A program made the translations under genes and the position numbers. A DNA stretch of 64,000 nucleotides, from contig CM059432.1 of NCBI GenBank assembly GCA_030390025.1, forward strand, positions 43,526,001-43,590,000, read 5' to 3'. Shown piece by piece: positions 1 to 64,000 of this stretch (positions are counted from its first letter, which is position 1; each line of letters begins with the position of its first letter). The notes beneath the pieces were generated by a model, which did not search any database, was not told the DNA's origin, and worked only from the letters and a program-made list of their open reading frames with translations. The stretch comes from Squalus acanthias. Its lineage: Eukaryota.

Positions 1-668
1 GAGTGAAGTGCTGAGGCGTCCGTCTTTGATGGAGATTCGTGTGTCCAAGAATGAAACCGATTCTGAGGAGTAGTCCATGGTGAGTTTGATGGTGGGATGG
101 AACCTGTTGATGCTATAGTGTAGTCCTTTCAGTGATCCTTCGCCGTGGGTCCAAAGGAAGAAGATGTCGTCGATGTATCTGGTGTACAGCGTTGGTTGGA
201 GGTCCTGTGCAGCAAAGAAGTCTTGCTCGAACTTGTGCATGAAGATGTTGACGTATTGGGGTGCAATTTGGTCCCCATGGCTGTTCCGTGTGTTTGGGTG
301 AAAAAATGGTTGTCGAAGGTGAAGACATTGTGGTCAAGGATGAAGCGGATGAGTTGTAAGATGGCGTCTGGAGATTGGCTGTTGTTGGTGTTGAGTACTG
401 AGGCTGTCGCAGCGATGCCGTCATTGTGGGGGATATTGGTGTAGAGTGCCGATACGTCCATTGTGACGAGGAGTGTTCCTGGTTCAACTGGTCCATGGGT
501 GCTGAGTTTCTGCAAGAAGTCTGTAGTGTCGCGACAGAAGCTGGGAGTTCCCTGTACGATGGGTTTCAGGATGCCCTCGACGTACCCAGAGAGGTTCTCA
601 CACAGGGTTCCGTTGCCTGATACGATAGGACGTCCGGGTGTGTTGGCTTTGTGTATCTTTGGGAGACA
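1..668 (-). mobile_element. Penelope-like element (PLE) reverse transcriptase fragment, frameshifted, runs off window start
   Basis: Minus-strand translation LPKIHK..PGRPIVSG, LVTMDVSALYTNIPH, GTAMG, then after a frameshift near 270 RYIDDIFFLW and SVSFLD; these are typical PLE RT motifs. Confidence 0.9.
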
Positions 669-1164
669 ACACTTCAGGGACACCATCTGTAAATCTGCCC
701 ACGTACCCTCCATTGGAGATAAATGATAAATCTTTAATCCCCTTCCCTCCAGTTCATATCAAATGGGAGTTTATTGCCTTGAATTTCTATATTATTAATT
801 CTCCAAAGAATAAATACAGACACCGTGAGTGCAGTCTAGTAGTAATAAAAAACCCTGCAGAGCTGCTCTTAATTTGATCCATACATGTGAACTCCCACAG
901 GTGGTCCGCTGTGAGGGCAGACGCTTCCCATTAATTTTTAATCAGGTGGAAACCTGGATGTTCTGGTGGGAACAGCCATGCTCTACAAACTGGTGGGATA
1001 TCCAGCAACGAGCCATTCCCACCACTAATTTGACAGAAGAGCGATTTTCTCCTCCCCCCATTTTGGTTGTTTATTCAACTTCTCATTCAGTGAAACAAAG
1101 TACAGTGCTTTCTCTGCTATTCAATGCATAAAGCATTGTTTGAAATCATTAGACAACTCCATCC

Positions 1165-1400
1165 CTATGGCCCAGTGGGTAAATGCACCACATGGTATAG
1201 TGCTGTGATGTGTTGACCAGAAAGGTTCCAGTTGAAATATTGGCCAGTGCTGAGTTAGCTGATCTCAGCAGCAATCTGACTGCTACAAATGGCCTCAGCA
1301 GCCTTGCTTTATGAGGGAAAAGCTCGGCCAGTGTTCCCACTGATGATTGTGCATAGTTGTGCCTACTAGAAGCTCATGGCCTAAATTTCCATCTTCATTG
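1165..1400 (+). mobile_element. Degenerate tRNA-derived SINE-like relic
   Basis: A-box-like TGGCCCAGTGG and degenerate B-box-like segment; body resembles the relic at about 6390-6575. Confidence 0.3.
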
Positions 1401-2149
1401 CATGAGCAGTAATCTGGTGCAGTGGTTTGCCCACCATTATGGAATCCATCCAATATTCATTCCACTGAAATTAATGGAAGAAAATCGGGTGGGTTCTATA
1501 ACAGGCAGGCAATCCATTTTGCCAGATTACCGCCCAAGAGGTGGATTACAATTTACCCTCATATGCTTGGACCTTGAGTGAGAATTGTAAAGGCTTCCAT
1601 AGCCCAGTGACACTCACTATTCTGCTACACAACTGAGAAATGCCGACTTGAATGAACTGAATGCCTGTAGTTAACCGTTGTACCAAACCCCAGGATCAGT
1701 CACTGCCTTTAGGTTACTACCGGTAGGAGGAGAAAGCTAGAAATGGTTGGAGGAATGAGGAAAAAGTGATTTGATCGTACATCCATCCTCCAGTTTCATC
1801 CATTGTCTTAGCTGTCTTTTAATAAAAAGGTCACAAAGTAGGAGGGGATTTTCTTCTTAAATTATGTTGGTTTGCAATGCATAACTCAGGTGCTAAGTGA
1901 TAACTAATTTGGCAGGGACCCATTTCTGCCCCTGTAATAATCTTAGCATGTTACTTCCGTCCCGATGCCAGAGATGCCTGCCCAAAAATGCACGGGCATA
2001 ATCAAAGGAAGTAGTAATAATGGAATGATATTTTGCGCTAGATTTCCCCACTTCTTACCACTCACTTTCAGGCAATTAAAGGGTGTTTAAAACAGTAAAA
2101 GGGGATGGTATGGCATACACATACCACCTCAAAAAAGTTGTACCAAACT

Positions 2150-2900
2150 TATTCTTGGTAAAATTCATCAGTCTGCAGCACCGCCTGCCATATAAATGGC
2201 AGTGGCTGGGTATGGCCAAGGTCTTGGTGCTATTTCTCTCAATTACTGCCCCAAATCCAAACACTGAGAACACACTCACCATATATATGAACAGTACAGC
2301 AGTATCCCTGAGGCAGATACTATATTAAGGAGGCTCTCTTGGTGGAGATACCCAAAGTTGTATGAAGGTTTGCCTGGACATCAACTTTTGCTGCTTGCTG
2401 CTCTGGAGCCTCTCTAAAGACTTCTACCACTTACAGAGAGTAACGGAGGCTACCCTGGAAGCTGTCATACTGCTTTCATCATATGTCAATCCACCATATG
2501 AGCCCTGATGACAGAACCATGTACTGTATCAAGATGGTTGATTGATGATTGAGTTTTCTCTTGCACTCATGGCTTGTGACTCCAGTATGATTTTCGCAGA
2601 CAGAGAAGAATAAATATAATGAGGCCCATGGGACTACAAGAACTGTGACAGAGCAGACAACTGCTATTCTGAAATTTTGTTTTAGGTGCCTGGATAAATC
2701 TGGTAGAGTCCTGCAATCCAGTCCAACAAGAGTCAGTGTAGCTGCATAATATTGCTATTAAGAAAAGGCTGCTACCTCCTGAAGCTGAAGGGGTTGATGA
2801 TGAAGATGGAGAGGGGCCTCCATCTCCACGTCAGATGGAGGGTGCACAGGAAGGAGAGGAGTTGGAGAAAGACAGCAATTAGCCAGCCGCCAAAGAAAGC
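2150..2900 (+). pseudogene. Highly degraded Harbinger transposase relic
   Basis: YPGSCHTAFI at about 2451 and FRCLDKSGRVLQSSPTRVS..LHNIA at about 2681-2760, followed by an acidic tail; these match motifs in the better-preserved transposases in this window. Confidence 0.75.
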
Positions 2901-3469
2901 AACTGACAGCCGAGTGCTTTCTGTAAATAAATGTCCTCTCACCCCAACTGCCTTCCAAAGAACTGCATTCCCACAGGCTTCTATAAATTGCCATAATACA
3001 GGGATCATACTCACACATGTCATCATCTAGGTCCATTAAATTACAAACATCCATAGAAATGAACTCTGAAGTCTATGTGGTCAAACAATTTTTACTTTCC
3101 AGAACACAATTCACTGGAGGCCGCTAAAAAAGGGCTCAGCAAATGTTGAGTTTTTGTTTTTGTGGGTCAAAGAGAAGTCAGTTCGAGGCTTGTCTCCTGG
3201 GATTTCCTTCCACTCCGACCCAACCTGCTGGCCGGCTCAACGCAGGAACTGGCCAATTCCTGCCTTCCCACAACCGACGAATTACAGCAGGGTGTACGGT
3301 TGGCACTGGCAGCTCACCGACAGCATTTAAATGAAGCCCAAACCTGAATTTGGTTCAGACCTCATGCCGACAGAAACAGACGGGCCTAGTGACCACTCCA
3401 CCATTTTGGGAGGATGTTCATTGTTCTTTTTGAAACTGAGCACCTGAGATTTTGGATCCCGAACTCCTC

Positions 3470-4880
3470 AGCTAATCATGGTTGCTTCTCCACTCTTCCC
3501 CTTCCACTCCCAGGTCTTCATGCTCACTAGTGCTAGGTGCTTTGCCCAATAAAAACTCTTCTGACTCACTATTTCCTTCTGAAGTAGGTAAGTTTATCTG
3601 GTCCTGGGGTAGGTAGTTGGTGAAGATGGGGCAAGAGTTGTGGATCTTGAGCCTGGCTGTTCATCTGAACAGCTAGCCACTTCCTCCAAGTCATTCCCTC
3701 AGATTTCAGAAACAGGAAAGCTTCTTTCGCTGTGTTGCACTTACATCACTCATTGAAGAAATAGCGTATCAGTGCTTGCCATTGCCATACTTTGACAGTG
3801 CACATAAAGCTGCAATGACTGGTGCTCCTCCTTGCCCTGACTTTGACAAATGCTTCCTACTCTGCCATCTCCTACAGCTCTTTGTCTGTCTACAAGCTGA
3901 AAAGTTTCCTTCCCATGTGCACAAAGTTTTCAAGATTGGTGTTCCTCCTTCAGTTGCAGTTCTTTGGTGCTAGCAGTGCACTACCTTTTCCTTTGCAATG
4001 ATAGAACACAGAATTAAAGGAATGTTACTGTCAAGAACACTTCTTATCACCCATATCTCCTGCTGCATACCATTCTTATCAGACTTGCAGGTGCAGGCGC
4101 CCTTTAAAGATCTCTCCTTCAAGACCATCAAAACCCATTGTGACAAGCAATTTGAGTTCTCACAGTGGTTTGCAATTAAAATGGAGCATTATTGTTTCCA
4201 GATGTTCCCTGGGTGTAGGTCACTTCTTCTGTTAACCAAATAATGACACTGAGTACGAAAGTCAATGCTCTATCATTCCTACAGGATGAGCATGAAGAAC
4301 AGTGACTTCACTAATTGTGTCTAAACTTATGAGGTCATTAAACCTCTTCCTGCGCTGTGTAGCAGTTTGTAGATTGCATTCACTGCCTCTACCACTTCCA
4401 GCTTTATGGTGCTTTCTGCCCTCAGTCCTCAGGAGCCTTTATTGTCTGTACTTTATTTCATAGAATCATACAGACCCTTCAGCCCATCGTGCCCGTGCCG
4501 GCTTTTTGAATCAGCTATCCAATTAGTCCCACTCCCGTACTCTTTCCCCAGAGCCCTGCAATTTTTTCCTTTTCAAGTATATATCCAATTCCCTTTCCAA
4601 AATTACTATTAAATCTACATCCATCATCCTCTCAGGCAGTGCATTCCAGATCATAACAACTCACTGCGTAAAATAATTCTCCTCATCTCCCCTCTGGTTC
4701 TTGTGCTAATTATCTTACATGTTCTCTGGTTACTGACCTTCCAGCCAGTGGAATCAGTTTCTCCTTATTCAGTCTATCAAAATCCCTCATCATTTTGAAC
4801 ACCTATTACATTTCTGCAGGAAGTACATCCACCAAAGCATTAGGCAGTCTGAGAGCTGTTCCTGATGACATGATGCTGTT
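3470..4880 (-). pseudogene. Degraded Harbinger Myb/SANT-like partner gene relic, convergent with the 2150-2900 transposase and interrupted by CR1
   Basis: Minus strand reads TQRRKRFNDLI at about 4327-4360 and MSSGTALRLPNALVDV at about 4825-4872, matching exon 1 of the Myb-like gene at 24067-24306. Confidence 0.55.
4458..4810 (-). mobile_element. CR1 LINE 3' fragment
   Basis: ATTCTATG-type tail (catagaatcata on +) and ORF2 C-terminal sequence similar to other CR1 copies here. Confidence 0.85.
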
Positions 4881-5479
4881 CCTTCCTCACTAATTTCTGC
4901 ATTGTTGTGTTGCTCCCAGGCAAACAAAAACAGCTTTAATCAGCTGCAGCATTTTAACTACCAAAGCATTAAATTTCCCTCCTCTCAGCAGTAGTAAATC
5001 AATAGGCAACTTATTACTGCCCCAAATACATAAGTAGGACCAGCCCAGGAAACTTCAGCAGGTTAGTGGCGGTATCACACTGTGGGCAGTAGCCCTACCC
5101 CACTACTGACCTATCTTTTGAAGGAGAATCTATGCCCATATGTCACATTTTTCATTATTACCGCCATAGCAGTGCTGGATGTATACAACAGGGGTTCAGC
5201 GTCGCTAAGGTTGGCGGAGGACTTTTAAAGGTTAAAAGGCCATGCCTGGGACTGCATTCGATTGCAGGGCGATTCATCACCCTCCCCTGCCGGTACATAA
5301 GGTGGGATGTTTTATCCTGGAGCAAGTTGTCTTGTTAAGCTGCGACAGGAGCCAGAGTCCTGAAGCAGCAGGGATATTCCATTTGATATGGCAGGCTCCT
5401 TAGCATTGGTGGAAACCTTTCCAGGAGCCTGCAAGACATATTTAAATTAAGCTTATTCCAGGAAATGTACTGGTGCTAT

Positions 5480-5577
5480 AAAAACAGAAAATGCTGGAAA
5501 CACTCAGCAGGTCAGGCAGCATCTGTGGAGAGAGAAACAGAGTTAATGTTTCAGCTCGATGACCTTGCGTCAGAACT
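5480..5577 (-). mobile_element. PLE terminal-repeat fragment with degenerate hammerhead ribozyme motif (5541-5577)
   Basis: Same repeat as 36062-36165 and 44830-44970; minus strand reads agtt-CTGACGC-A-AGGTC-ATC-GAGCT-GAAAC-ATT-aact. Confidence 0.75.
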
Positions 5578-6586
5578 TACTGAGGCTATTGGGTGAGTGA
5601 AAGTCCCACCCTGACTCACTTATGGAGGTAAAGCCACCAAAAGGGAAAATCTCAGTCTAGAATGGCAGTAAACAAACTTCCGTATTTCTATCCTTTTTCT
5701 TTATTGCAGCATTATGACCTCTTCATGTAACCTGTCTGATTAACTGTAGATGTGTGGGTTCCATTTTGATTCAAATTAAACACATTGCAAGTAAACAAAC
5801 ATAAATGTTATTTATTTTAATGGAACACATAGCTAGGTGCCAAAACTAGAAAATCTAGTTGTTTTGTAATGGATCTAGAAATTTCCTTTTCTAATTGTCT
5901 TTAAAAAAAATCAGTTTTAACTTTTTCTAAACCCATTCATTAGTGAATATCCTTTACAGATATTCCAGTGCACAGCTTCTATAGTACTAACTGCTGCCAA
6001 AAGTCATTTTCTCCACAATTTGATTGCTGAGTATTTGAGCTAGAGATAGAGAAATGTGCAGTAATATCCTTGGACTAAAGAGAATCACTTTTAAAATTAT
6101 TTTTCAAATCTTTTGCTGACATTTTCCCTTTGATATTTATTTACCCTTTCAGTACTAAACTGCACCAAAACTCAATTCACATGACTAGAAAAGATATCTG
6201 CAACTCTGCAATAAACGTAGCAAAATGGAAATGGTGCAGGAGGTTGGGAACAGATTCTGGGGATAGGTGAAATTTGAGTGAGGTTTAAACAGCAACATTT
6301 GTAAGTTCTATGGAACAATACTTAGCATGAAAAAAGATACAATGTTGCAACAGTTGATACGTGCCTGCTGTAAACACTGCTGTACAGGTAAGGTTCAATC
6401 CCCAGTGTGTGATGAGTTTGATGAATTCATCCAGGGCAGTGGTAAGAATGCTCAATTGGCTTTGGTGCCTGTCGGTTAGAGAAGGAAAAGTCAGCCAAGA
6501 TTTACATTCCTGATCCATGACTCCTGCTGGGAAGTGCTCTTGTGCATATTGGGTATGATTGGAATTGGCTCCGAGCCCGATACAAT

Positions 6587-6951
6587 GGGCTGAATTCTCC
6601 TGTTGCTCGTCTATCAGTGGAGCAGTAATACCGTGTGTGTCCAAGTGAATCTGCAGCTAACTTGCCGCAATGAATTCCCTCCCAGAGCCTTCATTTCACA
6701 CTGCGGCCATTTTAACAGTGCTGTTATTTTGGGGGGTTGAGATGCCTGCCTGGCACCCCTCCCAGAGCACTTATCTTCTGCTGGGGACCACTCCCCTGGG
6801 TCCCTAGTGGCGGGCTCCTGTTGCCCAATTTTAACTGCCAAACCTCATTAGCATGCCGCTTCCCAATTTCCTGACCAAATCAATCGGGAAGTCAGCGGGA
6901 AGCGACTGCCTGGCTGATTCCCGCCAGTTGGGGCAAGTTAAAATCAACCCC
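6587..6951. mobile_element. Harbinger-type MITE (degenerate TIRs)
   Basis: Ends gggctgaattc / aaaatcaacccc; GC-rich noncoding interior. Confidence 0.5.
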
Positions 6952-7527
6952 CATGGTGTTGATAATTAGTTGTGGTTAGTGCTATTAGAGATATTAGCAC
7001 ATTTTGATGAATGATGTTCTGTAAATAAACACAGCTTGTGCACATAGAGTTCTCAGTTCATTACTGCATATGCTTTCACTTCTTGGTGGTTTGGAAGATG
7101 GTAAGGGAAGTATAGACTTCTGTCTGAAGAAGCAACATGGCACATGCTTTGACAGTGAGGAGCTTTTTGAATTATGGGGAGAGCACGGGCAGCTGTGAAG
7201 TGACTTTATTTGCTGCGTCACCTTTTATTTGTTGAAAGCTCTAGGTTATCAGCTATTCCCTCATTTCTCAGGCTGCTGGCTGTCCAGTCCCATATCCTCA
7301 TGCTGCTGGGAGGGAGGTCTGCTCTTCACTTGCTCTTCATCATCATCAGCTTCTGGAAGCAGCAAGCCTTTCTTCATTATGTAGTACGCAGCAAGCTACA
7401 ATAATTCTTGAGGCTCTTGCTGGGTTATATTACATGGTCCACCAGATTTATCCCGGCACCTAAATTGAAACTTGAGAATTCCTATAGTTTGTTCTATGAC
7501 ACTTCTTGTCGTGCCATTAGACCCACT

Positions 7528-8119
7528 GGGGGAATTTTAAATCCCTCTGCTCGGCAGAAACCAGGTGGAACAGGAGTTAAAATCCAAATGTTTTCTATCC
7601 CACGACCATTTTAACATTGATGTTATCTTGGGCGGTTGAGGTGCCTGCCTGACTCAGTTCCTATGATATCAGTAAGCCCCCAATACAATTGTAACTGCCT
7701 ACTGGGCAGAGGAACTGCCATGGACACTCCGCTCAGTAAAACCAGGTGGACACCCAGTGGAGGCCCTGTCAGATAAGTTTAAAATTTATCTTCGTCAGGC
7801 CAGGAGGAGCAGGAATGCTCCGCCGGAACCCAGAAAGAGAGTTTGGGCCACACTGCTGCCCCAGGCTCCCCCCCCCCCACATCTGACACGCAAAACCCTC
7901 CCAACCTTTCCTGACAACCTACCTGACCACTGGCCTGGCAGCCTCCGGGCTGCCCGATCTTCACAGGCCACAAGCCAATGAACTGCTTTTGCCCATTATG
8001 GGCAGGCAGCTGGCTGGTGGAATGTTAATGAGGCCTGGCTGTCAAAATGGACCAGGCTTCCCTCTACAGCTCCCGGGCGAGTGTCCCGCGGCTTTCTGCC
8101 CAGGAGTTAAAATTCTCCC
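7528..8119. mobile_element. Harbinger-type MITE
   Basis: TIR gggggaattttaa / ttaaaattctccc with extended subterminal inverted similarity (ggcagaaa-ccagg / gctttctgcc). Confidence 0.7.
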
Positions 8120-8199
8120 TATTATATTTGTTGTCCCCCTATATCTGGAGTGTACTGGAATGAAAGCCATGACTGCAGGGGATAGTTCTAATCACCAAT

Positions 8200-8930
8200 C
8201 AACTACCCTGATATATGGCTCTGAGTCATGAGGGATAAGTTATATACCAACTTCCTAGGTATCTGGCATGGATATATAGGATAAGGCATTTGGCATTTCA
8301 TATAACTGTATATTAATAGAATGAAAGCCTTTCCTTATCATAAAATTGAGGAGGTTGTTATATCAAGCTTTGAGTGGCATATGCTTTTCACCACTCGTTC
8401 CTTGCACCTACGGAAACCCTGACAGCCTACAGATCTGTATAGCTTTCTCTCTCTCTCTCTCGCTCTCTCTGTTCGTCTGCTTCTAGTAAGAAGTATATGA
8501 ATGATGCAATCCTCCTGAATAGAGCATCGGTGAGCTTGATGCAGTGGTGAGCAGCTGCCTAACTAATGTGGCAAAGATCCCTATATGCTGCCTGGAAGGA
8601 TCCAGTTGCAAAGAAATTCAAAGCAGTGTTAACCTTCACTGGTACAGACAATACTGTTCTCCTGATGGAAGTGAGCTGCAGGTCTTCAACCAGCAGTTGA
8701 CATATTTCCCCAATAGCCTCTGGGGTGATAGTGGAAGTGCAGCCTGCTGAGAAACTGATGGCCAGAAGACCTTTTTGGTCTGTAGACCCTGGTGTGTGGG
8801 TATACATGTGTAAGGAAGAGCTTGATATGCAGGCCAAGTAACACCAACCTTGAGTAGCAAAATGGCCTCGCAATATGGTATCCGTCTCAGGAATATCTTC
8901 CTGCAGCATTTACTGCCAATTATATAGTGT
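8200..8930 (-). pseudogene. Degraded Harbinger transposase N-terminal fragment
   Basis: EICQLLVEDLQ...[28 protein letters not shown], then TDALFRR, and HARYLGSW near 8250-8280. Confidence 0.8.
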
Positions 8931-9069
8931 TGTTAAAATTTGGGCACAAGTTGGGGAAAATAGATCAGAGGGGTTGGTCATGGCCCATTTATTCCATTTA
9001 AAAGGAGTGGGTCAGGCTCGTGTGGGCTTTAAAAGGGAATAGTGATTTTTTTTTGGATGATAATGCAAA

Positions 9070-9528
9070 AGAAAAAAGAAAGACTTTACATTTATATAGC
9101 GCCTTTCATGACCACCAGACATCTCAAAGCGCTTTACAGCCAATGAAGTACTTTTGAAGTGTAGTCACTGTTGTAATGTGGGAAACGCAGCAGCCAATTT
9201 GCACACAGCAAGGTCCCACCAACAGCAATGTGATAATGACCAGATAAACTGTTTTTGTTATGTTGATTGAGGGATAAATATTGGCCAGGACACCGGGGAT
9301 AATTCCCCTACTCTGCTTCAAAATAGTGCCATGGGATCTTTTACGTCCACCTGAGAGAGCAGACAGGGCCTCGGTTTAACATCGCATCCGAAAGACGGCA
9401 CCTCCAACAGTGCAGCACTCCACTGGAGTGTCAGCCTAGATTTATGTGCTCAAGTCCCTGGAGTGGGACTATGAACCCACAACCTTCTGACTTAGAGGCG
9501 AGAGTGCTACCTACTGAGCCACAGCTGA
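9070..9528 (-). mobile_element. tRNA-derived DeuSINE (SacSINE1-like)
   Basis: tRNA head (gtggctcagtaggtagc...gggttc), Deu-domain-like core (taaaccgagg...taaaagatcccatggcact...gtcctggccaa) and L2-like tail (tgtaaagcgcttt...aaggcgctatataaat). Confidence 0.85.
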
Positions 9529-10129
9529 TGCAGGTGGTCTTTTAGCAGTAGATTTGAGGCAGTAACCTCTAAGAACCCATTTTACATCAATAACCACCCC
9601 AAATCCACTCCAAAACAGGAGGTTCTCACTGCCTCGGCTTACACATTAAAGACTACTTATTTGGGTAGCAGGTACCTATGCGGCATACTGCAGCCAGAGT
9701 CAGATCTTTGGGACAGGAGGGGGGGAAAGTTGGAGAGAATCAATGATAGAGTGCCTGGAGAAGTGGAGCCTCCTCATACACTGCTCCTCAGAGATATCCA
9801 GGAAAGTTGCTCTTGGCCTAGAGTCCCTTGAGCTGGGCAAGGCTTTCAATGGGTCGCTCCCGTCACCTACTCTCTGCTAACAAGCACACCTGCTACTCCT
9901 CATGGTTGTTCAGGCTTGCTGCTGCTGTTATTGCTGCTCCTCCTTCTTCATCCAAAATAATGACGCAAAAATGGCACCCACGATAAGTGATTATGGTCAG
10001 TAATGCAAAAAACATCAGAAACAAGCAATCTCCAAGATCAAATATCTCTTGGAAATCCAAAAAGTACAATAGCACACAGGATGATGCCAGGGGGTGGGCA
10101 ACTATAGTTATAAGGAGTGACTTGAGATT

Positions 10130-10548
10130 CTGGGACTATTCCCACTGAGGCAGAGATGGTTAAGCAGAAATGTAATGATTTTTTAAATGTTATGAAGGGT
10201 TTTGGTGAAATGAATAGGGAAAGACCATTTGCTCTGGTGGGGAGTTAGTGCTGAGGGTTTGTCAATTTAAAACTGCCTTTAAGAGAGTGAAGAGAGAGGC
10301 TAAGAGAATTTTCTTTATACAGAGGGTTTTGGGAACATGAGAATTCTTCGCCACAGGAAGTGGTGAAGGCAGGGACCATCACATCTTTTAAAGAAAAATT
10401 GGATAAATATTTGAAGCAGAGGAGGCTATGGGGAGAGAGCGAGGCAGTAGGATTAGATTTAGATAGCTCTAACAAAGAGCCAGCACAGTCATGATGGGCT
10501 GAATGGCCTCCTTTCGTGTTGTAAGCTTCCACAATTCTAGGGTTCTAT
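10130..10548 (+). mobile_element. Old CR1 3' fragment
   Basis: Degenerate ORF2 C-terminus plus 3' UTR gatgggctgaatggcctcct and ttctatga tail. Confidence 0.7.
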
Positions 10549-11040
10549 GACCGGATGCGTATTTTCTGATTATGATGTAGCACTTGTATATTCCATTTAT
10601 TCAGTCAGTTGTGGAAATAACGAACTGTTCAGTGTCTTTTGACATTGCTCTAATATATTACTGCTGCAAATTTCCATTGGTTGTGCATCTGTAGTGAACC
10701 ACAGTAAATGACCAACTGTAAACTATTAGTAAAAGCTCCTACCCCTTGACTTTTGTTTGGCCCCTGCCGTGAAGCAGGAGATTCACATGAGACTGCTACA
10801 AAAAGTTGAATGCAAGTTTTATCGTCTGACATCTTCTGCAGGAAAAGAAACCCCCCACACATTTTATTTCCAGTAATCTGATGGTACATAAACTGTATCA
10901 GTAAATATATAAATTATCAGAGATCATTGTTATTTCAGGTGATTCTGATAGCAACAGATTAGTTCAGCATCATGGCTGTAGTGGAGATGGGAGCCAGTTC
11001 TCTTTTGTTAAATATATTTGATATTAAAAAAATACATTAT

Positions 11041-11835
11041 GGCCCATAACTTACAGGCAGTGGCGATGTGACGGCGATCGCCGCTGACCTCGAAGAAATC
11101 TGCCTACAGAGATCTCGCAATCTCTGTGGCGAAAATTTGAGGTTTCTCAACGTGTAGTTGATTATAGCATGATAAATAGAGGATTCCTAGTGAAGTGCAG
11201 CAGGGATGTTTCAAGGTGTCTAAGCAGCCAATCACATTGAAGAGTTCTCACAGACAGCAAACCAGGAAATAAAAAGCAGCTTTTATCCTCACTTTTTAAA
11301 AATATTACAGAGAGCGAAATAAAGATTTGGACGTACACATGGGGTTAAGGTAGAAGCTGAAATATCACGAACAAACTTAAAGTTTTTTTTAAATTGTAAT
11401 TTTTATTATAATGAAGACAATTGACATTCCACAAATATAAAAAGTAGTTTTTCAGGGCCATAATGGTCGTTTAGCAGCTAATGCACTGTTAAAACCCCAT
11501 TTATACCTATTCCAACAAGGATTAACATTTAATGGGGCATTTAACAGTGATTCTAGCGCCAAAAAGCTCATGTTTTCGTCATTTTCACTGATTTCACGGA
11601 TTGTCGGGCATGGGGGTGGGGGGGGGGGGGGGGGGGGTGGGGGGGGGGTGGGGGTGAGGGTATGGGGGTGGTCCATAGCATAGCCTGTGTCGGAGCAGGG
11701 AATGACTGACCGCAACTTCAGGATTTTCACCTTTAGCTGCGCATGCACTAAATCCTGAAGCTAACGGTCAGTTTCAGAGGGGTAATAATGGCAAACTCTG
11801 ACAGTTCGACATCATTACCCACCATAAAATCACAT
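11041..11835. mobile_element. Harbinger-type MITE with long G tract (about 11612-11655)
   Basis: Starts ggccca; its 3' part is homologous to the small MITE at 16932-17115; internal hairpin tgaccgcaacttcaggattt...aaatcctgaagctaacggtca. Confidence 0.6.
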
Positions 11836-13559
11836 AATGAGTTTTATGGATATTATTTTATAGGAACTGTGAGCGTATTTTGAAGAATTAAAAGAACTGT
11901 TGTCAGAGTATTCATTGTTTTCTTAAGCGAACACTAAGAAACTTGGTGCCATCTCTCCTCTGTATCAGGTACAAACTATTGTTAAATACATTTTTGCACT
12001 TACTGAAGTGTAGCTCTTCTCCCTCTTTATTCAGTTGTCTGAAATAGCTGACAACTTGATCATTTTTTTTATGTGGAAATGTTACCACTAAAAATAGATA
12101 GGAAATCTGCTTTGAATATAAGCTCAAGATGGTAATAGTTTTCTTGGTAGTCATCACAGTGTAATGGTATATTGCCAACAACTGGTTTTCATTTGTTTAA
12201 AATCTATAAAACCTTTATGTTTAATTCTGTGAAACGACTGCAGTCAATCTAGTCTCTGCTGGAGTAGTACAGGAGCCAGGATGTTAAGATCTTGACATTT
12301 TATTATCAACACTAACTTTATGATTCTATGGTGTCCAGGCCCTGTTGATTACACCTTTAACTCTTAAAGTACCAGTTGTGGGGGAAGATTTTCTCTGTGT
12401 GCTATATCATAAACCTGTTTATAAAGGCCAAGCCATTTCATTACATATGAGGAAATCTTGCCCCGTGCTCTTTGTTGTCCTACCATATGAATTAAGAATA
12501 AGAAGATGTTTGGATTTTACTGTCTTTTTAAAGCACCAGCCCTTTGATGTGGTTTGTGCTTTGTTTTGGGGATTTGGTTTTGCAAAATAAAATATCAATA
12601 GTATGGAATTAGTAAAAATAGAGCTCCTTCTGGTTTGGTAAAGCTGATCGGAAGGATGAGAGGGAAAAAGACTTACATCAAAGGAGCTGTGTATTAAAGC
12701 AGCTTTTATACCGCAGTCCTGAGCAGAGGCTGGATGCTTTCCCACAGGGAGGAAGAGAAAGTTGGAGGGATGGTTACCACAGTCAGTTATGAGCTCTGGC
12801 AGATGCCTTGGCCTAAGATTTGCCACCAAACCTCAGTTTACGGAAAGCACAGAGACCTAATAGTTAGGGGAGCATGTGCATTCGAAAAGCACTGCTAACA
12901 TTTACAAGTTGTTGCTAGTCAAACGCTCTATGCAAATATTACCCACTCTTCTGTCTTTCTCCCCTAAAAAAGCTGTAAAATAGTTGAAAAGATCATTTGC
13001 AGTAGCAGCATTTTTGTTTCTTTTCTCTTAACCGGAAGTTCCTGCTATAATTGGTTAATGCAACCCACGCTCAGTTTCTAAAAAAGAAAAAGGATATCAT
13101 CTCCAGTCCCTGATGTGCATTGCAATTACATCATGATTGACAGGCTGTGATTGAGCAGCACAGAAATACAAAGCAATTGTGATAAATTCAATCCAGGAGG
13201 CTCTTCAGTTTAATATCTCCAGAAGTAAAATGTAGCTCATTATATTTTCAGGATCTATTTATTTGATGGTTACTACCAATTTTAGCAAAAACAGGTTAGA
13301 CTGCAGGACCCTCTAAAGTATTCAAGTCGCTGCAGAAACTTGTTCGATGTGTCACATTTGGAACTAAATTCAGTAGTAAAACAGACCCTTCTAACCTCCA
13401 TTAAAGGCCAAAATCTATGACATGTTTTCAGCCATACAAAATGGTTAGTATTGAAAGACATCAGGAACAAATAGGGAACTGTTGCAGAAGTTTGAGGAAT
13501 CTCCATTACTGAGAATTGCAATGTCCAACATTAAATACCTAATTTAATGTCAGCTGTGC

Positions 13560-14020
13560 CAACCATGGTTCAGTGGCAGCACTCTTGCCTCTGAGTCAGA
13601 AGGTTGTGGGTTCAAGTCACACTCCAGTGAATTGAGCACATAATCTAGGCTGACACTTCGGTGCAGTACTGACAGAGTGCTGCACTGCTGGAGGTGCTAT
13701 CTTTCAGATGAGATATTAAACCGAGGTGCTGACTGCCCTCTCAGGTGGACATAAAAGATCCCATGGCACTATTTGAAAGAAGAGCAGGGGAGTTATCCCC
13801 ATTGTCCTGGCCAATATTTATCCCTCAACCAACATCTTTAAAACAAATAATTTTGTTATTATCACATTGCTGTTTGTGGGACCCTGCTGTGTGCAAATTG
13901 GCTGCCGCGTTTCCTACATTACAACAGTGACTACACTTCAAAAGTACTTCATTGGTTGTAAAGCACTTTGGGACATCCTGAGGTCATGAAAGGCACTATA
14001 TAAATGGAAGTCTTTCTTTG
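13560..14020 (+). mobile_element. tRNA-derived DeuSINE (SacSINE1-like)
   Basis: Co-linear with the 9070-9528 copy: head, Deu core and tail all present. Confidence 0.85.
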
Positions 14021-14269
14021 TTCTTTTAAATTAATAAATTGATTTCAAAAGCCTATCATGGACAATTCACATCCCCTTACTCTGAACTCTAATCTTCATT
14101 GCTTGTGTGTGTGCCAGATGGTGTCAAGCTGACATGGCAGAAGGTAACGTATGTGCAGGAAAGCACATTTTAAGGTTAAAGTGTTGTATTTTTCAATGTT
14201 TCCCATAATAAAGAGTTTTATGATTCTAATGATCTGAAATCGCCAATGATTTTAATTTTTAGACTGTTT

Positions 14270-14415
14270 GAGGCAGATTTTCCTGTTCCCGCGGCTGTGT
14301 GTATTGGATCTCCTGGGCACAACATATAGAGGACCTCCTCCACACCTGATTTTCTTTAGTGAGCCGTGCCCAGGCGATTGAATACATACAGGTGATGGAA
14401 GGAAAAAACTGTCTC
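14270..14415. mobile_element. Short palindromic MITE
   Basis: Imperfect inverted repeat gaggcagatttt...aaaaactgtctc flanked by TTT/TTT. Confidence 0.55.
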
Positions 14416-14786
14416 TTTGTGTTCCCAACCTGCTTTTAATAGTTTTAAATCATCTGTAGTTTGTGTCAATGATATGGATTAGGAGATGAATTAACGTTAG
14501 AAAGGGCACATTTTCTGCAGTGTACTATCTGGATACTTCTTGTATTTGTTAAAAATTTTAATTCTGGTTCTTCATGAGTTAATATCGGCTAACTCTACAT
14601 CTATAGAATAATGAAATCATGGAATTTACAGCATATACAGAGGCCATTTGGCCTATCATACTTGTGCCAGTGCTGGCTCTTCAGCTGGAGCTGTCTAGTC
14701 TAATCCCATTCATTGTGCCTTCCCTGTATCCTTTTCTAATTTTATTTTTCAAATATTGATCTAATTCCTTTTTAAATTATATTATT

Positions 14787-14941
14787 TGCTGGGAATTTCC
14801 TTGGAGCTACTTCTGCTCTGTTGCCGTAACTAGACTAGAAGTGTGGCGGAATCCCCTTTCTGCGCATAAACGGGGTTTTAGCCGCACTTCCAGTGAAGTT
14901 ACGGCAGCAGAGCAGGAGTAACATTTCGGAAATTCCCGGCT
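14787..14941. mobile_element. Short palindromic MITE inserted in a CR1 tail relic
   Basis: gctgggaatttcc...ggaaattcccggc, inverted over its whole length, ATT flanks; related half-copy at about 29510-29621. Confidence 0.65.
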
Positions 14942-16931
14942 ATTGTCTCTGCCTCAATAGCGACATGTGGCAAACCATTTTCCTCTGCTTTGCGCCTAGG
15001 TACACCTATTTCCTGGGTGCAAAGCAGAGGGAAAATGGGTGGAGATCAGTTAAACTAGGCGATAATTTAAAAAATGTTTTAACCAGTTCAGAGCTCCTAA
15101 TGTTTATGTGTTGACCCATTAGTATGAGAGTCCCGAAAGTGCTGGAGAATATTGACACATTTCCACTCTATGCTGCTGGGAACAATGGGTACATACTTAC
15201 CTCTACATTGCCAGCCCAGCAACCAAGCTTAAGGACTCATCTTGAAATTCCTCGTAACCAAGGTGGACAGCAATTAAGGCAGCCCTGGGCCTTGAACCTA
15301 TGACGATCCCTGGATTGCAATGGGTACTATTTTACTATAACACCCCACTGCTACTTACACAAATTTTTTATTCAAAAAAGACTATTTAGTTTATGAATCT
15401 AAATGAATTTCCAATAGTTATCTTTCTGTAGAGGCCCCAGTAGAGTAATTTAATTCAGCAGCTGATTTTGTATTCATTTTACATTTCCGAAGATCTCTTT
15501 GCTAATCCCGTGAGCATACCTAGAAAATGTAACACCCTTAAAAGGACTTTCTGTCTACCCTCCCTTGTGTCTGCTTTAATATGCTCAGTTGGTACAAAGG
15601 CTTTCACTGTGCAAATCATGCTTTGAAATAATAAGCTACTTGTTTATTGGTGACACTACAGAGATAATATCATCAAACAGCAGGACCCCACTGATGGCTA
15701 CCAGCAGTATTTGTGATAAGTTGCTTCTATTTATATGCATTTCAATCAACTTTTTTTTTCTTTTTAGTTGAAATTGAACAACACTTTCTTTTTCTAAATG
15801 ATATTTTATCAGTTTGTTAAGTACTTTCTCGCTTTAGTTTACAGATTCTAAATCCCCAAAGCTTTCTGCTGACTGACAAAATTTATAATGAGATTATGAA
15901 CAACAAGTCATCAACACCCTATCACCCTGCTCCATAATTCCAGTGGTTTCCAGCTTTAAATTATATTCCATCCACACCTTTGGACATCTGTGATTCTATT
16001 ACAGTCCTTAGAATCAAATAAATACATCACCAGCTGGTGCATTTAAACCCTGTAGCTCAATTTTTTCCTTCAGTTGACATGGTAACAATTGTGAAGCCAT
16101 CTCTTGGTAATACTCTTAATTGATAGTATAAATTATTTCTGAGATATTTGATTGCAAAATGATGTACTGAAGCTATTTAGTGATCCCAGATCAGACTTTT
16201 TTAGATATGAAATTGCAACTGAGCTTCCACTGTGTTGCAGGCACTGCTTCTAACATGAATTGTAATAACTAGACATAGTGCTTTCTGAAAGGTTGTGTTT
16301 TAGTGTGAAAAGCATCAGGGTACTTACGTTCATGTGAAGTGGGGCTTAGTGTATGATTATAATGGTTCTGATGCTTTTCTCTGCATGTGATGCTAAGATT
16401 TGTGCACTTATGTCTACACAGTACTGTACTCCATTAGAGAACAATCTTCATTGTCATGCGGAACTTATAGTTATGAGCTATTTATATGAAGCACATGGAA
16501 CTGTCCTTTTGGAGTGGAGAAGCTACAGGGAAACCTGCCAATTGGATGGTACAGGCTGTGTTTCTAAAATCTCAAGCATTAAATCAAATCAAGATTACAT
16601 GAAGGCCTAAAGCAGAAGCTTCTGAGTAACTGAGTAGTCAAGCATGCTGACTTTCATGTTGACACATTGGTCATGATCAATTGCAGTCCCCATACCAATA
16701 CTATGTCATTATAGTTGAGTACTTGGAATTCTGCCAGCATAAAATTCTAAATGATTCTAAATACGCACATTCTCAATGCTTTTATGATATGCACTCAGCA
16801 CTGAGATGGCCCACAACTCTCTGTGATTAGTGTGGTTTTAGCTCACAAAGTGAAAATTGCAACTGAATCAGATTGAGGATCATGTGAGTATCGGTACCCC
16901 AGGAATATAAATTTCAGAGTTGAATGATAAT

Positions 16932-17115
16932 GGCCCGGAATTTGCGGTCAGCAGCGAAGAGAAGCGAAGCGCAGCCTGTGTCGGAGCTGTCAATGACTGA
17001 CCGCAGATTCGGGATTTCCGCCTGCGCCAAATCCCGATGTTGCGGTCAATTTTCAAAGGTGGAATGACAGCGAATGCTGCCAGTTCGCCATCATCCCGAC
17101 CGCAAATTCTGGGCC
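16932..17115. mobile_element. 184-bp MITE
   Basis: 18-bp TIR ggcccggaatttgcggtc / gaccgcaaattctgggcc (1 mismatch), TSD AAT/AAT. Confidence 0.85.
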
Positions 17116-17934
17116 AATACATATGATGCATAACAGCGAGGAGAGTTAAAGTGGCCCTACTGTTTCAAAGGGGCATTGTTAAACAGTTTATTTCCTGGCA
17201 GAATGCCAAATACTCAACTATAATTATGTTGCATTAGTATGGGGTTTCAGAGAAGCACAGCAATTAATAATGTAGTGTGCATTGCTTGCTGTTTCTTTTG
17301 CTTTCCAGTTGCATTGCTTGAGGTCACTAGCTTCATACCACTGGTGGGCTATCCTTCTTCATTAAGAAGGCAACTCGCAGGTGTGTTGGGTAGGATGTTG
17401 GCCTTATGATGAAAGATACATGATGGCCTTTGTGCATTAAGTGATCTGGCCAAGGTGCTCAGGTAGAAGGAAGATATTTCTGGCCACAAAGCCAATAATT
17501 TATTTGCCTTTGAAGCCAAAGTCATAAACAACCTGAAGCTAAAGTCTACTTGCCATTTCTCCTGTTGACGTAACTTCAAAGGAAAGGAGAATTGTTAGGT
17601 GAAAACAGAGGTCCATTCCAGTGGTCCTTGAAGCTTCTTCAAAGCAACTAAGAGCTACTGCTAAGGTAGAGTATGATTCAGCACATTGTGAGGCTAGGAG
17701 GGTTGTTCAGGAGATGAAGCAGGAACATTGGATTACATTAATCTGTACGAGCATGCAATTGTACAGAGATGATGCTAAATTGTTGTTCAATTGGTTTGTT
17801 GTCAGTCATGATCATGGGTTAGTGCCAATGTCTGACAAATTCAATGCTGTTTAACCGATTTGTGAAGAGATCCTTTGGGCTTGAATTCGCTGCCTGCTTT
17901 AGGGCAGATTTGGGGCAGTAAATAGAGTAAAATA

Positions 17935-18380
17935 TGTTCTCAGTTGGTAGTACCCTCACCCCTGAGTCAGAAGGTTGTGGGTTTGAGTCCCACTCCAGGT
18001 ACTTGAGCACAAAAATCTAGGCTGACACTGCAGTGCAGTGCTGAGAGAGTGCTGCACTGTCGGAGGTGCTGTCCTTTGGATGAGATGTTAAACCGAGGCC
18101 CATCTGCTCACTCAGGTGGACGTAAAAGATCCCATGGCACTATTTCGAAGAAGAGTAGGGGAGTTATCTCTGGTGTCCTGGCCAATATTTATCCCTCAAT
18201 CAACATCACTAAAACTGGTCATTATCACATTGCTGTTTGTGGGAGCTTGCTGTGTGCAAATTGGTTTCCTACATTACAACAGTGACTACACTTCAAAAGT
18301 ACTTCATTGGCTGTAAAGTGCTTTGGGACGTCCGGTGGACGTGAAAGGCGCTATATAAATGCAAGTCTTTCTTTATTTCT
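17935..18380 (+). mobile_element. tRNA-derived DeuSINE (SacSINE1-like)
   Basis: Co-linear with the 13560-14020 copy. Confidence 0.85.
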
Positions 18381-18484
18381 TAAAGGTTATTGCCTCAAAT
18401 CTGCCACACAAAAACTGCACCTACATCCCCCTCCAAAAAAACTGTGAGTTCCCTGTAAGGACCGGCAGAAGCAGGTGCATTTAA

Positions 18485-20261
18485 ATCATAGATCATAGAA
18501 TCATAGCATCATAGAATTATAAGGCACAAAAGGAGGCCATTTGACCCATCGTACCTGTGCCAGCTCTTTGGTAGAGCTGTCCAATTAATCTCAGTCAGCT
18601 GCTCTTTCCCCATAGCCCTGTATTTTTTTTCCCTTCAAGTATTTATCCAATTCTCTTTTGAATGTTACTATTAAATCTGCTTCCACCACCCTTTCAGGCA
18701 GTGTATCCCAGATCGCAACAACTCGCTGTGTAAAAAAAAAAAAATCCTCCTGTGTGAAGGAATAAGCCATATAACCTATTCAGAAAAATACACTATTTTA
18801 TGAAAGAATTCTGGCCTTATTAAAACATGACAAACTGGGTTTGGAAATTTAGAAACCTAACTATGAAATAGCTATGAAAGAATTCTGGCTATTGAGATAA
18901 GACAGTTGTTGATCCTGAATAAATAACCTTATTGAAACAGAAGGTGCATGGCTCCGACAGGCTGACCTTTGGGAACAAAAACAATGGTTCACCTTGGATA
19001 AGGTGTTCTAATTTAAACTTCATAAAGCTGGCACATAAGATAAGGAACATCTGCCCTCATAAAGATAACATAAAATAAGGAACACCTGCCCTTCACACCG
19101 TTTTTATATGGTCATCCCAGAACACCTGGAGATGAGACAAGATTCTGGCTGATGTAGCAGTAAGAATTGCAGAGGCTGGCAGAAAGATGAATAGGGATAA
19201 TTAACTTGCATCAGCAGAAAACCTTAAAGGAAATACCACTGAAAAAGAGTATAAATATTGAAGTTTCAAATGGGATATCAGACTCGTTTTAATTGGGCAA
19301 AGCGATTCTTGGCTTCAGAGGCGGTTCTGTAGTCTCCAACTCTTTGTACCTCGGGGATCAAAGGTATTTGATATTGATGGATATCCTGAATAGAAACCTT
19401 TAAGAACTGTAATACTGTAGCGAAATTAAGATTTAAAAGTAAGATTCTCTGTTAAAAAGATAATATTTTTTCTCTTTTTAGAACTGTTAATGTTGCGATT
19501 GACTGATTCACCAACTGTAAATTGCATGTCGGTTCTTTTAAAATATCTCTATACATTTTTAGAATTGTCTCACATAAGTCTTCTGTATCAAAAACTCGCA
19601 AACTCAATCTTTGTACACTCTTTGGTGAAGAGTTACATTTCTGGGGGAGTTTTCCGGACCCTCATAATATCCGGGACGTTACAGACTAGCTAAACTTATT
19701 AAAAGCGCTATCTGGAGGACGGTAACATTCTCGGGTTGTTCCTTTCCTTTAGAGAGAGATAGCCCAGACCTTTAGACCCAATTAAGTGTCTTTAGGATTC
19801 GGCTACCTCAAACTTTAGTTGAAAGTGAACGTCTGAGAAATACGCCTGAACCGGGGTAGCCCTAAAGGGGCTAGGACTAGTAAATATCCCTTCACCTGTT
19901 ACCTCTGCTTCTTTTGCCAATCACCTTAAATCTATGTCTTCTGGTTACTGACCCTTTTGCCTACTGGAAACAGTTTCTCCTTATTTACTCTATCAAAACC
20001 CTTCATGATTTTGAACACCTCTATCAAATTTCCTCTTAACCTTCGCTGTTTGAAGGAGAACAAACCCAGCTTATCCAGTCTCTCCACATAACTGAAGTCC
20101 CTCATCCCTGGTACCAGTCTAGTAAATCACTTCTGCAGCCTGTCCAAGGCATTGACATCTTTCCTAAAGTGTGATGCTCAGAATTGAACACAATGCTCCA
20201 GCTGAGACTTAACCAGTGATTTATAAAGGTTTAGCATAACTTCCTTGCTTTTGTACTCTAT
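18485..20261 (-). mobile_element. CR1 LINE 3' fragment interrupted by a solo LTR and cut by a Harbinger at 20262
   Basis: (atcataga)n tail at 18485-18520; ORF2 C-terminal sequence resumes after 19900. Confidence 0.85.
18755..19894 (+). mobile_element. Solo LTR (about 1.14 kb)
   Basis: TG...CA ends with inverted repeat tgaaggaata / tatcccttca, flanks cctgtg / cctgtt, TATA-like gtataaata at about 19249, internal 25-bp direct repeat at about 19033 and 19069; cleanly interrupts a CR1. Confidence 0.7.
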
Positions 20262-20780
20262 GGGCTCGATTTTGCTAAGCCCGAGGAGGCGGGAATGGAG
20301 GCGTGTGGGGAGTTAAAATAGCAAAAAATGGCGGGTGGCCATGGTCCCGCCTCCATCCCGCCTCCGAGCAATTTTCCAAAATCGGGGGTTTCTGATCCCG
20401 ACTCCGTCCCGCCTCCAAGAGGCGGGATAGGCCTTTAAGGCCCTTAACAGCCACTTAGGAGCCTCTAAAATGCCATTTTGACAGCCCTTTGTGAGTTTAA
20501 CCCTGTTTCCACGTGAAGCACACGTCCTCTGAACCACGATGGTGAAACCTGGCGGTTTCTCATTCATATAGCTGTAGCTCCACCATTAAAAGGGAGTTTT
20601 GAGCAATCATCATTTGCAGGTGGCAGAACTTTATTGTCTCAGGTCTGGGGGAACATTTATCAGCCATAAGCATTGGTGTGGAAGTTTGGAGCCTGACACA
20701 CATCTCCATTGTGACCTCCTGGGAAACCCCTCTCGCCACCTTCACTGAGCGCTTCCTCAACTGAGGCATATACCAGAAGC

Positions 20781-22030
20781 ATGGGTACCATTACTTTCCT
20801 TTCCTCCTGGACATCAGATGAGGACGAGGAGCAGCCGCGGCAGCAGCCGAACCATGACCAACAGCAGCAGCAACAGCAGCAGCTCCAAGCTGCTGCTCAC
20901 CCACCTGAAGCTGCACAGGCCAGAGGGCGCCAGCGCTTGGAAGCACGTCGGCACAGGAGATACCCCCCAAACAGGGTGTACAGACAGAGGATCAGCTACC
21001 TCAGCATGACTGAACAGCAGTGCCAAAGGCGGCTCCGACTTTCGCGGGAGGCAGTGGGTGACATATGCGCAATGGTCCAGCAAGACCTGCAGCCCAGAGG
21101 AGCAGGTGGACACCCCTTACCAGTGGCTGTCAAGGTCACCACCGCACTCAACTTTTTTGCCACAGGCTCATTCCAGGGATCAGCTGCAGACATCAGCGGC
21201 ATTTAGCAGGCGGGCGCACACACCTGCATCACGCAGGTAACCGATGCCATCTTTGCCCTCGCTCACAATCACATCCATTTCTCCAAGGATCGACCAAGTA
21301 TCAGGGCGCGTGCGGTTGGATTTGCTCATCTGGCAGACTTTCCAAGGGTGCAGGGCGTCGTGGACTGCACATATGTGGCCTTAAGGCACCCCATTGCAAT
21401 CCAGGTATTTTTGTCAACCGCAAGGGCTTCCACTCCCTCAACGTGCAGCTGGTGTGTGACCACAAGAAGGAAATTTTGCATGTTTGTGCCAAGTATCCTG
21501 GCAGTTGCCATGACTCCTTCATCCTGCGCCAGTCTAGTGTGCCTCCGCTCTTCAGTCCGCCAGACCAACTTAACGGATGGCTACTTGGAGACAAGGGCTA
21601 TCCCCTGAAGACGTGGCTAATGACGCCGTTGAGGAGCCCATCCAACGAGGCTGAGGAGAGCTACAACTCCAGCCACATGTCCACCAGAGCCATTATCGAG
21701 CAAACCATTGGCTTGCTAAAGATGCGCTTCAGATGCCTGGATAGATCAGGTGGAGCCCTGCAGTACTCAGCAGCCAGGGTCTCCAGAATCGTCGTGGTTT
21801 GCTGTGCACTTCACAACATGGCACAGCGTCGTGGCCTGCAGATTCCTGAGGACCAAGTGGCTCATCACATAGCCTCCTCAGATGACGAGGAGGAGGAGGA
21901 GGAGGAGGAGGTGGAGGAGGAGGGCGACAATGGTCATCCTGCAGAGGCGCATCAACCAGCGGCAGGAGTACGCGAGCACATTGCTGCCCGGGATGCAAGG
22001 AACGCACTCATCCTGGCCAGATTTGCTTAG
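20781..22030 (+). pseudogene. Harbinger DDE transposase (HARBI1-like family), one nonsense codon and one frameshift
   Basis: ORFs 20781-21206 and 21065-22030 join: [80 protein letters not shown] at 21204-21206; frameshift near 21380. Confidence 0.92.
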
Positions 22031-22287
22031 CCTAGACAATCAAGCATTTCGGACTCGCAGCTTCTTACCAGAGCTTCAACAATGGCCAAGAACCAGCAGA
22101 TTCCTAGCACTCTGAGCACCATAATGACAAGTGCAAGTCATCCTAAGCCCTCAATGTGGAAGTCCCATCAGCAATATGACAAATGCTACAAGGGCACCAG
22201 CTGCCATCTGATTTTTTATTTACATGAAACGACAGATGGCTTGTCCACAATAAACATAACATTTCACCCAAGTGACTACCCTTGTGA

Positions 22288-24306
22288 CTATTTGTGCAGT
22301 ACCTTTCTCTTACGCGTGCTCCTACGTAGTGCTTCCCCTGTGGCTTCAGCAGATGTGGAGGCCCCTTGCTCACTTTCTTGCTGCTCCTGTCTTGACTCCT
22401 TTGGCGGGCGTCCTCTAGGGTTGCGAGCCTGTGAGGGCTCGGCAACAGTCTGCTGCTCCTGTGGCTGAGCAGGGGTTGAGACACCGATCTCAGTTCGGTG
22501 TGGACTCTGGTGGGGCTCTGACCGAGGACTTTGCAGTAGCATGGTCGTGTGAGCGCTTGGAGAGGAGCCCCCACTTCCTTGTTCTCTGCCACCAACATCC
22601 CTCTCATGGGTCAGCCCCACTTCAGAGCTAGCAAGTGGCTTGACAGCACCTTGCTCGCTTCAGGGGGGCCATTAGGACCTGTTTCTGTACTGGAAGTCCT
22701 ACTGGCGAGAACTTGCCTGAAGGTCTGGTTTGATTGCTCAATAGCTGACCATCGCTCCTCAAGAGATGTCATTCTATTCTGAGCAAATACCATGGTTTCC
22801 ATACCCTGGCGACTAAGCTCCTCCATGGACGTAGCCATCCTCTCCACTACCTCTCCTCTACCATTGCCATCCTCTCCTCTACGGTAGCCAGCCCTCACCA
22901 TGGAGGTAGACATCCCTTCCACGTAGGTTGCCATCCTTTCCGTGGTGATGCGCTCATGCGCCAACGCCTCCACAAAGGCTCTGCTCATGCTAGCGAGGGA
23001 CTCCTCCATTCGCGCCACACTCGCAGCGACCCTGGAGACAAAACCTGCCAGAGACTCTTGCACCTCTTCCTGGAGTTCCAGCACCGCTCTTCTTCTGGAT
23101 GGACCCAGAGGCAGAGGGTCGACATGCAGCTGAGCCGAGCTGGGAGAGTCCTGCGCCCTCCGACTAGGACTCTCCACTGCTGTCCCTGTCTCCACCATCT
23201 GCTGATGCTCACTTGTGAGCTGTGATACACCAGGTGCCAACACTACTCTATGTCCCGAGGGTCCCACCGAGGTGTGAGTGTCTGCGCTGTTGCTGGGTGG
23301 GCTGAATTCTGCTGACGCTGCGCCCTCAGATGTTGCAGCTTCCTCTGAGGAGTCTGGAGGTTCCGGATGTTCCTCCTCGAGAGTGGGGACGAGGGCTTGC
23401 GATGGTCCTGTGGGGGAGTAAAGGAAAGAGTCAGAGATGTGAGGCCAAGGTTACATGCACGTTGAATATTGCAGATGATCATAAGTCAATCTGATAGAGC
23501 ATCAGATTCATTATCAGCGACTCATGCAATGTCAATGAGAGAGATGAAAAACTCTTCTGTCATCAGCTTGCTCGGCTGCACCCGTCTGTCCGTCCCCCAC
23601 TTGTGCATCGTCCTCGACCCCGACTATCTGCAGGGCCGCCTCCTCCCAAGTCGTGAGCTAGGCTATGGAGGGTGGCACTCCTCCTGTCCTCGCTCGTTCC
23701 CTTTTATTGTGGGCTCTCTTTTCCTGCAATGAGGGAGACAAGTGGAGTTTGAGTGAGAATGAAGGAGTGAGTGTAGAGAATCCATAGCATAGATGCTTAG
23801 AAGGAGACAAAGATGGAGTGAGGTGGCAAGACCAAGGGCCCTCCCTGTGCATTGTAAGTTGTTGTCATAGCAACACAGTGATAGGAAGTGTGAGGGCTGC
23901 ATAGTCGAATAGTTAGGTGAATGTGAACATACAGAGAGAGGGAATGGGTAAGGGGGCAGGGATGTCAGTGTCAAGTGGGATGTGGAGGAAGAGGTTGTCA
24001 AAGCTGAGTGCTGGAGAGGAGAGGCAATGGGGATGAGATTGAGGGTGATGGGAAAGTCATACTCACTTTTCCAGTGCGTATAAGGTCATGGAACCTCTTC
24101 CTACACTGAAGCCAGGTCCGGGGTATCTGCGCCAAGGAGGACACCTCCTGGGCCACTTGAAGCCACACAGCCTTTGTCTGTTGGGGAGGCTTCTTCTTCC
24201 CCGAGGAAGGGAAGAGCACCTCTTTGTTAGCTCCTGCTCCCTCTATCAAAGCTTGAAGGGCGACGTCCTCGAATCTCGGGGCAGACTTAGGTCTGCTGAA
24301 ACTCAT
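22288..24306 (-). pseudogene. Harbinger Myb/SANT-like DNA-binding partner gene, 3 exons (24306-24067, 23723-23564, 23407-22288)
   Basis: Exon 1 APRFEDVALQAL...W..VA...RTWLQCRKRFHDL ends at GTGAGT. Exon 2 follows ttgcag and reads EKRAHNKRERARTGG, with an in-frame TAG and a donor that appears mutated to AT. Exon 3 follows ccccacag, is in frame with ORF 22611-23267, and has a late frameshift. Confidence 0.8.
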
Positions 24307-25238
24307 TTTGCTACTACTTTCGTGTGGTTGCTAATACAGAAAGCTTGGCAGTCTGCAGAAGAAGCAAGGCTTCTTGCAGACCTTAAATGCAGCAGCAATG
24401 ATGACGTCATCGGACCCGACTTTCAGACTGGAAAAACTAATTGGGCCAGGGTTCCCACACGCAGGAAATCAATTGCCCAATTAGGGGAAAATTCATTCTT
24501 ATCCCCACATCCAACTGGAGTCGGGTGGAGACCATGATTTCCACCTGACACGACCCCAGCCCGACCCATTGACAAAATACAGCCCTATGGGCGCAATCTT
24601 GCCAACCCTGGGGAGGCGGGTATGGAGGCGGGACTGCCGGGAAAATGGTAGAATTTGGGGGCGGGTGCCGAACCCGCCCCCAACCCACCTCCATGCCATC
24701 TTCCCAGGAGGCGGGTAGCCACCCTGCGCCGGATCCCGTCTCCTTGGAGGTGGGAAGGGATTAAAGCCTATTAACTGCCTGTTAGCAGTAAGTTAACAGA
24801 CAGAAAATAGGATTTTCCCCTTTTTGCCCTCACAAGTGCGGGCTTCCTGAAGGCTCCGACACCCGCCAGGTCAGCGAGGCGAGTACTGGGTCTGTGGGGG
24901 TCGGGGGGGTGGTGCAAAAGTGTGCTGTGAAGGTAAGTGATGGGTGCAAGAGTGTAGAGGTGAGTATCTGAGGTAAGTGCAAAGTGTTAGTAAAAGTGTA
25001 CTTACCTTTGTTTCTTCCTGCAGGCTTCAATTGGTGTGTATGCGGAGAGTCTCGCACCTCCGCGTTGGAGATGACAGATGGCCTTTGCATTCTTCAATGC
25101 AACAACCATCTCATTTCTGCAAAAGAAAGAGGTTTGATAATGTCTTGAATTCAAGACCTCATCAAACTACAGAGAATGTCAGTGTTTGATAGCTTCACAG
25201 AGCTGTCAAACGATGACAATTCATCTGTCAAAAATGTT

Positions 25239-25460
25239 GTCTCTTCGCCGAGAGCAAGCGGGAGCCAAGCGCAGGCAGCACAAGGAGCGCACGTCAACCC
25301 AAGCACCCCACCCACCTGCCCCTTCAACCACCGTCTGCCCCACCTGTGACAGAGACTGGAGGTCCCGCATTGGACTCATCAGTCACCTGCGAACTCATTT
25401 TTAATGTGGAAGCAAGTCATCCTCGGTTCCGAGGGACTGCCTAAGAAGAGGAGAAGAAGG
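25239..25460 (+). mobile_element. RTE-clade LINE 3' end
   Basis: C-terminal [21 protein letters not shown] zinc-finger-like motif, short 3' UTR, (AAG)n-like tail. Confidence 0.75.
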
Positions 25461-26400
25461 TTTAATACTTTTCTGAGTTTTGTATCATCTGCAAACTTTG
25501 AAATTATGTCCTCTATACCCAAGTCCAGGTCTTTAATATATATCAAAAGGAACAGTGGTCCTAATACCGACCCTGGGGAACACTATATACTTCCCTCCAG
25601 TCTGAAAAACAACCGTTTATCATGCCTTTTGAAAGTCCACATGCACAACATCAGCCACATTACCCTCATCAACCCTCTCTGTTACTTCATCAAAGAACTC
25701 GATCAAGTTAGTCAAACACGATTTTCCTTCAACAAATCCGTGTTGACTTTCATTTATTAGCCTATACTTTTCCACAAGCCACTTAATTTTGTTTCGGATT
25801 AGTGACTAAACGTTTCCCCACCACTGACGTTAGGCTGACTGGCCTGTAGTTGCCGTGTTTATCACTCGCTCCTTTTTTGAAGGTGTATCATTTGTAATCC
25901 TCCAGTCCTCTGGCACCACCCCATATCCATGGAGGATTGAAAGATTGTTGCCAGAGGCTCTGCAATTTCCACCCTTCCTTCCCTCAGTAACCTAGGATGC
26001 ATCCCATCTGGACCAGGTGATTTTTCTACTTTGAGGACTGTCAACCTTTTAAGTACATCTTTTTAATCTATTTTTATCCTATCAAATATCGCTACTGCCT
26101 CCTCCTTTACTGCTACATTGGCAGCAACCTCTTCTCTAGTGAACATAGATACAAAGTACTCATTCAGTACCTCAGCCATGCCCTCTGCCTCCACAAGAAG
26201 ATCTCCTTTTTGGTCCCGAATCAGCCCCACCCTTCCTTTGACTACTGTTTTGCTATTTATATGTTTATAAAAGACTTTTAGGTTCCCTTTTATGTTAGTC
26301 AGGAATTTATTCTCATACTCTCTCTTTGCCCCTCTTCCCTTTTTTCGCTCTACTCTGTACTTTCTATATTCAGCTTGGTGCTCTACTTTATTATGAACCT
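25460..26400 (-). mobile_element. Degraded CR1 ORF2 internal fragment
   Basis: LKVEKSPGPDGMHPRLLRE, NYRPVSLTSVVGK and KFADD motifs on minus strand. Confidence 0.85.
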
Positions 26401-26559
26401 TACACTGAGGTCAAAGGGGCTAAACCCTGCACCTAATCTATTATTCCTAATCTACTACTCTCACAAAGTGCTTCCTCAGTGCAATGGGGCTGAAGGCTGG
26501 GTGCCTCGGATGGTTCTTCTGAAGCCTTAGAGACCTGAGATGCCTCTTGTCCAAGAGTG

Positions 26560-27600
26560 GATACTGTCCCAGACGGAACAGCTTCCAGCAGCCTGTTGTT
26601 TATACTAGCAAATTCAATTGACATGACTTTCTCATTGTTAACCTTTCTGGTCATATTAAGTAGATGTTCCATGTGTCAGCAAGAAACAGCTCCTTGGTTT
26701 TCATGATAGACAACATTAAGTCATGCTTTTGGAGCCTTTTGGGTGCACTAAGTAGATTCTTTTTCAAAACACTTTGTGATAACTTTCCACAGAGATTTTG
26801 TTTTCGAAGACTGGCACAAAGTCAGCAGAGTGATTGCTTCACCAGCCCGTTCGCACTGATGTGAGGCTTAAGCGAGCGCCCCACTGCAGCTCGTTGGTCA
26901 GAGAGAGTGGGGGAATCATGCGGTGGCAACCAGCAGATCAGGTGTGTATCATAAACCAAAACTTCGCAACAACAACTCAACCAGATTTACAAGTACATCA
27001 TGAAGTCATCTCTGAAATTCCTTTGGAGCTGGAAAGATGCCAAAAGGCATGCCAGCCATCTGTATCTTCCCAAATGTATTGAAAACGTCAGGAGACTCAA
27101 TTATTCACCCAATCCAGCATGCCAAAAACTATTCTCTACATCCACAATTGTGAATACTTTACTTTCACTAGTTCAGGCAGAACATTATCTGTGCTTTGAA
27201 AAGGGTAATGATTATGTTGAGTGCTTTAATGGCTTTGGATCAATGCACAGGAACACTTCATCATTCCCTTTCATTATCACCATCATTGAAAAGACCAATC
27301 AGTGGGGATACTGACAAGTGCAAGAATATTCCTATCAATAAGCTCATTAATATGCTTCTTGACAAGTTCTTGTGTAAACAGAAACTATGTTAGGTGGGTT
27401 ATTGGGATCAATTTGAAGGTGGAGAGTTCCTTCTAACTTCCCCTCTCCTTTGAAGACATCCTGGTGCTTGGCCACTACATCTTGTTTTGTGAGCGTTGAT
27501 GAATCCTCTATCTTTATAGTGTTTTCATGATTCACTGCCATTAGTTTCATCCATTGAATGACTCTAGTACCTAGAACACAGTCACATTCATTTGAAACTC
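26560..27600 (-). mobile_element. Degraded Gypsy-like LTR retrotransposon pol relic (RT/RNase H)
   Basis: DVFKGEGKLEGTLHLQIDPN, FGKIQM/RWLACL-like RT remnant at about 27040-27130, KKNLLSAPKRLQ and KELFLADT RNase H motifs. Confidence 0.65.
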
Positions 27601-27755
27601 AATACTGTAATTCTGATGTTCTTGGGGTTTTCAGCATTAACTCTCCTGTTTCAGGGCCCTTCTGCAACATTCATGAAAAACTGGACAAAGCATGCATCGT
27701 GCATGTTACGGCAAATTTTTCCAGTTCTGAGGAAGGGTCACAGACCTGAAACCTT

Positions 27756-29231
27756 GGGCTGGATTTTCCGGGGGGTCAGAGGGCGCGATAGGTGGTGGGA
27801 CAAGTGAGAAAGTATTTTTTTTCCCCAGCGGGTCAGGACCTCGCTGTGAACCCATTGCCACGCGCCTTTACCAAATGTCGGGTCTGTCAGTGCTGAGCAG
27901 ACCCGACACGCAACGGCGGGGCAGGCAACTAAAATCATTAGTGGCTTGTTTACAGCCACTTAATAATGTTTTTTTCCCAGCATTTTGGATTTGACAGGTT
28001 GCCCACTGGTTTCCTGCTGTGCCTAGATCTCGTCTGTGAAGCTGAGGCGGGAGGTCAGTGGCCATTGAACCAGCTGATGTGTTGACAGATTCAACTGTCA
28101 AGTCAAAACATCCAGCTGATTGAGAAATGTTCCCTTAACCACTAGCTTCTCTAAACTGCATTTCCATTACAGAGTCAGGATGCTGCAAGTCTTTACACAA
28201 GTCTCCATCCAGTCTGACCTCATTAACTCTCCCACCATTGACAGATCGCTTCTGTCATCTCGACTTCACCTGCCATCTATTCCATCAGCATGGGTGCCCT
28301 TGAAACTCACCCACCTTGGTCCTCAGAATGCCACCACGATCAGCCCCAAAACCAGCATCACCAGGCACACCAGCAACACCAGGCACACCAGCATCACCAG
28401 GCACACCAGCATCACCAGGCACACCAGCAGCACCAGGCACACCAGCAGCACCAACAATAGCACCAACCTTCTCCACAATCAACTGATGCTACACAGGACA
28501 CAGGGCATCAGCACCCGACCACATTGCTGCCTGGGAGGCCAGGGATGGCCTCACCATGGCCAGATTTACTTCACTTGATGCTGTACACCCTGGCTGCTAC
28601 ATGATGCTCCAGGTTGGCACCACCCCACACCAACACCATAAAGCATCCCTACAATGCCCAAGCCATTCCTTTCACACTCATGACCATTGCAGGGGGTACC
28701 GTTATGTCTCACAACTCATTGCAACTCACTAAGCCACTTTCAGGTTCACTAGACTAATCCCTGAGAGAGTTGTCCAATAAGGAGAGATTGAGTAGATTAG
28801 GCCTATACTCTTTGGAATTTAGAAGAATGAGAGGAGATCTCATTGAAACATTCTGAGGGGGAATAGATGCTGAGAAATTGTTTCCCATGGCTGGAGAGTT
28901 CAGAACTAGGGGGCATAGTCTCAGGGTAAGGGGTCGGCCTTTTAAGACTGAGACGAGAAGGAACTTCTTCACTCAGAGAGTTGTGAATCTTTTGAATTCT
29001 CTGCCCCAAAGGGCTGTGGATGCTCAGTCATTGAGTATATTAAGATTGAGAGAGATAGATTTTTGGATTGTAGGGGAATCTAGGGATATGGGGATAGGGC
29101 AGGAAAGTGGTGTTGAGGTCGTAGATCAGCCGTGATCATATTGAATGGCCGGGATGGAGACCGCAGCGGGGTCGGGACCCGCCACCGACGTCGCCCGCCA
29201 TGGACGCGCCAAGCTTCATAAAATCCAGCCC
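27756..29231 (+). mobile_element. Non-autonomous Harbinger deletion derivative, copy 1 (contains CR1 3' fragment at about 28755-29150)
   Basis: Perfect 12-bp TIR GGGCTGGATTTT / AAAATCCAGCCC, flanks CTT/GTT; interior homologous to 36645-39233 and 51424-53190. Confidence 0.85.
28359..28448 (+). repeat. 18-bp tandem repeat x5 (CACCAGGCACACCAGCAN)
   Basis: Directly visible; a single unit is present in the sibling copies. Confidence 0.85.
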
Positions 29232-30329
29232 GTTAACTCTGTTTCTCTCTCCACAGATGCTGCCTGACCTGCTGAGTATTTCCAGCATTTTCTCTTTTTA
29301 TTTCAGATTTCCAGCATCGGCAGTATTTTGCTTTTGTTTCCAGTTCTGCAATGGTCTAACCAGTGGTCTTAAAGGGCGGGAGGACATCGAAGAAATGGTC
29401 GTTTTTTTTCAACTTCTCCACCTGTTGAGCCGGGAGGAAGCGGAGTGCTCCTCGTGGCTCCACAGCACTACTGCGGGCCGCCACCAGAGAAGTGCACAAA
29501 GCAGAAAACTCTGGCCAGAAGTGCAGCAGAAACATTGTATTCACCTGCAAATGGAGTTCCGCTGCACTTCTAGTGAAATAACGCTGGTAGAGTGGGAGCA
29601 GCTCTGAGGAAATTCCTGGCCTTTATGTTTCACAGCACTAACGATCTGCAACATTAACAAAAAATTAAAACTATGTGAATATAACTAATAAGTGAATTAA
29701 ATATCTGGAGTTTTCAATGAGCAATCACAAAAATTGGTGGTTTTCATTTTTACATCCGTGAGCTTTGATATAAACACAATCAAATATGAGAAGAAGAAAA
29801 CAAAGAAGTACTACAGGGTTGCAAAAGCAGTGTATCTAAAGTCACTGATGTGTGATGCTGTATATTTTGTGTATGGCTCCTGCTACAAACTGTACAGCTG
29901 TCTCATAGGGCAACGGATATTTCAAAGCCTGCAGACTGTATATGATAGATAGGCAAGCATAGTACAAGCCATAAATCGCATTTAAAACAACAATAACAGC
30001 CATCTTCAGCTGAAGGTGTTTTTGTAGATACAACCCCACACAAGCAATATCAATACATAAAGTAAAAGACCAGAAAGCTGTACATTTATATAATCATTAA
30101 GGTTAGTTTAAATCAAGTTATACCTATGATAGAGGAATCCATTTCCACATGTCTAGACTCATATACAGCAGCCATGCAAATAAAGTACATCTCCCGCACC
30201 AATGATATATTTGTTCTGAAAGATATGCTTTTGACACTTCCATGATTTGCACAATAGTACTAGTTTTCACGCAAAATGTTTAATATTTAAAGGGATATTG
30301 CTTTTGTTTTTTTTGTTTTGTTTGGGGAG

Positions 30330-30680
30330 GACGAGGAGTTTTGATAGAGTAGGTAGGGAGAAACTTTTTCCACTGGCAGGAGGGTCAGTAAACAGAGGAC
30401 ATAGATTTAAGATAATTGGCAAAAAAAAGCCATAGGGGAGATGAGGAGAAATCTTTTTACTCAGCTAGTTGTTGTGATCTGGAGTGCATTGCCTGGGGGG
30501 TGGTGGAAGCGGATTTGGTGGTGGCTTTCAAAAGGGTTTTGGATATATACTTGAAAAGGAAAAATTTTCAGGGCTATGGGGAAAGAGCTGGGGAATGAGA
30601 CTAATTGGATAGCTCTTTCAGAGAGCTGGCACAGGAACGATGGGCCGAATGGCCTCCTTCTGTTCTGTTGGATTCTATGA
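30330..30680 (+). mobile_element. CR1 3' fragment
   Basis: LFPLAGGSVNRGHRFKIIG motif; gattctatga tail. Confidence 0.8.
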
Positions 30681-30883
30681 TAGGGTAAAAAAAAGGAGCC
30701 TTTTGTCATTTTACCTGACATCAAGCACAAATGATAAAATGATACATGAGATGCATTTTATATTGTAGTGTATGTTGGTGAGCAAATGAAGAAACTTCCC
30801 GAAAACACATTGCACACGCCATTATAGTGTCAGAAAGATTAAATAGTAAATTACTTTTTTCAAACAGTAGAAGTTTTTATCTG

Positions 30884-31615
30884 ATCATAGAATCATAGGA
30901 ATTAATGGCACAGAAGGAGGCCATTCAACCCATCATGCCTGTGCCGGCCAAAAAAGAGCTATCCAGCCTAATCCTACTTTCCAGCTCTTGGTCCGTAGCC
31001 TTGTAGGTTACGGCACCTCAAGTGCATAACCAAGTACTTTTAAAATGTGATGAGGGTTTCTGCCTCTACCACCCTTTCAGTCAGTGAGTTCCAGACCCCC
31101 ACCACCCTCTGGGTGAAAAAAGTACTCTTCAACTCCCCTCTAATCCTTCTACCAATTACTTTAAATCTATGCCCCCTGGTTATTGACCTCTCTGCTAAGG
31201 GAAATAGGTCCTTCCCATCCACTCTATCAAGGTCCCTCATAATTTTATGCACCTCAATTAAGTCTCCCCTCAGGCTCCTCTGTTCCAAAGAAAGCAGACC
31301 CAACCTATCCAATCTTTCCTCACAGCTAAAATTCTCCAGTCCTGGCAACATCCTCATAAATCTAGTGCAATCACATCTTTCCTGTACTGTGGTGACCAGA
31401 CCAGCACTATAGCTGTGGCCCAACTAGTGTTTTATACAGTTCAAGCATAACCTCCCTGCTTTTATGTTCTATGCCTCGGCTAATAAAGGAAAGTATCCCA
31501 TATGCCTTTCTAACCACCTTATCTACCTGTCCTGCTATCTTGAAGGATCTGTGGACATGCACTCCAAGGTCCCTCTGTTCCTCTACACTTCTCAGTATCC
31601 TGCCATTTATTGTGT
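30884..31615 (-). mobile_element. CR1 3' fragment
   Basis: EQRDLGVHVH...ERLDRLGLLSLEQRSLRGDLIEV...FFTQRVVGVWNSL; tail atcatagaatcatag on +. Confidence 0.9.
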
Positions 31616-32021
31616 AATACATGCTGATGTTAATCTAAATAAATCAGTGGTGCTAAGATTTTATTCAAACAAAGGTGAAATGTTTTAAGCAACTTCAAAT
31701 GTCTCTTGCAACAAGTGGGAATCCCTCTCTGAGTAACAGAAGGTGAACCCTTGGGGGTAATTTTTACCCCCAGAAACGGGTGGGTTTGGGTCGGGTGGGA
31801 TGCTGAAATGTAAAAAATCTCAAACCCAAACCCAACCCACCTCGAATCTGTCCACTTCTGGTTTTAACGGTGGTGGGATGGGAGGCAGGCAACCAACCCG
31901 CTCCCAGGAGGGTCGCTCATTTAAATATTTGAATGAGGCTGTGTGCCTCAGATTTCATCCGTGTTTCAGGCTTAACGCTGGTCGGCCGGGTTTTCCGGGC
32001 CTTGCGAAACCCGGCAGCTAA

Positions 32022-34538
32022 ATGGAGGCGAGGACTGCTACATGGAAGAGGGAAGTGCTTTTCCATCACTGCTTGTGGGCCAGGAGGAGTATCAATCAGG
32101 AAATAGTTGAGGCATGTAATAAGGGAACATCTATAATTATGGGGGATTTTAACTATCATATTAATTGGACAAATCAAATGGGGCAGGGCTGCCTTGAGGA
32201 TGAGTTCATTGAGTGTATTAGGGATGGGTTTCTTGAGCAGTATGTAACTGAACCGACCAGGGGGCAAGCAACCTTAGATCTGGTCCTGTGTAACGAGACA
32301 GGATTAATTAAAAATGTCCTAGTAAAGGATCCCCTTGGAATGAGTGACCATAACATGGTTGAATTCCATATTCAATTAGAGGGTGAGAAGGTTGGATCTC
32401 AAACAAGCGTGCTAAGCTTGAATAAAGGAGACTATGAAGGTATGCGAGCGGAATTGAGTAGAGTGGATTGGGAAAATAGATTAAAGGGTAAGACGACACA
32501 TGATCAGTGGTGTACATTCAAGGAGTTATTTTACAACTTCCAAAAAAAATATATTCCACTGAAAAGAAAAGGGTGTAAAAGAAAGGACAGTCATCCGTGG
32601 CTAAGTAAAGAAATTAAGGATAGTATTCGACTAAAAACAAGGGCATATAAGGTAGCGAAATCTAGTGGGAGGACAGAGGATTGGGAAAACTTTAAAAGGC
32701 AGCAAAAAATAACAAAAAGATTGATTAAGAAAGGGAAGATAGATTATGAAAGTAAATTAGCAAAAAATATAAAAACAGATAGTAAGAGTTTTTATAGTTA
32801 TATAAAAAGAAAAAGGGTGGCTAAAGTAAATGTTGGTCCCTTAGAGGATGAGACCGGGAAATTAATGGTGGGAAATATGGAGATGGCAAAAACACTGAAT
32901 GAATATTTTGTATCAGTCTTTACAGTAGAGGACACTAAGAATATCCCAACACTGGACAAACAGGGGGCTATAGGGGGAGAGGAGCTAAACACGATCAAAA
33001 TCACTAAGGAAGTGGTACTCGGTAAAATAATGGGACTCAAGGCGGATAAATCACCTGGACCTGATGGCTTACATCCTAGAGTCTTGAAGGAAGTGGCGGT
33101 AGGGATTGTAGATGCATTGGTAATAATTTTTCAAAACTCCCTGGATTCCGCTAAGGTCCCGGCAGACTGGAAAACTGCTAATGTAACACCCTTATTTAAA
33201 AAGGGCAGTAGACAGAAGGCTGGTAACTATAGACCGGTTAGCCTAACATCTGTGGTAGGTAAAATTTTGGAGTCCATTATTAAGGAAACAGTAACAGGAC
33301 ATTTGGATAATCATAATTTAATAGGACAAAGTCAGCATGGTTTTACGAAGGGGAAGTCATGTTTGACAAATTTGCTGGAGTTCTTTGAGGAAGTAACATA
33401 TAGAGTGGATAAAGGGGAACCAGTGGACGTAGTGTATTTAGACTTCCAAAAGGCATTTGACAAGGTGCCACACAAAAGATTATTGCTTAAGATAAAAAAT
33501 CACGGGATTGGGGGTAATATTCTGGCATGGATAGAGGATTGGCTATCTAACAGAAAGCAAAGAGTTGGGATAAATGGTTCATTCTCAGACTGGCAATCAG
33601 TAACTAGTGGTGTTCCACAGGGGTCAGTGCTGGGTCCCCAACTCTTCACAATCTATATTAACGATTTGGAGGAAGGGACCAAGTGTAACATATCAAAATT
33701 TGCAGATGATACAAAGATGGGAGGGAAAGTAGTGAGTGAGGAGGACATAAAAAACCTGCAAGGGGACATAGACAGGCTAAGTAAGTGGGCAGAGATTTGG
33801 CAGATGGAATACAACACTGGAAAGTGTGAGGTGATGCACTTTGGCAGGAAAAATCCTAGAGCAATTTATTATCTTAATGGCAAGAAACTGGAGAGTACTG
33901 AAGTGCAAAGGGATCTGGGGGTCCTGGTGCACGAAACTCAAAAGGTTAGTATGCAGGTGCAGCAAGTGATTAAGAAGGCAAATGGAATGTTGGCTTTCAT
34001 TGCTAGGGGGATAGAATATAAAAATAGGGAGGTATTGCTTCAGTTGTACAAGGTATTGGTGAGACCGCACCTGGAATACTGCATACAGTTTTGGTGTCCT
34101 TACTTAAGGAAAGACATCCTTGCTCTCGAGGCAGTGCAAAAAAGGTTCACTCGGTTAATCCCGGGGATGAGGGGGTGGTCATATGAGGAGAGGTTGGGTA
34201 GATTGGGACTCTACTCATTAGAGTTCAGAAGAATGAGAGGCGATCTTATTGAAACATATAAGATTGTGAAGGGGTTGGATCGGGTGGATGCGGGGAGGAT
34301 GTTCCCGATGACGGGTGAGACGAGAACTAGGGGACATAGTCTTAGAATAAGGGGCTGCTCTTTCAAAACTGAGATGAGGAGGAACTACTTCACTCAGAGG
34401 GTGGTAGGTCCATGGAATATGCTGCCACAAAAAGCTGTAGAAGCTACAACATTAATTAAATTTAAAACAGAAATAGACAGTTTCCTAGAAGTAAAGGGCA
34501 TTAAGGGTTACGGGGAGCGGGCAGGAATTTGGACATGA
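32022..34538 (+). CDS. CR1 ORF2 (partial APE endonuclease plus complete RT), uninterrupted 838 aa; first ~23 codons come from the flanking MITE
   Basis: [56 protein letters not shown] motifs with no stops. Confidence 0.9.
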   Translation: MEARTATWKREVLFHHCLWARRSINQEIVEACNKGTSIIMGDFNYHINWTNQMGQGCLEDEFIECIRDGFLEQYVTEPTRGQATLDLVLCNETGLIKNVLVKDPLGMSDHNMVEFHIQLEGEKVGSQTSVLSLNKGDYEGMRAELSRVDWENRLKGKTTHDQWCTFKELFYNFQKKYIPLKRKGCKRKDSHPWLSKEIKDSIRLKTRAYKVAKSSGRTEDWENFKRQQKITKRLIKKGKIDYESKLAKNIKTDSKSFYSYIKRKRVAKVNVGPLEDETGKLMVGNMEMAKTLNEYFVSVFTVEDTKNIPTLDKQGAIGGEELNTIKITKEVVLGKIMGLKADKSPGPDGLHPRVLKEVAVGIVDALVIIFQNSLDSAKVPADWKTANVTPLFKKGSRQKAGNYRPVSLTSVVGKILESIIKETVTGHLDNHNLIGQSQHGFTKGKSCLTNLLEFFEEVTYRVDKGEPVDVVYLDFQKAFDKVPHKRLLLKIKNHGIGGNILAWIEDWLSNRKQRVGINGSFSDWQSVTSGVPQGSVLGPQLFTIYINDLEEGTKCNISKFADDTKMGGKVVSEEDIKNLQGDIDRLSKWAEIWQMEYNTGKCEVMHFGRKNPRAIYYLNGKKLESTEVQRDLGVLVHETQKVSMQVQQVIKKANGMLAFIARGIEYKNREVLLQLYKVLVRPHLEYCIQFWCPYLRKDILALEAVQKRFTRLIPGMRGWSYEERLGRLGLYSLEFRRMRGDLIETYKIVKGLDRVDAGRMFPMTGETRTRGHSLRIRGCSFKTEMRRNYFTQRVVGPWNMLPQKAVEATTLIKFKTEIDSFLEVKGIKGYGERAGIWT

Positions 34539-34776
34539 GTCTAGGTTCGGATCGGTCATGGCCCTGTGGGTAGTGGAGCGGGCCCAGGGACTGTGTAGCC
34601 TGATTCTGCTCCTATTTCGTGTGTGCAATTCTGTTAGATGCAGGAGATGGTTCTGTGATAGATAGTAGATTGGCGGTTAGGATCAGATCAGCCATGATCT
34701 TATTGAATGGCGGAGCAGGCTCGAGGGGCCGATTGGCCTACTCCTGCTCCTATTTCTTATGTTCTTATGTTCTTAA
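32090..34776 (+). mobile_element. Young 5'-truncated CR1 LINE
   Basis: Homology begins mid-endonuclease; 3' tail (tatgttct)n; possible AGT TSD. Confidence 0.92.
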
Positions 34777-35742
34777 GTGCTTCCCCCCAACCCCCCGGGC
34801 AAAACCTGTTTCCCACTCCACACGATCGGACCACCCCTCGCGATCGGAACCCCACTCGATCACCGACACCCCCAACCTCCCATCTCTGCCCCCAATCTTT
34901 CTCTGACACCTCGCAATCACCCACCCCCGACCCTCCAAACCACGCTGTACCAACCCTCCCCGTCACAACCTTTAACCTGAGCAGCAGGAAACCTACCTGC
35001 TCCTGGGCTGCTGCCTCTTCTGCAGCGCTCCCTGCCCGACAGGGAGCCAAGCCTGTCAATCAGGTTGACCTCCGGGTGGGAAACCTGTAAAAAAAAAATG
35101 CACACTGTGGAGTTAACACTCCATGGTCCTGACCAGAACTCCTCCCCCAGCCCGGCTTGGAAATAATGCCCCAGTAAGTATTTGGGCCTTCGTGTTTAAT
35201 CCTTCCTACTTTTCGAAGACATAATAGGGCCGATTTTCCTCTTTTCCCATATGTTAGGTAAATGACAGGTGCAGCACACCTGAAGTGCGCTGTGCCGTGC
35301 TTGTAAAGGCCTCCATTCATCTGATCTCGCTTTCCCAAGCCAGTAGTGTTGTTTAGATGTATTTCCAATGCAGGCCCACCTCTTGGCAAGGCCTTGCACC
35401 AGGAACCAGGGGTGGGCACAGGACCACAGCTGCAGACTTAAGAGGTCTTCTGCTGCTTCCTGGCCTCCAGCCTTGGGCATTCTGGCTGCTCGAAGGCCAC
35501 AAAGCTTGAAGGTTCCATTGGGGAAAGTCCAAAGATTACTTACATCATGATATGCCACCAATTCTTGGGCGTATTCCCCGCATCTCCTCAGGGCCTCCGA
35601 TCTGAGGAAGGACCCAGCGCAAAACCCACCGTGAGCTTCTTAGGGTGCTCTCACGTGTGTTGTCTGGGCGTAAAGGTGGGAGGGCCCTTCCACCTCATTT
35701 CTCTTGCCCCAGAAATCTCAGGGCAATATATAAGAGAAGGAG

Positions 35743-36166
35743 CTCGAGGAACAGCACCTCATCTTTCAATTAGGCACTTTACAGCCTTGTGGACTCAACA
35801 TCGAGTTCAACAATTTCAGACCATAACCTCACATTGCAGCTGTCGATCATTCTGCCATTGCCATTTACACTTCATCTAGAGTCATCTTTTGTTTCTTAAC
35901 TTGTCCCATCACCATCTCCTTTTGCCTTGCACCATCATCCCTTTTGTCTCTTAATCTCTCCTGCCTTCCATCCTATCTCAGACCTTCCCTTTTGTTCTTT
36001 CCTCCCCTCCCCCCTCTCCCTGCCCCTACACTTGCATAAAATCTGTTATATCTCTAACTTTTTCCAGTTCTGGCGAAAGGTCATTGACCTGAAACGTTAA
36101 CTCTGTTTCTCTCTCCACAGATGCTGCCTGACCTGCTGAGTATTTCCAGCATTTTCTGTTTTTATT
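35743..36166 (+). mobile_element. PLE 3' end (ORF C-terminus plus terminal repeat)
   Basis: EEQHLIFQLGTLQPCGLNIEFNNFRP* followed by a pyrimidine-rich UTR and the hammerhead-bearing repeat. Confidence 0.85.
36066..36102 (+). ncRNA. Minimal type I hammerhead ribozyme motif (core A6 mutated to G)
   Basis: AGTT-CTGGCGA-A-AGGTC(ATT)GACCT-GAAAC-GTT-AACT. Confidence 0.65.
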
Positions 36167-36644
36167 ATAAGAGAAGGCGACCTGACATAACAGGTCTCCA
36201 TCCCTTTTTTCTCTCCATCACACCTGGGAACTGAGGAGTAGAAATTCAGGTGTGCCCTCTTATTAATCCCTGTGCTTGAATGGTGCCACCCAAGGCGCCC
36301 TCGATATTGATCCTCGGGCCTCATTTCCATCAAGTTGGCGAGGCATGAAAAGCCTGCCGGTGAAGAATGATCGAAGATTCGGCTCCTGCTGGCGCCACAG
36401 CAGCAAAGGTCAGGAGATCGGTGGCTGGAGTGGGGTTCAAGGGACCAGAGGCTAAAGGAATCACCCCTGGTCTTCCGGCTCCACGTTCAGGTATTATATA
36501 TATCTTGTTGGTAACAGTCGGTCCCAAGATTTTTTTTTTTTTGAGTGCAGCTGTTACTGGTGCCGGCTTCCTCAGGGGAAAACAATCTTGGACTGGGAGT
36601 CTCAAACAGGTGTGAGGCCCTTATTTACATATGAAAAAGGCCTA

Positions 36645-39233
36645 AAGGGAAAGTTGTTATTTTTGGGAGTGGGTCGGGAACCCACTGCCATCCCACTTCC
36701 ACACGCCTTTCCCCCAGGCGCGTCTGTCAGCGTGGACCCGACCTGACCGGCAATGGCGGGCAACCCAATTTAAATTATTAGTAGCTAGTTGTCAAACCCT
36801 TAAGAGTGGTTTTAACCTTACCTTTACATTTAACTGGATGGCCACTGGAAACATGTTGCTCAGGAACCACGTCTGTCAACCTGAGGCTGGAGTTCAGTGG
36901 TCATTGCTCCAGCTGATTATTTGACAGCATCAAATGCTCCATTGACAGATTGCTTCTGGCATCTCTACTTCACCTGCCATCTATTCCATCAGCATGGATG
37001 CCGTTTATACTGTCTCACCTTGGTCCTCAGAATCTGACCACGATGAGCCCCAACACCAGCAGCACCAGGCACACCAGCAGTACCAACAACAATACCACCA
37101 ACCTTCTCCGCAATCACCTGATGCTCCACAGGACACAGGGCATCAGCACCCGAACACATTACTGCCCGGGAGGCCAGGGATGGCCTCATCATGGCCAGAT
37201 TTACTTTACTTCACTTGACGCTGTACACCCATATGGCTGCCACATGATGCGCCAGGTTGGCACCAACCCACACCAACACCATAAAGCATCCCTACAATGA
37301 CCAAACCATTCCTTTCACACTCACCACTATTGCTGGAGGTACCGTTATATCTCACCATTCACTGCAACTCACTAAGCCACTTACAAAGATGCACACAAAT
37401 CTGCCCAAGACCGAAAATGTTGAAAATAAAGATTTTTATGTTTGACTGTACATTAACGGAAACTTTACATAAACATTGGATAAAACACCCAAGTGGCCTC
37501 CTTATGTGTTGTTAGTTGGTATGATTGCACTAGAATGAGGGTGAGTGTAAGGGGTGGCTAGTGAGATGGGGATGTGATAATGTAGATAGAGAGCGAGGGA
37601 TGGGTGGAGGTGCAAGGTATGTTGGTGTGAATAAGGCTGTGCAGGGGTAGAGTTGGATAGGCAGAGTGATGGGGATGTGATGAGAGGCACAGCAGGATGA
37701 AGGTGAGTGTGGCTTTGTACTCACATTTCCTGATCTAATGAGATCATTGAAACATTTACAGCACTGCACCCAGGTCCTCCTGACCACATCCCTGCTCTAA
37801 GCTTATGGAGGGAGTCATCGGAGAACCTGGGTGCAGCCCTCTGCCTCTGTGCAGTCATTGTCAGTGTTTGCAGCACTCCAATGCTGTAGTACACTGACAG
37901 CACGATGTTACATTGACATTTACATTGACAACAGCAGAGGGTAAGGGTTGATGGGTGTTTTTGTGACTGGAAGGCTGTTTCCAATGGGGTTCCGCAGGGC
38001 TCAGTACTAGGTACCTTGCTTTTTGTGGTATATATCAATGATCTAGACTTGAATATAGGGGGTATGATTAAGAAGTTTGCAGATGATACGAAAATCGGCT
38101 GTTGATACCGAAGAAGGAAGCTGTAGACTGCAGGAAGATACCAATAAATTGGTCAGGTGGGCAGAACAGTGGCAAATGGAATTCAATCAGAGAAGTGTGA
38201 GGTAATGCATTTGGGGAGGGCTAACAAGGAAAGGGAATACACATTAAATGGTAGGACACTGAGTAGTGTAGAGGAACAAAGGGACCTTGAAGTGCATGTC
38301 CACAGATCCCTGAAGGTAGCGGGCCAGGTAGATAAGGTGGTTAAGAAGGCATACGGAATGCTTGCCTTTATTAGCCGTGGCACAGAATACAAGAGCAGGG
38401 GGGGTTATGCTTCAACTGTATAAAACACTAGTTAGGCCTCAGCTAGAGTATTGCGTGCAGTTCTGGTCACCACATTACAGGAAAGATGTGATTGCACTAG
38501 AGAGGGTACAGAGGAGATTTACAAGGATGTTGCCGGGAGTAGAGAATCTTAGCTATGAGGAAAGACTGGATAGGCTGGGTTTGTTTTCCTTGGAACAGAG
38601 GAGGCTGAGGGGAGACCTTATTGAGGTGTATAAAATTATGAGGGGCCTAGATAAAGTGGATAGAAAGGGCCTATTTCCCTTAGCAGAGGGGTCAAAAACC
38701 AGGGGGCACAGATTTAAAGTAATTGGTGGATGGTTTAGAGGGGATTTGAGGGGAAATGTCTTCACCCAGAGGGTTGTGGGGGTCTGGAACTCGCTGCCTG
38801 AAAGGGTGGTAGAGGCAGGAACCCTAACTACATTTAAAAAGTACTTGGATGTGCACTTGGGATGCTGTAACCTGCAGGGATACGGACCAAGAGCTGGGAA
38901 GTGGGATTAGGTGGGATAGCTCTTTGTTGGCCGGCGCGGACACGATGGTCCGAAATGGCCTCCTTCCGTGCTGTAACTTTCTATGATTCTATGATTCCAT
39001 GATTTAAATCCAATGTGGTCATGGCCCCTTTAAAGATCCCAGCTGAAAACACGTCATTGATGATGTCACCAGGCCCGCACCATTTAATTGGGCTGGGTAA
39101 TGCGCAGGACGGGCTTAATAGACCCTATTAAGGAAAGTCATTTTTAGCAGCGGGATGGAGCCAGCAACGGGGTCGTGACCCGCCATGGCCACCGCCCGCA
39201 CCGGACCTGCCCAGGTAGGCAAAATTCCAGCCC
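36645..39233 (+). mobile_element. Non-autonomous Harbinger deletion derivative, copy 2, interrupted by CR1
   Basis: Homologous to 27756-29231 and 51424-53190; Myb exon-1 relic RRTWVQCCKCFNDLIRSG on minus strand; right TIR aaaattccagccc. Confidence 0.8.
37933..39002 (+). mobile_element. CR1 3' fragment
   Basis: [16 protein letters not shown] through the C-terminus; (ttctatga)n tail; same subfamily as 56758-58603. Confidence 0.9.
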
Positions 39234-39444
39234 ATGTTACTCATCTTTAATATCAGAGGACTGAGTCTTGAGGAAAGGTTAGAAAAACTTGGACTATTCA
39301 GCCTATAAAAGAGACATATGAGAGGGAAACTTATAGATGTAGATAAGTTATTAATTGGAATAGATAAAAAGCTAATCCTGAGCATTCTTTCAAGTTTAAC
39401 AAGACTGTAGAACTACAGTATATTAGTACAAATTGGTGAGAGGC

Positions 39445-39548
39445 ATGTGGTAGCACTTACACCTCTGAGTCCATTGGCTGTAAAGAACTTTAGGATGTCC
39501 TGAGGTCATTAAAGGCGCTATATAAATGGAATTTCTTTCTTTCTTTCT
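39445..39548 (+). mobile_element. Internally deleted DeuSINE (head joined to tail)
   Basis: ggtagcacttacacctctgagtc fused to cattggctgtaaag...aaggcgctatataaat. Confidence 0.6.
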
Positions 39549-40733
39549 TGAAGCACTTCTTCTCACAAAGAGTAATTCATACCCTGAATGCGGTTCCAGG
39601 TAGGGTAGTGAAGACAAACACTCTCAAGTCAGTCAAGAGATAGTTAGATGCTGTGATGAGGGACCAGAAATTTCTATCAGAGAATGAGGGAGACAGGCCC
39701 AAAAAGCATTTCTCATTTATACTGATCTTTGTGATGACCTAATTAATAAAACTGGGTAAAAGCTCCTTGCCTTTTTTGTATTTAAACAGGCATTTTACCT
39801 GAATTTTAAAATAAACCATTCTATATTACTACTCTTATTGCTTAATATTAAATTAGTAATATTACCTTTTGGTTAATTTGCTTTCAAAATACCTACTAAT
39901 TAATTGATTATGCAATTCACTCCTCCTCCTAAAATCATACACAAACTGGCCAATAATTAAGTGGCAAACATTGTAAAAATCCAGGCAAAGGGAAACGTAT
40001 TTAATTGAGACAAGACCTTATCAACTGATTTTAGAATTACAGATTAGTGAATTACATATGACAAGCATCAAAAATCACAGAAGCACAGTGATTATTGGTG
40101 ATCCATTTAAAAGATGCTGCCTCACAAATACCTATCTGTCCTTGCATAACAAAATACGCATGCAAGTTGCTGAAAAGCAGTCAATTATTAATGATTTTTC
40201 CAATAAATATGCCTTTATTTAAAAGTCAGTGAACTTCAACTTGGATTAAATGTCTGTGTACTTTAATAAAAATGTGAGTAGGTTAGTAAAATGAGCACTG
40301 TCTCTTTAAAAAAAATGAATTCTATTAGTACAATAGTGCATTGAGATCAGCATTAGACCAAAAAAACCCCGATATTTCATATATCTACATGTGAGAAGCT
40401 TTATCGCGCTTCAGCAAGCTCTAAGAATGCATTTGTAAGACTCAGTTCGACAATACTGCAGCCGATTTAATTTCTCCATTTTATATTATTGAATTTGTTC
40501 TGCAGCCTTTTCCACTTACTTTTCATTTTGTGCTACAGAATTGAGTTTATAATATGTTTTATTTCGACTGACTTGGGCACCTGGTTTTCTGAATGAATAT
40601 CAATACAGCAAAAATAAATTAGGAAAGGCCAAATCAAGAAAAGCTGTTCTAAAGAACTGTTTTGATATGGCTTTTGTTAGACATTTCCCATCCTTATCTG
40701 GTTACATTTCCACTGTAAGGCTGATGAACTTAC

Positions 40734-40899
40734 GATGAGTTGAAATGCAGTGATATTTCTGCTGTTCTCTCCACAGTTCATTGTGACTTTTATCAGCAAC
40801 AGAAATAGAGGGAGACTGAATTAAACAGAAGCTGCTGAACTGGGATCTGCGATAACAATACAAATGGATTTTTCGGACAGAGAAAACAGCTGTCTCCAT
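40734..40899 (-). CDS. Candidate first coding exon of an unidentified host gene
   Basis: ataATGG Kozak context, 55 open codons (METAVFSVRKIHLYCYRRSQ...), GTAAGT donor, in a multi-kb TE-poor stretch; protein not recognised. Confidence 0.3.
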
Positions 40900-42714
40900 T
40901 ATTTGAATGCTTCACCTTTCTCCACTCCATTAATTGCTTCTTTGATCACAGACTGAGGTGGAGAGGCCCTGATAAGGAATAGGTTATTAGGAAAGTAGCC
41001 TGAAGGAATAAATCGGACCCACTACTTGCTGCAGGAGATGAGATAAACCCATAATGCTGGTGAGTGTGAGTGGTAAGTAGCGATAGGGCTTCATTTTCCC
41101 CTGAACATCTTGCAAAGGAAGGAGAGCAACACAGCAGCACTATGAAAGTTAATACAGGATATACATTTAGCTCTGAGGGATGGATTCGGATAAGAATCCC
41201 ATGAAGAATTTTTTGCCCTTTGAATGGCTTACACTTTTTTTATCAAACTGGGTTGCAATATTTTGTAGAAACGGTTTCTGAATCGTGTTGTATGTTAAGC
41301 ACAACTGGAGGCTTTCAATAAAGAGGAGAAAATGACTGTTAAATTTGTCCTTCAAGACATTAATAACAGTTCTCTTTGAAGTGTGGTAAAGCTAAATTGC
41401 TGGAATTAAACTTGATTGAATCTAAGCCTGTTTATTCTTGATTTTTAGGGATCAAGCAATGCACAATTTGTAATACTTCGCTGGAAATATTAAGAAACTC
41501 ACTATCTTGTAATCCGTTCTGTCCATGAATGCTACTGGAGGGGACAAGCCATATTGGTTTGTTGTTAATGTACTGGAAAGAGGTGCTATAGAGAAAACAG
41601 TTAATATTAAATTATGAACACAAGGTTATCTTTCCGTTGCACATGCTCCAGTGCCCTAGGCTGGAGTAATCTGTTAATAGCATGCGATCAAAATTACACC
41701 ATTAAGGAACTGAAGCTGCACATATTTTGCAGTCTGAGTGATGTAGAAAGCTCAGTTTTCCATCATTCAGGCTGCAGTTAATTATCTGTGGTGCTAAAAA
41801 TTGATGTGGGGCATAAGTTAGAAAGAGCTAGTACTAAAGCACATGGCAAATGGCTGCAGGCAGGGACAGAAGGACACACTTTTGATGACTAATCCCTCAT
41901 GACATTGCACCAAATGCTACTCTTCTATTCAGTCTCGCATCAACCTCAAATACCTCAAGAGATCTCTTGTCTTGCAAAGGTATCTGTGGAGAAATTTCTA
42001 ACAATGGGTCATGCACTAAGTAAAAATGTACACGACATCTACAGTAATGTTCTCTTCAAGTGAACAAGGTACATTTGTAGTAACCTGTGTTGCAAGGTTC
42101 ACTCCACTCTTTGTCAAGCAGTTCAAAGTCAGACACACACACCGAATTGGTGCGACAAATTATTGATTTTTTACCAGCTCCTTGAATTCACTTCTCAGCT
42201 TCTCTGGACAGCTTGCTGAATGCTAGACTTCTCTCAGTGATGACTCTCTCTTAGAGGTAGAATCTCCATTTGTTGCCCAAAGTTTGTTTTAGTTAATTCA
42301 TGAGGAAGCCTGCACTTACTGTAGGTTGAATTTTCACGATCAGTAACATTATAGCCTGATTCATTGCATCTCTCATGTAACGGGAGGAGCATACTACTTC
42401 ACTTTTAAACATATTAAATGACATAATTGTAGCTTTTCATTAAAGCTATGTTAGATGTAAAGGTATAGGAAAAATATTTATTGAAAAAGTAAAAGGTTTA
42501 ATGCTTAGCTGTATACATTACAAAAATTAAAATAAAATTTATAGGCTAGTGCACTCGCAATTAATCAGTTGTCTTTTCTAACTGGACTTCAGAAATTAAG
42601 CCAACAACAATCCAAAGTTATTTGAGATTAGCTTCTAGTCCCCAGCAATCGACCTTTAGTCAACACAGAACCTCATACTGACAAAAAGCCCAGTAAGGTG
42701 GAGACCTACTTCAC

Positions 42715-42870
42715 TCCTTTGGCTTCTTTTCTCTACTACCAACCATTTCCTTAAATCCGTCTCTCCTCCTCCTTCCACCCTCACCTCCAACAAGTGTGAG
42801 GAGCTCATGAATTTCTTTGTCACCAAGATTGATACAATCCTTTCCCCATTCCACCAAGTTAACCTTACCC
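42715..42870 (+). mobile_element. L2-like LINE ORF2 fragment
   Basis: LFSTTNHFLK...SNKCEELMNFFVTKIDTI resembles the L2 inter-domain region. Confidence 0.5.
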
Positions 42871-42899
42871 CATGTTCACCGTCGTCTCCCCCCCACCCC

Positions 42900-43631
42900 C
42901 ACCCTATTAACGGGGAGGCGGGGAGGGTGCGGAGGACCCCAATAGTGGTCGGGGATGGCCGGGGAAGTGGAGCCCTGCCGATCTTAACGGCAAGGCCTCT
43001 TTTAAATAACAGTATACAGAGTCTCGCCCAACACCCGTCCGGATTAACGACCTGGCCGGCATGCGGAAGCGGGAATTTGTGGTATAGGTCCGCAGCCAGG
43101 AATCCATTGGAATGGTGCCAGGCAGCTAAGGGGGGGGGGGGGGCGGGGGGGTGGGGGGCTGGCTGCAATTGGGGGCTCTGGCTGCGATTGAGGGGTGTAG
43201 AAGTGATCGGGGGGGGGGGTCTGGACACGAGCGGGGGGAGGGGAAGGCTGTAGCTGCGATCGGGGGTGGGGGGCTAGGGGAAATGTTCTGGCCACGATTG
43301 GGAGGGTGGTTAGCCCGGCACAATGGAGGCCCAAGGCTTCATTGTGAGGCCTGGGGGAGCACTCCTGCCCCTCCCGTCTCACAAGAAGACCTGAAATATA
43401 ACTTTTAAACTTACCTTCTGGGCCTCTTCTGGCCCAGGATCCGGCCCCAGATAGATTTTGCCTGACGGGGGAGCCGACAGTGCCCCAAGCAGTCCAAACT
43501 TATTTGAGATAAGCTTCTAGTCAACTACAAAGCTGGGACATGGCGGGAAGGAAGCGGGTTTGGAGGGTGGAGTTATTTTAACTGGCCCGCTGCCTGGTTT
43601 CCATCAGGCGGGTGGAGTTAAAATCAAGGCC
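42900..43631. mobile_element. GC/G-rich Harbinger-type MITE (left end unclear)
   Basis: Right end gttaaaatcaaggcc; composition like other MITEs here. Confidence 0.5.
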
Positions 43632-44829
43632 TGTGTGTGTCTCTCTCTAGTTTCTAGATTAAATATAACTGCATGATATAATGCTCCTTTTATTAGGTGA
43701 TACACTAGTATATTATAAAGAATAGCAAATAGCTGAGCAGGAATTTAAGACAATAATCAAATCTCAGCATTCTGATTCCCTCTTTCAGGATTTATGACCT
43801 CATCAGAACCACTCAATTGAATTGCTACCTTTTGGCTCTGCTACCCATCTATTATCTTACACTTAACCTTTAACAAAAGAACATAAGAAGAATAGAACAA
43901 AAAAAGTCATTCATTTCATCTAGTTCACCCTATCATTTAGGCCCATGTACAGGCTCCACTCAGATTTTTTTAATCTCCCTCTGATTTGTTATCAAGCTCA
44001 TTTAGCCTTTATACCCCATTGTGCTAAGTATATAACATAATACATTTAATCAACATTTTACTCCAGTAGGAATACAAATAGCACAGAACCATACACATTT
44101 TACGGAAAAGATCTTCTAAATACACTGCTATCACTGCATTTCCAGAAATTAACACATTTGTAAAATGCAATTGTGCAAAGTTATATTGAAGAAACTATTT
44201 TGTAGCTTGCTGAAATGGAAGATTTCCTCAAAATGGATCAATGTCTGCCCTCATTGTCTTTCCTCCACTATCTGGATGCCCTTGCCCTTATAAATTCAGA
44301 TGAAGAGCTGGAGAGTCAGAAGAGAAGCTTTACAGGTGAGAAAGGTGTGGAGCCTACAGGTAAAATGGATTCATACGGACGATTGGTTTAAGATAGCAGA
44401 TTTCATGACTGTATAAAAAAACTCTGTGCAGTTTGACAAAGGGTGGACAATTCAGACTGATCCTCATTCAAAATAGAATTGCAAACGTTGTAAAAAAAAA
44501 ACCAGACAGGAACCTTCTCCTGGAAAATTAATGAGCAATGTCTGAATTCATTTGTACATATTTCAAACTGTAATTATGATAAGGGTAAAATTCCAGTTTA
44601 CCATCTGATTATTTAGAAATGCTGATCTAAGTGTCGCATTTCTTGGCAATCTAGTAATGCATTATCATGATTCATGTGCATTTGATCATCACTTTGTATA
44701 GAAGTCACAGTCCAAAACAGCATTAAGATTAATATATCTAAAAACTACAACTTTCATTCATATCTAAGCAGTATTTTGCAGTTTTGGCCCAGAAAATAGT
44801 ATTAGGATTTCAAACAAAGGTTAAAAGCC

Positions 44830-45308
44830 AATACAAAAGCAAAGTACTGCGGATGCTGGAGTCCTGAAATAAAAACAGAAAATGCTGGAAATACTCAGCG
44901 GGTCGGGCAGCATCTGTGGAGAGAGAAACAGAGTTAATGTTTCAGGTCGATGACCCTTCGTCAGAACTGGAAAAAGCTGGAGATGGAACAGGTTTTTAAG
45001 CAAGTGTAGGGGCAGGGAGAGGGGGAGGAGAGGAAAGAACAAAAGGGAAGGTCTGAGATAGGGTGGAAGGCAGGAGAGGTTAAGAGACAAAAGGGTTGAT
45101 GGTGCAAGGCAAAAGGAGATGGTAATGGGACAAGTTAAGAAACAAAAGATGACTCTAGATGAAGTGTAAATGGCAATGGCTGAATGATCGACAGCTGCCA
45201 TGTGAGAGAGAGAGAACAAAAAGAAAAAAAAGATAGTGGCAGAGGTTATGGTCTGAAATTGTTGAACTCGATGTTGAGTCCAGAAGGCTGTAAAGTGCCT
45301 AATTAAAA
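44830..45308 (-). mobile_element. PLE 3' end (inverted relative to 35743-36166)
   Basis: Reverse-complement homology to 35760-36166. Confidence 0.85.
44932..44968 (-). ncRNA. Minimal type I hammerhead ribozyme motif (CUGACGA intact; G>A change in the stem III palindrome)
   Basis: Minus strand reads AGTT-CTGACGA-A-GGGTC(ATC)GACCT-GAAAC-ATT-AACT. Confidence 0.7.
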
Positions 45309-45678
45309 GTAAATGGCTGTACTGGCCCAGCAGTGTAGTAGTTAAGGTGCCCACTTGATATCCCTGTAGTGACAAATTCAGCCTTGTAGCTTCCTGAAAA
45401 CCACCTCACTCTGCCCCCATGGTGAGGTATCCCCTCAAAGTAGAGGGACAACAACAACAGCAACAACAATAACTTGCACTCGTATCATGCCTTTAATATA
45501 ATGAAACATCCCAAGGAGTTTCACAAAGGAAGAACAATGATCAACAGCTAGGACAGACAACTGAAGATGTGGTCACAGAGATAGGTTCTAAGGGGGCTAT
45601 TGATGGTGGGTGGGAGATATGTAGTGAGGCTGAAGGGTTTAGGAAGAGAATTCCAGGTTATAGTGGTATAATGGCTAA

Positions 45679-45987
45679 AGACCTCGGCAGATTCAAATGG
45701 TGAGTGGGAGCCCAGGAGAGCGCGAGACCTCGGCAGATTCAAAAGGTGAGCGAGAGCCCAGGAGAGCGCGAGACCTCGGCAGATTCAAATGGTGAACGAG
45801 AGCCCAGGAGAGCGCGAGACCTCGGCAGATTCAAAAGGTGAGCGAGAGCCCAGGAGAGCGCGAGACCTCGGCAGATTCAAAAGGTGAGCGAGAGCCCAGG
45901 AGAGCGCGAGACCTCGGCAGATTTAAAAGGTGAGCGAGAGCCCAGGAGAGCGCGAGACCTTGGCAGATTCAAAAGGTGAGCGAGAGC
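45679..45987 (+). repeat. 46-bp tandem repeat, about 6.7 copies, at the CR1 5' end
   Basis: Unit AGACCTCGGCAGATTCAAAAGGTGAGCGAGAGCCCAGGAGAGCGCG starts at 45679, 45725, 45771, 45817, 45863, 45909 and 45955. Confidence 0.95.
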
Positions 45988-47925
45988 GGCTACAACAGAC
46001 CGGTGAGTGTAAAGAAGGAAATGAGAAAGCAATAGAGCAGGATAGAGATGGGGGAAATAATAACCAGAGTGTGATAGGAAGGGACAGAATGTTTAAAAAT
46101 AAGAGTGCAACAGAAAATGGGGCTAAAACAAGGAGAAATGGTAAAAAGACAAAGTTAAAAGCTCTATATCTGAATGCACGCAGCATTCGTAACAAGATAA
46201 ATGAGTTGACGGCACAAATAGATACAAATGGGTATGATCTGATCGCTATTACAGAGATGCGGTTGCAAGGTGATCAGGGCTGGGAACTGAATATTCCAGG
46301 GTATTTGACAATTCGGAAGGATAGACAGAAAGGAAAGGGAGGTGGGGTGGCTTTGTTGCTAAAGGATGGGATCAGTGCAGTGGTGAGAAGTGATATTGGC
46401 TCAAAAGATCAAGATGTAGAATCGGTTTGGGTGGAGATTAAAAAAAATAAAGGGAAAAAGTCTCTGGTGGGCGTAGTCTACAGGCCTCCGAACAGTAGCA
46501 ATACTGTTGGACAGAGTATAAATCAACAAATAATGGAGGGCTGTAAAAAAGGTACGGTAATAATCATGGGTGATTTTAATCTCCATATTGATTGGACAAA
46601 TCAAATTGGCCATGGTAGCCTTGAGGAGGAGTTCATAGAGTGCATCCGGATGGTTTCCTAGAACAATATGCAGGCTATCTTGGATCTGGTACTGTGTAAT
46701 GAGACAGAATTAATAAATGACCTCATAGTAAAGGATCCTCTAGGAAAGAGTGATCATAGCATGGTTGAATTTCAAATTCAGTTGGAGGGTGAGAAAGTTG
46801 TATCTCAAACCAATGTCCTGATCTTAAACAAAGGCAATTACAATGGCATGAGGACAGAACTGGCTAAAGTGGACTGGAAAAATAAATTAAAGGGTAAGAC
46901 TGTTGAAATGCAGTGGAGGACATTTAAGGAGATATTTCATAACTCTCAACAAAAATATATTCCAGTGAGAAAGAAAGATTTTAAGAGAAGGGAGCACCAT
47001 CTGTGGCTAACTAAGGAAGTAAAGGATGATATCAAATTGAAAACGAAGGCATACAATGTTGCCAAGATTGTTGGGAGACCAGAGGATTGGAAAATTTTTA
47101 CAAACCAGCAAAGGATGGCTAAAAATATAATAAAGAGAGAGAAGATGAATTATGAGAGTAAACTGGCAAGAAACATTAAAACAGATACTAAGAGCTTCTA
47201 CAGGTATATAAAAAGGAAGAGAGTAGCTAAAGTAAATGTTGGGTCCCTTAGAGGATGAGACTGGGGAATTAATAATGGGGAATGGGGAAATGGCAGAGAC
47301 TCTGAACAAATATTTTGTATCTGTCTTCATGGTAGAAGACACTAACAACATCCCAATAATGGATAATCAAAGGGCCACAGGGAGGGAGGAAAGAAAGACA
47401 ATCACTATCACTAAGGAAATAGTACTTGGTAAAATAATGGGACTAAAAGATGACAAGTCCCCTGGACCAGATGGCCTGCATCCCAGGGTCTTAAAAGAAG
47501 TGGCTGCAGAGAAAGTGGATGCATTGGTTGCAATATACCAAAATTCCCAGGACTCTGGAGAGGTCTCAGCGGATTGGAAAACCGCAAATGTAACACCCCT
47601 ATTTAAGAAAGGAGGGAGATAGAAAGCAGGAAACTATAGACCAGTTAGCCTAACATCTGTCGTTGGGAAAATGCTGGAGTCCTTCATTAAGGAAGCAATA
47701 GCAGGACATTTGGAAAATCATAATGCAGTCAAGCAGAGTCAGCATGGTTTTATGAAAGGGAAATCATGTTTAACAAATTTGCTGGAGTTCTTTGAGGAGG
47801 TAACGAGTAGGGTGGACAAAGGTGAACCAGTGGATGTGGTGTATTTGGATTTCCAGAAGGCATTCGATAAGGTGCCATATAAAAGGTTACTGCATAAGAT
47901 AAGAGCTCACGGAATTGGGGATAAT

Positions 47926-48658
47926 GGCCCAAAAATTCGGCCGTTCTCGGGTGAGTACTCAGTGCGTACTCACCCGTATTCATTCCCGAAGTGCCGGTTT
48001 CCTGCATGTACTGCGCATGCGCGGGAAACCGGCACTTCCGGTATGGTGAAGGGGGCGGTTCCTAGGTGAACCGCGTGCGCGCTAGAGGCTGCGCGCACGC
48101 AGCACACTTAGATTTTTTTTCAGGTTTCAACGCGAAGGTAAGTATGGAAGATTCTACGCTAGTAAAAAGGAGGCGTAAGACCCCTTTTGAACAAGGTAAT
48201 TAAGTATAATTTAAAAAAATTTTCAACAGGTTTATCTTTTTTAGAGACTTTAAAGAAAGGTAAGTTTATTTTTATAACTTTTAAATTTAAATTTTTGTTT
48301 AAAGTGGTTAATTTATTTAACTATAGTTATTTTATAAATGTGATGGTTTTAAAAAAAATTTATTTGAAGTTTAGCTGTTCTTTTGGGGCCGATTTCAATT
48401 CACAGATTTGACAGGTCTCCTGTCAAATCTATGAATGAAAGATGGTCTGCTGCCATTGGCTCTCCATGGCCCACGTGATCCCAGGGGTCGCATCGCACTA
48501 ACTGCGCCCCTGGGACACGCAAGCACTGCGCGCCGGCTCTTGGGAGAGGCCCAGGACCCGAAGTTCCTGTGGGCCCAAAACACAACGGCAGGCGCGGTGG
48601 GTAAGAGCGCGCGCGATCCTTACCCCCGCGGCAAGCCGGCCACGCGAATTTCTAGGCC
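47926..48658. mobile_element. 733-bp MITE inserted in CR1 RT
   Basis: TIR ggcccaaaaattcg / cgaatttctaggcc, TSD AAT; its removal restores [13 protein letters not shown]. Confidence 0.92.
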
Positions 48659-50444
48659 AATATATTAGCATGGATAGAGAATTGGCTAACTAACAGAAAG
48701 CAGAGAGTCGGGATAAATGGGTCATTTTCCAGTTGGCAAACGGTAACTAGTGGGGTGCCACAGGGATCGGTGCTGGGACCTCAACTATTTACAATCTACA
48801 TTAATGACTTGGATGAAGGGTCCGAGTGTACTGTAGCCAAGTTTGCAGATGATACAAAGATGGGTGGGAAAGCAAGTTGTGCAGAGGACGCAAAGAACCT
48901 TCAAAGGAATATAGACAGGCAAACATTTGGCAGATGGAGTATAATGTGGGAAAGTGCGAGGTTACACACTTTGGCAGGAAAAATAAAAAAGCAAATTATT
49001 ATTTAAATGGAGAGAGATTACAAAATGCTACAGTTCAGAGGGACCTGGGGGGTCCTTGTGCATGAATCACAAAAAGTTAGCATGCAGGTACAGCAAGTAA
49101 TCAAAAAGGCAAATGGAATGCTGGCATTTATTTCAAAGGGGTTGGAGTATAAAAGCAGGGAAGTCCTGCTACAACTGTACAGGGTATTGGTGAGACCACA
49201 CCTTGAGTACTGCATACAGTTTTGGTCTCCTTATTTAAGGAAGGATTTACTTGCATTGGAGGCAGTTCAGAGACGATTCACTAGGTTAATTCCAGAGATG
49301 AGGGGGTTGACTTATGAGGAAAGTTTGAGCAGGCTGGGCCTATACTCATTGGAATTTAGAAGAATGAGAGGTGATCTTATTGAAACATATAAGATACTGA
49401 GGGGGCACGACAAGGTAGATGCAGAGAGGATGTTTCCCCTCGTGGGGAAATCTAGAACTCGGGGGCACAGTTTCAGAATAAAGGGTCGCCCTTTTAGAAC
49501 TGAGATGAGGAGGAATTTCTTCTCTCTGAGGGTCGTAAATCTGTGGAATTCTCTGCCCCAGAGAGCTGTGGAATCTGGGTCATTAAATACATTTAAGGTG
49601 GAGATACACAGATTTTTGCAAGGTAAGGGAGTGAAGGGTTATGGGGAGCGGGTGGGGAAGCGACTTTGAGCCCAAGATCAGCCATGATCTTATTGAATGG
49701 CGGAGCAGGCTCGAGGGGCCAAGTGGCCTATTCCTGCTCCTATTTCTTTATGTTTTTATGTTCTTATGACTCTGCCAGCAGTGGCAGTGTGGAGGAAGGT
49801 GGGTGGGAGTGCACAGTGGTCCAGAAGAGGGGCACTGTGAACTGGGATGTAGGATTGGAGGAAATTGCAGAGGAAGGGTGGAATAAGGTCATGGAGGGAT
49901 TTTTAAAGAGGACAAGGATTTGAAATCAATTAATTAGGGAACAGGAAGCCAGTGTAAGTCAGCAGTGACAAAGGTGATAAGTGAATTGGACTTAATATAG
50001 ACGATAATGTGGGGAACAGAATTTTGAATGAGTTGGAGTTTGTGTAATGTAGGATTTGAGAGATCAGAGAGGTGAACATTGGAGAAGTTCAACCTGGAAG
50101 TAATGAATGTAAAGATGATAGTTTCAGTGGTAGTGGGGATGAGTTAAGGATGGAGGTGGGAGATGTTACATTGGTAGAAGTAGGGAGGGCTAAATTGGAC
50201 AGGATATAAAAACGGGCGCGGGGATCGCCCATCACCCCCATCACTCACCTACCAACAATCTCTATCAAGCAGGACTCATACCTAACATTCATAGCTTCAC
50301 CTCACTCTCACACGCTTAGCACTGTTGTAAGCCTCACACCCACAACTCACAGCTCGCACACACTGGCAGCTATTCAACCATGAAAGCTATATCACCCAAA
50401 CAGATTGCACCACACTCACTGACACACTTCCCTTTCTCTTGCAG

Positions 50445-53400
50445 GACAAGGTGGCACACAACCAGAGGCAGCAGGAGCTAACTGGTGGGGGACATACTTC
50501 CCTCTTTTTTTGAAGAAGGTGGCGCATAACAACAGGCAGCAGCAAAGAACTGGAGGAGGACAAGCGCGCCTGCATATTTTAACCCTCATGGAGGAGACAG
50601 TGCTGGCTATCATGGGAAGGCGCATCACTAATGCCGTGGCCACTGGTGAGGCTGAAGCGAGCGATGATGAGGGTATCTACATATCTAATCCTCCTTCACT
50701 CATCCCACTTCTACTTCATCCCGTGATCTCTTCCGACTTAGAAGCTTCAGATGGTGTAAGCACGCACTTCTTACTTTTGCCTCTCCACTCACCACAACCG
50801 TACATTTGTCCCTTTTTCACTTCAGATACCCAAGAACTGGAACCTTCCCAGTCAGTGGAGGAAGAGGAAGAAGACAGTGATCTTACACTTGCAGCCATCA
50901 GCTCAGAGACTGACATTGCAAGTATTTTAGAGACTAGGATAGAGGAGGGATCTACACGTGGTGAGACACCGGGCACCAGTGCACAAGAGCCAGTGCGGGG
51001 GGAAAGGATAGCACAGGTGTCAGCTCACCGGAGCGTGAGATCGCACACTAGTTCTGCTGCAGAGGAGTCAGATGAGGACTTCGATGGGCCAGGCTACAGA
51101 AGAAGGCTGATGGGTGCAAATGCTTGGTGCACTAGAAAGCCTGCCAGAAAGCCTGCGCTCAATGTCAAGGAGCATGGAGGAGTCTGGCACCAACTTAGCA
51201 CAGGGCTTTGTGCAGACCTTGGAGCCTATCCTTTCCAACATGGAACGGGTGGTCACCTCCATCAGCACACCTGTGGAACCCACCATGATGCAGCATCTGA
51301 TGATCAATGCCACAGCTTCCATTGCAGTACAAAAAGCTTCCATCAAAGGTCTGAGTGCTGCACTAGAAACTCAAACTGCTGCCTTGCAAGCTCAGACTGC
51401 TGCCATCATGGCTGTGAATACCAGGCCGCGATTTTTCCTACCTCGGCGGGTCCGTGGCGGGCGACGTTGGTGGCGGGTCGCTGCCCCGCTGCTGGCTCCA
51501 TACAGGCCTCCGACATGACTTTCCCCTGATGGGGCTTGTTAAGCCTGCCCAGTAAGTTTCCCGGACAATTGAAGGAAGCGGGTCTGATGACGTCATTTGA
51601 TGGCGCGTTAGCTGCTGGTTTCCTTAAAGGGACCATGCATAAATTTACTTTGATATTTGTGGTGTCAGTATTCTACAGCATTGAGGTGCTGCAAACACTG
51701 ACAAGCACTGCACAGAGGTGCACGGCTGCACCCAGGCTCTCCCATGACTCCCTCCACATGCTTATGGAAGGAGTCAAAGCACGCAGGGAGGTTCTCTTCC
51801 CTTCCAATGGGCAGAAGAGGCCTCCCCAGGAGATCAATGCAACCTGGTTGCACATTGCAGAGGAGGACACAAGCAAGGATGTCATCAGGAGGACCAGGCT
51901 GCAGTGGCGCAAACCTTTCAATTATCTCAGTAGATCACAAAACGTTACTGCAAAGCCACACTCAGCCTCATCCTGCTGTGCCACTCATCACATCCCCATC
52001 ACTCTGCCTTCCCTACCCTACTCCTGCACATCCTTACTCAGACCAACTTACCTTGCACCTCCACCCATCTCTCTCTATCTACATTATCACTTCCCCATCT
52101 CACTAGCCACCCCTCACACTCACCCTCATCATAGAGCAATCATACCAACAAAGAAAATACAAGGGTAGGCACTTGGGCGTTTTAGCCAATGTTCATGTGA
52201 AGTTTCTGTTAATGTGGTGTCAAACATTGAAATCTTTATTTTCAACACTTTGCGTTCTTGGACAGATTTGTCTGCACCTTTGGAAGTGGCTTAGTGAGTT
52301 GCAGCGAATGGTGAGACATAACAGTACCACCCGCAATGGTGATGAGTGTGAAAGGAATGGCTTGGGCAGGGATGCTTTATGTTGCTGGTGTGGCGTGGTG
52401 CCAACCTGGCGCATCATGTGGCATCCAGGTTGTGCAGCATCAAGTGAAGTAAATGTGGCCATGGTGAGGCTATCCCTGGCGTCCCGGGCAGCAATGTGGT
52501 CGGGTGCTGATGCCCTTTGTCCTGTGCAGCATCAGGTGATTGCGGAGAAGGTTGGTGTGGTTGTTGGTGCTGCTGGTGTGCCTGGTGATGCTGGTGTTGG
52601 GGCTGGTCGTGGTCAGATTCTGAGGACCAACGTGAGAGAGTTTCAAGGGCACCCATGTTGATGGAATAGATGGCAGGTGAAGTAGAGATGACATAAGCAA
52701 TCTGTCAATGGTGGGAGAGGTAATGATGTCAGACTGGATGGAGACTTGTGTAAAGACTTGCAGCATTCTGAATCTGTAGTGGAAATGCAGTTTAGATAAG
52801 CTAGTGGTTAAGGGAACATTTCTCAATCAGCTGGGAGCTTTGACTTGACATTTGAAGCTATCAACTCATCAGCTGATTCAATGGCTACTGACCTCTTGCC
52901 TCAGCTTCACAGACAAGGTCTAGGCACAGCGGGAAACCGGTGGGCGACTCATCAAATTCAAAAAGCTGGGAACAAAAGCCTTGTTAAGTGGCTGTAAACA
53001 AGCCACTAATGATTTGAATTGGGCCGCCCACCGCTGCCTGTTGGGTTTGCTCAGCGCTGACAGACCCAACATCGGGAAATGCAGGTGTGCGTGTTTTGAC
53101 AGTGGGTTCCCGACCCGCTGTCAATCATTTTAAATTTCACAGCTGACCCGCCACCCATCCCATCCACTGAGCGCCGGCAAAATCGTGGCCCCAGTGTTCA
53201 AAGGGGCTTCCAGGGCGTTACAGCAGTCCATCAATCCGTTCTCCAACAGATCAGGAGAATTGCTAAGGTGCTGCCCCGGGAGAGTGGCAATGGCTCCATG
53301 GGGCATAAACTTGCATTCCTGCCTCAGGATCACAACATTCCTGCTCCCACCCCTGCCACTCTGCCAGTGCCCTTGCTGTTGCCTGTCAGCCAGCCAGTCC

Positions 53401-53615
53401 AGACTTCTGCAGCCCAGACCTAAATGGTGCAGTCTGCAGCCGAGCCATCTAGGCCCAGAGGTTGCCCTCCAAGGCCATCTGTAGTCTCCTCAATTGTAGG
53501 TCAGCAGCCTTCCACCACCCTTGTTGCAGCCACTGAGGAAGCATCTCGTAGGAGCACTAGGAGAGACAAAGGCACACAGAAGACAGGCACTAATAGAATG
53601 CACAAGGGTGATTAG
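50445..53615 (+). pseudogene. Myb/SANT-like partner gene exons 2-3 of Harbinger C, interrupted by 51424-53190
   Basis: ttgcag|DKVAHNQRQQELTGGG; second acceptor ttcag at about 50825; coiled-coil-like LESLPESLRSMSRSMEE; C-terminus RRSTRR. Confidence 0.7.
51424..53190 (-). mobile_element. Non-autonomous Harbinger deletion derivative, copy 3
   Basis: TIR ggccgcgatttt / aaaatcgtggcc, TSD CCA/CCA; Myb exon 1 (AAPRLSHDSL...W..IAEE...QWRKPFNYL) on +. Confidence 0.88.
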
Positions 53616-53786
53616 TTTATTTTTATATGCATTATGTCATGATTACATTTTAAAATTTGGATTAGAATGTGCATTTTCTGGTGGTTTTTATTCTTGTGTT
53701 GTCGGAAAGAGGATGAAGTGATGGTCAGTGATAGAGTAAAGGTAAGAAGTATGGGATGGTTGGTGAATGGGGAGGTGTGGTTGAGG

Positions 53787-54780
53787 TTACTGATATGTCT
53801 CATTAATTATTTTGTCACGTAGAGCCCGGGCAGAAAGGGACTGTCTACGTTGTAGTCTCCCTTCCTCTTCCCGTTCCTCCATTTCCTGTTGCACTTCCTC
53901 CTCTTCCACTTCCTCTTCCTCATGCACCTGCTCCTCAGCTTTTTGACTGATAGGTGGTGGCAAGGGCTGTTCTCTCATAATGACCAGGTTGAACAGCATG
54001 CAGCAAACTACCACAAATCTTGATACCCGCTCAGTTGATTACTGCAGGGCTCCTCCAGAGAGGTCCAGGCAGTGGAAGTGTTGCTTGAGGACACCGATGG
54101 AGTGCTCTATAATGTGGCAGCATGGCTCTCATTGTAGGTTGCACACCAACTGCACATTGATGGAGTGGAATCCCTTTTGGTTCATGAAAATGGCCGAGTT
54201 CACATGAGTTTACATGAGGCACATGCAAGGCAATGTGCTGTCAATGGCACTCTGCAATATGGGGTGCCTGCAATCCATACAAATCCTGATGTTCACTCTG
54301 CCTGCTTGTCTCTGGCAAGAGGGAATGAGATGAAGCTGTCTCTCTGTGTATAGAGAGCCTTAGTGACCTCCATTATGCAGCAGTGTACTGCAATCTGCGC
54401 AATGTGTTTATATCTCCAGCAACAGCCTGGAAGGAGCCAAATGCATAAAAGTTAAGTGTCAGGGTCATCTTGACAGCCACAGGCAATGCGGTCCTTGCCC
54501 TGCTTTGAGGTTGCAGTTGTTGCTGCAGCAGTTGGCAGATTTCAGTCATGACATCTTTTGTGAAGCAAAGACATCTCCTGCATTGGTCCTTACTGAAGCT
54601 GAGGTAAGAGAATTGCTCCCTAAAGAACCTCAGCGGATATGGCCTCCTGCTGAGAGTCTTTTTCCTCCCCCTCCTCCCTCTTCTTGCAGTTTGTCCTGCT
54701 CTGCATGGCATCTCTTCATTCTCCCAGTCATGGTCAATTCCAAGAGGAAGTCTTTCCAGACCACCCATGCATGGAAGCAA
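53787..54780 (-). pseudogene. Degraded Harbinger transposase of element C
   Basis: RRPYPLRFFREQFSY...ALPVAVKMTLTLNFYAFGSFQ, AID, NQKGFHSINVQLVCN, IIEHSIG, VVCCMLFNL; internal deletion. Confidence 0.85.
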
Positions 54781-56757
54781 CTTGTTTCAGAACAAGCTTT
54801 TAAATGAACAAAAAAGTACTTCAGCACCAGCCAGACCACTCCCTGTAGACTCTTGAAACTTTAGATAAGTTTAGGAAAGCTCCAAAAACACGCACAATTA
54901 CACCAGCAGACAGAGGAAATATTCCAGTAAGTAGTTCATGATCCCTTTAAATAGCACTGGTGGGGGGTCCTTCATGCCGTTTAATGTTGTGTTCAGCTAT
55001 ATGAGGTTAAGACAGGGTGTAGGCTAGAGTGTGGCATTCGATAATGGCAGTGCTGGTGTCAAATCAGCGTTGCACACCGATTGATGTCATAATCTGTCTG
55101 CTCTGCATGCTGCCGATGGTCATTCGGTGCACACACGCAAACCCCTTCACCAAGATGGCGTCCGACGCACTTCCCGTTGGAAGTGTGTGCACATATCAAG
55201 GAAGCCATTTTCCATTGGTAGGGGGCTGCATAGCACCTAAAAACCAGGCGCTACAGAGTCCAATTTCTCCCCGATACCTCCAGTCTTGTCAATGTTAAGC
55301 GGGAGAAAGTTTTAACTCCTCTATGAGTTGATGCCAGAGAAGCAGTCAGATGGCATAATAATTTATTTCACATTTATTTCATCGGCAGTATTTCGCTATT
55401 GGAGTCAAGGGAGTGGTGTGTTATCAACATACATATGGCAGCTGATCCAATGATAACAGATAATGCCCTAGAAATTGGATCACACCCATGATCTCGCACG
55501 TGCCTATTGAGGCCGATGGCAAATTGGTCCGTCAGTCTCATTAGCATAGTACAGGTGAGCTGCAGCCAGAAAACGGGTGCAACGAGGCCCAATTTCCCCC
55601 CCCTCCCCCCCCATCATGTCTCTCAGGGACAGCATGCAGACAAGGAATAGGAGGGGGGCTGAAGATGAAGCCTTTGGTATATTAAAGGTGACCATGCAGA
55701 GGCAGGAACAGAAACTTTGAAGGAAATATGTTGGTAGTATTAGGGCAGGTAGGAGAGCATGGTATGCCAAAGATAGTTTAAGGAGAAAAGTGTATGAAGT
55801 GTGATGAAGTGGTCAATCTTATTGAAGGCTGCAAAAAGGCCTAGGAGAACAAGGTGGGATAATGCATCATGGTGGCAGTCACACAGGATGTCATTGATGA
55901 CTTTGACGAGGGCAGTCCCGATGCTGTGAGCAGGATGGAAGCCAAATTAAAGGGATATAAAGAGAGAGTGGGGAAATTCGCAATTCATTCTCCTAACCAT
56001 CTTGCAACCGAAGAAGACTGTGAGAAGACAAGTACCCATTTGGAGAATAGAAAGTTTAAATAGTGTTATATTAGAGATTGGGTGGCACAATGGTTTGGAA
56101 CACTGTCCTGAGCATGGGTTTGAATTCAGCCCAGACTAAAGAATACGAGTCTCCTCCTACTGACAGTTTTTAAAGTCCCGTAAACAAACAAAACAAACAG
56201 GTATTGTTATTAAAGCACCATGTCACTTTTTCTAACAATGTAGTCATCTCTTATCCTTCAAGGAGTCCAATACCTTGCACTGAAAATGTTTCTATTTTAA
56301 CATAAATTATTTATCGGTTATGTGTGCCTGATATTCTTCTCCAAAATGTGTACCAGCAAAGAAAAAACCGCATGTAGTCACATCTATTATTCATTTATAT
56401 TAAACATGCTGACTAGAACTAGTGGAAGTAGTGTCAACCTCATTCTCCAACATAAATAAAAAACTTTTTATATTTAGTTTATGCTAGCAAAAGCTTTTAG
56501 TACCAATAATAACAATAAAAAAATAATTCTGGCTAAAGTTCACACAAGAAAATTTTAAATTCATAACTGATAATTCATAACATTAGATTGAATCCTAGTA
56601 AATATGTTTAGGATTCAATTGGATTTTCAGGGCCTGGGATTGGGCTTTGTAATTATCAATTGCATTGTTAATTGCACTGCTTGTAGGCAGTTCATCATTT
56701 GGAGTCGGGCAAGCAATCCGGCAGAGCATAGGCTGATGTGGGCCTGCAGCAACATCT

Positions 56758-58603
56758 TCATAGAATCATAGAAAGTTACAGCACAGAAGGAGGCCATTTC
56801 GGCCCATCGTGTCCGCACCAGCCAACAAAGCGCTAGCCAGCCTAATCCCACTTCCCAGCTCTTAGTCTGTAGCCCTGCAGGTTACAGCATCCCAAGTGCA
56901 CATCCAAGTACTTTTTAAATGTGGTTAGGGTTTCTGCCTCTACCACCCTTTCAGGCAGCGAGTTCCAAACCCCCACAACCCTCTGGGTGAAGAAATTTCC
57001 CTTCAAATCCCCTCTAAACCTTCCACCAATTACTTTAAATCTGTGCCCCCTGGTTTTTGACTCCTCTGCTAAGGAAAATAGGTCCTTTCTATCCACTTTA
57101 TCTAGGCCCCTCATAATTTTATACACCTCAATAAGGTCTCCCCTCAGCCGCCTCTGTTCCAAGGAAAACAATCCCAGCCTATCCAGTCTTTCCTCATAGC
57201 TAAGATTCTCTACTCCCAGCAACATCCTTGTAAATCTCCTCTGTACTCTCGCTAGTGCAATCACATCTTTCCTGTAATGTGGTGACCAGAACTGCACGCA
57301 GTACTCTAGCTGAGGCCTAACTAGTGTTTTATACAGTTGAAGCATAACCCCCCTGCTCTTGTATTCTATGCCACGGCTAATAAAGGCAAGCATTCCGTAT
57401 GCCTTCTTAACCACCTTATCTACCTGGCTTGCTACCTTCAGGGATCTGTGGACAGGCACTTCAAGGTCCCTTTGTTCCTCTACACTACTCAGTGTCCTAC
57501 CATTTAATGTGTATTCCCTTTCCTTGTTAGCCCTCCCCAAATGCATTACCTCACACTTCTCCGGATTGAATTCCATTTGCCACTGTTCTGCCCACCTGAC
57601 CAATTTATTGATATCTTCCTGCAGCCTACAGCTTCCTTCTTCAGTATCAACCACACAGCCGATTTTAGTATCATCTGCAAACTTCTTAATCATACCCCCT
57701 ATATTCAAGTCTAGATCATTGATATATACCACAAAAAGCAAGGTACCTAGTACTGAGCCCTGCAGAACCCCACTGGAAACAGCCTTCCAGTCACAAAAAC
57801 ACCCATCAACTATTATCCTCTGCTTCCTGCCTCTGAGCCAGTTTTGAATCCAACTTGACACTTTGCCCTGGATCCCATGGGCTTTTAACTTCGTGACCAG
57901 TCTGCCATGTGGAACCTTATCAAAAGCCTTGCTAAAGTCCATATACACTACTTCAAACGCACTACCCTCATCTACCCTCCTCGTTACCTCCTCAAAAAAT
58001 TCAATCAAGTTTGTCAGACACGACCTTCCCTTAACAAATCTGTGCTGACTATCTTTGATGAATCCATGTCTTTCTAAATGAAGATTTATCCTGTCCTTCA
58101 GAATTCTTTCCAATAATTTCCCACCACCGAGGTTAGGCTGACTGGCCTGTAATTACTCGGTCTATCCTTTTCTCCCTTTTTAAACAAGGGTACCACATTA
58201 GCAGTCCTCCAGTCCTCCGGCACCACACCTGAAGCCAGAGAGGATTGGAAAATGATGGTCAGGGCCTCTGCTATTTACTCTTTTGCTTCACTTAACAGCC
58301 TGGGATACATTTCATCCGGGCCTGGGGATTTATCCACTTTTAAAGCTGCTAAACCCCATAATACTTGCTCTCTCACTATGTTTATTTCATCTAATATTTC
58401 ACACTCCTCCTCCCTGATAGCAATGTCTGCTTCGTCCCTCTCCTTTGTGAAAACAGATGCAAAGTATTCATTAAGAACCCTATCGACGTCTCCCACCTCC
58501 ACACACAGATTACCCTCATGGTCTCTAATAGGCCCTACTCTTTCTTTAGTTATCCTCTTACTCTTAATATATTTATAAAACATCTTTGGGTTTTCCTTGA
58601 TCT
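56758..58603 (-). mobile_element. CR1 LINE, 5'-truncated; RT open for 423 aa (56842-58113)
   Basis: [27 protein letters not shown]; tail catagaatcatag on +. Confidence 0.92.
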
Positions 58604-59006
58604 TAAAGGGAAGGAAGGAAAAGGTCGAGGGGTCAATGGAGGCAGCAGATTTAAGTGGAAGGGAAATGTAAAAAGCACACAAAGGAACAAGAAGTGAAAC
58701 TTAAGCGAGTCTGTAAGGCTTAAAAGTCCCAAAAAGAATGAAGAAAAATATTATTTACAGATCTGCATCCAGCTTTATTTGACTCCAGCTATTAATTTCT
58801 TTAAGTAGTGCTGCAAAAGACTGCCACCCGCCCAAGATTTTTTGGCACTGGTGGCCACACTAATTTATACAAAAATGACATTTAGGTCCTAGCAATATCA
58901 TAGGACCTTAATTTGAATATATTAATTAGGCCCCTGCCAGTCTCCAGCTGGACCGCTGGCTACAAATTGATGTCCACCCTAAACTTGCAATGGGGCAGAC
59001 CTCCAG

Positions 59007-59451
59007 AATTAAGAAACATAAGAAATAGCAGCAGGAGTGGGCCATACGGCCCCTCGAGCCTGTTCTGCCATTCAATAAGATCATGGCTGATCATCGACCT
59101 CAACTCCACTATCCCACCTGATCCCCGTATCCCTTGATTCCTCTAGAGTCCAAAAATCTATCTATCTCAGCTTTGAATACTCAACGAATGAGCATCCACA
59201 GCCCTCTGTGGTAGAGAATTCCAAAGATTCACAACCCTCTGAGTGAAGAAATTCCTCCGCATCTCAGTCTTAAAGGGCTGACCCCTTATCCTGAAACTAT
59301 GCCCCCTAGTTCTAGACTCTCCAACCAGGGGAAACAACCTCTCAGCATCTAGCCTGTCAAGCCCCCACAGAATCGTATATGTTTCAATGAGATTACCTCT
59401 CATTCCAAAAAACACCAGAGAGTATAGGCCCATTCTACTCAATCTCTCATC
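59007..59451 (-). mobile_element. CR1 3' end
   Basis: ERLSRMGLYSL...RNFFTQRVVNLWNSL; (ttcttatg)-type tail. Confidence 0.88.
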
Positions 59452-59459
59452 AATAAGAA

Positions 59460-59742
59460 TAAATAAGGGGGAACCAGTGGATGTGGTGTATTTGGATTTT
59501 CAGAAGGCATTCGATAAGGTGCCACACAAGAGGTTATAAAACAAAATTAGGGCTCAAGTGATGGGGGAAATATACTAGCATGGATTGAGGATTGGTTAAC
59601 AGACAGAAAATAGAGAGTAGGAATAAACAGGTCGTTTTTGGGTTGGCAGGCTGTAATTAGTGGGGTACTGCAAGGATCAGTGCTTGGGCCTCAGCTATTC
59701 ACAATCTATATCAATGATTTCGATGAGGGGACCAAATGTAAT
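59460..59742 (+). mobile_element. CR1 internal RT fragment in opposite orientation
   Basis: KGEPVDVVYLDFQKAFDKVPH...[19 protein letters not shown]. Confidence 0.88.
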
Positions 59743-60090
59743 GGGCCGTATTTTCCGATCGGAGGCTTCCCGCGTGCGGAGGCCTCCGATCTGGAAAAAA
59801 TGTACGCACTTACCTGAGGGCTCCCGAGGTATGTATAGTTCCGATGCTGGGCCTCTCCAACTCCAAGTGCGCAGGGCCCACGTATCCCAGAGGCGCATGT
59901 GGTTCGCAAGCGTCCCTGAGATCACGTGGACCATGGGGAGCCAATCAAAGAAGGGAATCTCCCTTCATACATTTGACAGATAGACATGTCAAATATATGA
60001 ATGGAGATCAGCCCAAAAACAATTTAAAACATTAAATAATTTTTTTTTTAAATCACATTTTTAAAATTAGTTGAAATTACAATAAATTAA
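59743..60090. mobile_element. Left part of a MITE related to the 47926/61951 family, interrupted by Harbinger B
   Basis: Begins gggccgtatttt after AAT; shares the gatcacgtgg..ccatgg.gagccaat and tttgaca...tgtcaaa module. Confidence 0.65.
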
Positions 60091-60617
60091 GGGGCAAAAA
60101 TTAGGTTGATTTGCGCCTCCCATTAGCACCCTAAGAGGGCGCTAATGGGGCGCAAAGCAACTAGCGCCTGGGCACGCCGATGTTTGCGCTGCTCCCAAAA
60201 TTGACTGGTGTTTTTGCGGCGGCGCAAATGTTTACCGCCCCGATCTCCTGCTCTCGCAGATCGTGACATTAGTAGAGTGTGCAACGCCCTGGTGGCGCCC
60301 CGGACCGGATATTGAGTGGCGCCCCCTCCTTTCTGCCTGGTGCAAGCAACGAAAGGGAGACTGGAACGTTTCCCAGTCGGTGAGGGGCTGGGGGGGGTGC
60401 TATTTAAAGGCGGTCTCTTCCTGGCTTTTTCTGTGGTAGACATTTTTGCACCACTCATTCTGACAGAGAGAGAGATTCTGAGAGAGAGAAGGAGAGACTT
60501 CTGCATAGAGTCAACACTGTGTGAAGTAGTTTTGGCTACTGAGCATCACTTTGCAGGTACTTTTGGATTTGACCTGCATTACTTCGATTGCCAAGAGACT
60601 TGAGGGGACTGCACTGA

Positions 60618-61754
60618 TTCGGGGCGTCATCCTGCGCCTGCAGAATCGGAGGCAACAGAGACGCAGAGGCCAGACGGAGGAAGGCCAACAGGCCTCTGCA
60701 CAGGAGACCTTACCCTCCCAGGGTATTCCGGGAACAATTCTCCTACATTAATTTGTCTGAGGGGCAGTGTTTGCGCAGGCTGCACTTCAGCAAGGAGGTG
60801 GTCACTGAGCTCTGCCACCTGCTGCAGCCAGATCTGCAGCCTCAACTGAGGACCAGGACGTCTCTGTCGGTGGCAGTGAAGGTCACAGTGGCTCTGAATT
60901 TTTATGCCACTGGCTCCTTTCAAGCAGCTACTGGGGACATCGCCAATATCTCCCAGTTCGCGGTCCATTGCTGTATCCGTCAGGTCACAGATGCCCTCTA
61001 TAAAAGGAGACGCCAGTACATCTCTTTCCCGATGACCCGGGCCAAACAGCATGAACGTGCATTAGGCTTTGCGAGGATAGCGGGTTTCCCCATGGTGCAG
61101 GGCGCCATTGACTGCACGCATGTGACATTGCGGGCACTGCATGAGAATGCAGAGGTTTTCCGAAACCGCAAAGGGTTCCACTCCTTAAACGTCCAGTTGG
61201 TCTGTAACCACAGACAGCTGATACTCGCTGTTAATGCCCGCTATCCTGGCAGCTGCCACGATGCTTTCATCCTGCGTCAGACTGGTGTGCCAGAACTTTT
61301 CCAGGCACCGCATCAACCAAGTGGTTGTCTCCTCGGGGACAAGGGTTATCCACTCTGCACCTGGCTGATGACACCGCTCCGTAACCCCAACACCCCTGCT
61401 GAGCTACGGTACAATGAGAGCCATCTCGCCACCAGGAACATCATTGAGCAGACGATCGGCGTGCTCAAGCAATGGTTCCGCTGTCTGGACCACTCAGGAG
61501 GAGCCCTGCAGTACTCGCCTGAGCGAGTCTCCCTCTTCATAGTTGTGTGCTGCATTCTTCATAACCTGGCAATCCTCAGGACCCAGCCAATGCCACCAGG
61601 CCTTGGAGCACCACTGGAGGAGGAGGAAGAGGAGGAGGAAGAGGTGGAGGAAGAGGAGGAGGATGATCAGCGGCAGCACCAAGGCGGGAGGGAGGCCCAC
61701 AATGTTGAAACTGCAAGGGCCGTCTGTCAACGACTGATAACAAGCTGCTTCTAG
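60618..61754 (+). CDS. Harbinger DDE transposase (HARBI1-like family); frame open from 60618, start codon unresolved
   Basis: [66 protein letters not shown]; in-frame TGA at 60615-60617. Confidence 0.88.
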   Translation, partial: FGASSCACRIGGNRDAEARRRKANRPLHRRPYPPRVFREQFSYINLSEGQCLRRLHFSKEVVTELCHLLQPDLQPQLRTRTSLSVAVKVTVALNFYATGSFQAATGDIANISQFAVHCCIRQVTDALYKRRRQYISFPMTRAKQHERALGFARIAGFPMVQGAIDCTHVTLRALHENAEVFRNRKGFHSLNVQLVCNHRQLILAVNARYPGSCHDAFILRQTGVPELFQAPHQPSGCLLGDKGYPLCTWLMTPLRNPNTPAELRYNESHLATRNIIEQTIGVLKQWFRCLDHSGGALQYSPERVSLFIVVCCILHNLAILRTQPMPPGLGAPLEEEEEEEEEVEEEEEDDQRQHQGGREAHNVETARAVCQRLITSCF

Positions 61755-61950
61755 GCCCCTGCTGAGGAAATGGCTTCTGCCATGGAGAACAACATGAATG
61801 AAAGCAACCCGCGACCCCAAAGCTGGCCAAGGCAGCAATGATTCCAAAGACCAAACCTGTACATTTTGAATACAAAAACTTTTTTATTTTACGAACTCGT
61901 GTGTCAATTCTTCATGACAAACTAATAGAAACAAAGATAAAAAAATCATT

Positions 61951-62713
61951 GGCCCAGAAATTCGCCTCTCCAGCTTGCCGTGAGGGTAAGGATCGCGCGC
62001 GCTCTTACCTACCGCGCCTGCCGTTGTGTTTTGGGCCCACGGGAACTTCGGGTCCTGGGCCTCTCCCAACTGCCAGCGCGCAGTGCTTGCGTGTTCCAGG
62101 GGCGTAGTTAGTGCGATGCGTCCCCTGGGATCACGTGGGCCATGGAGAGCCAATGGCAGCAGACCATCTTTCATTCATAGATTTGACAGGAGACCTGTCA
62201 AATCTGTGAATTGAAATCGGCCCCAAAAGAACAGCTAAACTTAAAATAAATTTTAAAAAAACCATCACATTTATAAAATAACTATAGTTAAATAAATTAA
62301 CCACTTTAAACAAAAATTTTAATTTTTGAAAAAATTAAAATACTTTTTAAAAGTGATAAAAATAAACTTACCTTTCTTTAAAGTATCTAAAAAAGATAAA
62401 CCTGTTGAAAAAAAATTAAAATTATACTTAATTAACCAGTTACCTTGTTCAAAACGGGTCCTGCGCCTCCTTTTCATTAGCGTAGGTTCTTCAATACTTA
62501 ACCTCGCGTAGAAACCTGAAAAAAAATCTAAGTGTGCTGCGTGCGTGCAGCCTCTAGCGCGCACGCGGTTCACCTAGGAACCGCCCCCTTCACCATACCG
62601 GAAGTTCCGGTTTCCCGCGCATGCGCAGTGCATGCAGGAAACTGGCACTTCGGGAAGCAATACGGGTGAGTACAGAGCGCGTACTCACCCGGGAAGGGAC
62701 GAATTTTTGGCCC
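61951..62713. mobile_element. 763-bp MITE, inverted near-identical sibling of 47926-48658
   Basis: TIR ggcccagaaattcg / cgaatttttggccc, TSD ATT. Confidence 0.92.
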
Positions 62714-62829
62714 ATTAATTAACATAACTGGTTCTCACAACCTGGAGATAATTTCCAACACACAAAACAAGAGTTTGAACACGAACCTCGGCCTTTAATA
62801 AAAAAATTCCCAACATTTCGTCACACCTC

Positions 62830-64000
62830 CTATTTTTTGCCCTTCGAGGGTGATCTCCTTCCCTTGCGCACTTCCCCCCTTCCTACCCTACTGCTCCTCT
62901 GTAATGGGGCCCCAGTGGCTGCAGCAAGGCTGGAAGAAGGCTGCTGATTGTCAGAACCTGAGACTACAGATGCCCTTGAAGGATGGCCTCGACCAGCTCT
63001 GGGCCCGGCTGCTGACTGCACCAACTCTGCATGGGCGGCAGCAGTCTGGGCTACAGGTGGTGGCAAGTGCAATGGGGAAGTGACAGTGGTGGCAGCAGGA
63101 ATGCTGTCATCTTGAAAGAGGACAGCAACTCCCTGCTCGACCGACACACTGGCACTCCCACGGGGCAGCACCTCAGCATCCGGAGCAATCTGCTGGAGCA
63201 CAGATTGCTGGCCTGCTGCGGCGCGGTGAGAGCCCCGGGGAAATGTGTCCGAACCAGCGACAATGGCAGCAGTCAGTGCTTGCGTGGCCTCAATCTGAGT
63301 CTGCATGAGACCAGTCTGAGATTGGATCACGGCAGCCAGTGACTGAATTGCAGCACTAAGCATTTGCGTGGCATCTGCCTGTGCTACAGTGTAGTGCTCC
63401 ACACTCCTTGCCAGTGCATCAATGCAATCAGGCACCCTTCCCACTGCACCCATGAGCTGAGTGTGCATGTCCACCGCCTGGGTGTTCATTTCAGCGATGA
63501 GCCACTCCTCCTCTGCGTCCAGTGCAACAGAACTTGCTGGCCTACTCTCCCTCTGGGGAGAAGGCCCCAGAGCTTCCCTAGCCACATTGCGTTGCTGCAG
63601 CCCACTGGGTCCCGGAGCTTCACCCTCATCAGACCCTTCCCCCCTGCTCCCCTCCAGGGAAGACGTGGTCCCAGTCTGGGCATGGGCTTCCTCGGGAGAG
63701 GATGGCACTGATGCTCCGACTTCCTCTTCCTCCTCGCCTGCGGCTTCGCTCCCACTGGCAGCTTGAGGGCCCGTCTCCTCAGCTGGTGAATCACCATCTG
63801 AAAGCAGGGAGGTACAAGAGTGGCTTTAGCGTAAGGACAGGGGGACAGTAAGGGAGGAACGAGTGAAGCGATTTAGTAAGTTGAATTGAAAGTGTCAAAG
63901 GCTGGTGTCGTGAGGGACAAGTGGAATGAGAGAGGAGAGAAAGCTGATGACCTTACCATTGCTGTCCTGAACGGGGTCGACCTCTCCAGGGGCGACGGGA
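62830..64000 (-). CDS. Myb/SANT-like partner gene of Harbinger B: end of exon 2 (64000-63957) and open exon 3 (63797-62830)
   Basis: G|GTAAGG donor at 63956 and ctttcag acceptor at 63798 are phase-compatible; exon 3 is stop-free, with the same acidic / coiled-coil / basic layout as in elements A and C. Confidence 0.75.

Follow-up and report, generated by a model that had tools for sequence, protein, structure and literature searches.

The hammerhead motif described here lies in the terminal repeat of an abundant Penelope-like element (PLE), and we favor, with a probability of roughly 0.6, a reading in which its genomic copies were made from uncut RNA and in which cleavage is conditional, assisted, and unneeded for producing the insertion template. 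Within the window (the whole 64,000-nucleotide stretch of DNA that we analyzed), four copies are present where an earlier note on this DNA had placed them. We refer to them by approximate position as the 44k, 36k, 5k, and 27k copies (Table 1); the last is split into 27723–27755 and 29232–29238 on the forward strand. Because the predicted cut site lies within each of the four copies and none begins at it, the insertions were likely copied from uncut RNA.

Four copies of a minimal hammerhead

From 5′ to 3′, the motif comprises a 4-bp stem I, CUGANGA, one extra base, a 5-bp stem II with a 3-nt loop, and GAAA, followed by C15.2-G16.2, U16.1, U17, and the 3′ strand of stem I. On the 36k copy (+), these elements correspond to 36066–36069 (stem I), 36070–36076 (C3–A9), 36077 (the extra base), 36078–36082 paired with 36086–36090 (stem II), 36091–36094 (G12–A15.1), 36095 (C15.2), 36096 (G16.2), 36097 (U16.1), 36098 (U17), and 36099–36102 (stem I, 3′ strand). 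A minimal-hammerhead descriptor that tolerated at most one core and at most one stem II mismatch matched the window three times, precisely at the three unsplit copies (44k, 36k, and 5k). The same descriptor gave a mean of 0.04 matches (maximum 1) on 100 dinucleotide shuffles of the window, and we therefore rejected chance as the source of the motif. We also rejected a canonical hammerhead of the Rfam type, since the Rfam covariance models yielded no hammerhead family among 10 matches at E ≤5. A sensitive self-search of the window found no further copies. CUGANGA-GAAA-like matches elsewhere in the window (e.g., 40721–40746 and 43782–43806) failed the descriptor and were discarded. The first of these belongs to a longer stretch at 40721–40780 (+), in which a CUGAUGA...GAAA-like sequence is followed by a pyrimidine tract with a family-like end; this stretch, which failed the descriptor, could represent an aged copy from a different family or a chance match.

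Table 1. Positions in the window of the hammerhead copies, the element copies that carry them, and associated features
Feature	Position	Strand	Details
Hammerhead motif, 44k copy	44932–44968	−	Stem III palindrome disrupted by G16.2>A; predicted cut between 44936 and 44935
5′-truncated PLE copy, 44k	44833–45302	−	ORF end, pyrimidine-rich 3′ region (T/CT-rich insert of ~40 nt), hammerhead, long 3′ end
Last 18 codons and stop of PLE ORF (putative GIY-YIG endonuclease C-terminus), 44k	45246–45302	−	tblastn P0127–P0130
Optional 36-nt tail, 44k	44833–44868	−	
Target-site duplication, 5′ copy, 44k	45303–45314	−	10/12 match
Target-site duplication, 3′ copy, 44k	44821–44832	−	
Hammerhead motif, 36k copy	36066–36102	+	Palindrome intact; A6>G at 36073 (private); predicted cut between 36098 and 36099
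Predicted competing hairpin, 36k	36091–36109	+	G12–C15.2 (36091–36095) pairs with 36105–36109
Putative splice-acceptor-like stretch, 36k	36097–36123	+	Branch-like motif over the cut site, pyrimidine tract, AG, then ATG; variation at 36119
5′-truncated PLE copy, 36k	35741–36165	+	Short 3′ end, without tail
PLE ORF end, 27–28 codons and stop, 36k	35741–35826	+	18/26 identical to P0128 C-terminus
Target-site duplication, 5′ copy, 36k	35729–35740	+	12/12 match with 36166–36177
Target-site duplication, 3′ copy, 36k	36166–36177	+	
Hammerhead motif, 5k copy	5541–5577	−	A9>C, G16.2>A, and a G-G mismatch in stem II
98-bp PLE copy from the first base of stem I, 5k	5480–5577	−	Short 3′ end; duplication 5578–5589 / 5468–5479 (10/12)
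Left part of split hammerhead, 27k	27723–27755	+	First 7 bases within the 12-bp duplication 27718–27729
Right part of split copy, 27k	29232–29336	+	Cleavage triplet, stem I 3′ strand, 3′ region, 35-nt tail
Target duplication of split copy, 27k	27718–27729 / 29337–29348	+	12/12
Harbinger-like insertion of 1,476 bp at the cleavage triplet, 27k	27756–29231		12-bp terminal inverted repeats; 3-bp flanks (2/3 alike)

The copies are close relatives, differing pairwise at 6/100 places, and the 5′ core is complete in 44k and 27k, with one change each in 36k and 5k. An extra base separates A9 from 10.1 in all four. The earlier note described stems I and II as kept. As a statement about conservation this holds, with 31 of 32 stem cells paired across the four copies (slid controls, 9%–47%) and a single exception in the stem II mismatch of 5k; covariation, however, is not seen, as none of the nine pairs is altered on both sides and one is altered on a single side among only four close copies. 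The loop of stem II does vary as described, with four sequences of three types (AUC twice, AUU, ACA). The AACGUU palindrome fared less evenly, being intact in 36k, altered by G16.2>A in 44k and 5k, and interrupted in 27k; the 15.2–16.2 pair is C-G in 36k and, on either side of the split, in 27k. As the note also stated, every copy is damaged (Table 1), the 27k copy by a break at 27755/27756.

At 10.1–11.1, the usual G10.1-C11.1 pair is absent; we observed A-U in two copies and G·U in the other two. Loss of this pair would lower hammerhead activity, and a family with U11.1 in its place may have no activity at all.

We compared the motif with the minimal hammerheads (min-HHRs) of PLE pLTRs, as described in the available text of Cervera and de la Pena (2014; PMC4209133). 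The two share the type I arrangement, the absence of loop III, a palindromic 15.2–16.2, an extra base between 9 and 10.1, and a 4-bp stem I, and in both cases, most copies are lone and truncated and lie downstream of an ORF end. They differ at 10.1–11.1, which is A-U or G·U here and a G-C pair there, highly conserved according to that text even though it lies outside the descriptor. They also differ in stem II, which has 5 bp with a 3-nt loop here and 7–8 bp in the schistosome families. The motif matches the descriptor of a metazoan PLE min-HHR and lacks the typical G10.1-C11.1 pair, which lies outside that descriptor. Neither sharks nor skates are mentioned in the two supplementary files of that study that we searched. 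Reports of hammerheads in PLE terminal repeats date back to 2014, and the motif itself adds little.

Truncated copies of an endonuclease-positive element

Judged from the sequence, the four copies are independent 5′-truncated insertions of an endonuclease-positive (EN+) PLE, because they combine an ORF end, 12-bp duplications, and two classes of 3′ end. The setting in a PLE terminal repeat that the earlier note had proposed is borne out by the ORF end, the target duplications, and the optional tail. The stop codon of the ORF lies ~240 nt upstream of the motif, and its terminal peptide is encoded at the 5′ ends of the 36k and 44k copies, which are 86% identical over 443 aligned columns. In the 44k copy, this peptide gave tblastn matches of 71%–76% over 17 aa (two ungapped matches; E 0.001–0.004 for the window). 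All four copies are flanked by 12-bp target duplications (12, 12, 10, and 10 of 12 positions matching); a match of at least 10/12 arose by chance in 0.8% of 20,000 random site pairs under a 13 × 13 offset search.

Two of the four copies end early, and the other two extend for 35–36 nt more. These tails fit the 30- to 40-bp PLE tail that is described as optional in the available portions of PMC8557442 and PMC11167929, and tail-like loose ends past 36163–36166 were found in a public DNA run (X1; see below). No tandem or inverted pLTR arrangement was found in the window; among the X1 contigs, two step back by 100 bases, and 4, 8, and 8 switch strand near the motif. Both short copies begin at the 5′ edge of stem I and not at the cut site, exactly so in 5k (5577) and within ~9 bases in 27k (about 27718–27730; n = 2). 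We also noted a tandem array with a 46/92-bp period at 45679–45987, ~370 bases upstream of the 44k copy.

The element resembles two known systems in its layout. Like Poseidon of Anolis carolinensis (PAc), as presented in the accessible text of Frangieh et al. (2024; PMC11167929), it carries a hammerhead in its pLTR and has two classes of 3′ end that lie a 30- to 40-nt tail apart, and PAc insertions derive from uncut RNA, as those here likely do. Like the non-LTR retrozymes, which the available parts of PMC7229834 and bioRxiv 10.64898/2026.07.22.740005 report in one chondrichthyan genome, the copies are small, lack coding capacity, carry a type I hammerhead, and stem from a PLE pLTR. Unlike retrozymes, the copies here are dispersed, single, and of unequal length, and two retain ORF sequence. 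We rejected a tandem retrozyme, as the window has no tandem units and the 100-base step back was seen in only two X1 contigs.

The link to a PLE protein was made in two steps. The 30-aa peptide from the ORF end matched seven proteins in a 50% library, five of them at their own C-terminus. Residues 106–168 of one matched protein then led to seven longer proteins among 23 candidates, all from rays, and five ray proteins were scanned. Four of the five had a GIY-YIG match extending into the shared C-terminal region, at 18.7–20.9 bits, under the Pfam cut-off of 22.6. YIDD was found in two of the five and variants of it in two more; the reverse transcriptase (RT) is absent from the truncated window copies. 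The window peptide was 67%–70% identical to the C-terminal motif of four ray proteins over 27 aa and 59% identical to that of the fifth over 22. In all five, a CX3-4CX2C linker precedes the GIY-YIG domain, whose two motifs flank a pair of cysteines; in the available text of PMC8557442, the two cysteines are the hallmark of PLE endonucleases, and the linker that of Neptune and Nematis. By this two-step and short (27-residue) but consistent link, the window copies appear to belong to an RT plus GIY-YIG ORF of a PLE. By themselves, the two window peptides gave no Pfam family match. Homologues come from rays and sharks, and the host is therefore probably an elasmobranch. P0005 is a skate gene model for a neuromedin-U receptor whose C-terminus derives from the element; a homologue search based on it was misdirected, and its matches, which were receptors, were set aside.

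The name Penelope used in the earlier note is apt in the broad sense of a PLE. More narrowly, the closest database proteins have a linker of the Neptune/Nematis type, which is Zn-finger-like and which Penelope and Poseidon lack; the five ray proteins share this linker and the two cysteines with Neptune/Nematis, whereas the window copies have neither RT nor linker, and the putative clade placement is based on 27 residues. We found no publication on this shark-type PLE family in the open-access literature that we searched. A different PLE RT fragment lies at 1–461 (−); it is 29%–39% identical to the ray PLE proteins, contains YIDD, is frameshifted, and runs past the start of the window.

The 27k copy is interrupted by a Harbinger-like insertion whose 3-bp flanks repeat the cleavage triplet (2/3 alike). 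The 12-bp terminal inverted repeat of this insertion, with ≤2 mismatches, can be found at 13 places in the window. Also encoded there are two DDE_Tnp_4 transposase frames at 21062–22030 (+) and 60618–61754 (+) and a weak Myb/SANT match at 51530–52168 (+); several Harbinger-type elements are thus present. Harbinger elements have 3-bp duplications and repeats of 25–50 bp, longer than the 12 bp here, according to the accessible text of PMC9179366. Nested in the insertion that splits the hammerhead is a LINE-like piece (28742–29149) similar to LINE copies of the window. LINE frames with RVT_1 lie at 32022–34538 (+; also with an AP-type endonuclease, 838 aa open) and 56842–58152 (−), and both are probably of the CR1 type. 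The 12-bp duplication that flanks the split copy has the sequence of the element's stem I region. A match of this length between target and cDNA end is unusual, and because of it the first bases of the 27k copy may derive from the target by homology-aided joining.

Family-level variation in public runs

We aligned four of the 24 listed runs to 35700–36200 (501 bases). One of them, the DNA run X1, consists of contigs and possibly represents the window's own species or sample; 85,473 of its contigs aligned to this stretch. Run X21 contributed 18 reads and run X22 none, and a single contig of RNA run X16 aligned, outside the motif. Small shares in six RNA runs were given no weight as evidence.

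In X1, A6 is A in 97.8% of the depth, and the A6>G change of the 36k copy is therefore private to that copy. The variable places listed within the 37-nt motif were N7 (16%), 10.1 (A to G, 40%), and two bases of loop II (18% and 77%); the change at 10.1 keeps pairing, turning A-U into G·U. Three of these four places fall on the five unconstrained places of the 37 (hypergeometric P ~ 0.005, computed after seeing the data). No variation at 15.2/16.2 appears among the X1 rows listed. The lowest share among rows listed on X1 evidence alone was 13%, and X1 variants outside those listed (22 rows) are probably rarer. U11.1 is nearly fixed, with C in 1.2% of the X1 depth; C was seen in three of five X21 reads. 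For the best-supported variant rows, then, the family core looks constrained, and the intact family-level core that the earlier note envisaged appears to be there among the rows listed.

The summed depth of X1 contigs climbs across the motif, but alignments are clipped there by private mismatches, and we do not take this depth as a map of 5′ ends or as copy number. For X1, the table of frequent ends was empty, and none of the eight loose-end rows listed (634 more lie outside the list) falls at the cut site, contigs being a weak test of ends. Pattern scans for more copies gave 0 matches in viral contigs, 0 and 1 in metagenome contigs, and 0 in prokaryote genomes. We attribute the one metagenome match (L001) to chance, as it has no other similarity to the window and no fold of the motif.

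Folding, cleavage and competing readings

A single copy cannot close helix III because loop III is absent; two copies together can. A sequence predicted to form a competing hairpin follows the motif in all four copies; with the 15 nt after the motif, the hairpin forms with predicted probabilities of 0.71, 0.83, and 0.99, versus ≤0.04 for stem I, and in longer contexts, its probability is 0.86–1.0. In the available text on known systems, a schistosome min-HHR was inactive as a monomer and weak as a dimer (PMC4209133), and the anole PLE hammerhead cleaved only with the element's protein, while its mutants inserted normally in vitro (PMC11167929).

Together with the site-spanning copies, these predictions and precedents suggest that self-cleavage is likely conditional and not a required processing step. 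Intact source elements would undergo cleavage after U17 only once helix III joins two copies via the ACGU palindrome, and cutting would also need the competing downstream hairpin to be opened. Help would most likely come from the protein that the element encodes, as it does in the anole case; assistance of this kind is carried over by analogy from an element of the Poseidon clade. On this view, cleavage would be regulated and would happen slowly or late, and it would not be the step that makes the template for insertion, with reverse transcription beginning at one of two internal sites (the short end, or the end plus tail) and passing through the intact motif.

The earlier note had instead proposed dimeric self-cleavage, in which tandem transcripts fold by themselves into a double hammerhead and cut after GUU as the family's way of processing its RNA. 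We consider this unlikely. All pairs of the double hammerhead are standard in 36k (two are broken by G16.2>A in 44k and 5k), dimer cleavage of PLE hammerheads is reported in the available text of PMC6765202, the core looks constrained at the family level, and religated or circular RNA could have given rise to site-spanning copies, a route proposed in the accessible part of PMC4209133. On the other hand, dimeric processing sits poorly with the four site-spanning copies, the lack of end rows at the site among those listed in X1 (a weak test), the competing hairpin, and the replacement of G-C at 10.1–11.1. The double-hammerhead fold (−9.9 kcal/mol) also lies 17 kcal/mol above the best dimer fold (−26.9 kcal/mol), as calculated on a lesioned copy with a model that ignores tertiary contacts. 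The anole precedent points the same way: alongside the normal insertion of mutants, the available text of PMC11167929 describes no RNA-seq reads starting or ending at the cut site.

It is more doubtful still that the motif is a catalytically dead relic beside the start of reverse transcription, conserved because the family amplified recently or because the motif serves a different function, for example in binding protein. The substitution of U11.1 for C11.1, the predicted inhibitory hairpin, and the lack of covariation are what a relic would look like, and the small pairwise divergence of the copies leaves little time for decay. PLE clades without hammerheads thrive, and hammerheads are perhaps parasites of PLEs (available text of PMC8557442). 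A dead motif is, however, at odds with family-level variation that spares the core and keeps the 10.1–11.1 pair, and with a motif that is kept across PLE clades and cleaves in the anole element (accessible text of PMC11167929).

Two further readings draw on the stretch just after the cut site, where all four copies have a branch-like motif, a pyrimidine tract, AG, and ATG, followed by a frame open through to the element's end. The candidate ATG lies 22 nt after the cut, whereas the start codon of PAc lies at stem II, 26 nt before the cut, according to the available text of PMC11167929. One reading sees these 25 nt as a three-way switch, with the cut site inside a branch-point motif, a pyrimidine tract that locks the ribozyme off, and AG followed by a start codon. 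The choice between translation and self-cleavage would depend on splicing or protein binding and not solely on dimer formation, and the tendency of short copies to start at stem I's 5′ edge would point to a defined RNA boundary at that place. We regard such a switch as very improbable.

The other reading places the hammerhead in the 3′ end of a 5′-UTR intron, with a branch point that overlaps the cut site so that splicing and self-cleavage are mutually exclusive, the pyrimidine tract serving as the inhibitory strand and the AUG after AG starting the next ORF. The end of the 5′-UTR intron of Drosophila Penelope does overlap helix I, and yet the acceptor descriptor has 43 matches across the window, visual inspection of the retained part revealed no GTRAG donor, and no spliced joint falls at the site among the 15 joints listed for the DNA run (117 more lie outside the list). 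Within the AG, the A is replaced by G in 19% of the X1 depth and by C in 6/10 reads of a related organism (X21). The frame after ATG matched two host gene models and no PLE protein, and one of these models reads through the supposed acceptor. On this evidence, we give the intron the least credence of all the readings. The AG of stem I, which would be the counterpart of the acceptor in Drosophila Penelope, was rejected because the descriptor failed on it in all copies.

An abundant family such as this one suits a test, based on copy 5′ ends and RNA ends, of whether cut RNA serves as template. With its nearly fixed U11.1 and predicted inhibitory hairpin, the family is also well placed for examining whether cleavage is protein-assisted beyond the Poseidon clade.

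Finally, we noted three shark and skate host gene models (P0005, P0134, and P0135) that include pieces of the repeat family as coding exons. The models are predictions and may be annotation artefacts; the pieces form the C-terminus of a receptor and, in an RNF14 isoform, an N-terminus that begins inside the hammerhead region.
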